The translations under genes and the position numbers were made by a program. A DNA stretch of 61,949 nt, counting the filler. It is 8 parts of 8 records of this genome, joined end to end, with 100 filler letters (N's around TTAATTAATTAA, not from the genome) between each part and the next. Parts side by side here need not be neighbours in the genome. Positions count along the whole stretch, not along the records: positions 1 to 8,789 come from SRR31156797_39499; 7 more parts are not named here. One strand, written 5' to 3'. The notes under the pieces were generated by a model, which had not been told where the DNA came from, did not search any database, and saw nothing but the letters and a program-made list of their open reading frames with translations. Shown one piece after another: positions 1 through 61,949 of this stretch; position 1 is the first letter of the stretch; every line of letters begins with the position of its first letter.

Positions 1-604
1 TGTAGGTGTGGTGAAGTTCGATTGTCTCTCGGCACAGGATGAGGAAAACTACTACGACCACGATATTCCTGTCAGGACCGGTCTTTCAGGTAGTCTCTGT
101 CCCGATCACTTCTTTGTTAGCAATATCGAGGAAGCACTTAAGTGGGCAAAGGACAAGGAGTTCGATTTTCTGATCACGGAGAGTGCCGGTCTTTGCAATC
201 GCTGCTCCCCGCACATCAAGGATGTCCTTGCAATATGTGTGATCGACAACCTGAGCGGAGTAAATACTCCCAAGAAGATCGGGCCCATGCTTAAATTTGC
301 AGATATCATTGTAATTACAAAAGGTGATATCGTCTCCCAAGCAGAGAGAGAAGTATTCGCATACAGGGTCAGGCAGGTCAACCCTGGCGGAAGGATAGTC
401 CATATCAACGGTGTCACCGGACAGGGGGGCTTCTATCTTGCAAAGCTTGTGGAAGGAACATCTTCATTTGATACACTTCAGGGGGCCACACTTCGCTTTA
501 CTATGCCCGGTGCTCTGTGCTCATACTGTCTCGGAGAGAGAAAGATAGGAGATGACAGGCAGATCGGTGTTTCAAAACTTGTGAGTTTCAGAGGAGATGA
601 TTGA
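1..604 (+). CDS. G3E-family (HypB/UreG-like) P-loop GTPase, 5'-truncated
   Basis: ITESAGLCNRCSP, DNLSG and ITKGD (G4-like) motifs, plus a C-terminal CSYC. The frame is open to the window edge. Confidence 0.75.
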   Translation, partial: VGVVKFDCLSAQDEENYYDHDIPVRTGLSGSLCPDHFFVSNIEEALKWAKDKEFDFLITESAGLCNRCSPHIKDVLAICVIDNLSGVNTPKKIGPMLKFADIIVITKGDIVSQAEREVFAYRVRQVNPGGRIVHINGVTGQGGFYLAKLVEGTSSFDTLQGATLRFTMPGALCSYCLGERKIGDDRQIGVSKLVSFRGDD

Positions 605-1618
605 ATGCGAACTGACCTTCTTCAAATGAGCATAGCCGAGCTCATGGAAATGATGCCCTGGCTGGAGGATTACTTCTCCTCGTTTGCGATTGACACAAAA
701 AAGTTTGATGACAGGAAACTGGAAGAGCTGGGTTCGATATTTGGCGATGAATATTTTGAAGAAAAAGGAAGCGACTATCGCAGCTTCATTGATGGTCTTT
801 TCCTCTTCATCGAGCAGGTCAAGACCCTTCAACAGGAAAGCGGTTTCACCGTCAATTCCCTGGTAGTTCTCCCCGGACACAATAAGAATGGCGAGAAGGA
901 AGCTTTTTCCATAGAACTAAAAAAAGGTGAAGTGACTGCAATCGTCGGTCCCACAGGATCTGGAAAATCCCGGCTTCTTGCCGATATAGAATCCCTCGCC
1001 CAAGAGGACACTCCAACAGGCCGCAGAATACTGGTTGATTGCCGAATCCCTGATGATGAAGAACGTTTCTCCACTGAGGGACGCTTAATAGCACAGCTCT
1101 CACAGAACATGAACTTCGTTATGGACCTCAGTGTAGAGGATTTCCTGACCCTGCATGCAGAGAGCCGTATGGTTGATGAAATAGCTCACATTGTCCAGAG
1201 GATTTATGATACAGCGAACGTCCTTGCAGGTGAACCATTCAGCAAAGACACACCTGTCACCCAGCTCTCAGGGGGCCAATCCAGGGCCCTGATGATCGCA
1301 GACACCGCACTCCTGAGCCCCGCACCTGTGGTCCTGATCGACGAGATCGAGAACGCCGGGGTAGACAAAGTGAAGTCACTTGAACTTCTGGTAAGCAATA
1401 ATAAGATCGTCCTGATCAGTACCCACGACCCCCTGCTCGCTCTCTCGGCAGACCAGCGAATTGTGATCAAGAACGGAGGTATTCATAAACTCCTGAAGAC
1501 CACAGCAGATGAGAAAGAACATCTGGAAAGCCTTGAGAAGATAGACAGGAAGATCACGTTTCTGAGGGATAGGTTGAGGAACGGAGAAGAGATTGATCTA
1601 AGTGAGTTGTTGGTGTAA
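605..1618 (+). CDS. ABC-type ATP-binding protein with N-terminal extension; no permease adjacent
   Basis: Walker A GPTGSGKS, signature LSGGQ, Walker B VLIDE and H-loop STHD. Its ATG directly follows the upstream TGA. Confidence 0.85.
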   Translation: MRTDLLQMSIAELMEMMPWLEDYFSSFAIDTKKFDDRKLEELGSIFGDEYFEEKGSDYRSFIDGLFLFIEQVKTLQQESGFTVNSLVVLPGHNKNGEKEAFSIELKKGEVTAIVGPTGSGKSRLLADIESLAQEDTPTGRRILVDCRIPDDEERFSTEGRLIAQLSQNMNFVMDLSVEDFLTLHAESRMVDEIAHIVQRIYDTANVLAGEPFSKDTPVTQLSGGQSRALMIADTALLSPAPVVLIDEIENAGVDKVKSLELLVSNNKIVLISTHDPLLALSADQRIVIKNGGIHKLLKTTADEKEHLESLEKIDRKITFLRDRLRNGEEIDLSELLV

Positions 1619-1700
1619 CTTTGTCTCATTATGCCGATATCATGCCAGTTACCTCTTAAATAGAAAGAAGAAGATATTGTTACTTGGGAGGTCATAATAT

Positions 1701-1886
1701 ATGGCATATAAGTTAGCGTGTAAAGATACGGGGGTTACCTGTCCTTTTGTTGCTCGGGGGGAGACCATGGATGAGATGATGGAAATTGCTGTAAAGCATG
1801 CCAAAGAAGAACATGGTTATACTGACGAACAGCTGAATGAGCCTGAAACTCAAAAGATGATCAAAGAGGCGATCAAACAAGAATAA
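1701..1886 (+). CDS. DUF1059-family small metal-binding protein
   Basis: LACKDTGVTCPF...KHAKEEHG pattern; GGAGGT RBS upstream. Confidence 0.8.
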   Translation: MAYKLACKDTGVTCPFVARGETMDEMMEIAVKHAKEEHGYTDEQLNEPETQKMIKEAIKQE

Positions 1887-2265
1887 CTCAACTGCTGTAA
1901 AATAAAAGGGTATGCTCGTAATAAAGAAGAAGCATCCGAATATAATTTTTTTAATTCAACTTTATTTTTTATGTTCCGCTATTTGTCTCAATTTATGAGA
2001 TGCATCTATCTCATCTTCCCTTCCCAACACTCGTAGTAAAGAAGATTGTACCAGTGAAGAAAATAAGTAGCCATGTGCGAGCCTGATCATGGAAGGTAAT
2101 AATGCTATTCAAGTGCGGACCCGGCATACTCCAAAAGGATGCAAATGAGTTCTGTGCTCTGAATCATCATTGTTCCCATCTACCAGATAGATATATGTGC
2201 AACTTCCTTTCATACTATGATTGTTCAAATCTATTTGAAATTCCATCAGTACAAGGTGAACAAAC

Positions 2266-3342
2266 ATGAATAACGAAAGGAATACAGGGCCATGCTGTTC
2301 AACGAACACCAGCATAGATGAACCTCAGTTTGTCACAATGATAGGTCTTGGTAACAGCCCTGTGCCTGAGATCCATGAGACCACAAGCACCCTCACATTT
2401 AATGACCACCTCGATCACTTTCTTGCTCGATGGGGATTCAGACGTTCAGAACACATCGTAGACCCGGGAATCTATAAACTTGGGAATCCAACTCCAGACT
2501 CTCCGGCATTCGTCTCGGCAAATTACACACTCAGCTTTGATGCACTTCGCAGTTCACTTGAAGGTATCGACTGCTACATCCTTGTCATAGATACGAAAGG
2601 CATCAACGTCTGGTGTGCTGCCGGGAAGGGAACCTTCGGTACCGATGAGATAGTATTCCGCATCAAATTGACAAAACTTGCTGAGATTGTGAACCATCGT
2701 AACATTATCCTGCCACAGCTCGGAGCACCGGGTGTTTCTGCACATGAGGTTAAACGCAGGTCGGGTTTCAGAGTCGAATACGGACCTGTCCTTGCAGGAG
2801 ACTTACCGGAGTACCTCAAGACCAATACAGCGACACCTGATATGAGAAGAATGAGATTCACTTTATGGGACAGGCTGGTGCTCACACCCATAGAGCTTGC
2901 TCATGTGGTCAAGCCAACACTGATAGCTGCGATCATACTTTACCTGCTGGCAGGTCCTTTTGCAGCACTCATTGCAGTCATCACTGCACTTACCGGAACT
3001 GTGCTGTTTCCTGTTCTGCTTCCATTTATCCCGACACATGACTTCAGTACAAAGGGACTCATACTTGGAGGAGTTGTAATGGCTCCATTTGCAGTCACCT
3101 TTGCAACAAGCTCCACGATGCCACTCTGGGAGAACATACTTGCAGCATTGTCGATAATCATGCTCCCCACAGCAGCGATTGCTTATATGGGACTTAACTT
3201 CACAGGGTGCACGACCTATACCTCACGCACCGGTGTCAAGAAAGAGATATTCAGCTATGCACCCTTCATGGCACTCATGGCAGGCACAGGACTGCTGTCC
3301 CTTATCATTCTGGGAATCACACATCTGATGGAGATGATCTGA
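2266..3342 (+). CDS. hgcA: Mercury methylation corrinoid protein HgcA
   Basis: Cap-helix motif GINVWCAAGKGTFG, ANYTLSFD and LPQLGAPGV, a C-terminal multi-TM domain and NFTGCTTYTS. Followed directly by hgcB. Confidence 0.97.
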   Translation: MNNERNTGPCCSTNTSIDEPQFVTMIGLGNSPVPEIHETTSTLTFNDHLDHFLARWGFRRSEHIVDPGIYKLGNPTPDSPAFVSANYTLSFDALRSSLEGIDCYILVIDTKGINVWCAAGKGTFGTDEIVFRIKLTKLAEIVNHRNIILPQLGAPGVSAHEVKRRSGFRVEYGPVLAGDLPEYLKTNTATPDMRRMRFTLWDRLVLTPIELAHVVKPTLIAAIILYLLAGPFAALIAVITALTGTVLFPVLLPFIPTHDFSTKGLILGGVVMAPFAVTFATSSTMPLWENILAALSIIMLPTAAIAYMGLNFTGCTTYTSRTGVKKEIFSYAPFMALMAGTGLLSLIILGITHLMEMI

Positions 3343-3647
3343 TGTTCAATTCGTACAAAGAGAATACGCTTCAATACCATCCTGAGAAATGCATCAACTG
3401 TCTCATGTGTACAAAGGTCTGTCCACATGGAATTTTCACCGAAGGAGAAAAAGGAAAGGGTCATGTGGAGCTCACAGCACCAGAATCCTGTATGGAATGT
3501 GGAGCATGTGCTGGTAACTGTCCGGTGCAGGCCATCGAAGTAGAGAGTGGTGTGGGCTGTGCCTGGGCAATGATTGGTGCAGCACTTAAAGGCAAAGATA
3601 TGGACAGCGATGCGGTCTGTTGCGGAGAGGATGGGTGCTGTCAGTGA
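3342..3647 (+). CDS. hgcB: Mercury methylation 2[4Fe-4S] ferredoxin HgcB (101 aa)
   Basis: ATG overlaps the hgcA stop (TGATG). Has CINCLMCTKVCP, CMECGACAGNCP, GVGCA and a Cys-rich tail CCGEDGCCQ. Confidence 0.95.
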   Translation: MFNSYKENTLQYHPEKCINCLMCTKVCPHGIFTEGEKGKGHVELTAPESCMECGACAGNCPVQAIEVESGVGCAWAMIGAALKGKDMDSDAVCCGEDGCCQ

Positions 3648-3887
3648 AAAACTGCAGGGACATGGCTCTAAAAGCAGGCTTACAGGCGAATACCACAAAA
3701 GGAAAACAGTACCGTGCGCAATCCTTTTATACGAACAAACCTATGTTAGATTGCTTTAAAATCGGATTGTTTTGCTAAACGTATAGGCATTAAATGGCAT
3801 TTACTTAAATTGTAGATTACTATTTTGCATTATGTTTTCAGCTTACTCAGTATTTTAGGCTTAAATTGAAAAGGACGTATATTTAAA

Positions 3888-4094
3888 ATGTTCAACAACA
3901 GAGAAGAATCCACAGCGCCAGTAGATGCCGGCGAAACATACGACGTAACAATTGAAGATATCGCAAGAGAAGGCGACGGAATTGCAAGAGTAAGCGGTTT
4001 CGTAATTTTCGTCCCAGGTACATCCGTAGGCGACGAAGTAACCATCAAAGTAACAAAGGTTCTCAGAAAGTTCGCATTCGGTGAAGTAGCATAA
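3888..4094 (+). CDS. Single TRAM-domain RNA chaperone
   Basis: APVDAGETYDVTIEDIAREGDGIARVSGFVIFVP...KFAFGEV, typical of Methanosarcinales single-TRAM proteins. Confidence 0.92.
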   Translation: MFNNREESTAPVDAGETYDVTIEDIAREGDGIARVSGFVIFVPGTSVGDEVTIKVTKVLRKFAFGEVA

Positions 4095-4353
4095 TACTAC
4101 TTCACTTTTTTCGAAGTATCCCGTGATATTTCAATATTTTTAAGTTAACTATTTTATAGAAAATCAACTTTAACCAGCTTTTCCTTTCATAAAATGCTTT
4201 TTCCAATACCTCTGGTTAGAACTTTAAGTATGCTGAAGTCTGACCATCACGGCAGAATTGCCAGAATAAGATGTTCAGGAAACAAAACAGAAGAAAAGTT
4301 AAAATATCAATTTAAAATAGTAGTTTTAAAAAAGGTGAATCATAAGATCCACC

Positions 4354-4689
4354 TTATTTCAGGAATCCCTTCCTATCCAACCAGTTTACCTGTGGACGTG
4401 TGTATTTCCATATAACATCGGCTTTTGAATCCTGAATTTCCCATGGAGTAGCGATAACGATATCGCCTTCACGGACCCACATTCTCTTTTTCTTTGAACC
4501 TGGAATCCTGCCCATACGGACAACTCCGTCCATACATTGCAGTCTTACCCTGTTTGCTCCAAGCAAACTGGAAACTGTTGCCAGAACCTCACCATTCTCT
4601 TTACGAGGGGTTCTCACCCTGACAACTTCTCCATCAGTGTTTCCACCGCTTGCATTACTTTTTCTTTTATTACTTCTATAATTAGCCAG
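4354..4689 (-). CDS. eif1a: Archaeal translation initiation factor aIF-1A, probable CTG start (111 aa)
   Basis: [26 protein letters not shown] core. The frame extends 24 codons upstream of the GTG at 4617 to CTG-GCT-AAT-TAT-AGA, 7 nt after GAGG. Confidence 0.9.
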
Positions 4690-5004
4690 ATTAATTCCTC
4701 GGAGTGTTAAATATTATTAAATGTTATCATTAGTACTTTATTCAGAAAAATGGATATTTTGTATAATGTTGTTATATTGTTACAACACTAAAATATCCAA
4801 TTCAGATAAAACAAAATTTTGCCATTGCCCATTACTGAAAAAATAATGTTTTACCAGTATCTGTATGCATCATTGTTTCTATTCTATAAGAGAAACTCAA
4901 ACTATATAATATGTATCGTATGAATATAGGGAATTTCAGGAATTGCCGGAGTTATAAGGCTTTTCGGCAATGATTTTCCTGATATTTCCCTTTACCAGAT
5001 CATA

Positions 5005-6297
5005 TTACTTTTTGTCAGAGAGCATTATCTTGACAAGACCCGCAGCAACATCCATTGATGTACAGTCCTCATCAAGCATCTGTTCCACCCAGTGAATGTA
5101 TTTGCCAAGATGTCCCTCATCAATGGTTTCCTTTACCTTCTTTGCAAGCATATTGGCCTTGAAATCCTCAGCATCGCTTCTGGTAGGTATCTTACGGCAC
5201 TGTATCTTTGTCTTGGTGTACTTCTGGATACTCTTGATCTTATAGATCTCCTTTGGAGTGACAAAGGTGAATGCCATTCCCTGTCTTCCTGCACGTCCCG
5301 TCCTCCCGATCCTGTGGACATAGGATTCCTCATCCTGTGGCATATCGAAATTGAATACTACCTCGATATTCTCTACATCAATTCCACGGGCTGCCACATC
5401 TGTAGCTACAAGGGTCTCGATCTCGCCTTTTCTGAAGCTTCCCATTACCTTTTCCCTATGGTTCTGCTTCATATCACCGTGAAGACCATCTGCAAGGTAA
5501 CCCCTTGCTTTAAGAGTAGCAACAAGCTCATCCACCATCTTTTTGGTATTACAGAACACAAGGGATGATTTAACATCATGGATATCAATCATCCTGCAAA
5601 GGACATCCGTTTTCATGTGATATTTTACTTCGAAATATGCCTGTTCCATATTTGGAACAGTAACCACCTTATGGATAGTTTTTACAAGTTCAGGATTCTG
5701 CTGATATCTCTTCGTAAGCTTCATTATTGGCTTTGGCATTGTAGCTGAGAAGAGAATGGTCTGCCTTTCTTCGGGAGCACTGCTAAGGATACTTTCGATA
5801 TCCTCTCTGAATCCCATATCAAGCATCTCATCAGCCTCATCCAGAACGACCATTTCAAGAGCATCCAGTTTTAATGTTCTGCGCTCTATGTGGTCAATTA
5901 CCCTTCCAGGGGTACCGATTACAATCTGCACACCCCTTCTGAGAGCCTTTATCTGCCTATCAATATTCTGTCCGCCATATACAGGTAGTATCTTGGTCCC
6001 TGTATATTTACCAAGTTTACCCATTTCCTCTGCAACCTGGTTTGCAAGTTCCCTTGTAGGACAGAGTACAAGCACCTGGGTCTTCTTGCTTCTGGCATTA
6101 ATCATTTCAAGAGCTGGTATACCAAATGATGCAGTCTTACCTGTACCTGTCTGGGCCTGACCAATGACATCCCTGCCTTCAAGAATAAAAGGGATAGACT
6201 TGGACTGGATTGGAGTGGGTTCTTCAAAACCCAGGTCAGTTATTGCTTTTTCTATATTACGTGATAATTGAAGGTCTTTAAAAGTTGATGATTCCAT
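5005..6297 (-). CDS. deaD: DEAD-box RNA helicase (DeaD/CsdA-like, short C-terminus)
   Basis: Q motif, AQTGTGKT, PTRELA, DEAD, SAT, ARGID and HRIGRTGR. Start set at MESSTF. Confidence 0.93.
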   Translation of the reverse strand: MESSTFKDLQLSRNIEKAITDLGFEEPTPIQSKSIPFILEGRDVIGQAQTGTGKTASFGIPALEMINARSKKTQVLVLCPTRELANQVAEEMGKLGKYTGTKILPVYGGQNIDRQIKALRRGVQIVIGTPGRVIDHIERRTLKLDALEMVVLDEADEMLDMGFREDIESILSSAPEERQTILFSATMPKPIMKLTKRYQQNPELVKTIHKVVTVPNMEQAYFEVKYHMKTDVLCRMIDIHDVKSSLVFCNTKKMVDELVATLKARGYLADGLHGDMKQNHREKVMGSFRKGEIETLVATDVAARGIDVENIEVVFNFDMPQDEESYVHRIGRTGRAGRQGMAFTFVTPKEIYKIKSIQKYTKTKIQCRKIPTRSDAEDFKANMLAKKVKETIDEGHLGKYIHWVEQMLDEDCTSMDVAAGLVKIMLSDKK

Positions 6298-6747
6298 AGT
6301 AATAGTTCCTGTGATTATGTGACCATAATGCAAAACATAAGATGAAATACATCATCGAGATCTGTTTCCAATTTGGCCCTGTTTAAGAATAAATGTTCCA
6401 AATTGTTTTGGTAATACAAAACAAAAAAGAGCAGTGCTTTAGTAATAGCAACAATAGAGTTAAGTCTGTCGGTGATAAGGACGAGCAAGCTGGTAATCCT
6501 GCCAAGTCTAAGAGCCGGAGAAGTCAGTCCACATTAGAATTCTTAAGATCCACCTATACACCTGTTATGTTTTGGGATAACTAAAGAAGAAGATCATAGC
6601 TAATTTATATATAAAAAGAGAACAGTGGGCTTTATGGGAGTCTTTGTCATTACCTGTAGGTTTACAAACAGGATATCCCATGAACAAATGTTCAATGAAA
6701 TTTAAACAACTTCACCAAGCATTTTGGGAAATAAGGAGAAATAAATT

Positions 6748-7071
6748 ATGTCAGAGTGGATAGTTGCAATGAAAGATGTTGATCTGAAAGAAGAGAAGAT
6801 AAAAGTTATTAAAGCAGAGAACAAACAAATCGCTCTTGTAAGGAAAGGCGATGGTATCTTTGCACTTCTGAATGTGTGCCCGCATGCAGGGTGTCCTCTT
6901 AAGAACGGAAGCCTGGAAGAGTACACACTCAAATGTGCCTGCCATAACTGGGGATTTGACATTCGAACCGGGGAGAATGTTGATACCGGGGAATACATTG
7001 ATATGGAAGATCCAAGTGTGGACATCTTTGAGACAAGGATCGAAGATGGTAATATAGAAATACTTGTCTGA
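6748..7071 (+). CDS. Rieske [2Fe-2S] ferredoxin-like protein
   Basis: CPH...CACH ligand pattern; AAGGAG RBS. Confidence 0.85.
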   Translation: MSEWIVAMKDVDLKEEKIKVIKAENKQIALVRKGDGIFALLNVCPHAGCPLKNGSLEEYTLKCACHNWGFDIRTGENVDTGEYIDMEDPSVDIFETRIEDGNIEILV

Positions 7072-7485
7072 AGCTGAAAACCACAACAGTATGAGGTGCA
7101 AATCCTCATACCAATGACCATTTTACTATGGCCATAGTAAATACTAGGATGCTGTGGTTATAAACAGATGTGTAATATATATATCAGTGGGAAATTAATT
7201 TTTCTGGAATAATCAATTAACAGTTTAGCATCATTTCTCCTATTGTCAAATCTGAATTGTAATACTTCAATAGAAATATCATTCTCAAACCTGAATGTCT
7301 TAGTTACCCTAAATAATAGTACTTTAGAGCTGTATTTGACAATTTGCACTAATTTTCCTACATTTTATTAATAGCAAAAGGCCAGAGGTGTAAAATATAC
7401 AAAAACATAGATATATGTGCAATTTATAAACAATTAAGAGATGGTGCTTATTACGCATACGATGCAAATCCTGTATTCAGGTTGA

Positions 7486-7995
7486 TTGAAATTTCGAGGT
7501 GAACAATTGTACAAATTATTTGAAGAGCAAAGAGCAATATCTCCTGTCATAGGTACTATCATGATGGTAGTCATAGCTGTCATTCTTACAGGAGTTATTT
7601 TTGCAGTTATAGGCCCAGATCCTATTAGAAGCGCTCCCCAGGCAGATATTAGGGCAGTAGGTCATAGCATTGGCTCCGATATGGTTATTGAGATAATGCA
7701 TCAGGGTGGAGAGGAACTATCATTCACTGAAGCACGCACAAAGATAATTATTTCAGGTAGTTCGAACGCTAATGGAACTGTATCTTTCTCAAACCTTGTC
7801 ACCGAAAGCGAAAGGAAGTTTGCTACTGGAGATTCACTCTACCTGTACATTGCAGGTGGTGATGCATGCATTGGCAACAGCACTCTTCCAAATGCTGACC
7901 ATACTGATATCGCGCAAAGTAGTGAAACAGTTGAGATCAAGGTCCTTGATGTCAACAGCCAGCAACTAATAGCAGATATCAGCGCCAGGTTCTAA
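7486..7995 (+). CDS. Archaeal type IV pilin-like protein (class III signal peptide)
   Basis: RA/ISPVIGTIMMVVIAVIL cleavage and hydrophobic motif; downstream HQGGE. Confidence 0.85.
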   Translation: MKFRGEQLYKLFEEQRAISPVIGTIMMVVIAVILTGVIFAVIGPDPIRSAPQADIRAVGHSIGSDMVIEIMHQGGEELSFTEARTKIIISGSSNANGTVSFSNLVTESERKFATGDSLYLYIAGGDACIGNSTLPNADHTDIAQSSETVEIKVLDVNSQQLIADISARF

Positions 7996-8008
7996 GAATC
8001 AGCAACGT

Positions 8009-8764
8009 TTATTTATTTGTGTTCTTCTGGAAAATGAAGAACGCATAGCCATATTCATCAGAGTGTTCTTTGAAGACCTCTAGCTCTTTTCTGGAAAAAG
8101 CGATTATCATTTCAGCTTCCGTGTTCCCTTTGTAATTCTCAGCGATGGCATCCAGTCTTTTTTCAAGAGGAAGGTAGTAGTCATCCAGCCAGGCAGAATC
8201 CGGCAGTTTAAAGCATTCAATGATATCATATCCTGCTGCAGTGATCATTTTTTCAGTGTAGGGAATGCTCTTGATATCAGGATAACTTTCCTGCCATAAT
8301 TGAAGCGCTTCCTGAGAGGGTTCATCCTTGAACCATGTTGCTTCAGTAAGTGCCATATACCCGCCATCTTTCAGGAATCTTTTCCAGTACGAAAGCCCTT
8401 TTTCAAAACCTATTACAAAAATTGAACCTTCTGCCCATATGACATCAAATTCCCCGTCTTCAAACGGAAGATCATCCATGGAAGCACAAACTGTGCTTAT
8501 TCTATCATCCAGTCCTTCTTTTACTGCGTTTATCATCAGTTTGTCCAGAAATGGCCGGTAAATGTCAGTTGCAGTGATATGACAGTTTTTGCAGATTTTT
8601 GCAAGATGGATCGTCTGCATTCCCACACCACAGCCAATATCAAGGATCTTTGCTCCCTGTGGAACAGAAGGTATTGCCCTGAAAGCTTTTTCAGTGCTTT
8701 CATTATTACCTGGACCCTGTCTGGGCAATCCTTCAAATATCTCAAAAATAGGTGATTCGTCCAT
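8009..8764 (-). CDS. Class I SAM-dependent methyltransferase
   Basis: ILDIGCGVG motif I; FDVIWAEGS. Confidence 0.9.
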   Translation of the reverse strand: MDESPIFEIFEGLPRQGPGNNESTEKAFRAIPSVPQGAKILDIGCGVGMQTIHLAKICKNCHITATDIYRPFLDKLMINAVKEGLDDRISTVCASMDDLPFEDGEFDVIWAEGSIFVIGFEKGLSYWKRFLKDGGYMALTEATWFKDEPSQEALQLWQESYPDIKSIPYTEKMITAAGYDIIECFKLPDSAWLDDYYLPLEKRLDAIAENYKGNTEAEMIIAFSRKELEVFKEHSDEYGYAFFIFQKNTNK

Positions 8765-8789
8765 GTAGATTTTTCATTTTGATTAGAAT

Positions 8790-8889
8790 NNNNNNNNNNN
8801 NNNNNNNNNNNNNNNNNNNNNNNNNNNNNNNNNTTAATTAATTAANNNNNNNNNNNNNNNNNNNNNNNNNNNNNNNNNNNNNNNNNNNN
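8790..8889. other. Artificial contig linker N44-TTAATTAATTAA-N44
   Basis: 100-nt spacer with stop codons in all six frames; occurs seven times in the window. Confidence 0.98.
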
Positions 8890-11310
8890 ATCCACTGCAA
8901 TTGGCGTTGCCTGCCCGAAGCCGGGATCGCTGTCGAAGAAATATTCGAGGTAAGCGATCTCCGGCCGGGGATCGTCAGGCAAACTTTGTTTAAGAAAAGA
9001 GCGGCTGAATGTTTGTGTCCAGGAACCATTGTTTTGCCTTGTCCTTGCATATAAGGTGTGCAATCCATTTTCCAGTGCATCAACTGGAGCTTCAAAACCG
9101 ATGGTCACATCATTACCCTCAGGGACGGGAACTGAATGACCCATACCGTAACCGGGGTCTTCATCAAAGAAATATTCGGCAGCCCAGGTAATGACAGGCG
9201 GCTGGGTGACAGAGATAAAATCTGTCTTGATCAATTCATCCAGATTTTCCCCATCAGATATGGTCATCTCAACGGAATAAATACCAGGAGTTGTAAAAGT
9301 GTGCATCGGATTTTGAAGGGTACTTGATTGTCCGTCACCAAAATCCCACAACCATGCTGTGCGGTTACCGGATGACTGGTCTGTAAACTGAACTGCGAGC
9401 GGTGTATCTCCTGTAAAAGGGTTGGCAGTAAAACCGGCCTCAAGGATGTTGACCGGCTGGGCGCATTCATGGTCCACCCATGCACTTTCCGGGCCGGGTT
9501 CAGCCTGCATGTTGTTCAGGATTGCATCAAAACCGCCGGGAGTAGAATCTCCAGCAACAGTCGATCCCGAACCTTCGTTAAAATGCCATAGCCCATAAAG
9601 CCCTGCTTCATTCCCGCTAAATTCAGTACACATATTGCTATTAATTTCTTCTTCCGTTCTCGCTACGTTCCACAGCCTCACCTCGTCCATCTCACCCTGA
9701 TATAGCAGGCTGACGGAAGAACCACGACCACCCATACTCATGGTGTTGGTTTGTGGATTGTTATCAAAACCAGCACTGCCGGCAGGAAGCCCGTTGATGA
9801 ACAGCTTACACTGGCCGGCAGTTTTTGTAAGAGCTACGTGTGTCCACATTTCCGGTTGTATTGCATGATCCACACTTTGCACATAATCCCAGTTAATGCC
9901 GGATACCTCGCCATAAAGCAGCGAGCCATCTGCATTGATCCGGAACTGAGCATTATCATTTTCACCATTAAAATAGAGAAGTTGATGAATGTTGTCAATT
10001 TCTGTGGGGTTGACCCATACCTCAAGGGTGAATTCTTCCTGAGGTAGAGCAATATTATCCACGAAAAGAAAATCGTCCTCACCATCAAAACGGATTGCCG
10101 TTTCATAAACCGGGGGCAGAACTTCAAGCGTATCCACCACAATTGCCGACCATGCACCGTTGGCATCTTTTGCACGGGAATATACCAGGTGTTCGCCTTC
10201 GGTAAGTTCAGTAAGGTCCATTTCAAAATCCAGGGAAACAACCTGAGCCGGCGGATTAATTTCTATGACGTTTCCGTTGCCGTACCCCGGCTCCTCCTCG
10301 AAGAAGTATTCATAGTGTGTGATGTCTGTAGCTTCACCCCAGAGGCCTGAAATAAAGGGTTGCACATGGCAGAGGCTCCAGATTCCGTCTTCATCGTGGC
10401 CCCGCAGCACCAGATAGTGGAATCCGGGCTCGACCTCTGAAAGATCAATATTCAGATCCAAATCAATTATCGGAGAGGGCGTTAGCTCCACGGCTATGGC
10501 ATTTCCATATCCGGGGTCATCATCCACAAAATATTCCAGGTAGGTAATATTTTGATCGGCCTTGTCCTGCATATAATTGTAGAGGAAGGATTGCACATGG
10601 GTGAGACTCCATACGCCGTCTTCATCACATGCCCGGATACAAAGAAAATGTAACCCGGGGGCGAGTGCATCAGGCTGGACCAGGAAATCCAGATCGATGA
10701 TCTGAGACGGTGTGACGGGAACGCTGATGCCATTCCCCAATCCGGGATCATCATCCACAAAATACTCAAGTTGTGCAATATTCACTTCATCCATCTGCAG
10801 GATATCCACCATGAAAGGATGGATTTTGAGAATACTCCAGGCATCTTCACCTGAGCGGGCACGAAGGTACAGGAAGTGAAAGCCGGCGTCGAGGCCTGAA
10901 AGATCAATGTTCAGCGAAACATCGACAGTCGGGGAGGGTGTTATGGAAATGGTGGTGCCATTCTCATAACCGGGATCGTCATCTATAAAATATTCGGCGT
11001 ACATAATGTCCATCTCATCCTGGCTCTGGAGCACGTCTTTTAAAACCGGCTGCACATGGCAGAAACTCCAGTTTTCGTCTTCGTCCTTTGCCCTGAGATA
11101 GAGAAAATGAAAGCCCGGTGACAATCCTTCAAGTGGAATAGTAAAATCCAGATCCACTGTTGCTGCCGGGGTAAGGGGAACAGCCGCACCCTCTTCGAGG
11201 CCCGGATCATTATCCAGGAAATACTCGGCATAGGTAATGTTTTGGCCGGAACCCGCAATCCCAAACAGCAGCATTATGAAGATTGTATTTATATATTTCA
11301 TTGTTAACAA
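8890..11310 (-). CDS. Secreted repeat protein: five EYFxDxDPG domains, LamG, PKD, then two more repeats; 3'-truncated
   Basis: Signal peptide; seven copies of [AL/HY]EYFxD/ExD/EPG; LamG-like WTHVA...MDEVRLW; PKD WLWDFGDG...NPMHTF. Confidence 0.85.
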
Positions 11311-11534
11311 GAGTTTAGATGATAGAGGTTAGAAGTTAGAAATTAGTCACTTGTCGTGTAAGCCATTTTGTGGTGCTGGAATTTCAGCCAGCCGGCTGAT
11401 GATTCCAGGTCAGGCTCCTGATTTTCAATCGGTCGCACAAAGGCGAACATTGAAACATCAAAATATCCCGACACCTGACTTTAGGCTTAACAACAGAAGA
11501 CAAATAACTAATAACCATTAACATATAACCAAAA

Positions 11535-12566
11535 TTAGTTCTGTGATTTGATTTTCACATTCACAGGCAGTCCGTTGTTGGAAGTTCCCGAGATCGGGAT
11601 GCTGGTCTGGAAGATGTGCGGTACGGGTGGCAGGCCGGAAAGAATGTATGGACTATCCCCGCCAAAAGCACCACAATCTACGCCGAATTCTCCGTAACCA
11701 ATGGCTGGGGAGCCTTCCTTCAGGAAGTATTTGGATTCGGGACCTCCGACATTTACAATCACCTCTTCGATGTTGGCTTTCCAGAGGTTGTTGGGATAGA
11801 TGGCCACAGAATCCTGGTTACAAAGGTTGTATTCGATGGTATTGTTGAGGGACTCATCACAACTAATTGCGTAATTACTAGTATTTTCAGGATACCGGAA
11901 TATTACGTTATTTTTAATTGTTGAATTGTATATTGATACAGTTGGATATCCTGAATTATAATAATAATGATAAACCGAATTATTCCGGAATTCAATTGCA
12001 CCATATTCATTTAATGTAACCCGGCCAACAATAATATTATTCATAATAACCGCTGTGAAGTAATAATTAGTATAACTATTATAACCATTGTCAATTGAAG
12101 TTAGATAATTTTGGCTTACAATGATATTCCCGGCTTCATTTGTGCGGGCCAGGGTCAAAAAATTATTAACCCTGTTCCTTGAAATTACTACATTACTGGC
12201 ATTAACTGTAAGCTGGTTTGTAATCCAAACACCCATCATCACACTGCCGGCTGATTCAGGTTCGAAAGTGACATTGGGCAACATGGTGTTGGATTTATTG
12301 GCCTGGGTGGAGTCGTTGGATGCCAGGAAATAACCGGGGCCTAAGAGTGTAAGTTGTTTGCTGATTTCGATATTATTATCGTAGGGAATCCCTGAGTTTT
12401 CGATATAGATAATATCGCCGGCATCGGCTGAATCCACGGCGGCCTGAACGGAGATAAAATCGGCACTCACGCCAGGGGTATTGTTCACCCGCCAGCGCGT
12501 CTGGCTGTTTACTGTTAAAACGAATAGCAGTAAAACGATGGTTATGATTGTTGTTTGTGTTTTCAT
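11535..12566 (-). CDS. Secreted right-handed beta-helix-like protein (paralog 2)
   Basis: Signal peptide, WRVNN..ADF, GPGYFL, Asn-rich coils and C-terminal GAFGG..PYILSGL..KIKSQN. Confidence 0.75.
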   Translation of the reverse strand: MKTQTTIITIVLLLFVLTVNSQTRWRVNNTPGVSADFISVQAAVDSADAGDIIYIENSGIPYDNNIEISKQLTLLGPGYFLASNDSTQANKSNTMLPNVTFEPESAGSVMMGVWITNQLTVNASNVVISRNRVNNFLTLARTNEAGNIIVSQNYLTSIDNGYNSYTNYYFTAVIMNNIIVGRVTLNEYGAIEFRNNSVYHYYYNSGYPTVSIYNSTIKNNVIFRYPENTSNYAISCDESLNNTIEYNLCNQDSVAIYPNNLWKANIEEVIVNVGGPESKYFLKEGSPAIGYGEFGVDCGAFGGDSPYILSGLPPVPHIFQTSIPISGTSNNGLPVNVKIKSQN

Positions 12567-12601
12567 TATATTTAAGTTTATGATGTTAGAAATTCTGTTT
12601 T

Positions 12602-12742
12602 TTAGACCCCCTCTAACTCCCCCTGTAGGGGGAGAACCGCCACCGCTTCGGCCACCGTGCTAACTCCTGTGTTAACCACTGTGCTTGCCTGTGCGGGGGA
12701 ACTCCCTTCCCCTCAAGGGGAAGGGCTGGGGATGGGGTCTAA
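12602..12742. mobile_element. MITE/REPIN-like element with 9-bp terminal inverted repeats
   Basis: TTAGACCCC...GGGGTCTAA ends, with internal GC hairpins CTCCCCCTGTAGGGGGAG and CCCTTCCCCTCAAGGGGAAGGG. Confidence 0.6.
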
Positions 12743-13740
12743 TTTTGTGATTTTACTTTGATGGTTACCGGCAGGCCACTGGCTGCCGAGCCGGAAACGG
12801 GCACAATGGCTTCATAGATGTGCGGCACAGGTGCCAGCCCCGAAAGGATGTAAGGAGATGTTCCGCCGAAGATTCCGCAATCCGCACCACCTTCACCATA
12901 GCCAATGGCGATAGAGCCTTCCTTGAGCTGCCATTTGCCGTCCGAGCTATAGCCGAGGGATCCGTCGTAATCCACAAAAACATCATTGGGGTCGATATTA
13001 CCAATGTTTCCTACTCCGGGGGGTACGCCCCACTTCAGGAAATCAGCAATGTTATATTCCCATATGTTGTTTCCACCGTCATAGTAGCCACCAAAAACCT
13101 GACTGTTGGAAGTGTTGATATTATTTTTTACAACAGAGTTATAAGCAGAAATGGATTTCCCCACCACATTGTTGTAAATAATGGCCGATTGATTCGAGCC
13201 TACACTGATATCCGTCCTCACATAATTGTTGGAGATGATCATACCATTGGCTGATTTGTTTCCCCCAATGATATTGGATAAAAAGTTTTGGGTAATTACC
13301 ACATCCACAATATCATTACTACTTGCAAAAGCACAATCAATATTTTGATTATTTACCATCCAGTTTCTGGAAAAAACAATATTACTGGCATCTATCACCA
13401 CCCAGTCGTAGAATTCCAAGCCATAAATCCTGCTACCGGATGCAGCAGCATCTGCAGTAAACTCCCAAATTTGTGCAGGAGATTGGTTGGCCTGCGTTGA
13501 ATCATTTTCTGTGAGGAAATACCCCGGGCCGATGAGCACCAGGGATTTGTTGAGGATTACATCGCCATAGTTGTACTGCGTACCTTCGATGTATAAGGTA
13601 TCGCCTTCGGATGCAGCATCAATCGCAGTAGTGATGTCGCTAAAATCGGCATCGATGGCCGGGTTGTTGTTCACACGCCAGCTTGTCGCGTTAGCGGCTA
13701 AAAAGCCAAAACAAATTAAAATTACTGTAAACTTTTTCAT
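12739..13740 (-). CDS. Secreted right-handed beta-helix-like protein (paralog 1)
   Basis: Same motifs as 11535-12566: WRVNN, GPGYFL..NDSTQAN, LKEGS.AIGYGE and KVKSQN. Confidence 0.75.
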   Translation of the reverse strand: MKKFTVILICFGFLAANATSWRVNNNPAIDADFSDITTAIDAASEGDTLYIEGTQYNYGDVILNKSLVLIGPGYFLTENDSTQANQSPAQIWEFTADAAASGSRIYGLEFYDWVVIDASNIVFSRNWMVNNQNIDCAFASSNDIVDVVITQNFLSNIIGGNKSANGMIISNNYVRTDISVGSNQSAIIYNNVVGKSISAYNSVVKNNINTSNSQVFGGYYDGGNNIWEYNIADFLKWGVPPGVGNIGNIDPNDVFVDYDGSLGYSSDGKWQLKEGSIAIGYGEGGADCGIFGGTSPYILSGLAPVPHIYEAIVPVSGSAASGLPVTIKVKSQN

Positions 13741-13786
13741 GTCGTTTCATTTTTGATGATTAAATACTTTTCACTGATAATGGAAT

Positions 13787-13836
13787 CAAATGTAGGGGTG
13801 CGCAACCCTAAAAAACAAACTTTTGACGTATGGATT
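13787..13836 (-). promoter_or_regulatory. Bacteroidota -7 promoter element with upstream candidate activator site
   Basis: Minus strand reads AATCCATACGT-N29-CCTACATTTG (TAnnTTTG). Confidence 0.6.
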
Positions 13837-14097
13837 TAAGAATTTAAACACCCCTAAAATGTTGAATTACAGCTATTAAATGCTGTTTTATGAAGATGGC
13901 CGACTGTTGGTGTAATTCGGTGAAAAAAAACTGTAAATCCCAATAAATCCGAAAAATGACTGAATCATTTCAAGAGAGTTAAGGCTTGTCAAAGTTTTCT
14001 TTAGAGGGTTTTCTCTGAAACAACTTTTTTGAAATATCAGAACGTACTTCAATTTAAAACCTAACCAGCATTTAACCGGATTTTGTAAATTTGCCCT

Positions 14098-16146
14098 ATG
14101 ACCAAAAGTGTTGGTTATTTTTGTGCAAATATGTTTCTGGCATTTCACTTTTTAATTATTATGCAGACTGTTGTGTTTGCTAACGATGATAATTTTGCCC
14201 AAAAACAAGATAGTCTGCTCACCCTCCTTGAAATCAGTCCGGACAGGGTAAAGTCAAAAATTTTTAATGAGCTGAGCGACCTGGCTTTTGAAAAAGACAC
14301 CTCAGAGGCAAAGGTTTATACTTTACAAGCTTTGAATTATGCAAATAAGTATCAGGCTCCATTCGATCTAGCACAAAGTCATTACCAGCTGGGAAGGATT
14401 CTGTTTTATCAGGATTCACTTGAACCGGCATTTTCTCACATTAAAAAATCACTGGCCGTTTCTAATTTAAATGAGGATGATGAGGAAACGGGGCATTCAT
14501 ATATGAATCTTACAGGGAAATCCCTGTACTACAAGGCAAGTATTTATCATCAATTATACAAGGACAGTGCAAAGGTGATTCTTGATGATTTGTTGAGTGC
14601 GCTTGAAAAACCGTACGGACCAGATGATTATAAAATGCTGGCAGACATCAACCATTTGCTTGGGCGACAATATATTGAGGTTAGTGTTATTGATAAGGGG
14701 CTCCAATATGTGAAAAAAGCAATTGAATATTACCAGATGATTGGCGATAAACATACCATGGCGTTCCTATATGGGAAAATGTCTTATGAGGTTGAACAGC
14801 TTACTTCTGTGGAATATCAGCAAAAGGCTATTCAGCTATATGCCGAAACAGGTGATTCGATGGGTATGTATCGTTTTTTGGTTAATATTGCTCATAGTAC
14901 ACGACATATACTGGATTCAGCCACCAACCTTTCATATCTCCAAAAGGCTTATCGCATTTGTGAAGCAAACAAAAATTATGAAGGTATGGTATATACTCTA
15001 TTTCACTATTCAACTTATTATAAGCATATTTTACACGATACATTAATGCAACTAAAATATTTATACCAGGCTGTTGGTATTGCTCAAAAGTACGAGGTCA
15101 TCTCTGGCGCCGGTCATGTATATATCGAACTTGGATGGCATTTTAGAGACTTGCAAATGTATGATTCTGCAGCTTACTATTTGCTCCTGGCTGATTCTAT
15201 CACTGCTTTTAAACCGTATAAAGCTGAAAGAATCAGGTATCTTGCTGAAATGGGGGATTACTATTTTGAAATTGGAGAATCTGATAAAGCCAAGGAGCTA
15301 TTGAAAGAATCGCTAATGCTGGCACAAAAAAATAAAGACCATCAATTGGTTCGCATTGCCAGCAGTGTACTATATAAATTTTATTATAAAAACGGTGATT
15401 ACAAGAATGCACTGTTCTATTATAAGAAACTCAAAAAATTACACGATTCGGTTGCAAATGATGATAAACAGCGTGCTCTGGTTGATATGCAAATCCGCTA
15501 TGAGACTGATAAAATGGAACATGAAATTGAGATCATGAAAAAAGATCAGGAACTCAAGAACCAACAATTGAAAAAACGTGAAATCACGATAGCAGCAATT
15601 TCTTCAGTATTGATATTGATTCTGATATTTTCCGGATTCATCGTTTGGCAACTGATCATGAAGCGCCGGGCGTACAACAAGCTCATGGAAAAAAACCTCC
15701 AGCTTATAAAATGCGAGCAGGGCGGATCGGAGAAAAAAGTTGATAGGAAAAATAACTTACCATCAATTGATCCTGTGCTACGGGAACAAATACTAAAAAA
15801 GCTCAAATATCAGATCAAACAAAAAAAGATTTATTTGAAAGATGACCTAACACTAAACGCATTGGCTAAAAAATGCCAGACCAACTCTTCATATTTGTCC
15901 AAAATCATCCATCATAAATATGATACCAATTTTAGTGGTTTCATCAATGAACTGCGGATAAAAGAGGCACAAAAACTGATGGCGGATGAAAATTACCAGT
16001 CCTATTCCATCGAAGGGATTGCTGCTTCAGTAGGGTTCAAAACCAAATCTGTTTTTAACACTTCCTTTAAAAAATTTACCGGAGTTACACCTTCCTACTA
16101 TCTCGAATACCTGAACAAAAGCCAGGTTTCCACACATGCAAATTAA
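14098..16146 (+). CDS. TPR-repeat sensor, transmembrane helix and C-terminal AraC-type HTH regulator
   Basis: TPR-like helices, TM ITIAAISSVLILILIFSGFIVW, and AraC motif SIEGIAASVGFKTKSVFNTSFKKFTGVTPS. The exact start is uncertain. Confidence 0.9.
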   Translation: MTKSVGYFCANMFLAFHFLIIMQTVVFANDDNFAQKQDSLLTLLEISPDRVKSKIFNELSDLAFEKDTSEAKVYTLQALNYANKYQAPFDLAQSHYQLGRILFYQDSLEPAFSHIKKSLAVSNLNEDDEETGHSYMNLTGKSLYYKASIYHQLYKDSAKVILDDLLSALEKPYGPDDYKMLADINHLLGRQYIEVSVIDKGLQYVKKAIEYYQMIGDKHTMAFLYGKMSYEVEQLTSVEYQQKAIQLYAETGDSMGMYRFLVNIAHSTRHILDSATNLSYLQKAYRICEANKNYEGMVYTLFHYSTYYKHILHDTLMQLKYLYQAVGIAQKYEVISGAGHVYIELGWHFRDLQMYDSAAYYLLLADSITAFKPYKAERIRYLAEMGDYYFEIGESDKAKELLKESLMLAQKNKDHQLVRIASSVLYKFYYKNGDYKNALFYYKKLKKLHDSVANDDKQRALVDMQIRYETDKMEHEIEIMKKDQELKNQQLKKREITIAAISSVLILILIFSGFIVWQLIMKRRAYNKLMEKNLQLIKCEQGGSEKKVDRKNNLPSIDPVLREQILKKLKYQIKQKKIYLKDDLTLNALAKKCQTNSSYLSKIIHHKYDTNFSGFINELRIKEAQKLMADENYQSYSIEGIAASVGFKTKSVFNTSFKKFTGVTPSYYLEYLNKSQVSTHAN

Positions 16147-16205
16147 TTCGGCATATTTATCGTAAGCAACACAAATACAGCAATTTGTGTGTGTATGTAT
16201 TTATG

Positions 16206-16254
16206 AATCCAAACGTACATTTTTTGCAATGCGGAAATTCCTGACCTACTTTTG
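16206..16254 (+). promoter_or_regulatory. Bacteroidota -7 promoter element with upstream candidate activator site
   Basis: AATCCAAACGT-N28-CCTACTTTTG, the same layout as 13787-13836. Confidence 0.6.
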
Positions 16255-16279
16255 AAAACAATTCAGGTAATAGATTGCC

Positions 16280-16891
16280 ATGACTAGGGCCATAAAAAAT
16301 AGCTGCTTTTTAATGTTGATGATAAATTTCATGTTATCCTGCGAATCATTGCATGATCGTGATGCTTTTGATATTGACAACATTATCGCGAAAGCCTCAG
16401 CTTACAATATGGAAATTGCAGCACTGGAAAAGAAAGCTGATGAAAGTGTTGATATAGCTTCTGCATATAGATTTGCTACAATGGCCAAAAATCTTAAAAA
16501 GGATGGAAATAAAAAAATCCACGAAATTTTCGAACTGCTGCCTGAACCGGTTACTTTCAAAGTAGAACAGGATTTGAAAAAACAGATATTCACCATATCA
16601 AACCTTGAAATAACATCAATGGATTTATCAGCTATATCAATGGAGGCCTTGATAAAAGTTTCAAATCCTGACAGTATTCACTCCATCAAAATACACCTGT
16701 GTGGCATTGATAAAACCGGAACACAATTGAAGCCTTGCTTCTACCTGAATGGTTTTACCGGTGATGAACACAAAACCGAGATACCGGTTTCAGGGAAATT
16801 ACAAAATTCGGAAAAATTTACCGGGCTGGTAAAATTCAGGGTGGTCGGAGTTGAAACCTCCGGTAGCTATCAGTTTCCCAATCCGCAATAA
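16280..16891 (+). CDS. Hypothetical lipoprotein
   Basis: Hydrophobic N-terminus ending MLSC; has its own promoter and terminator. Confidence 0.6.
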   Translation: MTRAIKNSCFLMLMINFMLSCESLHDRDAFDIDNIIAKASAYNMEIAALEKKADESVDIASAYRFATMAKNLKKDGNKKIHEIFELLPEPVTFKVEQDLKKQIFTISNLEITSMDLSAISMEALIKVSNPDSIHSIKIHLCGIDKTGTQLKPCFYLNGFTGDEHKTEIPVSGKLQNSEKFTGLVKFRVVGVETSGSYQFPNPQ

Positions 16892-16925
16892 AAAAGCCCC
16901 CTCCGCTTACAGCGAAAGGGGCTTT
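16892..16925. terminator. Intrinsic terminator between convergent genes
   Basis: AAAGCCCC...GGGGCTTT stem flanked by A and T runs. Confidence 0.7.
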
Positions 16926-16993
16926 GGCCAGTTAAGCAACCGATGAATCATGGCATAACTGCTATTATTCATCGGATGACTACACTGGTTGGC

Positions 16994-17023
16994 TTACTGC
17001 AACACCAGCTTACTGACCGTTTG
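16994..17023 (-). CDS. C-terminal end of a gene (QTVSKLVLQ*), T9SS-sorting-like tail
   Basis: Only 9 codons plus TAA are visible; KLVxQ ending is typical of T9SS CTDs. Confidence 0.4.
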   Translation of the reverse strand, partial: QTVSKLVLQ

Positions 17024-17123
17024 NNNNNNNNNNNNNNNNNNNNNNNNNNNNNNNNNNNNNNNNNNNNTTAATTAATTAANNNNNNNNNNNNNNNNNNNNN
17101 NNNNNNNNNNNNNNNNNNNNNNN
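17024..17123. other. Artificial contig linker
   Basis: N44-TTAATTAATTAA-N44. Confidence 0.98.
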
Positions 17124-17252
17124 AAGCCGGGATCAGGTCTGGGGCTGAGCATCGCCCGGCACATGCTTCGGGATTTAGGCGGCGATATCGTCATGGACAC
17201 GTCACTTCCCAAGGGCGCAGGATTTATAATAAGGATACCGATCAATGAATAA
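17124..17252 (+). CDS. Sensor histidine kinase, C-terminal fragment
   Basis: KPGSGLGLSIARHMLRDLGGDI (G2 box); overlaps the response-regulator start. Confidence 0.85.
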   Translation, partial: KPGSGLGLSIARHMLRDLGGDIVMDTSLPKGAGFIIRIPINE

Positions 17253-17955
17253 TACAAGCATACTTGTGGCAGAGGACGACATCCATATCCGGACCGGTTT
17301 AACAGACACCCTGGAAAGCGAAGGGTATCAGGTCATTGAGGCGGACGACGGCAATGAAGCCCTGAACGCCTTTGAGCAGGAAACCCCGGACCTGGTGCTT
17401 TTGGACGTGATGATGCCGGGCAGAAACGGTTATGACGTGTGCCGGGCCATACGGACACAGGATGCCCTGGTACCGGTAATTATGCTCACGGCCAAAGGGG
17501 AAGAAATAGACAAGGTGGTGGGCCTGAAACTGGGTGCAGACGATTACATTACCAAACCATTTGGGATTCACGAACTTCTGGCAAGAATTGATGCAGTGCT
17601 GCGCCGGGCCAAAAGATTCAAAAACCCCGCACCAGATGATAAAGGCAAAGCCCCTTTTGCCTTTGCCGGCTTCACGGTTGACCCCAAACGGCTTAAAATT
17701 GCAGGCACCAACAAAAACGTTGATTTATCAACAAGGGAAATTGATCTGCTTAGACTCTTTGCCGGACACCCTGGTGAAGTCCTGGACCGGAACACCATTT
17801 TAAACCGTATCTGGGGTATGGAATATGGGGGAACAACCCGGACCCTTGACCAGCATATCGCCGTTTTAAGAAAAAAAATTGAACAAAACCCTGCAACCCC
17901 CAAAATCATTACCACCGTTCATGGTGTGGGATACAGGTTTGAATCAGATGAATAG
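17245..17955 (+). CDS. OmpR-family response regulator
   Basis: EDD, LDVMMPG, LTAK, GADDYITKPF, and winged-helix TVHGVGYRF. Confidence 0.95.
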   Translation: MNNTSILVAEDDIHIRTGLTDTLESEGYQVIEADDGNEALNAFEQETPDLVLLDVMMPGRNGYDVCRAIRTQDALVPVIMLTAKGEEIDKVVGLKLGADDYITKPFGIHELLARIDAVLRRAKRFKNPAPDDKGKAPFAFAGFTVDPKRLKIAGTNKNVDLSTREIDLLRLFAGHPGEVLDRNTILNRIWGMEYGGTTRTLDQHIAVLRKKIEQNPATPKIITTVHGVGYRFESDE

Positions 17956-18090
17956 ATAGTGCCTAACCTGGAAAAGCCGGAACCAAAAAGGTTTTGTTCA
18001 TAATCCAATCGCAGTATAATAAAATACATAAGCAATTTTTCGCAAAGCAGCTGGAAAAGACTTTCATTAATCGAATTCAGGAGACATCCT

Positions 18091-19119
18091 ATGAATGTGT
18101 ATTTTATCAGCGAACAGAATTTTTCCCAATTTCTGTCCGGAATGATTGAATCGGAGCACGTGGTGGGTCCGACGGCTAAGCAGAATAAATTTATTTTCAA
18201 TAAACTGGAAACAGTTGATGAACTCAGGCTGGATTATGACGTGACGCTTTTACCACCCAAAAAGGAAATTTTTCCTGTTAAACAGGCCCTGGTAAGATTT
18301 GATGATAATAAATATGAAGGATGTGTTAATCCTCAGAAGAAGATTCTTTTCGGTGTGCATTTTTATGATGCTAAAGCCATAGATCAGCTGGACACCGTAT
18401 TTGCACACAGGAACAAAGATATTAATTACCTGGCAAATCGGAATGCGATTACACTAGTGATATCCAATATTCAGAATGTTGCTCCGCGTGCTGCATGGGA
18501 GACTGTCGGGAAAGAAGTTCAGCCAAAGGGGCATGATGCCTGGCTTACTAAGCTGGAAAACGGATATGTATTTGAAATTTTTACTGACAAAGGCGAAGCT
18601 TTAATGAAATTTGGCTCATTTGAATCTGCAAGTGAGATTCAAGTCGCAGAGGCCAGGAAGCTTAACGAAAAGATTAAAGAGCAGTGTCCGGAAAGTCTTG
18701 AGCACAGCTCTGAGAAGATTGCTGAAAAGGTGAGAGAGTACTTCAACAAATCAGAATTCTGGGACGCTCAGGCCAGTACGTGTTTTTCCTGTGGAACATG
18801 CAATATTGTTTGCCCCACCTGTTATTGTTTTGACGTTCAGGACAAATGGAATCTTGATCAAAGAAGTGGTGTTCGATTCAGAGTCTGGGATGCATGTTTA
18901 ACTAAAGACTTTTCTACAATTTCATTAGGTGGCGGAACTGAGAAAAATTTTCGGGCTACTCGTGGAGAAAGATTCAGGCATCGTATCATGCGGAAGACGT
19001 CTTACTTAAATAATGTACTGGGTGGACCTGCATGTGTGGGGTGCGGGCGGTGTTCGACCCAGTGCACGGCTGATATAGCAGATCCGGTTCAAGTCGTTAA
19101 TAAAATTATGGAGGACTGA
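18091..19119 (+). CDS. hydB: Group 3b [NiFe]-hydrogenase (sulfhydrogenase) Fe-S beta subunit
   Basis: CFSCGTCNIVCPTCYCF and CVGCGRCSTQC motifs; first gene of the operon. Confidence 0.88.
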   Translation: MNVYFISEQNFSQFLSGMIESEHVVGPTAKQNKFIFNKLETVDELRLDYDVTLLPPKKEIFPVKQALVRFDDNKYEGCVNPQKKILFGVHFYDAKAIDQLDTVFAHRNKDINYLANRNAITLVISNIQNVAPRAAWETVGKEVQPKGHDAWLTKLENGYVFEIFTDKGEALMKFGSFESASEIQVAEARKLNEKIKEQCPESLEHSSEKIAEKVREYFNKSEFWDAQASTCFSCGTCNIVCPTCYCFDVQDKWNLDQRSGVRFRVWDACLTKDFSTISLGGGTEKNFRATRGERFRHRIMRKTSYLNNVLGGPACVGCGRCSTQCTADIADPVQVVNKIMED

Positions 19120-19120
19120 T

Positions 19121-19954
19121 ATGTGTAATTGTACAGGTTATGACAATATTTTTCTCCCTAAAGAAGTCAAGATAATTAAGGCTAAGCAGGTTACAGAACT
19201 CGAGAAGCATTTCACTTTAAAAATGGCTGATGGTTCTAAATTTCACTTTGAGCCTGGCCAGATACTGGAGGTTTCCCTTTTTGGGTATGGTGAGATTCCA
19301 ATCGGTATTGCCAGTTCTCCCACTAGAGAAAATACCTTTGATATAGTTGTTAGAAAGGTAGGGAGAGTCTCCACTGCTATTAATAACCTTAAAGAAGGGG
19401 ATACTTTATATATCCGGGGTCCTCTTGGCAGGGGTTTTAATGTAGAGGAGTTTAGGAATCAGAATGTGCTGGTTATTGCAGGAGGTATAGGGCTTTGCCC
19501 TACCCGAAGCATGATTAATTACATTATGGATAAAAGAGACAATTTCAAAAAGTTTACCCTTTTTTACGGGACACAGACACCTGCTCAGCAAATGTTTCTT
19601 GAAGATCTGAGGACGTGGAGAGAGTTGGATACTATTGATTTCCGCGAAACAGTTGACAGGGCTGATGATGGCTGGAAGGGGAATGTAGGAGTAATTACCA
19701 ATCTTTTTGAAGATGTAGAGATTACGCCGGATACGAAAGTGATAATCTGCGGGCCGCCGATAATGTTTAAATTTGTAATTAGGGAGCTTCACAAAATCGG
19801 TATATCCGACGACAGTATTTATCTGGATTTGGAGAGAAGAATGAAATGTGGCGTGGGTAAATGCGGGCACTGCCAGATTAATGATAAGTATGTTTGTGTA
19901 GATGGGCCGGTGTTTAAGTTCTCTGAGATTAAAGACCTGGAGGAAGCGTTATGA
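19121..19954 (+). CDS. hydG: Group 3b hydrogenase FAD/NAD(P)-binding gamma subunit
   Basis: IRGPLG, AGGIG, CGPPIM and MKCGVGKCGHC...CVDGP. Confidence 0.9.
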   Translation: MCNCTGYDNIFLPKEVKIIKAKQVTELEKHFTLKMADGSKFHFEPGQILEVSLFGYGEIPIGIASSPTRENTFDIVVRKVGRVSTAINNLKEGDTLYIRGPLGRGFNVEEFRNQNVLVIAGGIGLCPTRSMINYIMDKRDNFKKFTLFYGTQTPAQQMFLEDLRTWRELDTIDFRETVDRADDGWKGNVGVITNLFEDVEITPDTKVIICGPPIMFKFVIRELHKIGISDDSIYLDLERRMKCGVGKCGHCQINDKYVCVDGPVFKFSEIKDLEEAL

Positions 19955-20703
19955 TTAAGCCAAAAGTCGGATTTTTTGATTTTGCCTGCTGTGAAGGATG
20001 CCAGATTGAGCTTTCAAATTTTGGTGACGCTGATTTTATTGAGCTTTTGAACCACATAAATATAGTAGAATGGCGAGAAGTTATGAGTGAAAAAGCCGGT
20101 CATCTTGATATCGCTTTTATTGAGGGGAGCGTTACGAGAGAAAAAGATCGTAAGCAACTGGAGGATATCAGAGCGAGAGCTGATGTGGTCATTGCTTATG
20201 GAGCTTGCGCTACTACAGGTGGTATTAATGCTCTAAAAAACAGTGTGCCGGATCATAAAAAATGCGTATATGGCGATGATAGGGATATGCCGCATCTGGA
20301 TAGTTTTCCGGTGGCTCTTCCAATATCAGCAGCAATTAAGGTTGACTACTGTGTGCATGGGTGTCCAATGGACAAATATGAATTCCTGGATATTGTATCA
20401 CATTTACTGCACGGTAAGGAGCCGGTTATTCCGAATTATCCGGTTTGTGTAGAGTGCAAATTGAGGGAGACTGTTTGTCGTTATGACCAGGGGGATCACT
20501 GTCTTGGGATGGTAGCCCGTGCAGGTTGCGGAGCTATTTGTCCCGCTGATGGTATTCCCTGCGAGGCTTGCAGAGGTTTTGTCGATAATCCAAATGAAGA
20601 ATCATTGAAAGAAGTCTTAATAGAAAAGGGCGGCCTGTCAGAAGAATGGGCTGAAAAAAAGTCCAGGATGTTTACCAATAACCAGAGGAGTGATGCAAAA
20701 TGA
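19951..20703 (+). CDS. hydD: Group 3b hydrogenase small (delta) subunit
   Basis: CCEGC, EGS, GACA, GCP and C-terminal Fe-S cysteines. Confidence 0.9.
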   Translation: MIKPKVGFFDFACCEGCQIELSNFGDADFIELLNHINIVEWREVMSEKAGHLDIAFIEGSVTREKDRKQLEDIRARADVVIAYGACATTGGINALKNSVPDHKKCVYGDDRDMPHLDSFPVALPISAAIKVDYCVHGCPMDKYEFLDIVSHLLHGKEPVIPNYPVCVECKLRETVCRYDQGDHCLGMVARAGCGAICPADGIPCEACRGFVDNPNEESLKEVLIEKGGLSEEWAEKKSRMFTNNQRSDAK

Positions 20704-22019
20704 AGAAGGATATAAATATAGATATTCATCACTTAACCCGTATTGAAGGCCATGGGAACATTAAGGTAAATATTAAAAACGGGACTGTTGAAGAGTGTGT
20801 CTGGCAGGTGCCGGAAGCACCTCGTTTTTTTGAAGCGATGATAAAGGGGCGTCATTATTCTGAGGTGGCGCGAATTACCAGCCGTATTTGCGGGATTTGC
20901 GCTATCGGACATACGCTGGCTTCTGTAAAGGCTACAGAGAATGCTCTTGGGATTGAAATAACACCTCAAACAGCAAAGCTGAGAAGTATTTTAAAACATG
21001 CTGAAAATTTTGATTCTCACATAGTTCATGTAGGTGTTTTAGTCGCACCGGATTTGCTTGGCGCTCCATCAATATTTCCACTGGTAGCGACACATGGAGA
21101 AGTTATAAAAACAGTTCTCAGGCTTAAGCGGCTGGGGCATGAGTGGGGATCAATGATAGGCGGCAGAACTACCCATCCTACTACAGTTATTCCGGGCGGA
21201 TTTGCAAAGCTTATTACAACTGATGAACTGAAAATTTTAAAAGATAAGATTCTTGCCCGGGTTGGTGATTTAACAGCCCTGGTTGAAACGATAGTTTCGC
21301 TGGCTTCTGATATTCCTGTTTTTGACAGACCGACAGAGTATGTTGCTCTTCATAGTGATGAAGAGTATGGGCTTTATGACGGTTGTATTCAGACAGTGAT
21401 GCCTGACGGGAGTAAGGAACAGTTTGATGTGCGGGATTATAAAAAAGTTACAAATGAGTGGGTATCTCCTAACTCGACAGCCAAGTATACCAGGCATAAC
21501 CTTGAAAGTTATGCAGCGGGTGCTTTAGCCAGGCTTAACAACAACTATAAACAATTGCATCCTGAAGCGAAGAAGATAGCTGAAGTTCTCGGGATGAAAC
21601 CAATAGTCGGGAATCCTTACCTGAATTCGGCCGCTCAGGTTGTTGAGTGTGCACACAGTGTACACGAGTCGTTAAGAATGATTAATGAGATACTGGCGGA
21701 TGGCGGAATAAAGGAAGAAGGGATTGTTCAGCCTGTTAAATTTTCATCCGGAACCGGCGGCACGGAAGTTCCCAGAGGAATATTATTCCATGAATATAAC
21801 TATGATGAGAATGGTTTCTGCATAGATGGGAACTGTATTATTCCAACAAACCAGAACCATGCAAATATTCAGGCGGATTTTGACAAACTGGTGCCTGAGC
21901 TTCTTGAGGCAGAGAAGACTAAAGATGAAATGGCGCTGGCACTTGAAATGCTTGTCAGGGCTTATGATCCATGTATATCCTGTTCTACGCATTATTTGAA
22001 TATTGAGTTTGTGGGGTGA
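20700..22019 (+). CDS. hydA: [NiFe]-hydrogenase large (alpha) subunit, group 3b
   Basis: TRIEGHG; L1 RICGIC; L2 RAYDPCISCSTH followed by an 8-residue cleavable tail. Confidence 0.95.
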   Translation: MKKDINIDIHHLTRIEGHGNIKVNIKNGTVEECVWQVPEAPRFFEAMIKGRHYSEVARITSRICGICAIGHTLASVKATENALGIEITPQTAKLRSILKHAENFDSHIVHVGVLVAPDLLGAPSIFPLVATHGEVIKTVLRLKRLGHEWGSMIGGRTTHPTTVIPGGFAKLITTDELKILKDKILARVGDLTALVETIVSLASDIPVFDRPTEYVALHSDEEYGLYDGCIQTVMPDGSKEQFDVRDYKKVTNEWVSPNSTAKYTRHNLESYAAGALARLNNNYKQLHPEAKKIAEVLGMKPIVGNPYLNSAAQVVECAHSVHESLRMINEILADGGIKEEGIVQPVKFSSGTGGTEVPRGILFHEYNYDENGFCIDGNCIIPTNQNHANIQADFDKLVPELLEAEKTKDEMALALEMLVRAYDPCISCSTHYLNIEFVG

Positions 22020-22050
22020 TACTCAATAATCGAGTGATAGGATTTTGATA

Positions 22051-22503
22051 ATGAAATACATAATCGGAATTGGAAACTATTCAATGTATGATGACAGTCT
22101 CGGCATCAGATTAATTGAATATCTGGAAGAAAACAATCTGGTAGACGGATTTAAAGCGATAGATCTTTCCGGGAACGCGTTGAATATTTTTTCTTACCTT
22201 TCAGAATCTACAAATAAAATTATTATTGTTGATACTGCCAGACTGGATATGGAGCCGGGGGAGTACAGATTTTTTTCACATGAAAAAGTGAAAACCCTGA
22301 AGGCGCTTTCCGGGATTACCACGCATGAGGGGGATATGGTGAAAGTTCTGGAGCTTGCCGGGGAAACCGGCTATCATATTCCTGAAATAATCTTTATGGG
22401 CGTTGAGCCGGAAGAAATAAAAAGTGAATTCGGTTTGTCTGAAATACTTGAAAGCAGGTTGCCTGAGTATGGGCAGGTGCTGCTTAGAGAGATTATGCTT
22501 TAA
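22051..22503 (+). CDS. Hydrogenase maturation protease
   Basis: IGIGN..DD.LG, IIVD and TTH motifs; follows the large subunit. Confidence 0.9.
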   Translation: MKYIIGIGNYSMYDDSLGIRLIEYLEENNLVDGFKAIDLSGNALNIFSYLSESTNKIIIVDTARLDMEPGEYRFFSHEKVKTLKALSGITTHEGDMVKVLELAGETGYHIPEIIFMGVEPEEIKSEFGLSEILESRLPEYGQVLLREIML

Positions 22504-22603
22504 AAGGCAGAATCGGGGAAGAACAGGTCATTCTATTACTGCAAATACTATCTGACTCGATTGGGGAGTCAGGTGATTACCATGGCACTAAACGATAAAC
22601 CCA

Positions 22604-22740
22604 TGTTTGAACGAAAAGTTGCTCAGATGCAAGGCGCAGAACAATTTAAAACCGGAGCAACCTTGTGGTTCTGAGGCCCGATTTTATGATTTGGCAAATT
22701 TTGCTGCAACGCCGCAGATGGGTGCCTTTTCGTTCAAACA
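22604..22740. mobile_element. 137-bp MITE-like element with perfect 15-bp terminal inverted repeats
   Basis: TGTTTGAACGAAAAG (22604-22618) and CTTTTCGTTCAAACA (22726-22740); non-coding. Confidence 0.7.
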
Positions 22741-22744
22741 ATAG

Positions 22745-22817
22745 TTAGGCCACCTCTTTTTCCAGAATCCTCAATCCAACAACTTTATGCCCGGGATGCC
22801 GTCCTTGTTCAGGATCT
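22745..22817 (-). CDS. C-terminal end of an unidentified gene (...HKVVGLRILEKEVA*)
   Basis: Frame is open from the contig edge to the TAA at 22745-22747. Confidence 0.35.
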
Positions 22818-22917
22818 NNNNNNNNNNNNNNNNNNNNNNNNNNNNNNNNNNNNNNNNNNNNTTAATTAATTAANNNNNNNNNNNNNNNNNNNNNNNNNNN
22901 NNNNNNNNNNNNNNNNN
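22818..22917. other. Artificial contig linker
   Basis: N44-TTAATTAATTAA-N44. Confidence 0.98.
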
Positions 22918-22949
22918 ATCGAATTGCTGTCTATAGTGGGAGATATGGT

Positions 22950-23807
22950 GTGGACAAAATTAAAAATGTTGCGGTGATCGGTGCGGGACTCATGGGAACG
23001 GGGATTGCCCAGGTGGCGGCTCAGGCCGGTTTTGAGGTGACGGTGCGGGATATCAATGATGAAGTGCTTCAAAAGGCCCGCGCCGCAATCGAAAAAAAGT
23101 TAGCTTCCGCCGTGGGCAAGAAAAGATTGCAAGAGGCTGAAGCCAAACGTATTCTGGGTCGGCTGCGGTTTACCACGGATTCATCCCTGGCGCTGGCTGA
23201 TGCTCAGTATGTTATTGAAGCGGTTCCTGAAATCCTTGATCTCAAACGCCGGGTTTTCTCTGAAATTGACGATTTGGCCCCTGATGATGCTGTTCTGGCC
23301 ACCAATACGTCGGAACTGAGCATCGCTTCCATTGCCGGCGTTACAAAGCGCCCGGATCGTGTTATCGGAACGCACTGGTTTTTTCCACCCCAGGTCATGA
23401 AATTGATCGAGGTGGTGACGGCCGATGAAACATCTCCGGAAACTCTCCAAATTACCCTTGAATTTTGTGCCGATCTTGGAAAGGAAACGGTTGTCTGTAA
23501 AGACGCCCAGGGTTTCATCACCAGCCGCGCCATCAGTGCGCTCATTGCCGAATGCCTGCGTATTCACGAGGAAGGGCTTGCGAGCATTGAAGACATTGAT
23601 AAGGCCATGCGTTTAGGTTTCAATCATCCCATCGGACCTTTCCAATTAGTGGATATGTCCGGGGTGGATGTGGTTTTTCATGCCTTGGAAGGGTTGACCC
23701 GGGAATATGGGGATCGATTCAAACCCATCAAGAAAATGGGCGAACTGGTGGAACAGAAAAATTTGGGACAAAAGACGGGGAAAGGGTTTTACCGCCATCA
23801 ACGGTGA
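22950..23807 (+). CDS. 3-hydroxyacyl-CoA (3-hydroxybutyryl-CoA) dehydrogenase
   Basis: VIGAGLMGTGIAQ, EAVPE, ATNTS and LGQKTGKGFY. Confidence 0.93.
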   Translation: MDKIKNVAVIGAGLMGTGIAQVAAQAGFEVTVRDINDEVLQKARAAIEKKLASAVGKKRLQEAEAKRILGRLRFTTDSSLALADAQYVIEAVPEILDLKRRVFSEIDDLAPDDAVLATNTSELSIASIAGVTKRPDRVIGTHWFFPPQVMKLIEVVTADETSPETLQITLEFCADLGKETVVCKDAQGFITSRAISALIAECLRIHEEGLASIEDIDKAMRLGFNHPIGPFQLVDMSGVDVVFHALEGLTREYGDRFKPIKKMGELVEQKNLGQKTGKGFYRHQR

Positions 23808-23866
23808 CCGGAATCGTGACGGATTCTAAACGATCGGTATGTATAAATGCCTCAATTTTGTGAGGG

Positions 23867-24502
23867 GTGAACCTGTTGTCGCCTTTAACCGCAAAAGCCA
23901 TTCAAAGTAAAGAAACCATAGCCCGTATCCTCGAGGCTTCAACCCGCTTGTTTGTGGCCAATGGATATCATGGTACGTCCATTGCCGCCATTGCCAATGC
24001 CACCGGCCTTACCAAAGGGGCACTATATGCCCATTTCTCCAGCAAGGAAGACCTGTTACGGATCCTCATTAAGAAATTTGAGACGGACTTTCTGGATCAA
24101 CTCATCGCCGAAGTCCAGGCTGTTGACGGCAACGCCCTGGATAAACTCCACCGTTATTTAAACTATGCCTCCATTTTTGCCGAAAAAAATCGTGAGCTCT
24201 GCCTGCTGGCCACCATCATTTCAGCGGAGTTTTCAGGGGCGGACCATGATCAGTTTGATTCGGAATTCAGGCGCATCTATTTTAAATACGCCCGTTTTCT
24301 GCGTAGGGTCATTGAGGAAGGCAAACTTCAGGGCGTCATTGACCCGGTTGTGGACACCCATACGGCGGCTTACACCATTATCGCATTTCATGACGGGGTT
24401 CTTCTGCAGTGGCAGCGCAGCAGGGACGTGCTTGAGGGGCCGCTTTTTGTTAAAACATTCAGACAACTTTTATTTGATGGTTTAAGAATTAAGAAAGCGT
24501 AG
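23867..24502 (+). CDS. TetR/AcrR-family regulator
   Basis: GYHGTSIAAIA..TGLTKGALYAHFSSKEDL. Confidence 0.92.
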   Translation: MNLLSPLTAKAIQSKETIARILEASTRLFVANGYHGTSIAAIANATGLTKGALYAHFSSKEDLLRILIKKFETDFLDQLIAEVQAVDGNALDKLHRYLNYASIFAEKNRELCLLATIISAEFSGADHDQFDSEFRRIYFKYARFLRRVIEEGKLQGVIDPVVDTHTAAYTIIAFHDGVLLQWQRSRDVLEGPLFVKTFRQLLFDGLRIKKA

Positions 24503-24586
24503 TTTCCCATATTTTGGCGGGCTGATCCATGGCCCGTTTCCGTATCGGCAACGCCGAACACGCAGTCCCCTAAAACGGAGTGCAGG

Positions 24587-25381
24587 ATGCTTGAAGTCAA
24601 TAACATCGAGGTGGTTTACAACGACGTAATCCTGGTGTTGAAGGGTATATCCCTGTCCGTGCAAAAAGGGGATATCGTGGCTCTTCTGGGGGCCAACGGT
24701 GCGGGGAAGACCACAACCTTGAAGGCCGTCAGCGGCGTTCTCAGGCTGCAGAACGGCGATCTTGAAGGGGGGACCATATCCTTCAACGGAAAAGAGATCC
24801 AGAATGATGATCCGGATCGGATTGTCAGGAATGGGATTTCCATGGTTCCGGAGGGCCGCCGCATATTTTCCGATCTTTCCGTCATTGAAAACCTGTTGGT
24901 GGGGGCTTTCACCCGCTCTGACCGCGGGCGGGTGAAAAAGGACCTGAACATCGTCATGAACTATTTCCCCGTTCTCAGGGAAAGGCGCAACCAGCGGGCG
25001 GTTTACCTGTCCGGAGGGGAACAACAGATGGTGGCGGTGGGTCGCGCCCTCATGAGTCAACCCGGTCTCATTATGCTGGATGAACCGTCTTTGGGTTTGG
25101 CCCCACTGGTGGTGAAGAACATTTTTCAAATATTGAAACAGATAAACCATGACCGGAGCACAACCCTGTTACTGGTGGAACAGAACGCTAATCTGGCGCT
25201 CAATTTCGCTTCTTACGGGTACATCATGGAAAACGGGCGCATTGTGCTGGACGGCATCTGCCATAAGCTCAGAGAGAATGAAGATGTGCAGGAATTCTAT
25301 CTGGGCGTAACCGACCAGAAGGATCGCAAAAACTACGCCCAGGTAAAACATTATAAAAGACGAAAACGCTGGTTGTCCTAA
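24587..25381 (+). CDS. HAAT (Liv-type) ABC transporter ATPase, LivF-like
   Basis: GANGAGKTT, LSGGEQQM, LDEPSLGLAP and VEQN. Confidence 0.92.
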   Translation: MLEVNNIEVVYNDVILVLKGISLSVQKGDIVALLGANGAGKTTTLKAVSGVLRLQNGDLEGGTISFNGKEIQNDDPDRIVRNGISMVPEGRRIFSDLSVIENLLVGAFTRSDRGRVKKDLNIVMNYFPVLRERRNQRAVYLSGGEQQMVAVGRALMSQPGLIMLDEPSLGLAPLVVKNIFQILKQINHDRSTTLLLVEQNANLALNFASYGYIMENGRIVLDGICHKLRENEDVQEFYLGVTDQKDRKNYAQVKHYKRRKRWLS

Positions 25382-25393
25382 AGGGGTATCACA

Positions 25394-26161
25394 ATGGCCC
25401 AGTTGGAAATAAAAGACGTCACGGTCCGATTCGGGGGGATTGCCGCACTGTCCAATGTGGCTTTTGAAGTTGAACAGGGTCATATTCATGCCCTGATCGG
25501 TCCCAACGGCGCCGGGAAGACGTCCCTGTTCAATGTGATCAGCGGTATTTATCGGCCCACTTCCGGAGAGGCCTCCTTTGAAGGGTATGTCCTGAACAAA
25601 ATGAAGCCCCACCGCATCGCGGGCCTGGGCGTTGCCCGCACCTTTCAGAATATCGAGCTGTTTCAACACATGACCGTCATCGATAACCTGCTCCTGGGGC
25701 GGCACCTTCACATGCGGACGGGTGTTCTGACGGGCGCGCTTTTTTATGGTCGCGCGTTGAGGGAAGAAACCGCTCACCGGCTGAAGGTTGAAGAGATTAT
25801 CGATTTTCTGGAAATCGAAAAAGTCAGGAAGAAACCGGTGGGTTCGCTCCCTTACGGTATCCAGAAACGGGTGGAAATGGGCCGGGCCCTGGCCAACAAC
25901 CCAAAGCTGCTGCTGTTGGATGAGCCGGTTGCCGGCATGAATGTTGAGGAAACCGAAGATATCGCCCGCTTCGTGCTGGACGTAAAGGAAGAGTTGGGCA
26001 CGACCATTTTGATGGTTGAACACGATATGGGCGTGGTCATGGACATTGCGGACCGGGTAACGGTGCTCGATTTCGGCGTGATGATCGCCGATGGAACGCC
26101 GGCCCAGGTTCAGGCAGACTCAAAAGTCATTGAAGCATATCTGGGGGAGGGCGACCAATAG
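25394..26161 (+). CDS. HAAT ABC transporter ATPase, LivG-like
   Basis: FGGIAAL, GPNGAGKTS, ARTFQN, EHDM and EAYLG. Confidence 0.92.
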   Translation: MAQLEIKDVTVRFGGIAALSNVAFEVEQGHIHALIGPNGAGKTSLFNVISGIYRPTSGEASFEGYVLNKMKPHRIAGLGVARTFQNIELFQHMTVIDNLLLGRHLHMRTGVLTGALFYGRALREETAHRLKVEEIIDFLEIEKVRKKPVGSLPYGIQKRVEMGRALANNPKLLLLDEPVAGMNVEETEDIARFVLDVKEELGTTILMVEHDMGVVMDIADRVTVLDFGVMIADGTPAQVQADSKVIEAYLGEGDQ

Positions 26162-26163
26162 CC

Positions 26164-27984
26164 ATGAAGCAAGAAACCGCCGACGCTGAACTGACAATCC
26201 CCAAACTCCTTAAACGGAACCGCCTGCGCTATGGGGACCGGACGGCCCTGCGCGAAAAGGACTTGGGGATCTGGCAAAAGGTGAGCTGGAACCGGTATTG
26301 GGAGCATGTGCGCAACTTCGCTCTGGGGCTGAAGGAATTGGGTCTTGAGGACCTGGAAGGAAAGGTGTCCATCCTGGGGGATAACTGCCTGGAATGGCTC
26401 TATGCGGACATTGCCGCCCAGGCCTGCCGTGCCATTTCCATCGGGGTTTATCCCACCAATGTGGCTGAACAGTGTTGCTATGTTCTGGAAAACTCCGATT
26501 CCTCCTTTGTTGTCTGTAAGGATCAGGAACAGGTGGACAAAATCCTTGAGATCAAAGACCGCCTTCCCCTGTTGAAACAAATCATCGTCATCGACATGAA
26601 AGGACTCAGAAATTATGAAGATCCCATGATCATCGGTTTTGAGGCGGTGGAAAAGCTCGGGCTTTCCTGTCATGAAAAGGACCGGGAACGTTTCGATCGT
26701 ATGGTGGAGGCGGTTGAGCCGGATGATGTGGGGGTCATGGTCTACACTTCGGGCACCACCGGAAAACCCAAAGGGGCCATGATTACCCACCGCAATATGG
26801 TGGCCATGATCCGGGGGCTTAGTCAGATGATCCCCTTCAATCAAAAAGACTCCTTCGTCTCGGCGCTCCCCCTTTGTCACATCGCGGAGAGGAGTTTTTC
26901 CATGATTTTCCCCATGTGGGCGGGGTGTACCGTGAATTTTGCCGAAAGCGTCGCCACCCTGCAGGAAGATTTGCGGGAAATTTCCCCCACCGCTTTTTTG
27001 TCGGTTCCCCGCATATGGGAAAAAATGCATTCCAATATCAGTATCAAGATAAAGGACTCCATTTTTATTAAACGGTGGGTATATAATGCCGTGATGCCCA
27101 TCGGGGAAAAAGTGGCAGGGCTCAAGCTGTCGGGAAAGCAGGTCCCCTTTTGTTGGAAAATCCTTTACGGAATAGGGTATCTGCTCCTTTTCAGAGCTTT
27201 GCGGAATTCCATGGGCCTCTTAAACGGACGCATCTTTGTGAGCGGCGCCGCTCCCATGAGCCGGGAGTTGATGCGTTTGTATCACGGTATCGGGGTGCCG
27301 GTCCGTGAGTGTTTCGGCATGACCGAGTGTTCGGGAATCAGCGTCATCCCACGAGAGAATACCTTTCGCGCCGGTCAGGTGGGGCAGGCCATCCCGGGGA
27401 TTCAAATCAAACTGGCTCCGGACGGCGAGATCATGCTTAAGGGCGATTCCGTTTTCAAGGGCTATTACGGCAGTCCCGAACAGACCGCCGCCACTTTTGA
27501 CGAGGCGGGCTGGCTCATGACCGGCGACGTGGGTGAATTCACCCATGAGGGCCAGCTCAAAATCGTGGACCGCAAGAAGGATCTCATCATCAACGCTTAC
27601 GGCAAAAACATCGCCCCCTCGGAAATCGAGAACAAACTGAAATTCAGCCCATTCATCAAAGAGGGGATTGTGGTGGGTGACGGCCGTAAATACCTCTCAG
27701 CCCTCATTCAACTTGAGCTGGACAATGTTTCCGACTGGGCCCAGGAAAACCGACTTGCCTATACCACCTATAAGAGCCTGGCCGAAAACAGTCAGGTCAA
27801 GAAGCTTATACAGGGGGAAGTGGACGGGGTCAATGAACAGTTGGCACGGGTTGAAAAGATCAGAAAGTTCACCATCCTCACCAAGGAGCTTGACCAGGAC
27901 GACGATGAAGTGACGGCCACCATGAAGGTACGACGTTCCGCCGTGGAAAAGAAGTTTAAACGGATTATCGACGCGATGTATTAG
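26164..27984 (+). CDS. Long-chain acyl-CoA synthetase (AMP-binding)
   Basis: YTSGTTGKPKGAM, FGMTE, GWLMTGD and DRKKD. Confidence 0.93.
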   Translation: MKQETADAELTIPKLLKRNRLRYGDRTALREKDLGIWQKVSWNRYWEHVRNFALGLKELGLEDLEGKVSILGDNCLEWLYADIAAQACRAISIGVYPTNVAEQCCYVLENSDSSFVVCKDQEQVDKILEIKDRLPLLKQIIVIDMKGLRNYEDPMIIGFEAVEKLGLSCHEKDRERFDRMVEAVEPDDVGVMVYTSGTTGKPKGAMITHRNMVAMIRGLSQMIPFNQKDSFVSALPLCHIAERSFSMIFPMWAGCTVNFAESVATLQEDLREISPTAFLSVPRIWEKMHSNISIKIKDSIFIKRWVYNAVMPIGEKVAGLKLSGKQVPFCWKILYGIGYLLLFRALRNSMGLLNGRIFVSGAAPMSRELMRLYHGIGVPVRECFGMTECSGISVIPRENTFRAGQVGQAIPGIQIKLAPDGEIMLKGDSVFKGYYGSPEQTAATFDEAGWLMTGDVGEFTHEGQLKIVDRKKDLIINAYGKNIAPSEIENKLKFSPFIKEGIVVGDGRKYLSALIQLELDNVSDWAQENRLAYTTYKSLAENSQVKKLIQGEVDGVNEQLARVEKIRKFTILTKELDQDDDEVTATMKVRRSAVEKKFKRIIDAMY

Positions 27985-28016
27985 GGTGAGAAATCCCTAA
28001 TTTTTAGGAGGCGTGT

Positions 28017-28895
28017 ATGTATTTCCTGGAACTACTCATAAGCGGAATAGCGGTGGGCAGTCTCTATGCGCTCATTGCCATGGGGTTCGTGCTCATTTAC
28101 AAGGGGACCGGCGTCATCAACTTCGCCCAGGGGGAGGCGATCATGGTGGCGGCCTTTATCGCCTATTATCTGGTGGGCTTCGGGGTCCCTTTCTGGCTGG
28201 CGGTGCCCCTCACCCTGGTGGCGTCGGCACTGCTGGGAGGTGTCACGGAACGTCTCATCATCCGGCCCCTGCTGGGGGAACCGGTCTTCTCCGTGGTCAT
28301 GATCACCATCGGGCTGAGCATCTTCCTCAGATCCATGGCCGGCATCATCTTCGGACATCACAATTATGTCTTTCCCTCCCCTTTTCCCGTGGAACCCCTC
28401 CATTTTGGGGGCATCGTATTGAGCCATAATCATCTCTGGAGCATGATCATCTCCTTTTCGCTGATGCTCCTCTTCTTCTTCTTCTTCAAGTTCGCCCGTC
28501 TGGGCCTTGGGATGCGCGCCACCGCAAATGATCAGGACACCGCCACCCTCATGGGGATCAATATCAAGCGGGTCTATGCCCTGACCTGGGGGATCTCTTT
28601 TGTGGTGGCGGGGCTCGCCGGCGTGGGGCTGGCCAATGTCATGGTGCTGAACGTAGGTTTGGCCTTTGTGGCCATCAGCGCTTTTCCCGCAGTGATCCTG
28701 GGGGGGCTTGAAAGTATTCCGGGGGCCATTATCGGTGGGATCACCATCGGTATCCTGGAAAATATGGCCGGCGGATATCTGGACCAGATCGTGGGGGGCG
28801 GTATCAAGGATGTGACGCCCTTTGCCGTGTTGTTTCTGGTATTGATGATAAAGCCCTACGGGCTATTCGGAACCAAGGAAGTGGAAAGGGTCTAA
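28017..28895 (+). CDS. HAAT ABC permease, LivH-like
   Basis: YALIAMGFVLIY..GVINFAQG, GMRATA and ILGG. Confidence 0.92.
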   Translation: MYFLELLISGIAVGSLYALIAMGFVLIYKGTGVINFAQGEAIMVAAFIAYYLVGFGVPFWLAVPLTLVASALLGGVTERLIIRPLLGEPVFSVVMITIGLSIFLRSMAGIIFGHHNYVFPSPFPVEPLHFGGIVLSHNHLWSMIISFSLMLLFFFFFKFARLGLGMRATANDQDTATLMGINIKRVYALTWGISFVVAGLAGVGLANVMVLNVGLAFVAISAFPAVILGGLESIPGAIIGGITIGILENMAGGYLDQIVGGGIKDVTPFAVLFLVLMIKPYGLFGTKEVERV

Positions 28896-28900
28896 TAATC

Positions 28901-29953
28901 ATGCCCATACGCAGCAAGACCTTTTGTGAGAGCTACCACGAAGACATTAAACTGCTGGATACCATCTGGAGCAAATGCTGGATGGGTCTCTTTATTCTCG
29001 GTTTACTTTTTCTGCCTTATATTTCGGACTCTTACATCGTCTATATGGTGAATCTCTCCTGCATTGCCGTTGTGGCTTCCGTGGGGCTCAACATTCTCAC
29101 CGGGTTTACGGGTCAGATTTCCCTGGGGCATGCCGCTTTTCTGGCCATCGGCGCGTACACGGCAGCCCTTCTGGGAGAGGGTCTCGGCATGCCGTTCTGG
29201 ATAACGCTTCCCGCAGGCGGTCTGGTCAGCGCCGCCGCGGGAATTCTGGTGGGGATCCCCTGCCTCAGGCTCAAGGGCCTCTATCTTGCCATGGCCACCA
29301 TGAGTTTCGGCGTGATGGTGGAATACGTCCTCATCACCTGGGGAAGTCTGACCGGCGGTGAACGGGGTATGTACATGCCCGAAGTGACGGTGCTGGGTCA
29401 CGTGCTGGATACGGACGAAAGCATGTATTACTTTCTTTTGTGTATTGCAGCCCTCATGATCATGGCGGCCAAGAATATTATCCGTACGCGGGTGGGCCGG
29501 GCATTCATCGCGGTGAGGGACCGGGACATTGCAGCGGAAGTCATGGGGGTCAACCTCACGGGGTATAAGGTCATGGCCTTTGCTTTAAGCTCCTTTTACG
29601 CCGGTGTGGCGGGGGGCATGTACGCCTATGTCATGGGACATATTCACCCGGAACACTTCACCCTCATGTCCTCCGTTGAGTATATGGCCATGATCGTCAT
29701 CGGGGGGTTGGGCAGTATCCTCGGGTCCATTTTCGGCGCCGTTTTTATTGTGGTGGTACCTGAAGGGATCAAGCTGCTGGCCCAGGGGATCGAGTCCCTT
29801 ATCCCCGCCATGCAGGGCCGTTACGATGAAGAATGGAATATTGCCGTATTCGGTCTTCTGATCATGCTGTTTCTCATTTTCGAACCGGGCGGCTTGAATG
29901 CCATCTGGCAACGGATAAAGACGGGATTTAAAAACTGGCCTTTTACATACTAA
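28901..29953 (+). CDS. HAAT ABC permease, LivM-like
   Basis: GLNILTGFTGQISLGHAAF, LRLKGLYLA and GRAFIAVRD. Confidence 0.92.
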   Translation: MPIRSKTFCESYHEDIKLLDTIWSKCWMGLFILGLLFLPYISDSYIVYMVNLSCIAVVASVGLNILTGFTGQISLGHAAFLAIGAYTAALLGEGLGMPFWITLPAGGLVSAAAGILVGIPCLRLKGLYLAMATMSFGVMVEYVLITWGSLTGGERGMYMPEVTVLGHVLDTDESMYYFLLCIAALMIMAAKNIIRTRVGRAFIAVRDRDIAAEVMGVNLTGYKVMAFALSSFYAGVAGGMYAYVMGHIHPEHFTLMSSVEYMAMIVIGGLGSILGSIFGAVFIVVVPEGIKLLAQGIESLIPAMQGRYDEEWNIAVFGLLIMLFLIFEPGGLNAIWQRIKTGFKNWPFTY

Positions 29954-30021
29954 CGGCTCATAAACCCGCCCGGGATTTTTCAAAGAAAACCCCGGGCATT
30001 TAAACAAAGGGAGGATATGGT

Positions 30022-31218
30022 ATGAGAAACAAAGGTGGATTTTTAAGGATGACGGCATTGGTTTGCATGGGTTTACTTTTGAGCGCCGGTTTGGCACTGG
30101 CCTCCGGCCGGGGCGTAACGGACGATTCGGTGGAGATGGGGTTTGTGTTGGTTAAGACAGGACCTGTGGCGGCACTGGGCATTCCCCAGGGGAACGGCAT
30201 GATCGATTACATGAACTACATTAATGAAAAGGGCGGCATTAACGGCCGCAAAATAAAGATGCTCTGGGAAGATGACGGTTTTCAGGCGCCCAAAGCCGTT
30301 GCCGCCGTTAAAAAACTCATCAGCCGGGATAAGGTCCTGACGGTTATGACCACGGGCGGCACCAATCAGACCATCGCCAACATGAAAAACATCAAACGGT
30401 ACAAGATCGCCAACATCCCAAACGCCATGGCCCTGGAGTTTTTCGATCCCCTGCACCCGTATATTTTTGCCCTGGGCGCCCTTTATGAATGGCAATACCA
30501 GGTGATCGTGGATTACATCAACGATGATCTCAAGATGAAAGATAAGAAGATCGGCGTGGTATACACAAAAAAGGAATATGGGAAAAAGGGCCTTGATGCC
30601 ATTAAGAAGCGGGCCGCCAAGTACAATATCCCCGTTGTGGCGGAACTGGTGTTGCCCACGGGTGCGGTGGATGCCTCCAGTCAGGTGCTGGCGCTGCAGA
30701 AATCCGGTGCCAACATCGTGATTACCTGCGATGTGCTGCCGCCTATCGTCTCCTTTTTGAAAACCGCTGAAAAATACAACTACTGGCCCAAAGTGTTCGG
30801 TTTTAACTGGGCCACGGACGATCTTCTGGTGAAACTCTGCGGCCCGGCCGCCAAAAATTACATCGGGTCCGGATTTGTGGGTAGCTGGACCGACGATACC
30901 CCCGGGATCAAACTGGTTCGGGAGATCGCCGAAAAATACAACCGAAAACCCAAACTGACCAGCCTCTATATCGGCGGTATCGGCGTTTCCATGCTTTTTG
31001 CCGAAGCCATTAAAAGGGCCGGCAAAGACCTGAACCCCGACACACTGAAAAATGCTCTGGAAACCCTCCGGGATTTTGACACGGGCGGTATTTTCCCACC
31101 GGTTACCTATACGCCCAAAAGCCACGCGCCGGCAAAAAAGGTGAAACTGTATAAGGCCGACGTGGATAAGAAGTGCCTGGTGCCGCTGACCGATTGGCGC
31201 AGCCCCAAGGATCTCTAA
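30022..31218 (+). CDS. HAAT ABC periplasmic substrate-binding protein
   Basis: Signal peptide, GVTDD and INEKGGINGRKI...DD. Confidence 0.9.
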   Translation: MRNKGGFLRMTALVCMGLLLSAGLALASGRGVTDDSVEMGFVLVKTGPVAALGIPQGNGMIDYMNYINEKGGINGRKIKMLWEDDGFQAPKAVAAVKKLISRDKVLTVMTTGGTNQTIANMKNIKRYKIANIPNAMALEFFDPLHPYIFALGALYEWQYQVIVDYINDDLKMKDKKIGVVYTKKEYGKKGLDAIKKRAAKYNIPVVAELVLPTGAVDASSQVLALQKSGANIVITCDVLPPIVSFLKTAEKYNYWPKVFGFNWATDDLLVKLCGPAAKNYIGSGFVGSWTDDTPGIKLVREIAEKYNRKPKLTSLYIGGIGVSMLFAEAIKRAGKDLNPDTLKNALETLRDFDTGGIFPPVTYTPKSHAPAKKVKLYKADVDKKCLVPLTDWRSPKDL

Positions 31219-31245
31219 TCTTTTTCGGGAATTCAAAATTGAACA

Positions 31246-31275
31246 AGAGCCCCGGTATTCTCATGTCGGGGCTTT
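31246..31275 (+). terminator. Probable terminator/stabilising hairpin after the binding-protein gene
   Basis: AGCCCCGG...TCGGGGCT stem followed by TTTATT. Confidence 0.55.
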
Positions 31276-31307
31276 ATTGTATTGACCAGGCGCCGGGGAG
31301 GCGGATA

Positions 31308-32453
31308 ATGCAGCTCTTTAATGATGATCACCAACAGTTCAGGGAAACCGTTCGAAAGTTTGTGGCCGGGGAAATAACGCCCCATGGCGCTGAATGGGAA
31401 AAGAACGGGGCAATACCCAAAGATCTGTGGCGAAAAATGGGGGCCTTGGGTTTCCTGGGGTTCTGCTATGATGAGGTCTATGGCGGCCTGAATCTTGATG
31501 CTGTTTACAGCGTGGTCCTGGCTGAAGAATTGACCCGGTCGCGATGCGGGGGGGTTGAAGTGGCGGTTTCGGTTCATAATGACATGTCGACCACCTACCT
31601 GGATCTGCTGGGAACAAAGGATCAGAAAACAAAATTTCTAACGCCTTGTATCAAAGGAGAGGCTGTTTGCGCCATCGCCGTCACGGAACCCGATGCCGGT
31701 ACCGATGTGGCGGCGATCAGGACAACGGCCATGGGGGACGGCAATGATTATGTCATTAATGGGCAGAAGACTTTTATTTCCAACGGTCATAGCGCGGACA
31801 TCATTATTGTTGCAGCCAAAACCGATCCCAAATGTGCGGAGGCTTATAAAGGCATCAGCCTTTTGGTTGTCGAAAAGGGAACCAAGGGGTTTACGGCGGG
31901 TCGAAAACTGGAAAAAATGGGCAGCCATGCCTGCGATACGGCGGAGCTGTTTTTTGAGGATTGTCGCGTGCCCGCCGATAATCTTCTGGGAGACCCCGGT
32001 TCCGGTTTTAAGGCTATTATGAAAAATTTTCAGAAGGAAAGGCTGATTGCCGCCGTTATGTCCACGGCATACTGTGAACAGATGATCCGCGACACCCTTC
32101 AATATGTGAAAGAGCGGAAAGTTTTTGGAAGGCCTGTCGGTTCTTTTCAGGTCAATAAACACAAAATGGTGGAAATGGCCTCCGAAACGGAAATGGCCAA
32201 GGTATTTGTTTACCATTGTTGTCAGGGATTTATTGCCGGTCGTGACATGATCAAGGAGATATCCATGGCAAAATATCTGGCGGGAGAACTGGTTAATCGG
32301 GTTGCCTACCAGTGTGTTCAACTGCATGGGGGCTATGGGTATATGCGGGAATATCCCATTTGCAGGGCCTATGAAAATGTGCGTCTTCACACCATTGCCG
32401 GGGGAACCACCGAAATCATGAAGGAGGTCATCGCCGCAAAAATTGGGCTTTGA
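31308..32453 (+). CDS. Acyl-CoA dehydrogenase
   Basis: AVTEPDAGTD, GQKTFISNG, QLHGGYGY and IAGGTTEIMK. Start moved to MQLF, after a GGAGG RBS. Confidence 0.93.
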   Translation: MQLFNDDHQQFRETVRKFVAGEITPHGAEWEKNGAIPKDLWRKMGALGFLGFCYDEVYGGLNLDAVYSVVLAEELTRSRCGGVEVAVSVHNDMSTTYLDLLGTKDQKTKFLTPCIKGEAVCAIAVTEPDAGTDVAAIRTTAMGDGNDYVINGQKTFISNGHSADIIIVAAKTDPKCAEAYKGISLLVVEKGTKGFTAGRKLEKMGSHACDTAELFFEDCRVPADNLLGDPGSGFKAIMKNFQKERLIAAVMSTAYCEQMIRDTLQYVKERKVFGRPVGSFQVNKHKMVEMASETEMAKVFVYHCCQGFIAGRDMIKEISMAKYLAGELVNRVAYQCVQLHGGYGYMREYPICRAYENVRLHTIAGGTTEIMKEVIAAKIGL

Positions 32454-32509
32454 TCAAACATGGAAACCGAAGGACATTGTAAGAAAACCAATCCATAAGG
32501 AGTCTGCTC

Positions 32510-33286
32510 ATGTCTCATGAACTTGTATTAGCGGGAAAAATAGATCATGTCGCGATCCTGACCCTCAATCAGCCGCCCCTCAATTCACTTTCTCGGCAGG
32601 TGATTGAGGCGCTGGACCAGGGCCTCAATGAAGTGCTGGCGGATGGAACCTGCAGGTGCATGGTTGTCACCGGCCAAGGGGAAAAGGCCTTTGCATCGGG
32701 GGCCGACATCCATGAACTGGAGACCCTTGACGAAAAGGGCGGTACCGGGTTGGTTTCCCGCGTCAAGGAAGTCTTTGATCGATTCCGCTCCTGTTCCATC
32801 CCGACCATTGCGGCCATCAACGCTCACGCACTGGGAGGTGGCTTGGAATTGGCGCTCCATTGCGATTTTCGCGTGGCTGCCGAAAACGCTCGGTTGGGGT
32901 TGCCGGAAATCAACCTGGGCGTCATGCCGGGGGCGGGTGGTACCCTGCTTTTGCCGCAATTGATCGGCTTGGCGAAAGCCCGACGGATGATCATGCAAGG
33001 AGAAATCATCGACGCCAAGACTGCTTTGGAGATGGGCCTTTTGGATCAGGTTGTTAAAGAAGATGCGCTTCAAGGGGCATTCAAAATGGCCGCATCCCTG
33101 GCTCAAAAACCGCCTTTGAGCTGCCAGGCCATCAAAAAGGCGTTCCTGGCCGGGGAGGCGTTGCCTTTCACCGATGCCATGGCAAAAGAGAGTGCGCTTT
33201 TTGGAGCGTTATGCGCCACCCGCGACAAAAAAGAAGGGGTCAGGGCCTTTCTGGAAAAGCGGAAACCAAAATTCGGGGGTTCATAA
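32510..33286 (+). CDS. Enoyl-CoA hydratase (crotonase)
   Basis: AFASGAD, GGGLELA and LPEINLG..PGAGGT; both catalytic Glu present. Confidence 0.92.
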   Translation: MSHELVLAGKIDHVAILTLNQPPLNSLSRQVIEALDQGLNEVLADGTCRCMVVTGQGEKAFASGADIHELETLDEKGGTGLVSRVKEVFDRFRSCSIPTIAAINAHALGGGLELALHCDFRVAAENARLGLPEINLGVMPGAGGTLLLPQLIGLAKARRMIMQGEIIDAKTALEMGLLDQVVKEDALQGAFKMAASLAQKPPLSCQAIKKAFLAGEALPFTDAMAKESALFGALCATRDKKEGVRAFLEKRKPKFGGS

Positions 33287-33293
33287 GGGGCAT

Positions 33294-34073
33294 CTATTTT
33301 CCTCTGATCTGTTCCATGACCCGGGTGACGGCCATAAAGTGTTCGTGTTCCTTCTGGCAGTCTTGAAAAACCTCTTTCTCTTTTTCAAGGGTCGCATTCA
33401 GGTCCAGATCCATGGCCCGGCGCAGGAGCTTTTTGGCCGAAAGGGTTGCCGCCTCCGGCATGGCGGCGATGGTATGTGCCATTTTCAGCGCTTCACCAAC
33501 CACATCCACGTCGGGATGGAACACCTGGCTGACCAGCCCGGTGGACAAGGCTTCCTGTGCCTTTATCATTCTGCCGGTCAGAACCCATTCGGCGGCTTTT
33601 GAATACCCCACCGTGCGGGGGAGAAAATAGGAACTGCCGAATTCGGGCGTCAGACCGATCCGGGTAAAAGGGCAGCCGAAAGATGCCGATTCCGATGCCA
33701 GGCGGATGTCGCAGGAAAGGGCCATGGTCATGCCCACGCCCACCGCCGGACCGTTTATGGCGGCCAGAATGGGCTTGGGGAAAAATGCCATGAGCCGCGG
33801 CAGGGAAAGGTCGTAAAACCGGGAGGGTTCTCCCGTGCCTTTGAAATGTTCATAATCGTGAACAAAGCGTTTGAGGTCCGCGCCCGCGCAAAAAGCCCGG
33901 CCGGCACCCGTCAGGATCACCACCCGGACCGTGTTATCGTTTGATGCCTGTAAGAGCGCCTCTTTCAAGCTGTTTCGCATCTCTTCGTTCATGGCGTTCA
34001 GAACGTCGGGTCGATTGAGCTTTACGACGGCAACGGATTCATGAGCGTGGTAACGGACGGTTTCGGATTCCAT
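33294..34073 (-). CDS. Enoyl-CoA hydratase/isomerase family protein
   Basis: AFCAGAD, NGPAVGVG and IGLTPEFG; start at MESETV. Confidence 0.9.
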   Translation of the reverse strand: MESETVRYHAHESVAVVKLNRPDVLNAMNEEMRNSLKEALLQASNDNTVRVVILTGAGRAFCAGADLKRFVHDYEHFKGTGEPSRFYDLSLPRLMAFFPKPILAAINGPAVGVGMTMALSCDIRLASESASFGCPFTRIGLTPEFGSSYFLPRTVGYSKAAEWVLTGRMIKAQEALSTGLVSQVFHPDVDVVGEALKMAHTIAAMPEAATLSAKKLLRRAMDLDLNATLEKEKEVFQDCQKEHEHFMAVTRVMEQIRGK

Positions 34074-34195
34074 AAAATATGCCTTTCCAATGATGTTATT
34101 TTGAATGGGAGCAATATATATGAAAATTAATCGGTATTCAATCAGTTTTACATCCTCATAAACTCGGCTCATCGCGGATTAACGTGAATTTGTCA

Positions 34196-34295
34196 NNNNN
34201 NNNNNNNNNNNNNNNNNNNNNNNNNNNNNNNNNNNNNNNTTAATTAATTAANNNNNNNNNNNNNNNNNNNNNNNNNNNNNNNNNNNNNNNNNNNN
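34196..34295. other. Artificial contig linker
   Basis: N44-TTAATTAATTAA-N44. Confidence 0.98.
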
Positions 34296-35396
34296 GACGA
34301 CAACTTTTTGTCCTGGGTAGACAAAGTCATTTTTGATATTGTTCAAACTGCGGAATTGATCCATTGAGATCCCATGTTTATTGGCGATCGACCAGACTGA
34401 ATCACCAGAAACTACGGTATAGGTATTGCCTGATGTAGTTGCTGAAGTATTACGATTGACGATCGATACCGTAGAAGTTGCCGAAGTGCTTTGGGTGCTG
34501 CCGTTGACTTTCAACGTTTGCCCTGGATAAACAAAATCATTTTTGATGTTGTTCAAGCTGCGCAACTGGTCCATGGAGATGCCATGTTTGTTAGCGATCG
34601 ACCATACAGAGTCGCCCGAAGCGACTGTATACGTTTGACTGCCGCTCGTGCTGACAGCCGCCGTTGTAGTCGTAGTATTGGTTGATGCGCTAGCTGTGGC
34701 ACCACCACCGGCATTGCCAGAAGCAGGTGTGTCGTATTGTGTCAAACCAAATTGTTGGATCACTGCATTCAGGGAAGAAGCATAATTGGGTGCAGTCGCA
34801 TAGCGGCCTGCTAGCCATGCGGTTGCATCAAGATATGAAGTCGTATTGCTTTTCCAAGCGCCAGAATAATATGAAACGCCGCTTTGTAAAGAGGTTGAGC
34901 GTAAAGTACGTGCGTTATCTTCGAATGATTGCGTGTATGATGGGTAGCGCTTAAAGGGTTCATTCATAGTCAACCATTGATTGTTTAAGTACTCCAAAGT
35001 ACTCATATAAACGGTTTGACCGTTGTAGCTGCCTTTGATCCCGAATAGATTATAATTCGGTGCTTTTGATAAACTGCTTCGGCCCCAACCACTTTCTAAA
35101 ATGGCTTGTGCGATCATCACAGAAGCATATAAATCGTTGGCTTGTGCCACGGGCTGAGCGTAAGTAGCGATTTCGGCAATAAATGCGGAAGTATTCGGCG
35201 CGGCAAAATTGCTAGTAGAAACTTGGACGATCGAGGTCTCTACGGCTTCTGCTTGAACCGATGACACCAATGGAGCTACAACAGAGCAAGCAGTCAGTGT
35301 CGTTCCTAAAACAACTGCACTTTTTTTGATCACTCGATACTTATCGCCCGATTGGTCTGCTTGACGATGTACTTTTCTTGATTGACTCGTGTTCAT
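34296..35396 (-). CDS. GH73 glucosaminidase/muramidase autolysin with at least two LysM repeats; 3'-truncated
   Basis: [17 protein letters not shown] and YATAPNY; two near-identical [22 protein letters not shown] LysM units. Confidence 0.93.
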
Positions 35397-35687
35397 GTCC
35401 GTTATTCCTCCGTTTTTTCCTTATAGTGAACGTAGGTTTAGTATACAATTTCTTAAGAATTTATAAAAGGTATTTGAGCCGATTTCAGAAACTGTAAACT
35501 CTTTGTAATCAAACGAACATTTATTGAAATGAAGAGTTTGTATTTAACCCAACGAAAAATATTCCTTGGCAGTGGGATGCTCCCTGAATGGTTCCCTGCT
35601 TTTTCCGTCTTGCGATAAATGCTATAATACCTTCTAGATGTCTCTTTGCTTGAAGGGACAGAAATTCTCTAGAAACGAGGCTTTTCC

Positions 35688-36338
35688 ATGCATAAAAAAC
35701 TTTATTTTCAATTTGCCGGCAGCTGCTTTTTACTGCTGTTCGTTTTTCTCGGCTATCTCGTGAAATTTTATCCTACTTGGTTGGTCTCCTTTGACGAAAC
35801 CTTGACTCGCATCATCCGCACCGGCTATCCATTTTGGACACCGTTTTTTCTATGGGTCACAAAATTTGCGAATCCTACCACGATCATCTTGCTCTTTCTT
35901 GCTGTTTTAGCCGTTTTAGTGATCAATAAATATTATGCAGAAGCACTATGGCTCAGTATCGGCACCATCGGGATTGCTGGGCTCTTTAATCCATTGATCA
36001 AACTGGTCTTTTTACGGGAGCGCCCAACTCTTGAACACTTAGTCACGGAATCAAGTTTCAGTTTCCCCAGTGGACACTCGACGGGCAGTATGATTTTTTA
36101 TGGAACCTTGCTCTTCTTGGTCCCAGTTTTCTTCAAGCAGCCTTTTTGGCAATGGGGCATCCGCCTTTTGCTGGGCCTTTTGATTGGCTGCATCGGCATC
36201 AGCCGTATTTATGTTGGTGTGCATTTCCCCAGTGATGTGTTAGGCGGTTTTTGTGTTGGCCTGTCTTGGCTGCTGTTGACCTATCCGTACTACTTGCAAA
36301 AACGCTTTGTCTGGCGCTTCACGCGTAAACAATTATAA
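35688..36338 (+). CDS. PAP2-family membrane phosphatase
   Basis: K..FLRERP, FPSGH and SRIYVGVHFPSDV. Confidence 0.92.
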   Translation: MHKKLYFQFAGSCFLLLFVFLGYLVKFYPTWLVSFDETLTRIIRTGYPFWTPFFLWVTKFANPTTIILLFLAVLAVLVINKYYAEALWLSIGTIGIAGLFNPLIKLVFLRERPTLEHLVTESSFSFPSGHSTGSMIFYGTLLFLVPVFFKQPFWQWGIRLLLGLLIGCIGISRIYVGVHFPSDVLGGFCVGLSWLLLTYPYYLQKRFVWRFTRKQL

Positions 36339-36352
36339 AAGAAGGTAAAAAA

Positions 36353-37336
36353 ATGAATCCATTTCCTTATGCAGAAGATAAAAACAAACGATACCATTCA
36401 TGGAACTTTGCTTTGCGGCAAGAATTTGGCGAAAAAATCTTTAAAGTTCCCATCGATGCGGGCTTCGACTGCCCCAATCGTGACGGCACCGTTGCCAAAG
36501 GCGGCTGTACATTTTGCAGTGTGTCCGGTTCTGGCGATATGATCGTAGCTCCTGAAGCCCCACTGCCAGAGCAGTTTGAAAAAGAGATCGCCATGATGCA
36601 CAAAAAGTGGCCACAAGTGGACAAATACATTGTCTATTTTCAAAACTTTACGAACACCCACGCACCGGTGGCAGTGATCCGCGAGCGCTTCGAGCAAGTA
36701 CTGACACTACCTGGTGTTGTCGGCATCTCCATTGGGACCCGACCAGACTGCTTACCAGCAGATGTCGTTGACTATCTGGCAGAGCTCAATCAACGCTTTT
36801 ATTTATGGGTCGAATTAGGACTGCAAACGACTTTTGAAACCACGAGCAATGCCATCAACCGCGCCCATGATTATCAAACCTACTTAGACGGCGTCGCCAG
36901 CCTGCGCAAACACAATATTCGTGTCTGTACCCATTTGATCAATGGCCTGCCAGGCGAGACGATCGAGATGATGCAAGAAAACGTCCGCCGCACCATTCAA
37001 GATTCTGATATCCAAGGCATCAAACTGCACCTGCTGCATTTGATGCGCAATACTCGGATGCTGCGGGATTATCATGAGGGACGTTTGCAATTGATGCGGC
37101 GCGATACCTATGTGTCATTGATCTGCGATCAGTTAGAAATGATCCCCCCAGAGATCATCATTCATCGCTTGACAGGCGATGCACCATGGGATTCTCTGGT
37201 AGGTCCAATGTGGAGTTTGAAAAAATGGGAAGTCTTGAATGAGATCGATCAAGAAATGCTACGCCGCAACTCCTATCAAGGGAAATTCAACGTGCGAAAG
37301 GAGCTTGTCAATGCTTCCGACCGCCATGCGCTATAG
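36353..37336 (+). CDS. ytqA: TIGR01212 radical SAM protein (YtqA/MnmL-like)
   Basis: GFDCPNRDG...GGCTFC, GTRPD and ELGLQT; paired with ytqB. Confidence 0.9.
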   Translation: MNPFPYAEDKNKRYHSWNFALRQEFGEKIFKVPIDAGFDCPNRDGTVAKGGCTFCSVSGSGDMIVAPEAPLPEQFEKEIAMMHKKWPQVDKYIVYFQNFTNTHAPVAVIRERFEQVLTLPGVVGISIGTRPDCLPADVVDYLAELNQRFYLWVELGLQTTFETTSNAINRAHDYQTYLDGVASLRKHNIRVCTHLINGLPGETIEMMQENVRRTIQDSDIQGIKLHLLHLMRNTRMLRDYHEGRLQLMRRDTYVSLICDQLEMIPPEIIIHRLTGDAPWDSLVGPMWSLKKWEVLNEIDQEMLRRNSYQGKFNVRKELVNASDRHAL

Positions 37337-37889
37337 CCACACCCTTTTAAAAGAAGTTGTGCAACCGGGACATACCGCTGTTGATGCCACGATGGGCAAC
37401 GGCTTTGACACGGAATTACTGGCTTCCTTAGTTGGGCCGACTGGTCAGGTGTTTGCTTTTGATATTCAAGAACAAGCCCTCCAAGCCACCAAAAAACGTT
37501 TGACTGAAAAAGAGCTGTTGCCGCAAGTTCAGCTGATCCATCAAGGCCATGAGACGTTGGCAGATGTTGTGAGTGGTCCGGTTCACGCCGCCATTTTCAA
37601 TTTAGGCTACTTGCCTAAAGGGGACAAAGCGATCATCACGCTGCCTGATACAACGAAAACGGCTTTAGAAGCTTTACTGACACGTTTAGTCCCGAAAGGT
37701 AGAATCATCCTCGTCTGCTATTATGGACACGCTGGCGGCGAAGCAGAGCTGAAAGAAGTCCACTCCTTTTGTCAGCAGCTGCCGCAAGAGGAATATAATG
37801 TCCTTTCCTATCAATTTATCAATCAGCGCAACCAGCCGCCGATCTTATTTTGTATCGAACGAAAAAACCATCAGTCCTCGGCACGTTAA
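37311..37889 (+). CDS. ytqB: SAM-dependent tRNA methyltransferase (YtqB/MnmM-like)
   Basis: VDATMGNGFDT, FDIQ and FNLGYLP; AAGGAG RBS before the ATG at 37311. Confidence 0.88.
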   Translation: MLPTAMRYSHTLLKEVVQPGHTAVDATMGNGFDTELLASLVGPTGQVFAFDIQEQALQATKKRLTEKELLPQVQLIHQGHETLADVVSGPVHAAIFNLGYLPKGDKAIITLPDTTKTALEALLTRLVPKGRIILVCYYGHAGGEAELKEVHSFCQQLPQEEYNVLSYQFINQRNQPPILFCIERKNHQSSAR

Positions 37890-37915
37890 GGTGTCGATCG
37901 ACTGATGGTTTTTTT
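37862..37915. terminator. Bidirectional intrinsic terminator
   Basis: AAAAAACCATCAGTC...GACTGATGGTTTTTT between convergent genes. Confidence 0.8.
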
Positions 37916-38693
37916 ATTCACTAAAAAGCCATTGCAGGACTCGTTGGATCCATTGATCCCAAAAATTCCAATCATGATCCCCAGTTCCCGATTCAAACGT
38001 TACGGCTAGTTTGCGTTTTTGCAGCTTATCCACCGCATATTCACTTGCCGGATACAGCTGATCCTCGGTTCCGCAGCTAATAAAAAAGCGCGGCGCGGTG
38101 CTTGGATCGATGGTCTCAATCAGATGGATCAAATCATTTTCTGACCCTTTGAATTGCTCTAAAGGGCCAAAGATTCCTTCCCAATAAGCTTGGCTTCGCA
38201 GCTGCAGCAAGGAATCCATGCTTTCAGCCAGCGCTAATGCGCCAGACAAAGACGCTACCGCCGCAAACTGGTCAGGCTTGCGCAGCCCAAGTTTTACTGC
38301 CCCATAGCCCCCCATCGAGAGACCTGCTGCAAAAGTTTTTTCTCGTTTTTGCGTCAGTTGAGGAAACAGTTCATGACAAATTTGTGGTAATTCTTCGGCG
38401 ATAAACGTCCAATACTTCATTTCGTAGGTCGTATCGGTATACCAGCCCAGATCAGTAGACGGCATGATGACCGCTAGTTGATACTCTGCGGCATATCGCT
38501 CGATCGACGTCCGTCGCTGCCAGACACTATGATTTCCGTTCATCCCATGCAATAAATAAAGCACCGGGAGATCTGTGCCCGTTGATTGGCTTTGCGTGCC
38601 GATTTTTTTCTTGGTACTTTGAGGCAAGATCACATTGATCATTACCTCCATTTCAAGAACATTTGAATAGATATTTGCTTGTAAAAAAGCCAT
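37914..38693 (-). CDS. Tributyrin-esterase-like alpha/beta hydrolase
   Basis: YLLHG, GLSMGG nucleophile motif and HDW. Confidence 0.9.
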   Translation of the reverse strand: MAFLQANIYSNVLEMEVMINVILPQSTKKKIGTQSQSTGTDLPVLYLLHGMNGNHSVWQRRTSIERYAAEYQLAVIMPSTDLGWYTDTTYEMKYWTFIAEELPQICHELFPQLTQKREKTFAAGLSMGGYGAVKLGLRKPDQFAAVASLSGALALAESMDSLLQLRSQAYWEGIFGPLEQFKGSENDLIHLIETIDPSTAPRFFISCGTEDQLYPASEYAVDKLQKRKLAVTFESGTGDHDWNFWDQWIQRVLQWLFSE

Positions 38694-38715
38694 ACAATCA
38701 CCTGCGATCCTTTTT

Positions 38716-40173
38716 TTATATTGTACCAGATTCTCGCGAAATCGTGCGGGTCAAACCAATCGCTAGCACAATGAGTAAAACACCGATCCCAAAAACCCAG
38801 TGTAGACCGCTATAAAGAATCTCCCGTAATTGCCCTAATAAGGCTGTTGGCAGCTGACGCGCGGCGGCTGGATCAACCAGCTGATTCATGACACTGCTGT
38901 CAGTGACTTGCGCCTGTGCCAAGCCCACGCTATTGCTGGTGTTTAAAACGATACCGAAGACCGCCACCATAATGGTTTGCCCAATCGTTCGCAGCAGCGT
39001 ATTGAAAGAAGTCGCCACGCCGACTTGGGTGGGTGCAACGCTGGTTTGGGCAGTAACGGTACAAACCACCATCGTTGCCCCTAATCCGACGCCCGTAATA
39101 GAAGAAATCACCAAGAACAACCAGAATGATGTCTGTGCCGGTGTCAAAAACAACCACAAGGCACCGGTAGCCGTGATCACTAAGCTAACCGTCAAGACCC
39201 AACTGACACTGTGTTGTGTCAACCAACGGCTGGCTAAGAAGGAACCAATCATCCATAAAATCGACAACGGTGCCAACACAAGCCCGCCAATCCCCGCACT
39301 CATGCCTAAGACCCCTTGCATCCACATTGGGATATAAACATCGATCCCCATCAGGAAGCCGCTAGCCAAAGCTGCTACGATGTTTACCACCACAAATAGT
39401 TTTGAGTGGAACAGCTTCAGATCAATAATCGGATCTGCTGCTTTTTTCTCCACACGAATGAAGCCGATAAACGTGAGGACAGAAAAAACGAACAGACCGA
39501 TAACAGGCAGACTTACACCATAATCTCCTAGCAATTGGAAGCCTAGCAGGAGCCCTACTAACGTCAACATCAACAAGAGACTGCCTGCATAATCAATGTT
39601 GACTGCAGCAAAGGCCTTTTTTTCTTCATGAAAATAAAACCAAATTAAGGCGATCAACCCTAATCCGATGGGCACGTTGATAAAGAAGATCCAATGCCAC
39701 CCGATCGTATCTACGATCAATCCACCGGCTAAGGGACCAACGACACTGGCGATCCCCCAAGCAGTACTATTGAGCCCTAAGACTTTCGCCCGCTTTTCAA
39801 CAGGATACAGGTCCGCAATGATCGTTAGGGCAACGGGCATCATGGCCCCTGCGCCTAATCCTTGCAACGCTCTGGCAATGATCAACGTCAACATTGTGTT
39901 GGCCATCCCACAAAACGCCGACCCGATAATAAACAGCAGCGTACCAAATAGAAAGACTGGTTTGCGGCCGATGTTATCGGCAAACTTGCCGTAGATCGGG
40001 GTCAACATCGCACTGGTCAAAAGATAGATCGAGAAGACCCAGTTCATGATCTCGATCCCTTTCAATGAACTAACGATGGTAGGCATCGCTGTCGTAATGA
40101 TCGTTCCTTCGATCGCGGTCATAAACGTTGCGACAAAGACCGCAATAGTGACTAATTTTACATTGGTTCGCAT
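38716..40173 (-). CDS. DHA2-type MFS transporter
   Basis: Multi-TM protein with GKFADNIGRK, RALQGLGAG and WIFFINVP. Start at MRTNVK, after AGGAGG. Confidence 0.92.
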   Translation of the reverse strand: MRTNVKLVTIAVFVATFMTAIEGTIITTAMPTIVSSLKGIEIMNWVFSIYLLTSAMLTPIYGKFADNIGRKPVFLFGTLLFIIGSAFCGMANTMLTLIIARALQGLGAGAMMPVALTIIADLYPVEKRAKVLGLNSTAWGIASVVGPLAGGLIVDTIGWHWIFFINVPIGLGLIALIWFYFHEEKKAFAAVNIDYAGSLLLMLTLVGLLLGFQLLGDYGVSLPVIGLFVFSVLTFIGFIRVEKKAADPIIDLKLFHSKLFVVVNIVAALASGFLMGIDVYIPMWMQGVLGMSAGIGGLVLAPLSILWMIGSFLASRWLTQHSVSWVLTVSLVITATGALWLFLTPAQTSFWLFLVISSITGVGLGATMVVCTVTAQTSVAPTQVGVATSFNTLLRTIGQTIMVAVFGIVLNTSNSVGLAQAQVTDSSVMNQLVDPAAARQLPTALLGQLREILYSGLHWVFGIGVLLIVLAIGLTRTISRESGTI

Positions 40174-40193
40174 GTAACTCCTCCTTTTACTCC

Positions 40194-40232
40194 AAAAAAA
40201 AGAACCCCTATTGATAGTCATCAATAGAGGTC
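40194..40232 (-). terminator. metK terminator
   Basis: Minus strand CCTCTATTGAT-GACT-ATCAATAGGGG followed by a T-tract. Confidence 0.75.
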
Positions 40233-40239
40233 GCCTCTT

Positions 40240-41424
40240 TTAATCCTTCACACTTGCCAAAAGTGCCGCCACCTTGTCGGTGCGTTCCCATGGCAAATCG
40301 ATATCTGTACGACCGAAATGTCCGTAAGCAGCAGTCTGACGATAAATCGGACGGCGCAAATCTAACATTTCAATAATTCCTGCTGGTCGCAAATCAAAGT
40401 TTTCTCGTACCGCTTGGATCAAGCGCTCGTTGCTGACGGTTCCGGTACCAAAAGTGTTGATGCTGATCGAAACGGGCTGTGCCACACCGATCGCATAGGC
40501 TAATTGGACTTCCACTTTTTTGGCTAGCTTTGCTGCTACGATGTTTTTGGCAATGTAGCGAGCCGCATAGCTGGCTGAACGGTCAACTTTGGTTGCGTCT
40601 TTTCCAGAAAACGCACCGCCACCATGACGAGCATAGCCGCCATAAGTATCAACGATGATTTTTCTGCCTGTCAAACCGGCATCCCCTTGAGGACCGCCGA
40701 TCACAAAACGACCAGTAGGATTAATATAATATTTTGTCTGCTCGTCTAAAAGATCGGCAGGAATCACTTCTTTGATCACTTTTTCAATGACATCACGGTG
40801 GATCGTTTCATTATCAGCCGCATCATCATGCTGGGTACTAATAACGACGGTGTCCACTCTTTGTGGTTGATCGTTATCATCATACTCAACAGTTACTTGC
40901 GATTTTGCATCTGGACGCAAGTAGCTTAGTTCATTGTTTTTACGCAACTCTGCTAATCGACGGACTAACCGATGACTCAATGCGATTGGTAAAGGCATCA
41001 ATTCAGGTGTTTCATCAACGGCAAAACCAAACATCAAGCCTTGGTCACCGGCACCGATATCTTCTTTATCCGTTTCTCCACGACTTTCTAAAGCATCGTC
41101 AACGCCTTGAGCGATATCTGGTGATTGCTCATCGATCGCTACCAAAACAGCAACCGTATCGCCGTCAAAGCCGAATTTTGCTCGTGTATAGCCGATTTCT
41201 TTTATGGTTTCTCGGACGACTTTTTGAATATCTACATAAGCAGAAGTAGAAATTTCTCCAAAGACTAAAACCAATCCGGTGGTAACTGACGTTTCGCAAG
41301 CGACCCGTGCCATTGGATCTTCGGCAAGCAACGCATCTAAGATGGCATCACTGATTTGGTCGGCTACTTTGTCTGGGTGTCCTTCTGAAACGGACTCTGA
41401 TGTAAATAAGTGTTTCTCTGTCAT
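40240..41424 (-). CDS. metK: S-adenosylmethionine synthetase
   Basis: [19 protein letters not shown] and GGGAFSGKD. Confidence 0.98.
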
Positions 41425-41430
41425 TTTTGT

Positions 41431-41500
41431 ATTCCCCCTAATATATGTTTCGGTTACAAGGCATCTTCGCAGCTGCGAATCCTTTCGGGAACTTGCAACG
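41431..41500 (-). ncRNA. SMK-box (SAM-III) translational riboswitch
   Basis: GTTCCCGAAAGGAT...GATGCCTTGTAACCGAAA...GGGGGAAT directly upstream of the metK ATG; the anti-SD TTCCC pairs with the SD. Confidence 0.95.
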
Positions 41501-41505
41501 GACTG

Positions 41506-41514
41506 ATTATAACA
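41506..41514 (-). promoter_or_regulatory. Extended -10 promoter of metK
   Basis: TGTTATAAT immediately upstream of the riboswitch. Confidence 0.7.
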
Positions 41515-41568
41515 AATTTTGACCCTTCGTAGTTGAAAAATGATAAAAAAGATCATTTTTGGGTAATA

Positions 41569-41591
41569 AAAAAACACTCTCAAGAGTGTTT
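41569..41591 (-). terminator. Terminator after the tRNA
   Basis: AAACACTC-TTGA-GAGTGTTT followed by a T-tract. Confidence 0.7.
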
Positions 41592-41594
41592 GCA

Positions 41595-41623
41595 TGATCC
41601 GTACGGGATTCGAACCCGTGTTA
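41595..41623 (-). tRNA. tRNA 3' fragment, most likely tRNA-Glu
   Basis: TAACACGGGTTCGAATCCCGTACGGATCA forms the T-arm and acceptor strand, resembling Firmicutes tRNA-Glu. The anticodon is off-contig. Confidence 0.8.
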
Positions 41624-41723
41624 NNNNNNNNNNNNNNNNNNNNNNNNNNNNNNNNNNNNNNNNNNNNTTAATTAATTAANNNNNNNNNNNNNNNNNNNNN
41701 NNNNNNNNNNNNNNNNNNNNNNN
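41624..41723. other. Artificial contig linker
   Basis: N44-TTAATTAATTAA-N44. Confidence 0.98.
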
Positions 41724-41784
41724 TCATCCGTATCATCCACCAGACTACAGCGATAGAAATCAACAGAACAAGAGCTACCTTCAT
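41724..41784 (-). CDS. N-terminus of an unidentified membrane or secreted protein
   Basis: GAGG RBS then MKVALVLLISIAVVWWMIRM, running off the contig. Confidence 0.45.
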
Positions 41785-42072
41785 GTTCTCAACCTCATAA
41801 AGTTGGTATGGCAGTAATCTATTCTCTGGTTGGGGCACAGAATCTGGATAACGAAAAAGGTAGAGATATCGCTGAAAATCATTTTCTAACCTTAAAACTG
41901 TTCTGCCAAGAAGCGTATATTGAAAAAGATGACAATAAAAGCAGGCTCAAGGCAACAGTGCACTCCAGAACACAAGGGATAAAGTGGCTCTCCCAAAAAG
42001 GAACATAGCTCGTCGACAAAGGTTTATCAAAGAGCTATGTTATTGGTGTAAAAGCAAAGATTGCAAAAAAAA

Positions 42073-45000
42073 TTACAAATCCAAACTCCAGAGATTAAAC
42101 TTTTCTCCACCTCTTGCTGATTCAAACAGCAGGGATTTTCCATCTGGAGAAAAGACCGGGTACATATCCGGCCCGTTCAAAGTCAATTCCCGTGTCGTAT
42201 CTTTCTTAAAATCATAGAGCCAGAGCGTCGCTCGAGAAGCAGAATTCCAGGCCCAGCAGATTGCCTTGGAACCATCCGGGGAGAAGACCGGACCCCGATC
42301 CCCGAGGGTTTCACCTTTGGTGATAAGACGGTGGTTATCAGCCTTGGCCTTTCCATCCTCAAGCCTAAGGTTTGACACTATAGCTGCATAGCCCACCCTA
42401 TCCTTACCGGAGCTGTCAAGTACCACTTCAGCAGTGTAAGCAATACGTTGGCCGTCCGGGCTCCAGCTATACATCTGCACTGCTTCGGGACCTTCCCAGG
42501 TATAGATTGAGGGTTTGCCCCAGCCGTCGGGGAAGGTCATAAAGTTCTGCCCTGTGAGGCTGTACGTTCCGGAAGGTGCGATTTTATAGGCAATTGTCTT
42601 GCCATCAGGACTCCATAGTGGATTGGACTCCATGCTTTTATCATGGGTGAGCTTGTGTAGAGATGTGGTTTCCATATCCAACAGCCACAGGTCCCAGTTA
42701 TTGTTATGGTTGGCCGCCCAGGCCACCGCCTTACCGTCAGGCCTGAAGGCTGGCCGGTCAAGCAAATCCTGGGAGCGCTGCAGAATTTGTTGTTTTTTCG
42801 TCGCCACATCAAGGAGTACAACCTGATGTTCATCAGTTGAAGGATCGTGCCCCCAGCAGACAATCTGATCTCCCCGACTGTTCCACTCAGGCCATCCGTG
42901 ACTGACCTCTCCTTGAGTTAACTGGACCTGATGGCTTCCGTCAGCATCCATCACCCATATCTGATCTTTACCGCTGCGGTTGGAGACAAAAGCAATGCTC
43001 TTACCATCCGGGCTCCATCTTCCACCTATATTGCGGCTGTTGTCACTGGTAAGTTTATGAAGCTCAAGGCCTTCGTCTTCCGTGTTGTATGCACCGGATA
43101 GTAAGGTAACCGGCTCGTTGATGCGCAGATTTTCCTCTGGTACAGGTGCTCCGATGCGATGGCATTTGTAACATGACGGGTGGGTTCCCAGCGGGACAAT
43201 TACCCTAGTTGGAAGGGTTATCCGGTCAGGAAAGCTGTGGTGTACATGCTCAAATGACGTGGCATAGCTGCTTTTGCTGATAATTCCGTGGCGGTCGTTC
43301 TCATAGGCCTTGCCATCCGGACCGGCCATAGAAGATCCATGGACAGAGGGTTCAACATCCAGAGCAGGTGCTCCTGATCCGGTGGCAACTCCGGGTGCGA
43401 GAAACCGGCCATATAAACCGGTAGTAGCCGTTTCCCGGGTTAAGCCGGTTGGGAGGTCCTGCTCTTCCACCTCGTCGTATACTGTCTCAGCCAGAGGGAT
43501 GAGCGGTATAATTTTTCCGGCGGTAAAAGCCTGGTCCCGCACCATATCAAGATACACCTTGTTCAGTGCCCGGGCTCTTTCAGCAGACGGATTCAACAAA
43601 CGGGAAATGTCATCGTGCAGGTGTTTGAGATGCTCTTTTCTGGCAAGTCCCTTGTCATCGAAAAACGCTGTATCCGTCTCCTTGTTAACACGGAACTCAG
43701 AGGCAGAACCGTTATACATCAGGTAATAGGTGTACTCGTAATAGAGTGCCCCGCTTTCCAGCATGACTTTGGGTTCAACTATACCCTGGTATCGGTGTTT
43801 ATCATAACTGAGCCAGCCGTTCTGCTCATTTTTACCGCTAAATTTTCGAGAGAATGAGTAAACACTGTCCGTAGGCATTCCAACACCGCCATGACAGCCA
43901 ACGCAACTCAATGTCTCTTCATAATTCTGAGGTCGCAAATCGCCATCACTATCCTCAATATAGCCCTGGAGCAGCCAGCCGGTTCCGTTATACACGCCCT
44001 TTTCCGAGCTGCCGATAAACTGGCTTAACCGATCGGGAAAGTCATCGCGCTCCTTTACCTCTTCTAAAATGTTCTCTTCAAGATCAGCGTAGGTCTGCCA
44101 AGTTTTCTTGACCATGTAGCGCAGCTCTTTCATCCTTTGTGACCGATCCAGGCCATCATCCTTAGGCTGCAGATAATAGAGCGCCTGTAAAAATTCAGTT
44201 CCTTTGGGGAAAAGACCGGCAGCCAGACGTATCTTGCCCTCCTGCTGTTGCCGGCCTGCCATGCCAACCCATGACATGAGCTTCCCGGCCAGTGGTTCCC
44301 AGGAGTAACGAACCCGTTCTGCCGTTGCCAGTTTTCCGTCCTTATCAAGATCGACATTGAATTCCTTTTCATCAACCGGGTCTATGACAACGTCTTTTTT
44401 GACTATTATCGATTCGAGTATGGCCAGGTTCAGACTGTAGACAGATTCGCTCTCATGACCGTTAACATCTTTTCTAAACGGTTCGGGCAGTCGTACCGCC
44501 AGTTCCTGTATCCTGCCGCTGGTCGGCCAGGAAGCAGTAGGTAGTGGATAGGCAGAAAAAACACGCCAGCCGCTCATCTTTCCCTGAGGGCTTCGATCAA
44601 AGCCGTTGTCGTCAAAACTGAAGTAACAATCCGGAACATAACCGTCCCAGCGGCCGTTTCCATTTTCATCCAGTGCGGGTTCAACTCTATCTCGCAGCCT
44701 GTCCAGCCGTGGTTTACCCGTTCTATCCAGGTAATTGTCTTTCTCAATGTAATTGTCGATTTCCTGATGGGTGATGGAATCAAGGGCCTCACTTCTGTCA
44801 GCAAACAGATTGGTCCAGGGATTCTTCAGAGCCGGTTCGGGAAGGGAGTACTCCAGCTGCAGGTCACCGTCATTAAGATAATTAGGCTCTTCAGAGCGAA
44901 CATGACAGACATAACACGGATTAAAGACCTGCTTTTTCTTGTCGGTCGTCTTGGTGTAGCACTGGGGAGGGATATAGGCAGTCTCATTGTTCAGCTGCCA

Positions 45001-45087
45001 ATCTGCAGCTTGGACGCTTGAAACGAGTTGTAATGATATGAGAAAACAGAAAGATGAGACAACGATTTTTGGCTGAGGGAAACGCAC
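42073..45087 (-). CDS. Secreted protein with three CxxCH heme-c motifs and a C-terminal TolB/PD40 beta-propeller
   Basis: Signal peptide; CYVCH, CVGCH and CYKCH; repeated WSPDG/FSPDG blades. Downstream of phoX. Confidence 0.75.
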   Translation of the reverse strand: MRFPQPKIVVSSFCFLISLQLVSSVQAADWQLNNETAYIPPQCYTKTTDKKKQVFNPCYVCHVRSEEPNYLNDGDLQLEYSLPEPALKNPWTNLFADRSEALDSITHQEIDNYIEKDNYLDRTGKPRLDRLRDRVEPALDENGNGRWDGYVPDCYFSFDDNGFDRSPQGKMSGWRVFSAYPLPTASWPTSGRIQELAVRLPEPFRKDVNGHESESVYSLNLAILESIIVKKDVVIDPVDEKEFNVDLDKDGKLATAERVRYSWEPLAGKLMSWVGMAGRQQQEGKIRLAAGLFPKGTEFLQALYYLQPKDDGLDRSQRMKELRYMVKKTWQTYADLEENILEEVKERDDFPDRLSQFIGSSEKGVYNGTGWLLQGYIEDSDGDLRPQNYEETLSCVGCHGGVGMPTDSVYSFSRKFSGKNEQNGWLSYDKHRYQGIVEPKVMLESGALYYEYTYYLMYNGSASEFRVNKETDTAFFDDKGLARKEHLKHLHDDISRLLNPSAERARALNKVYLDMVRDQAFTAGKIIPLIPLAETVYDEVEEQDLPTGLTRETATTGLYGRFLAPGVATGSGAPALDVEPSVHGSSMAGPDGKAYENDRHGIISKSSYATSFEHVHHSFPDRITLPTRVIVPLGTHPSCYKCHRIGAPVPEENLRINEPVTLLSGAYNTEDEGLELHKLTSDNSRNIGGRWSPDGKSIAFVSNRSGKDQIWVMDADGSHQVQLTQGEVSHGWPEWNSRGDQIVCWGHDPSTDEHQVVLLDVATKKQQILQRSQDLLDRPAFRPDGKAVAWAANHNNNWDLWLLDMETTSLHKLTHDKSMESNPLWSPDGKTIAYKIAPSGTYSLTGQNFMTFPDGWGKPSIYTWEGPEAVQMYSWSPDGQRIAYTAEVVLDSSGKDRVGYAAIVSNLRLEDGKAKADNHRLITKGETLGDRGPVFSPDGSKAICWAWNSASRATLWLYDFKKDTTRELTLNGPDMYPVFSPDGKSLLFESARGGEKFNLWSLDL

Positions 45088-45111
45088 AACATTTTCTCCG
45101 GGCTTAATTGA

Positions 45112-45147
45112 CTGTTCCCCGAAACCTTCTCAGGTAACGGGGAACAG
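45112..45147 (-). terminator. Intergenic hairpin between phoX and the heme protein gene
   Basis: CTGTTCCCCG...CGGGGAACAG 10-bp stem with no T-tract. Confidence 0.45.
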
Positions 45148-45196
45148 GTGACGCAGCCTTTTTAGAGGCCTCGTATAACTACACTACATTGCAAAA

Positions 45197-46984
45197 TTAC
45201 TTGAGGACAGGCAGTGGACCAACGTAACCAGTGTAACCCGCTGCCTCTGCAGGATCACTCAGCTTATCCTCATCGGACTCACCGTACGGATGCTGAACAA
45301 CACTTATAAGGTAACCGTGACCATTGATTGAGGGATAATAATATGGGGAGGTGGTTTCCGAGCCGTAAGGTGTGGTCTGAATACGGGTTAGTGCCTGAGT
45401 TTTTGTGTTATAAGCCCAGATGACATCATTCTGATGGCCGGAACCGGTATCTTCACCAATAATCAGGATGTCGGTACCGGTCATGTAGGTTACATTATCC
45501 GGGTTGGAAATCCCGTTGATATCGCAACTATTGTTGGCATAGTCGCCACTCTTGGGGTATTTCCGTTGGGTACCGTTAACAACGCCGTACATGTTCTTGG
45601 CTACGTACTCACTGCCGATTTCCTTATCAGCTTCAATGCTCAAACCATAGACAACACCACACTTGTTCTTCGGCAATCGGATATGGTTGGGTCCGCCCTT
45701 GTCCTGCTTGGCACCATCTTCCATACCCTTGGCTATTTCAGACATAGCCACATACAGGGTGGAAGTTTCAGGATTGAAGGTGATGCCCTCTTCCTTACGA
45801 AATTCGGTGGTTGCACCTTTCATGGCAGCATATCTTCTGGTTTCAAGACGGGAAGCGAGTTTTTCCTTACCGGTTTTAACCTGCAGACACTCGTGGCCGG
45901 TGGTGGTGCTCACAGAGGTGAAGCCGGTTTCGCAGGTCCCGTTTTCTTTGGACTCTGAAACGGTGAAGATATCGGTAAATGTAATGCCGGATTCTACAGC
46001 ATCCCGGATCTCCTTATTATTGGCGTGACCGAGATCTATCCAGGATAGTTCAGCGTATCCGCCTGATCCATTATGTACCTGATCCCACTTCGCAGCATAG
46101 AGGGTACCTGCAGAAAGATCTTCGGCCTTATCGGCAACATACATAAAGAAACCGACATTGGTTCCGTCATCAGAGATGTACGTGGTTTTGTTATCAGGCA
46201 TCACATAGGCCAGCTCTACGGCTACACGACCCATGGCAAAATGCTTTTCAGGAGTTGCCGTACCATCAGCAGAGACGATAACCTCGGTCGGGTACCCATA
46301 GCGATATGGTTTGAACACGGAACGGAAGGCGTCTACAGTGGTAGACTCAGCGTACGGGTCAACACCGAAATACCGGGCCATGGGCTTATCGTAGTCCTCG
46401 ATCTCATCCATGGACTTTGCGAACTCGGTAGCACGGGCATTGTTGGGGTACTCCTCGCTTCCCAGATGGGTATTCCACGGGGTAACGCTGCCGGCGCAGG
46501 GGACCCAGAGCCCGCCATATTTTGAGAAATCTATATTCTTGGTATTGAGTGCGGTCAGCTTGCCGGTGGCCCTGTCCTGTGACAGCTCTGTTACATACAT
46601 GGCACCGGGTCGACTTTCAAAATGAGAGACCGCGAACAATTTGTCCCCTACTGGCAGCAGTGAGGTGAAGTCGTTATCAACGGAAATATGCTCAGAGCCA
46701 TCCTTGTTCTTCACCGGTTTTCCATCCTGATCCATAAGCAAACCAAAGGTTCCTTCACCGGCCTTTTCCCCGCTGCGCAGGATTACATTGTAACCAATGG
46801 CGGTCTCCTGGTCATCAACGCTAATTTTTGAGCTGGCCAAAATCTGGCGTTTTTCTTTATCGGTTACCGGGAAGGGAACACCTTCAAAGGCAACTTCGGA
46901 ACCATTTGCAACAAGACAGCCTCCAAAAAATATCATACCCGTACAAGCGATACCACAAGCAGCGCTATACACCTTTTTCTTCAT
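45197..46984 (-). CDS. phoX: PhoX-family alkaline phosphatase
   Basis: PCAGSVTPWNTHLGSEE, AMGR..E, NPDN, GED, GSETT and VQHP. Confidence 0.88.
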   Translation of the reverse strand: MKKKVYSAACGIACTGMIFFGGCLVANGSEVAFEGVPFPVTDKEKRQILASSKISVDDQETAIGYNVILRSGEKAGEGTFGLLMDQDGKPVKNKDGSEHISVDNDFTSLLPVGDKLFAVSHFESRPGAMYVTELSQDRATGKLTALNTKNIDFSKYGGLWVPCAGSVTPWNTHLGSEEYPNNARATEFAKSMDEIEDYDKPMARYFGVDPYAESTTVDAFRSVFKPYRYGYPTEVIVSADGTATPEKHFAMGRVAVELAYVMPDNKTTYISDDGTNVGFFMYVADKAEDLSAGTLYAAKWDQVHNGSGGYAELSWIDLGHANNKEIRDAVESGITFTDIFTVSESKENGTCETGFTSVSTTTGHECLQVKTGKEKLASRLETRRYAAMKGATTEFRKEEGITFNPETSTLYVAMSEIAKGMEDGAKQDKGGPNHIRLPKNKCGVVYGLSIEADKEIGSEYVAKNMYGVVNGTQRKYPKSGDYANNSCDINGISNPDNVTYMTGTDILIIGEDTGSGHQNDVIWAYNTKTQALTRIQTTPYGSETTSPYYYPSINGHGYLISVVQHPYGESDEDKLSDPAEAAGYTGYVGPLPVLK

Positions 46985-47109
46985 TATTGATCTCCTTGAG
47001 TAAATGTCGTTACTATCATTGGCAAACTAATGTGCCATTTTGACAAAAGAAGATTAGTAAATGATTTGAGTAGGTTTAAAATAGTGTAATGTAAGGAACA
47101 TGGGGCAAC

Positions 47110-47365
47110 TCAATATTGATAATGACCGGCCCGAAAGACATCCAGCTGCAGCTGGTCCCACAGCGACATACCCAGCCAGAACGCGCCTTATGGAAAGGGG
47201 CTGTGCAAAGCCAGATCGCTTAAATGAAGCTGAACAGTCTTTCAATACAGCTCCGGGGCATCTCGGAATAACGCCAGTTGGGGTGGCTTGATCATCTTGA
47301 TCTTCAAGAAATTCTCCACTTTGAGCCAGCAAAATTTTTAGCTGTTGTTGACCTTACCAAGGCAG
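47110..47365 (-). pseudogene. Degraded IS1634-like transposase fragment
   Basis: One minus frame reads LGKVNNS*KFCW...PPQLALF...*KTVQLHLSDLALHSPFP*GAFWLGMSLWDQLQLDVF, resembling recalled IS1634 N-terminal motifs. Confidence 0.6.
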
Positions 47366-47670
47366 GGGGGCAAAAACGATTAGCAGGAAAGTACCGGGTG
47401 AGATGAGATGCTGATGGTTTTACAGGTGAAGAGGTTGTTTTTTCTGCGGAGCACAGCCTAGCGGTTCAGTTCTTCTTATTCGCCTCAAAGCCTGGTAAAC
47501 CGTACTTGATTCCCTGGTAGACATTTAACAATAATAACCAGGTTGTTTTGAACTGAAATTGCTAGGTGGGGTTGAATGATAAGATGCAGTAGAATAAAAA
47601 ATTGAATAAAGTGAACACAGAGTGAGAATTCCAAGCTAACAAAGCAACAGAAAATCAATCAATTTTTTCT

Positions 47671-49173
47671 ATGAATGAATTAGAAATGCCTCCACAATAT
47701 CTAGCTGCGATAGACCTTGGCTCCAATAGTTTTCACATGGTCGTTGCCCGTATTGAAAACGGTCATGTCCATATCCTTGATAACCTAAAGGAAATGGTGC
47801 GCTTAGGAGGCGGCCTGGATAAAAAGGGCGGGTTGTCTGAAGAAGCGCGCATACGAGCTCTTTCCTGCCTTGATCGTTTTGCAGAACGTGTGCAAAAATT
47901 ACCTCAGGGCAGCGTTGCTGCAGTAGGAACAAATACCCTGCGTCGAGCGGTCAATTCTCGTCAGTTTTTGGAAAGCGCCAGTGAGGTTCTTGGGCATCCG
48001 ATCTCAATCATTGGAGGAAAGGAGGAGGCTCGTCTGGTCTATCTGGGAGTTTCCCATTCCCTTGTTGCTCAAGAGGGGAAGCGATTTGTGATGGATATTG
48101 GCGGTGGAAGCACAGAGTTGATTATCGGTGAGGGATTTGAACCTCTTCATCTACGAAGTCTTGAAATGGGTTGTGTGAGCCTGAGCCAATCTTGTTTTAA
48201 TAAAGGGAATCTTTGCAAAAAGAATTGGGAGAAGGCTCGCATTGCTGCCCACCTGGAACTCCGTCCGGTGCGACGCGATTATCGAAATGTCGGCTGGGCC
48301 TCTGCTACAGGGGCATCTGGAACGATTAAAGCCTCAGGAAACATCGTGAAAGCACTTGGACTGGAAAGCTATCATATAACTCTTGAGAGTTTATACGAAA
48401 TACGTGATAAAATGATAGCTGCGGGACATGTTAACAACCTTCGGCTTCCCGGTTTGGATAGTGATCGGCAACCTGTTTTTGCAGGAGGACTGACTATCCT
48501 CATCGCCACCTTTGAAGCGCTTAAAATTGAAACCATGCAGGTATCTGACGGAGCTTTGCGCGAAGGGCTTCTGTACGAGCGCTTGGGAAGGATTCAGTGT
48601 GAAGACACACGGTTAAAAACCATTACCAGTGTGCAGCAACGATTTAAGGTCAGTCAGAGACATGCGCGAAGGGTGAGTTTAGCTGCGCATCGTCTTTTTA
48701 CAGCCTGCGAAAAAACCTGGCATCTGGCGTTGGTAGACGCTGAACGACTTCATTGGGCAAGCAGCCTCCATGAGATTGGCCTTGCGGTTTCATCTGGTGG
48801 GTATCAGAAACATGGCGCGTACCTTTTGGCCAACGCAGATCTTCCTGGATTTTCCATAGAGGAGCATGACTGGATGAGTGTTCTCGTACGTAGCCAGCGT
48901 AAAAAAATATCCAAAAAGTACTTTAAAAGTTTACCGAAAAAAGATCGAAAGACTGCGTTGAGGCTTGCAATTATACTTCGTCTCGCTACCCTTATTCATC
49001 GTTCCCGTAAAGATGAGACGGCAGTTATTGAGCAGGTGATTGCTGATGAAAACACTTTGACCCTGCGATTTGCACAGCATGATTTGATAAACCATCCTTT
49101 GCAAAGAGTTAGCTTGGAGCTGGAAGCAGAATATTTAAAAAATGTGGGATTTAATCTTGAGGTTGTCTCATGA
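47671..49173 (+). CDS. ppx: Exopolyphosphatase Ppx/GppA
   Basis: AAIDLGSNSFHM, GTNTLR, EEARL, DIGGGSTE, ALREG and LHEIG. Confidence 0.93.
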   Translation: MNELEMPPQYLAAIDLGSNSFHMVVARIENGHVHILDNLKEMVRLGGGLDKKGGLSEEARIRALSCLDRFAERVQKLPQGSVAAVGTNTLRRAVNSRQFLESASEVLGHPISIIGGKEEARLVYLGVSHSLVAQEGKRFVMDIGGGSTELIIGEGFEPLHLRSLEMGCVSLSQSCFNKGNLCKKNWEKARIAAHLELRPVRRDYRNVGWASATGASGTIKASGNIVKALGLESYHITLESLYEIRDKMIAAGHVNNLRLPGLDSDRQPVFAGGLTILIATFEALKIETMQVSDGALREGLLYERLGRIQCEDTRLKTITSVQQRFKVSQRHARRVSLAAHRLFTACEKTWHLALVDAERLHWASSLHEIGLAVSSGGYQKHGAYLLANADLPGFSIEEHDWMSVLVRSQRKKISKKYFKSLPKKDRKTALRLAIILRLATLIHRSRKDETAVIEQVIADENTLTLRFAQHDLINHPLQRVSLELEAEYLKNVGFNLEVVS

Positions 49174-49368
49174 TAGTTTTGCACCTCAAGCGGGTCATCA
49201 CTTTTACTTACAATTATAAAACGTTCATTTTTAAACAATGTTATATCAAATCTTAACTTTCAAGCATAATTGGTCTATTTAACCTTTCTACTTTATCTCG
49301 GGAGTCTCGCGATTTCTATAACCTAACAACATAATCACATTCTACGATCAAAGATTGTCCATGATCAC

Positions 49369-50280
49369 CTACAGGTACATTGCGGGTAGTTGGATAATAT
49401 TGTCGGCCAGAAATTCAATTTTATCCGAATTGTTCACCAGTATTCCAAAATTTGAGTCTGTTTCCTTAAGGAAGGTTTTTAACGGCCCAAGCATGCGCTG
49501 GGTTATTCTAGTGCCGAGTTTGATCTCGATGGGAATAAATCCAAAAGATCCGTCAACAATCAAAGCAATTTCCGACTTGTCCTTTGTTCTGTAAAAATTG
49601 AAATCCATTCCAGGCTGTAATGTACACTGGAAACCTCGTATTATTTCTTCAATAACAAAGGACTCGAAAGAAGAACCGGCTGCTGGATGAAGAAGTAGAC
49701 GATCAACCTCGTCCACTTTGAGCAGATGATGGAGAATGCCTTGGTCCCGGAAAAATCCTTTGGGCATTTTTTGGACTTTTTTGAGGGTGTTTTTTTCAAA
49801 ACTTCGCAGGTTTCTCCAGATAAAAGTATTATGAAGGATTTCAAGGTATTCTTTAGCTGTTACGGAGCTGACCTCCAGTGCCCTCGCAATGGCTGACTGG
49901 TTAATAATTGTGCCGGAATGATAAGAAAGGCTCTGAATAAACAGCCTGAAATTATGGGTGTTCAGACGTGGGAAAAGGCGCTGAATGTCTCTCCTGATAT
50001 AGTCTGCAAAATATTAATTCATCCATAAGCCATGGAAAATCGGAGTTGTCTTTTTTTTGATTCTTGGTTCGGGGTACCCTCCGAGCAGCCAATGGTCGTA
50101 AACTTGGTTCACATTGATTGGTGATTCCAGGTCTGCAAGATCATCCAGAGAGGTTGAGGAGTCAATTAAGAGATTATAAATGGACGGGAAAGGGCATTCA
50201 TAAAATTCCGTCATCTTAAAAGGCCAGAGTTCAATAGTTGCAATCCTTCCAGCCAGGCTTTCAGAGAGGCCTTTTACGAT
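49369..50280 (-). pseudogene. AAA_14/DUF4143-type ATPase with one in-frame TAA; 5'-truncated
   Basis: SESLAGR, GGYPE, PKGFFRDQG, FYRTKD..E and PIEIK all lie in one frame, interrupted only by TAA at 50014-50016. Confidence 0.8.
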
Positions 50281-50380
50281 NNNNNNNNNNNNNNNNNNNN
50301 NNNNNNNNNNNNNNNNNNNNNNNNTTAATTAATTAANNNNNNNNNNNNNNNNNNNNNNNNNNNNNNNNNNNNNNNNNNNN
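50281..50380. other. Artificial contig linker
   Basis: N44-TTAATTAATTAA-N44. Confidence 0.98.
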
Positions 50381-50410
50381 TGGGCTTCCTGATATTCCGA
50401 GTATTTTCAT
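50381..50410 (-). CDS. N-terminus of a flavodoxin-fold (iron-sulfur flavoprotein/FMN reductase) protein
   Basis: AGGAG RBS then MKILGISGSP, running off the contig. Confidence 0.75.
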
Positions 50411-50577
50411 CTTTTAGACTCCTTTGTTATGAATTATTTTACCGATGCATAAAATGCAACAATGCATCGAATTAGCTATATAATAATTAATTTAAACATT
50501 AAAAAAGATTCAGGGCACTGTTCAGTAGTTAGTATAGTACAGTGACCTTAAAAGTTATGGCATGGGAAAATTGGAAA

Positions 50578-51330
50578 TCAGTTTTCCCCTGGAGTGAGAG
50601 ATGAATAAATATCGCCGATGCCTTCCATCACCTTGAATCCTTTACTGGTGATCATATAATCACCCCTTTCATGCTGCTGGAGGATCATACCACTATCAGT
50701 TAGTTTCTGAAGATGGAACAAAAGGTTCCCTCCACGAAGGTCTGTAAGTTTGGAAAGAGCAGAGAAACTCATCGTTTGACCAGAAATAGCTTTTAAGATC
50801 TCGAAACGTTTTGCATGACATAAGGATTCTAGCACGTCATCGACCACATCTTCTGTTGGAATCTGCGATATGCTCTGCTTCTTATCCTTTCTTACTTCGT
50901 AGATTCTCATGGACTTCATGAGATTGACCTGTTTTTCAAAAAGGTCGCCTGTCTCGGCGAGACAGATGTCACATTTTTCATATGGCAGGATTTCTCTCAT
51001 GTATTTAATTTCCGCACGGTTGTTATCAATAGTTTCACTGTCAACCGAATCCTGCTTGATAAGAGCTGCATTCTTCTGTAACATACCTGTAAAGTGCGGT
51101 CTGCATACATCAAGCCTTTCACATTTTTTGACCATATTCTTTGCAAGGCCTGCTTTTATATCGTTAGTGAGGTGTTTTTCCAGGACATTGGAATAGTCAT
51201 TTCGGACAAAAGCCAGAATGGTTTCGAGGTGTTCCCTGTTGGAATCTTCAATGAATGCCTTCATATCATTCTGTATCTCATCGAGTTTTTCCTTGATATC
51301 ATTTAATTCGGAATCTGATTTTTTGCTCAT
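50578..51330 (-). CDS. ArsR-type winged-helix regulator with Cys-containing N-terminal domain
   Basis: C-terminal RFEILK...SFSALSKLTDLRGGNLLFHLQKL...GDYMIT; CERLDVC and CDIC upstream. Confidence 0.82.
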   Translation of the reverse strand: MSKKSDSELNDIKEKLDEIQNDMKAFIEDSNREHLETILAFVRNDYSNVLEKHLTNDIKAGLAKNMVKKCERLDVCRPHFTGMLQKNAALIKQDSVDSETIDNNRAEIKYMREILPYEKCDICLAETGDLFEKQVNLMKSMRIYEVRKDKKQSISQIPTEDVVDDVLESLCHAKRFEILKAISGQTMSFSALSKLTDLRGGNLLFHLQKLTDSGMILQQHERGDYMITSKGFKVMEGIGDIYSSLTPGEN

Positions 51331-51472
51331 AATAGTGATTTAGGCGCATCGTTAATAAGAGTTTTCAGTGAAACTTTAAGAGTTATTAAAGTTACCTGAA
51401 TGTACTAAGTACAGTACAGTGCCGATTAAGTATATATGAATAACTTGCATATAGCATGTTGAGGTAAAATAT

Positions 51473-51625
51473 ATGCCAACGTGGAAATATACAGATAAAA
51501 CAGTTACTAGAGAAGAGCTTGAAAAGTCATTAGAAAGTGTGAAAGGTGCATGCTTTGCATGTGAGACACATAGCGATGATTGCCCCATTGCAAAACTTGG
51601 TGGAGAGATTGCATCACTTATGTAA
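51473..51625 (+). CDS. 50-aa Cys/His small protein (absent from the ORF track)
   Basis: TATA box, GAGGT RBS, MPTWKYTDKTVTREELEKSLESVKGACFACETHSDDCPIAKLGGEIASLM*, and a T-rich terminator downstream. Confidence 0.8.
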   Translation: MPTWKYTDKTVTREELEKSLESVKGACFACETHSDDCPIAKLGGEIASLM

Positions 51626-51738
51626 ACAGAAAAATGTGTGGATGTAATTGCTGAAAGGATAAGGTTCTGAAACCTTTTCCTTTTTCCCCTCTCTTCTGAA
51701 AACTATCTAAATTATGAGATTGAAGTTAGCAAGCTCTA

Positions 51739-52014
51739 TTGGAGGAATTTTTGAAAGGTACCGAATGGAAAACATGGATCGAAGCATTTCGACTATTTTT
51801 TAATGGAGAAACTCTGCGCTCCTGTATTCCAGTAGCACTTGTTGTCGGATTACTATTGTCAACCATCAATCAAGGTGATGTCATATTAAGTGGAGCCATA
51901 ACCACTATAATCTGGCTAAAAGTCGGGATGAACTTTGTTATACCATTCTGTGTTTCCAGCTATGGATATATTAGAGCGTGTCGAGTAGAAACCCCAATAA
52001 GTAGCATCAATTAA
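51739..52014 (+). CDS. NrtS-like small membrane protein
   Basis: ALVVG.LL..INQGD...K...F.IPFCVSSYG pattern; the start codon is uncertain. Confidence 0.65.
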   Translation: MEEFLKGTEWKTWIEAFRLFFNGETLRSCIPVALVVGLLLSTINQGDVILSGAITTIIWLKVGMNFVIPFCVSSYGYIRACRVETPISSIN

Positions 52015-52030
52015 TAAAAGTGGTCTAATA

Positions 52031-52888
52031 ATGCCTGTTCTGAGTATAGTTGCATGTGAAATGCTTGAAGATGAACTTGTACATGTTCTCTCAATTGATA
52101 ATGACATCAAACAATTGTATTTAGTTGAAAACAACAACAGTTCCAGCTTGACGAAGAAACTGAAGTCCAGAGGCATGCACCCTTTGATATTTCCTTTTGA
52201 CAGGCTATCTGCTATTGTTGCGGAAAACAATCACAGCACATTTTCCGAACTTATTTTACGTATTTCAAAGTTTTCTTTCTTCAAAAAGATACACAATGCT
52301 CTTAAAGCAGGAAAATGTGAGCAGCTCATTATTGTAGTGAATCTCCTTCCAAAACACCTGCATACTGATACGGAGCACCTGCATGCTGAAGTATACCGCA
52401 ATGCCAGAGATATGGCAAAATTTTCGGACGGGATCCTGCTTTTCTACGGAAAATGTGCTCACAGTAATGAATCCAGGACCAGTTTAAAGTCACTTGATTG
52501 TCCTGTCTATTTCCTGAAAGACAATAACAGTGAGTTTGTGGAGGATTGCATCAGTACCGCACTTGGTGGTAACGATGAATACACAAAAGCCGATAAACTG
52601 GGAAAAGGCAAAGGTATCTTCTACGTAACCCCGATGTGGATTAATTACATGAACGAGGAGATAAAGCCAGATAGGTCATCCAATGATTACAAATATCTTA
52701 ATGATCCAAATTACAGCCTGCTCTTTAAGGTAAACAGACCGGATTCCGACAATGCCGACTTTTCCAGAAACGCATCGGAGTTCGCAAAAACCTTTGACAT
52801 GGATATCATCAATATTAACGGCACTATGAAAATAGCAACTGATTCCTATATGAATGCGAAACTTGCGGTATGTAAAGACTCAGATTGA
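52031..52888 (+). CDS. DUF1638-domain protein
   Basis: IVAC..LEDEL, LH, ILLFYGKC and DCI...GG motifs. Confidence 0.75.
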   Translation: MPVLSIVACEMLEDELVHVLSIDNDIKQLYLVENNNSSSLTKKLKSRGMHPLIFPFDRLSAIVAENNHSTFSELILRISKFSFFKKIHNALKAGKCEQLIIVVNLLPKHLHTDTEHLHAEVYRNARDMAKFSDGILLFYGKCAHSNESRTSLKSLDCPVYFLKDNNSEFVEDCISTALGGNDEYTKADKLGKGKGIFYVTPMWINYMNEEIKPDRSSNDYKYLNDPNYSLLFKVNRPDSDNADFSRNASEFAKTFDMDIININGTMKIATDSYMNAKLAVCKDSD

Positions 52889-52983
52889 TATTGTTTTTAA
52901 CATAGTTTGATTTACCTAAGTGCACAAGTATAGTGTAGATTAAGTATACACTAAATATCTACCTACCTTAAGGCAGGCAATAG

Positions 52984-53463
52984 TTATATTGTCCTGCAAA
53001 CACAGTATTTGCACAGGGACATTTCCTCTAATATACGCTCACTCTTTGCAGGGCAGTAATAAACGCCATCATTTTCAAAAATCGTCTGATTTTCATTCAT
53101 GTACATTCCTGGTGGATGGAGTGGTTCTTTCACTATAAAAGTCAGATATGTGGAAATAATACGAGTATATTCCTTCAAATCACTTTGATCGGGAGCATAC
53201 TCATCCATATACTTGTTAATCCTGAAACTAAAATCTTCAAGATTTCCGATGTCAATCTCCTCTGATATTTCTGAACAATCTCTTTCTTTTAGCTCAGAAA
53301 ATTTCTTACGGTTATATCTTGCAAGATATTCAATATTGTACTGAAGACTCCCACGAGGAGCCTGAATATCTCCTGTTTCTTTTTCATTCATGCTTGCTAA
53401 ATACCCAGAAGAAAGATTGGAAGCTTCTTTTTGCAATAAAAATAATAGTTCACATGAATTCGT
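52984..53463 (-). CDS. DUF2115 (UPF0305) protein; ACG at the expected start position
   Basis: YLTFIVKEPLHPPG...YYCPAK...LCKYCVC; GAGGAGGG-N7-ACG. Confidence 0.75.
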   Translation of the reverse strand, partial: TNSCELLFLLQKEASNLSSGYLASMNEKETGDIQAPRGSLQYNIEYLARYNRKKFSELKERDCSEISEEIDIGNLEDFSFRINKYMDEYAPDQSDLKEYTRIISTYLTFIVKEPLHPPGMYMNENQTIFENDGVYYCPAKSERILEEMSLCKYCVCRTI

Positions 53464-53635
53464 ATGAAATCCCTCCTCATTTTTATATGTAACATCTTTC
53501 AAGCTATAGTTTCGTTTAGTTTGTTCTTTAAATTGTCCGTTGTGTCTGTCTCTTCCTGTCTCTTGTCTGTCGGCTGCATTTGTCTCCTGAATTCCAATGC
53601 AAAGAGACAAAAAAGATACCTAAACGACACCAAAA

Positions 53636-54205
53636 TTAACTATTAGCAAGAAGTTTCTCCCACTTATCCAAACGCTCCCTTACATGAGCATTAAGTGTAA
53701 AAGGCTTATCTGCCTTCGCATTTTGTTTCATATAATGCAATGTACCCTTAGAATATCCTAGCTTTTTCCAATCAGTATATGAAATGCTTAGTATTTTCTG
53801 TCTTATGTCGCTTGTGTCTTGTCTTTTTGTCACATACAAGGGATTAACAAAATCAATCTCCTGTCTCTTACCAACCAAATACTGGGCTAATTCCCTAGCT
53901 TTCAAGAACATTACATAACTCCACATTGACATCTTGCTTTGGTAGCTAACTCGTGCGTTAAAGCACGAGTTGATGGCTTCCGTTAGTTTCTGAGCGCCAC
54001 TGGGCCTAAGCCTGAGAGAATAACTTTCAGTTCTAATGAAATCCTTCTTATCTATTCCATTAGTTTCTATGAGATTGATAACAGCTAAATCAACAAGGAA
54101 TCTGAAAGGTTCTTGGAGATCATAAACAAGACTATGTTTACTTGGATTCATTTCATGCAAAAAACCTACGTGAACATCCATACCAACGACATTAGTGGTT
54201 CGCAT
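53636..54205 (-). pseudogene. cas1: C-terminal half of a casposase (casposon Cas1 with C-terminal HTH)
   Basis: GFLHE...SLVYDLQEPFR catalytic region and ISYTDWKKLGYSKGTLHYMK HTH tail. The N-terminal half is absent, and there is no CRISPR array or cas2. Confidence 0.82.
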
Positions 54206-54653
54206 AATCAATTATTTTCCCATTCAATTGCCTGCAAATTGCACGTTCCAATTGTTTTGGTTCATCTGTACCTATTCTGTATACTTTACCATTTGTCATC
54301 TTGATCTCAACTGCATCTAAACCAGAAACATTAAAGATCACCATTTTAGGCCATAGCCATAATCGAATTCCCCATCCATAATACCAATGATTTTTTACAG
54401 TGCTTGCTGAAACGATTTCATTAAGCGAAAATTTTTTCCAGAATATTCCATAACCAAATTTTATTCTGACGTAACTTTCATCAACCGTGACTTTAAGGGT
54501 TGTAAAAGAAATTAAAATAAACATAACAAGCAGCGTAATGGCAAAAATATTAGGTGCAAAATCTGCTATCGATAAAATATATCCAAAAAAGAAAAAAAGT
54601 GCAATTAAGATGAATATTATAAAATAACCTGTTTGAGTATGTTTGTAATTCAT
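54192..54653 (-). CDS. Small membrane protein with two TM helices and a PH-like domain
   Basis: YKHTQ, two hydrophobic segments, WYYGWGIR and RIGTDEP. Confidence 0.7.
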   Translation of the reverse strand: MNYKHTQTGYFIIFILIALFFFFGYILSIADFAPNIFAITLLVMFILISFTTLKVTVDESYVRIKFGYGIFWKKFSLNEIVSASTVKNHWYYGWGIRLWLWPKMVIFNVSGLDAVEIKMTNGKVYRIGTDEPKQLERAICRQLNGKIIDYANH

Positions 54654-54793
54654 ATCGTAAGTTAAGTACATCAAATTAAAAGCTTTATTCGTATGTCTTA
54701 TCCTGTCATCAAGAACCTACTTAAGTATAGGCAGTCTAAGCGTTAAGTGGTAAATAAGAAATATCAACAATTAGTCATCAAGAGACCAAAGAT

Positions 54794-55745
54794 TCACTTC
54801 ATCAAGCTGTGGATTGGACCTGACAACACTAATTTTAGGTCGGCAGGAGTAGTCCTGTGTAACTGTAGATTGCTACAGTTATTAAACTGCATGAAGGATG
54901 CAAGTTCTTTATGCAAGGCAAGAGAAAAAGCATCGGTTTTCTTAAGCCAGGGTTCCAGTGCAAGATGATTAATATGCAACAATGATTCTTTCCTATCGGC
55001 TTTGCAGTCCATTCGTGCAACCAGCTTTCCATCCCATAAAATTGGTAAAGAGAAATATCCGTATTGACGCTTTGCTTTTGGGACATAACATTCGACCTGA
55101 TAATCAAAGTCGAACAGTCTCTGCATGCGCTTGCGTTGTATGAGCAGATTATCAAACGGGGACAGAATTTTCAGTTTGCTGCGAGCCAGTGATTTACTCA
55201 GCAGATCCAATGAAGCTGGTAACGCATAATAGTTAGTGCCACCAACACTGACCTGAAGCAATTCTTCATTTGAAACCATTTCCTGCAAGGTAGCCGAAAC
55301 AAGCGCTTTAGTGTTTTTCAGTTGATAGGTTATTTCAGCAGACTGTCCAAGTCCGTTTGCTTGCAGATATCGGTTTATCAGAAAACGGACATATTCCTCC
55401 GGACTGGGCATGGAAGTATCTGTATCTTCAGGAAGTACTCGTTCGGTGAGATCATAAACCTTGTGAAAATTAACCCGGGAAGAAACCATGAGATCACCCT
55501 GCATAAACAGATATTCTAAGGAAAGTTTAGCGGGTTTGATTGCCCATTCACCACGTTTTTCACCGGAATCCTCAAAGTCTTTAGCCATCAGTGGACCTTC
55601 ATCGGCAATGCGCTTGAGTACAGATCTCATCAATTTCTCATCGCGTTCATACCAGTGGTCCAGATCCCCGTTTGCTATGGAATGTTTACGAGGTAAACTG
55701 TACCGATAGTCACTCATGGGCAGGTAAGCAGCAGCATGAGACCAG
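54794..55745 (-). CDS. YcaQ/AlkZ-like (HTH_42) crosslink-repair DNA glycosylase; 5'-truncated
   Basis: WSHAAAYLP, KVYDLTER, LSPFDNL and ECYVPKAKRQYGYF. Confidence 0.85.
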
Positions 55746-55845
55746 NNNNNNNNNNNNNNNNNNNNNNNNNNNNNNNNNNNNNNNNNNNNTTAATTAATTA
55801 ANNNNNNNNNNNNNNNNNNNNNNNNNNNNNNNNNNNNNNNNNNNN
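55746..55845. other. Artificial contig linker
   Basis: N44-TTAATTAATTAA-N44. Confidence 0.98.
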
Positions 55846-55952
55846 AGCTGATCGACCGGAAGATCCCCCTCAGCCAGGTCGCCGATGCCGTCGCCGACCT
55901 TTTGAAACCCGGCGCCGTAAAGGGGAAGATCCTTTTCGATTGTGAGAGCTGA
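55846..55952 (+). CDS. C-terminal end of a probable Zn-dependent sugar-alcohol dehydrogenase
   Basis: LIDRKIPLSQVADAVADL...GKILF* resembles an MDR C-terminus; lies upstream of the gatZ-like gene. Confidence 0.5.
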
Positions 55953-56189
55953 GTGTTAAGATTACAGGCGCCCGGGCGGGCTGTCCGCCCATAGCGTCGC
56001 TTCCGCCCCTTTCCCCGGCTGTCTGCCGGCCTTGTCGGGGCGTTCGGTCGGGATCGTTCCTCGCTTCGCTGCGGTACGGCCCTGGCTTCGCTTCCATCCC
56101 TGGCGCGGTTCAGGGGGGAGGGCCGTAGGCCCTGTCCGAAAAATCATCAAGGCTCCGATGGAGCTCTGATAGTACTTAAGGAGTTGACA

Positions 56190-57503
56190 ATGAGTGCAAC
56201 AAGCGAGTTTTTACAGCTGATGAAAGACAACAAGGCCGGGAAAGGGACGGGGCTTTATTCCGTATGCTCCGCCCATCCCGCCGTTATCAAGGCCTGCATG
56301 CTTCAGGCGAAGGCGGACGGTTCCATCGTCCTTATCGAATCCACAAGCAACCAGGTGGACCAGTTCGGCGGCTACACCGGCATGGTTCCCGAGCAGTTCG
56401 TGTCCTATGTCAAGGACATCGCCGCCGAAGTGGACTTCCCCTTTGGGAAGGTCCTCCTGGGGGGCGATCATCTGGGACCCAATGCCTGGCAGAAGGAAAA
56501 CTCAGCCGATGCCATGGCCAAGGCCCGGGATCTGATCGCCGCCTACGTTAAAGCGGGCTACAAGAAGATCCATCTGGACGCCTCCATGTTCTGCGCCGAT
56601 GACGAAGGCGACCGTCACAAGCCCCTGGCCGACGAGATCGTCTCCAGCCGGGCGGCCGAGCTCTGCGAGGTCGCGGAGAAGACCTTCGCCGAAGCCTTCG
56701 GCGGAGAGAGCGACATCATCTATATCATCGGAACCGAGGTTCCCATTCCCGGAGGAGCCCAGGAGGAAGAGGACACCGTGACCCCCACCTCCGCCGCGGA
56801 CGCCTCTAATACCATGGCCGTAACCAAGGCCGCCTTCGATGCCAGAGGGCTCCAGCCCGCATGGTCCCGTGTTATAGGATTGGTCGTACAGCCCGGCGTT
56901 GAGTTCGGTGACGATCAGGTCTTCCACTACGACAGCAAGGCCGCCACCGACCTGTCCGCCATGATCGAGAAGGACGATCAGTTCGTATACGAGGCCCACT
57001 CCACCGACTATCAGAGCGAGACGGGCCTTTCGAAGCTTGTACGGGATCACTACTGCATCCTCAAGGTAGGCCCCTGGCTTACCTTCGCCTACAGAGAGGC
57101 CCTCTTCGCCATGGAGGATATGGAGCAGGAGCTGCTTTCCGGATCGGGAGCCGAGCTTTCCGGTCTCAGAGCGACCCTGGAGAAGGTGATGATGGGCAAT
57201 CCCGGCTACTGGCAGAAGTATTACCCCGGCAGCGAGGCGGAGCAGGCCTTCAAGAGGAAGTACAGCTTCAGCGACCGCAGCCGCTACTACTGGCCCGACA
57301 AGGCCCTGACGGCAAGCGTGGAGCGCCTGAAGAAGAACCTGGACGGCAAGGGGCTCTCCCTGAGCCTTCTCAGCCAGTACATGCCCAACCAGTACAACGC
57401 CGTTCAGGAAGGGAAGATCGAACTGAGGGCCGAGGATCTGATCCTCGACCGTATCCGCGACGTGGCCGGGATCTACGCCCGGGCCTGCGGCTTCGGAAAG
57501 TGA
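56190..57503 (+). CDS. kbaZ: GatZ/KbaZ-family protein (tagatose-6-phosphate pathway)
   Basis: SVCSAHP, ESTSNQV.QFGGYTG, GGDHLGPN, IGTEVPIPGG, EAHSTDYQ and SDRSRYYW. Confidence 0.93.
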   Translation: MSATSEFLQLMKDNKAGKGTGLYSVCSAHPAVIKACMLQAKADGSIVLIESTSNQVDQFGGYTGMVPEQFVSYVKDIAAEVDFPFGKVLLGGDHLGPNAWQKENSADAMAKARDLIAAYVKAGYKKIHLDASMFCADDEGDRHKPLADEIVSSRAAELCEVAEKTFAEAFGGESDIIYIIGTEVPIPGGAQEEEDTVTPTSAADASNTMAVTKAAFDARGLQPAWSRVIGLVVQPGVEFGDDQVFHYDSKAATDLSAMIEKDDQFVYEAHSTDYQSETGLSKLVRDHYCILKVGPWLTFAYREALFAMEDMEQELLSGSGAELSGLRATLEKVMMGNPGYWQKYYPGSEAEQAFKRKYSFSDRSRYYWPDKALTASVERLKKNLDGKGLSLSLLSQYMPNQYNAVQEGKIELRAEDLILDRIRDVAGIYARACGFGK

Positions 57504-57527
57504 GATAAGCCCGATAAGCTAAGATAT

Positions 57528-57550
57528 GGCCCCGGCGTGCCGGGGCTTTT
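57528..57550 (+). terminator. Intrinsic terminator
   Basis: GCCCCGGC-GT-GCCGGGGC-TTTT. Confidence 0.7.
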
Positions 57551-57560
57551 CGCTGTTTTA

Positions 57561-57980
57561 TCAGGGAGACGAATAAAGGGTTACCGAGCCTTCCGAAGCG
57601 TCGGGAGCGTTGGTGTAGGTGATATAAAGGGTGAGAGACTTGCTTCCCTCTCCTTCGGATACGTAAAAGGTCCCTATGGAGGTGTAGTTGCAGGAGACCC
57701 ATCCGTAATCATAGTAGGAAGTGGTGGTAACGGTCAGGCTGCTTGCCCCTGTCTTTTCTACCTCTCCTTTGTCTGAATTCTCCCAGCTTCCGTATACCAT
57801 GGTTTCGGCCTTGTAGCTGGTGTCGGTGATTTTGACCTTCACATCGTCTCCGGTCATCCACTCGCCGTACCAGGTCCCCGCATAGTCTTCATCCATCGAT
57901 TCGCCGTCGTCGCTACTGCAGGCCGCAAGAAAAAGAACAAGGAGCAGAGACAACAGAGTAAGCAGTGCTTTTGTCTTCAT
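57561..57980 (-). CDS. Hypothetical lipoprotein
   Basis: LAAC lipobox, YAGTW motif and AAGGAG RBS. Confidence 0.75.
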   Translation of the reverse strand: MKTKALLTLLSLLLVLFLAACSSDDGESMDEDYAGTWYGEWMTGDDVKVKITDTSYKAETMVYGSWENSDKGEVEKTGASSLTVTTTSYYDYGWVSCNYTSIGTFYVSEGEGSKSLTLYITYTNAPDASEGSVTLYSSP

Positions 57981-58163
57981 AACAGACTCCTTCCGTATTA
58001 GTTTCCTATTTTATAAGTTTAAGGTCAGACAAGTCTTTTATCAATCACAGGCTGCCGTATTTCATCAAGGCAGCCCGGCGCTTATGGATGAGAGGGGCAG
58101 AGGGGAAACTGCTGGTAAGCCGGGGGGATAGGGATTAGAATTATCAATAGCAAAACCGAAGGA

Positions 58164-58697
58164 GTGTTTCCCATGACAGAACTGCAGCCGGAAGAGTACA
58201 GCGCTAAGAAGCTGAAGGCCATTCTGCCCTTCCGTTTTCTGTCGGAGGAGAGGGCGGAGGATCTTCTGGACCTTTCCAATGTGCTTCGTTTCAGGGACGG
58301 GGATACGATTATCCGCCAGGGCGACGTGAACCAGTCCTTTTATGCGATTCTAAACGGAAATGTTTCCGTGTTGGTCGACAGGAGCGACTGCGATGACAAG
58401 AGCTTTATCAGCACGCTGGGCGAAGGGGAGATCTTCGGTGAGGCCGGTATGTTTCTCAAGGTCCCCCGGACAGCCAATGTCGTCGCTTCCGGCGAAGCCG
58501 ATCTGGTGACCGTCTCCCGGAAGAACCTCCTCCGCTTTATCAAATACTATCCAGAGGATGGGAACAAAGTCCTTATGATGATCATCTTCAGCCTGCTCAG
58601 GAAGCTCAAGGCCTCCAACCAGGAGCTGGCCTTCGAGCGCCGACTGGACAGCAGCCAGGACGATATCGATATGCTGGTGAAGGACATGCTGGGCTGA
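58164..58697 (+). CDS. Stand-alone cyclic-nucleotide-binding domain protein
   Basis: IIRQGD, GEIFGE and PRTANVVA; no HTH. Confidence 0.88.
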   Translation: MFPMTELQPEEYSAKKLKAILPFRFLSEERAEDLLDLSNVLRFRDGDTIIRQGDVNQSFYAILNGNVSVLVDRSDCDDKSFISTLGEGEIFGEAGMFLKVPRTANVVASGEADLVTVSRKNLLRFIKYYPEDGNKVLMMIIFSLLRKLKASNQELAFERRLDSSQDDIDMLVKDMLG

Positions 58698-58812
58698 CCG
58701 GGATGGCGGCCCCCCCCCCTTCCTCCCTTGCCAGAAAACTGAAAATGTTGTTTATTATAGGGCAAGCCTGACCTCATTGACCTTTCTTCACAATTCCTGA
58801 CTGGAGAACCAT

Positions 58813-59592
58813 ATGAAATGCTTTCTTTCTTTTCTCATCCTCGTGTCGCTGCTGTCCTGTTCCGATTCGGGAGGCTCCTCTTCTGACGATTATGAGGGAA
58901 CCTGGTATTCCATGGGCAGCTATCAGGTCATTAGGGACGACACTGTTGCTGTTCATACCTATGAGCAGAGGGAAAGCGCTTATGTCCCCGATATGAAGGG
59001 CACGGTGGAGTCTCTCGGCGATGATCGCTATAAGGTCGTAATGACCGAGTACTATGACGATGATTCGGGTAGCTGGACCACCCTCAGCGCTAGTGGTTAT
59101 TCACGTACCGTCAGGATGGAAGAGCTTGAGGAAGACGGCGTGACCTGGCTCAAGTCCTATGATGAGGACAACAAGCTTTTCAACATCGCCTGCGATGACA
59201 GCTCTGTCTACAGCTATGGAGAGACCTATGCCGGCAAATGGTGGTGTGATGCTGTCGAATATGTCAGCAGCGAAGACAATGGCGTTATTCTGTGGCTCAG
59301 CGACCAAGAGTTTGAGTTTACCCGTGATGACCAGAAGGCCCATGGCGCGGATGCGGAGTTTCCCCTGATCGAGAAGGGGACCGTTACCAAGATGGACGCC
59401 GATACCATAAGGTTGGACGTGGTCTATGAAAACGACGGCTCCGGATTCAAGAAGGCGGGCTACGCAAAGTTCTATAGCTTTGACTTCGCCAGATCCGGCG
59501 AAGATCTCGACCTGACCAGTAACGTCGACCGCAGCTTCGGGGATGCGTCGTTCAGTAGCGGTGTGCGTTGCGACTTTATCGATACGGAGTAA
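58813..59592 (+). CDS. Hypothetical lipoprotein with two repeated domains
   Basis: LLSC lipobox; YEGTW...KGTVE and YAGKW...KGTVT. Confidence 0.72.
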   Translation: MKCFLSFLILVSLLSCSDSGGSSSDDYEGTWYSMGSYQVIRDDTVAVHTYEQRESAYVPDMKGTVESLGDDRYKVVMTEYYDDDSGSWTTLSASGYSRTVRMEELEEDGVTWLKSYDEDNKLFNIACDDSSVYSYGETYAGKWWCDAVEYVSSEDNGVILWLSDQEFEFTRDDQKAHGADAEFPLIEKGTVTKMDADTIRLDVVYENDGSGFKKAGYAKFYSFDFARSGEDLDLTSNVDRSFGDASFSSGVRCDFIDTE

Positions 59593-59616
59593 GCCGGCGC
59601 CGGTCCAGACAGGCGT

Positions 59617-60126
59617 TTAATCGGGGATGTCGTCGCTGACGGGACCGCTGGGCGTAAAGGTCGTGCCGTCGATAACAAGATCGCTTCCCGACAAACCGTA
59701 TGTGAACTCGGCGTCAAGAACCATCTTGGAATAGTGGAGGTATTCATCTGTGCCGATGTATCTTTCGATGTAGTCGACCTCTCTGAACCGCCCTTCGTCG
59801 TTATTGGGATAGATGTACGCGGGATCGGACCAGGCGTCCCTGAAAATGAAGACCTCGTAGGTTTTCAGATAGAGGCTTGTGTCCGACTTCCTTTCGACAA
59901 ATCCCCTGTAGCCGTGATAGTATTCGTTGTTTGTATGGGAGTACCTGATGGAAACGATGAAGGTTTTGTCTGTCAGCTCAATAATCTCTTCTGTTCCGTA
60001 GATACCGCCTGTATCGGCGTGCCAGCTGCCGGCGAAGTTTTCGTCCTCGTCCGGTCCGGTCGGACCGAAGCAGGAAGAGAGGAACAGGATCGTGAACAGA
60101 GAATAAATCCATACCCTTCCTTTCAT
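59617..60126 (-). CDS. Hypothetical lipoprotein
   Basis: GGAG RBS, MKGR..LSSC lipobox and FAGSW...RGFVE. Confidence 0.72.
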   Translation of the reverse strand: MKGRVWIYSLFTILFLSSCFGPTGPDEDENFAGSWHADTGGIYGTEEIIELTDKTFIVSIRYSHTNNEYYHGYRGFVERKSDTSLYLKTYEVFIFRDAWSDPAYIYPNNDEGRFREVDYIERYIGTDEYLHYSKMVLDAEFTYGLSGSDLVIDGTTFTPSGPVSDDIPD

Positions 60127-60338
60127 AACTCCCTCCCGGTCCTGACTGTCATCAGTAATTATAATACATGGGATTCGGGGGCTGCCAATGAAGAGGGGAT
60201 AAAATCTCCGCCGGGCAGGAAGGATCAACTGTTCCGGCGGAGATAACCGGGAATCGAAACCGGAGATCTACATTCTGCTCCCGAATACCCGATCTGGCAA
60301 GTCCCAATTGTCAAAAAAAAATGAAATCGCCTTCAATA

Positions 60339-61505
60339 TCAGGGAATGACCAGTCCCTTCAGATAATCCGGGGCGTTCATCTTTTTCAGTGTTTCCAGAA
60401 GCCCGTACAGATCCGTTTTGTGGGTGAACATGCGACTCAGCCCCAGTTCCCTGTGGCGTTCCAGTATCCCGAAGGCCTTGTTGAAGGCGGCGGGATGGTT
60501 GGCGCTCATACCCAGGATGCGGGCGTGTTTGCTGCAGACCAGCCGGGCGGGATCGAAGGAGACCTCCCTTCCCTGGTTGACCATGTTGCCCACCTCGATG
60601 AAGGTTCCCAGGCGCCTCATCATCTCCAGGCCGTCCACAAAGGTGTCCACGTTGTTGGAGCACTGGATCACCACGTCCGCTCCTCCTCCCGTGAGATCCC
60701 TGACCATTTCGATCCTCTCCTGACGGGAGTGCCGGTGGTAATCAATCAGATGATCCGTCTTCGCGATCTCTCCGGTCAGGCGGAGACGGGTCTCCCTGCT
60801 GCCGATCATAATCACCTGGCGGGCTCCCATCAGGCGGGCCAGAAGGGCCGAGAGAACGCCCACCTGTCCCGAGCCGATAACCGCCACCCGTGAGTCGGTC
60901 GTCAGTCCCGCTTCCATGATGCCGGGGCCCGTCAGCGTCATCTCCAGCGCCCTCATGGCTACGGCCATGGGATCCAGCAGGGCCGCCACGTCGGGGGGCA
61001 TGTCATCCGGCACCTTCCACACATAGGTCTCGGGGAATACATAGCAGTATTCGGCGAATCCGCCCATAAAGTAGGGCCAGTTCGAGATATCGGAACTGAT
61101 GGTCTCTTTCCCCTCCAGCCCCAGTTTGGAGTAGGGGACGCCGTAGACGAAGGAGTTGTCGCAGACCGTGCAGGTTCCCGGACGGCTGGACAGACAGCCC
61201 TGGCATTTGCCGCAGGTAATCCAGGGATAGAGGACGATGCGGTCCCCTTCCTTCAGCGGACCGCCGAAGATATTCAGCGATTGGTTGGCCTTGTCCCCCA
61301 TGGAGACGATCCTGCCGGTCACCTCATGGCACATGATGGCGGGGTAGGGGGGATCGTCCTGGATCAGGTGCCCGTCGGTGCCGCAGATTCCCGCGGCCTC
61401 CACCTCCAGAAGGAGGCCGTCCTCCCTCACATCGGGTACGGGCAGTTCCCTTATTTCAATATCGTAGCGGCCCTTCCAGACCGCCGCTCTTCCTGTTCGG
61501 CTCAT
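60339..61505 (-). CDS. Zn-dependent alcohol dehydrogenase (MDR family)
   Basis: GICGTD, CHE, CGKCQGC..C and GSGQVG; start at MSRTG, after AGGAG. Confidence 0.9.
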   Translation of the reverse strand: MSRTGRAAVWKGRYDIEIRELPVPDVREDGLLLEVEAAGICGTDGHLIQDDPPYPAIMCHEVTGRIVSMGDKANQSLNIFGGPLKEGDRIVLYPWITCGKCQGCLSSRPGTCTVCDNSFVYGVPYSKLGLEGKETISSDISNWPYFMGGFAEYCYVFPETYVWKVPDDMPPDVAALLDPMAVAMRALEMTLTGPGIMEAGLTTDSRVAVIGSGQVGVLSALLARLMGARQVIMIGSRETRLRLTGEIAKTDHLIDYHRHSRQERIEMVRDLTGGGADVVIQCSNNVDTFVDGLEMMRRLGTFIEVGNMVNQGREVSFDPARLVCSKHARILGMSANHPAAFNKAFGILERHRELGLSRMFTHKTDLYGLLETLKKMNAPDYLKGLVIP

Positions 61506-61592
61506 GTGTATGCTCCTGTGTTTTAGAATACCCGATTTCATTATCGGGTCCACAGGAGCGGGCTGTCAAACGATTTCCTTCCCTCGGAGGGA

Positions 61593-61949
61593 TCAGAGCT
61601 GTTTTACAGCCAATACGGCATTCTGGCCTCCGAAGCCGAAGGAGTTGGTCAGGGCCGCCTTAACCGGCAGCTCTCTGGCCGTTCCCGGGATGGTGTCCAG
61701 GGGGCAGTCGGGATCCGGATTGTCCTGGTTGATGGTGGGAGGCAGGACTCCCTTGTGAACGGCCAGGACGGTGGCGGCGGCTTCTATGGCCCCCGCGGCT
61801 CCCAGGGTATGGCCGATCATGGATTTGCTGGAGCTGACGGGCAGGGAGGCGCTGCGCTCGCCGAACACCCTCTGGATGGCCCGGGTTTCGGTGCGGTCGT
61901 TGGCCTGTGTGGAGGTCCCGTGGGCGTTGATATAGCCGATGTCTTCAGG
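61593..61949 (-). CDS. fabF: Beta-ketoacyl-ACP synthase II, C-terminal part
   Basis: [20 protein letters not shown] and NSFGFGGQN. Confidence 0.9.

Follow-up and report, generated by a model that had tools for sequence, protein, structure and literature searches.

Weak start signals on the genes of initiation factors have been described in two domains, and the accessible text of PMC3326321 treats infC and eIF1 as precedents for weak-start autoregulation of such factors. The archaeal aIF-1A gene described here resembles infC: both are genes of initiation factors in which a very weak near-cognate start codon, placed behind a good Shine-Dalgarno (SD) sequence, has been conserved. A few aIF-1A lineages actually use ATT or ATC (L218 and L230). 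A further likeness is proposed below, namely that the factor would raise stringency and in this way lower its own initiation, as the accessible text of PMC3326321 describes for infC. There are also differences. aIF-1A is a homolog of bacterial IF1 and not of the fidelity factor IF3, its start codon is mainly CUG whereas that of infC is AUU, and feedback was shown experimentally for infC whereas aIF-1A is known here from sequence comparison. To our knowledge, IF3 has no archaeal homolog.

The likeness to eIF1 lies in a conserved suboptimal start on the gene of a start-selection factor, an arrangement that the accessible part of the literature reads as a stringency homeostat. However, eIF1, like the cross-regulation through the upstream open reading frame of eIF5, depends on scanning and Kozak context and keeps AUG, whereas aIF-1A has a non-AUG codon positioned by an SD sequence. 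The archaeal homolog of eIF1, aIF1, differs as well in having a normal ATG start.

In their accessible parts, two reviews list AUG, GUG, and UUG as the only archaeal start codons, and the accessible text of a ribosome profiling (Ribo-seq) study of M. mazei gives ATG as the start of 79% of the longer genes (PMC11456600). No description of a CUG or CTG start of archaeal aIF1A was found in the full-text literature within our coverage, which lies outside most subscription journals and supplements.

The aIF-1A gene and its upstream region

The window is the whole stretch of DNA that was presented for analysis, 61,949 nucleotides with filler included. The stretch analysed here lies within its SRR31156797_39499 part (positions 1 to 8,789), and all positions are window coordinates on the minus strand. 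The features are as follows.

4354 to 4689, minus strand: aIF-1A coding sequence, 111 codons from CTG, with a TAA stop at 4356-4354 (translation and profile matches)
4687 to 4689, minus strand: CTG, almost certainly the initiation codon (window sequence and aligned relatives)
4690 to 4696, minus strand: 7-nt A/T-rich spacer AATTAAT between the SD and CTG (sequence)
4697 to 4700, minus strand: Shine-Dalgarno core GAGG (sequence and conservation in relatives)
4714 to 4716, minus strand: nearest in-frame upstream stop, TAA, with a second TAA at 4719-4717
4693 to 4695, minus strand: ATT, the other near-cognate codon in the open frame, 1 nt after GAGG; rejected as a start
4615 to 4617, minus strand: internal GTG, the codon of Val25 in RVRTP and the first canonical start; not accepted as the site of initiation
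4903 to 4913, minus strand: promoter-like element CATATTATATA, conserved upstream of CTG, a candidate TATA box by its putative function
4690 to 4880, minus strand: putative 5' leader of about 190 nt with conserved blocks, its 5' end predicted from the TATA position
5005 to 6333, minus strand: upstream neighbor open reading frame with a DEAD motif (VLDEADEML in translation), context only

From 4716 downward the minus strand reads TAA TAT TTA ACA CTC CGA GGA ATT AAT CTG GCT AAT TAT AGA AGT. This is the arrangement GAGG-AATTAAT-CTG GCT AAT TAT AGA AGT that a preliminary description had picked out. Its two further readings, an in-frame TAA nine codons upstream of the CTG (4716-4714) and the absence of ATG, GTG, or TTG before the internal GTG at 4617, which encodes the V inside RVRTP, were also borne out. 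The near-cognate codons between the upstream TAA and RVRTP are the ATT (4695-4693) and the CTG alone. When open reading frames with canonical starts were listed, the sole one was that of 87 amino acids from the GTG at 4617 (the V of R-V-R-T-P).

The 111-residue product from CTG is a clear member of the aIF-1A family. It matched Pfam PF01176, the S1-like eIF-1a domain (69.1 bits versus a cut-off of 30.2, E 2.6e-19, residues 33-95), and NCBIfam NF003085 (171.8 bits versus a cut-off of 92, residues 8-111, starting at profile position 5 of 108). The CTG-initiated product also scored 131.1 bits against NCBIfam TIGR00523 (cut-off 102.9). Matches in the PDB were to the M. jannaschii aIF1A 1JT8 (E 5.1e-35, residues 21-110) and to P. 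abyssi aIF1A in 30S complexes (5JB3 chain 6, E 2.6e-21), and like these proteins it belongs to the aIF1A/eIF1A family. Family membership suggests that the window aIF-1A would bind the A site of the small subunit and have a role in initiation. The Methanosarcinaceae form differs from 1JT8 in carrying a basic N-terminal tail of about 20 residues (2-20) ahead of the aligned region. This tail presumably resembles that of eukaryotic eIF1A. The window aIF-1A shares 97% identity with the M. bombayensis locus, and judged by this identity the window is a Methanolobus.

The neighboring open reading frame with the DEAD motif ends 315 nt before the CTG, and therefore there is no overlap or coupling with aIF-1A. 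The window (4913-4903) and all 12 of the closest loci share a block CAT-N-TTATATA located 209-226 nt before the CTG. If this block is a TATA box, the leader would be about 190 nt long. The predicted leader contains the conserved blocks TTTTTCAGTAA, GTTTTATTTGAATTGG, and TTTGAATAAAGCAGGAATAAAA, the last of which might instead be a second, proximal promoter. The consensus fold of 13 leader sequences was weak (-7.76 kcal/mol, with compensatory changes in 4 of 25 pairs) and gave no convincing conserved structure in the predicted leader. No Rfam family matched positions 4200-5100 at E up to 1, and a promoter and terminator scan, of a bacterial type ill-suited to archaea, found nothing above chance. 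An upstream open reading frame of 13 codons, beginning with ATG, in the window leader was dropped as a candidate, being absent by eye from L001. The 111 nt around the start had a z score of +1.66, with 190 of 200 shuffled sequences folding at least as well. The start region thus folds worse than its shuffles, which indicates an open initiation region.

Start codons of aIF-1A across the Halobacteriota

The family set consisted of the best 80 of 240 confirmed loci from a scan of species-representative genomes, all of them Methanosarcinaceae. Aligning the nucleotide starts of these orthologs, a check that the preliminary description had suggested, gave CTG at the codon aligned to the window CTG in 65 of the 80 loci (best of 240), TTG in 13, and ATG in 2. 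An ATG at this position in close orthologs, which the preliminary description had named as refuting the CTG start, was not seen: the 12 closest Methanolobus loci (89-97% identity) all keep CTG. Among the same 80 loci (best of 240), GAGG occupies positions -11 to -8 in 71, and spacer positions -6, -5, -3, and -2 are conserved in 72-78. Codons 2-6 (Ala-Asn-Tyr-Arg-Ser) vary almost only synonymously in this set (80 loci, best of 240), and the third base of the Ala GCN codon next to the start is T in 40, A in 28, G in 7, and C in 5. Because this neighboring four-fold site is scrambled while the first base of the start stays C, the conservation of CTG is not due to chance. No conserved upstream frame was found in these Methanosarcinaceae loci (best 80 of 240).

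Paralogs share the feature. Four Methanosarcinaceae genomes (G001-G004) hold 2, 2, 4, and 2 PF01176 genes, and all 10 start with a non-ATG codon (9 CTG and 1 TTG), each 7 nt after GAGG, so that the non-ATG start is common to paralogs with widely differing N-terminal tails. Four aIF-1A paralogs are carried by each of G003 and G127, and another Methanosarcinaceae assembly, G174, has five (L267, L271, L275, L278, and L279). A genome-wide switch to ATG, hinted at by two ATG loci of G174 (L034 and L075), was ruled out, since this genome has 3 ATG and 2 CTG copies.

The survey was extended over the phylum Halobacteriota. The order search covered 61 genomes of the same GTDB order, 60 of which had a match; 73 matches were listed and 30 loci were read. 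CTG was the start in 29 of the 30 loci read (of 73 matches listed), 4-7 nt after GAGGTG, and ATG in 1. At many of these loci an in-frame TGA overlaps the SD (T-GAGGTG), leaving three codons before the CTG. Other orders carry an extended SD form, GAGGTGAT.

The phylum search covered 121 genomes, all but one with a match, and gave 193 matches, 150 of them listed. Starts were called for 110 gene copies from 98 genomes (30 loci plus 80 regions) of the 193 matches. The rule for calling starts was our own. It sought the longest substring of the SD consensus at an aligned spacing of 4-9, and the start had to precede the conserved Lys30 by 9 codons or more. The rule was overridden manually for 14 of the 110 phylum-level copies and for 6 family-level loci. 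The calls for the phylum-level copies were as follows.

CTG: 65 of 110 (about 60%)
CTG or ATG: 1 of 110 (L189, with an in-frame ATG also four codons upstream)
TTG: 17 of 110
ATG: 17 of 110, 13 of them high-GC
GTG: 4 of 110, one doubtful
ATT or ATC: 3 of 110, one doubtful
Frameshifted: 2 of 110 (L224 and L229)
Unclear: 1 of 110 (L187, CAG at the start position)

These results strongly support the earlier suggestion that aIF-1A starts at a noncanonical CTG, and they extend its reach far beyond what had been supposed. A stop codon, TAA or TGA, immediately precedes the CTG in L214, L226, L227, L231, and L232, and the CTG is therefore the first sense codon of the frame at these five loci. The distance from stop to CTG is just three codons in 44 CTG-called loci. 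Among 157 automatic CTG calls, the aligned SD spacing was most often 7 nt (104 calls), followed by 4 nt (39), 8 nt (13), and 9 nt (1). After the sets were pooled and identical protein-plus-label duplicates removed, 215 distinct copies remained, of which 211 had a label: CTG in 157, TTG in 27, ATG in 20, GTG in 4, and ATT or ATC in 3. The start was thus non-ATG in 191 of the 211 labelled copies, with CTG in 157 versus TTG plus GTG in 31. At least 23 changes of start state are required on a FastTree tree of the pooled copies.

Several copies stand apart. In a clade with the SD variant GGAGTTGAT, L218 has ATT (right after TGA), L230 has ATC, and L228 possibly has ATT; these ATT and ATC starts are infC-like, and sister copies have CTG or ATG at the start position. 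L224 and L229 are second copies of aIF-1A that are out of frame with the SD-CTG, the former with a 19-nt tandem duplication just past the start and the latter with the shift between its KVRLP motif and the domain. Both may be pseudogenes or assembly errors. The paralog L187 has CAG where its relatives have CTG (GAGGTGTTTTT-CAG), with no other obvious start in frame.

Lineage names, which are putative and given for context only, were those of the taxa attached to identical aIF1 proteins in an exact-sequence look-up.

CTG or TTG: Methanoculleus (G095)
CTG or TTG: Methanoregula (G114), with one CTG copy and one ATG copy
CTG or TTG: Methanocalculus (G085)
CTG or TTG: Archaeoglobaceae (G066, G096, and G086)
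CTG or TTG: G076, its own protein unnamed, the members of its 90% cluster named Archaeoglobus profundus
CTG or TTG: Ferroglobus and Geoglobus (G106 and G115)
CTG or TTG: Methanocellales (G117, G079, G108, and G089)
CTG or TTG: an SCG archaeon (G084)
ATG: Halobacterium (G118)
ATG: Haloferax (G081)
ATG: Methanohalarchaeum (G094, single copy, L193)

In 13 of the 17 ATG copies among the 110 phylum-level copies the GC content of the locus is at least 0.57, and these are of the haloarchaeal type. A TATA-like element starts 29-34 nt before the ATG in 12 of these 13, which implies a leaderless mRNA for the 12 copies. Because the high-GC ATG copies look leaderless, the non-AUG start appears to accompany SD-led mRNAs and to be lost with the SD. 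The low-GC ATG copies mostly share a genome with a weak-start copy, the mixed genomes being the following.

G033: ATG and CTG
G127: ATG, 2 CTG, and TTG
G174: 3 ATG and 2 CTG
G114: ATG and CTG
G122: ATG and ATC

CTG as the site of initiation

Comparison of these loci leaves little room for doubt that CTG is the aIF-1A initiation codon. ATG, TTG, GTG, ATT, and ATC swap in at the same codon, which is evidence that this position is the start. As a control, the aIF1 gene (SUI1, PF01253) was surveyed at 34 loci (4 plus 30 of 68 matches in 61 genomes). Its start was ATG in 30 of the 34, with 4 ambiguous loci from one clade that most likely use GTG, and in none of the 34 aIF1 loci from the same phylum was CTG required as the start. 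The CTG start is thus peculiar to aIF-1A and reflects neither these genomes in general nor the method of calling starts. The ambiguous aIF1 loci (L237, L241, L242, and L260) have no ATG near the zinc knuckle; their start is probably the GTG 11 nt after GGAGG, and the codon upstream varies among ATG, TTG, AAG, and CTG.

It is very unlikely that translation instead begins at the ATT at 4695, at the GTG at 4617, or at another codon on a short or leaderless transcript, with the CTG encoding leucine. The disagreement among annotations would fit such a start, many of the 120 best database representatives being extended far upstream or cut back to an internal Met, and a further promoter might lie in an A/T-rich block that is conserved 24-45 nt before the CTG. 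However, stops interrupt the upstream frames at differing positions, in some loci right before the CTG, and ATG or TTG substitutes for CTG at exactly that codon. The individual candidates were rejected. ATT at 4695-4693 lies 1 nt after GAGG, and its position is GTT, TTT, or TCG in other families. The GTG at 4617, which the preliminary description had named as the other place to which the N-terminus might map, is GTA in L087 and GTC in L084, and it falls within the region aligned to 1JT8. Where some Methanosarcina have Met8, other sequences have Ile, Val, Leu, Lys, Asn, or Thr. More improbable still is initiation at the CUG by a leucine tRNA in place of initiator Met-tRNA, giving a Leu N-terminus. 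Decoding by leucine tRNA has been reported for some eukaryotic CUG starts, and at aIF-1A CTG is favored over TTG and GTG; nothing specific points to it. The substitutes ATG, TTG, GTG, ATT, and ATC are the near-cognate set of the initiator anticodon CAU and not of a Leu anticodon.

A weak start and its possible function

Probably the weak start has been selected for its function. One base change would give ATG, GTG, or TTG, which argues that the weak codon is kept by selection, and the first base of the start has long been held as C or another non-A base, which likewise points to selection for a weak start.

How such a start might act can be outlined. The SD, at optimal spacing, would position the 30S pre-initiation complex on the CUG, and initiator Met-tRNA would pair with it with a mismatch at the first codon base. 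The product would be Met-Ala-Asn-Tyr-Arg-Ser..., with the Met most likely removed. In the proofreading state induced by aIF1 the CUG complex would presumably be rejected more readily. Abundant factors would then mean more rejection of the CUG and less aIF-1A made. Following the preliminary description, we propose tentatively, as a reading that falls just short of an even chance, that the weak CUG start works as negative feedback on aIF-1A, modelled on infC and eIF1. The analogy is a reasonable one and agrees with how deeply the weak start is conserved. Both the sensitivity of this CUG to stringency and the direction of the feedback are presumed.

Toeprints with P. abyssi components bear on the direction. 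In the accessible text of PMC6237735, addition of aIF1A to aIF1 made the complex more dynamic and reinforced destabilization, and therefore, with aIF1 present, excess aIF1A should cut initiation at its own CUG. Without aIF1, aIF1A stabilized initiator tRNA in the P. abyssi system according to the same accessible text (PMC6237735), and because of this the sign of any aIF1A effect is uncertain. The aIF-1A CTG is at an SD distance typical of an efficient start; for comparison, that text gives the leader of P. abyssi aEF1A as GGAGGUGAU-UUAA-AUG (PMC6237735). Two observations weigh against feedback: aIF1, the main factor in fidelity, starts at an ordinary ATG, and the Halobacteria and G094 (L193) manage with ATG alone.

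A somewhat less likely alternative is that the CUG is the true start and acts as a fixed attenuator, with a low, constant rate, a strong SD, and an open leader, and with no feedback from aIF1A or aIF1. The conservation data fit selection for low output equally well. Furthermore, TTG, GTG, ATT, and ATC substitute for CTG, so that "not AUG" may be all that matters, and ATG and CTG copies coexist in some genomes. However, a weaker SD or promoter would have been an easier route to low output, and the SD stays strong and optimally spaced. CTG is also preferred over the commoner weak starts TTG and GTG (157 versus 31 of 211), and the gene encodes part of the codon-reading machinery, as in the two known cases of feedback. 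It is unlikely that the CUG start senses some other input, such as aIF1 activity, free 30S subunits, the supply of initiator tRNA, temperature, or stress, which would be cross-regulation that holds aIF1A in step with its partners and not autoregulation. The accessible literature on Sulfolobus reports that aIF1 rejects noncanonical starts, changes in complex stability of any kind generally affect near-cognate starts, and a conserved leader of about 190 nt could bear further signals; against this, the leader has neither a conserved structure nor an Rfam match.

Taking negative feedback as the working model, the Halobacteriota may carry an ancient stringency homeostat on aIF-1A through an SD-positioned CUG, lost where mRNAs are leaderless. 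We advance this broader proposal with some reserve, as a plausible reading rather than the expected one. If it is true, the CUG start predates the divergence of the Archaeoglobales, Methanomicrobiales, Methanocellales, and Methanosarcinales, and the level of aIF-1A would be governed by the stringency with which near-cognate codons are rejected in the pre-initiation complex. Weak-start feedback would then be known from three independent cases, with the IF1/eIF1A lineage represented for the first time. The homeostat would also make aIF1A, the homolog of IF1 and eIF1A and a universally conserved A-site factor, itself a determinant of fidelity. If the feedback is real, all three domains would have reached the same control logic on different factors. 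The feedback is directly testable with existing Methanosarcina genetics and the P. abyssi in vitro systems, and the CUG start of aIF-1A offers a ready-made reporter of initiation stringency. A CUG start kept on an essential factor, in several orders and almost all paralogs, would illustrate functional CUG initiation in Archaea more clearly than any other natural example.

The start also bears on annotation. At least 4 different aIF-1A N-termini stand in current databases and could be corrected. M-ANYRS is the N-terminus of 27 of the 120 best database cluster representatives, in agreement with the statement in the preliminary description that Methanosarcina orthologs begin MANYRS, and a literal L-ANYRS is that of 12. 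Extensions of up to 60 residues upstream, through the SD, occur in about 29 of the 120, and many have been shortened to an internal Met (MRKRREG..). Because the start is CTG, these disagreeing N-termini amount to a systematic annotation error. One M-ANYRS record is the NCBI protein of M. psychrotolerans, the DNA of which (L009) has CTG, and the CTG codon is already taken as the start of the protein (MANYRS) in some RefSeq and other entries.
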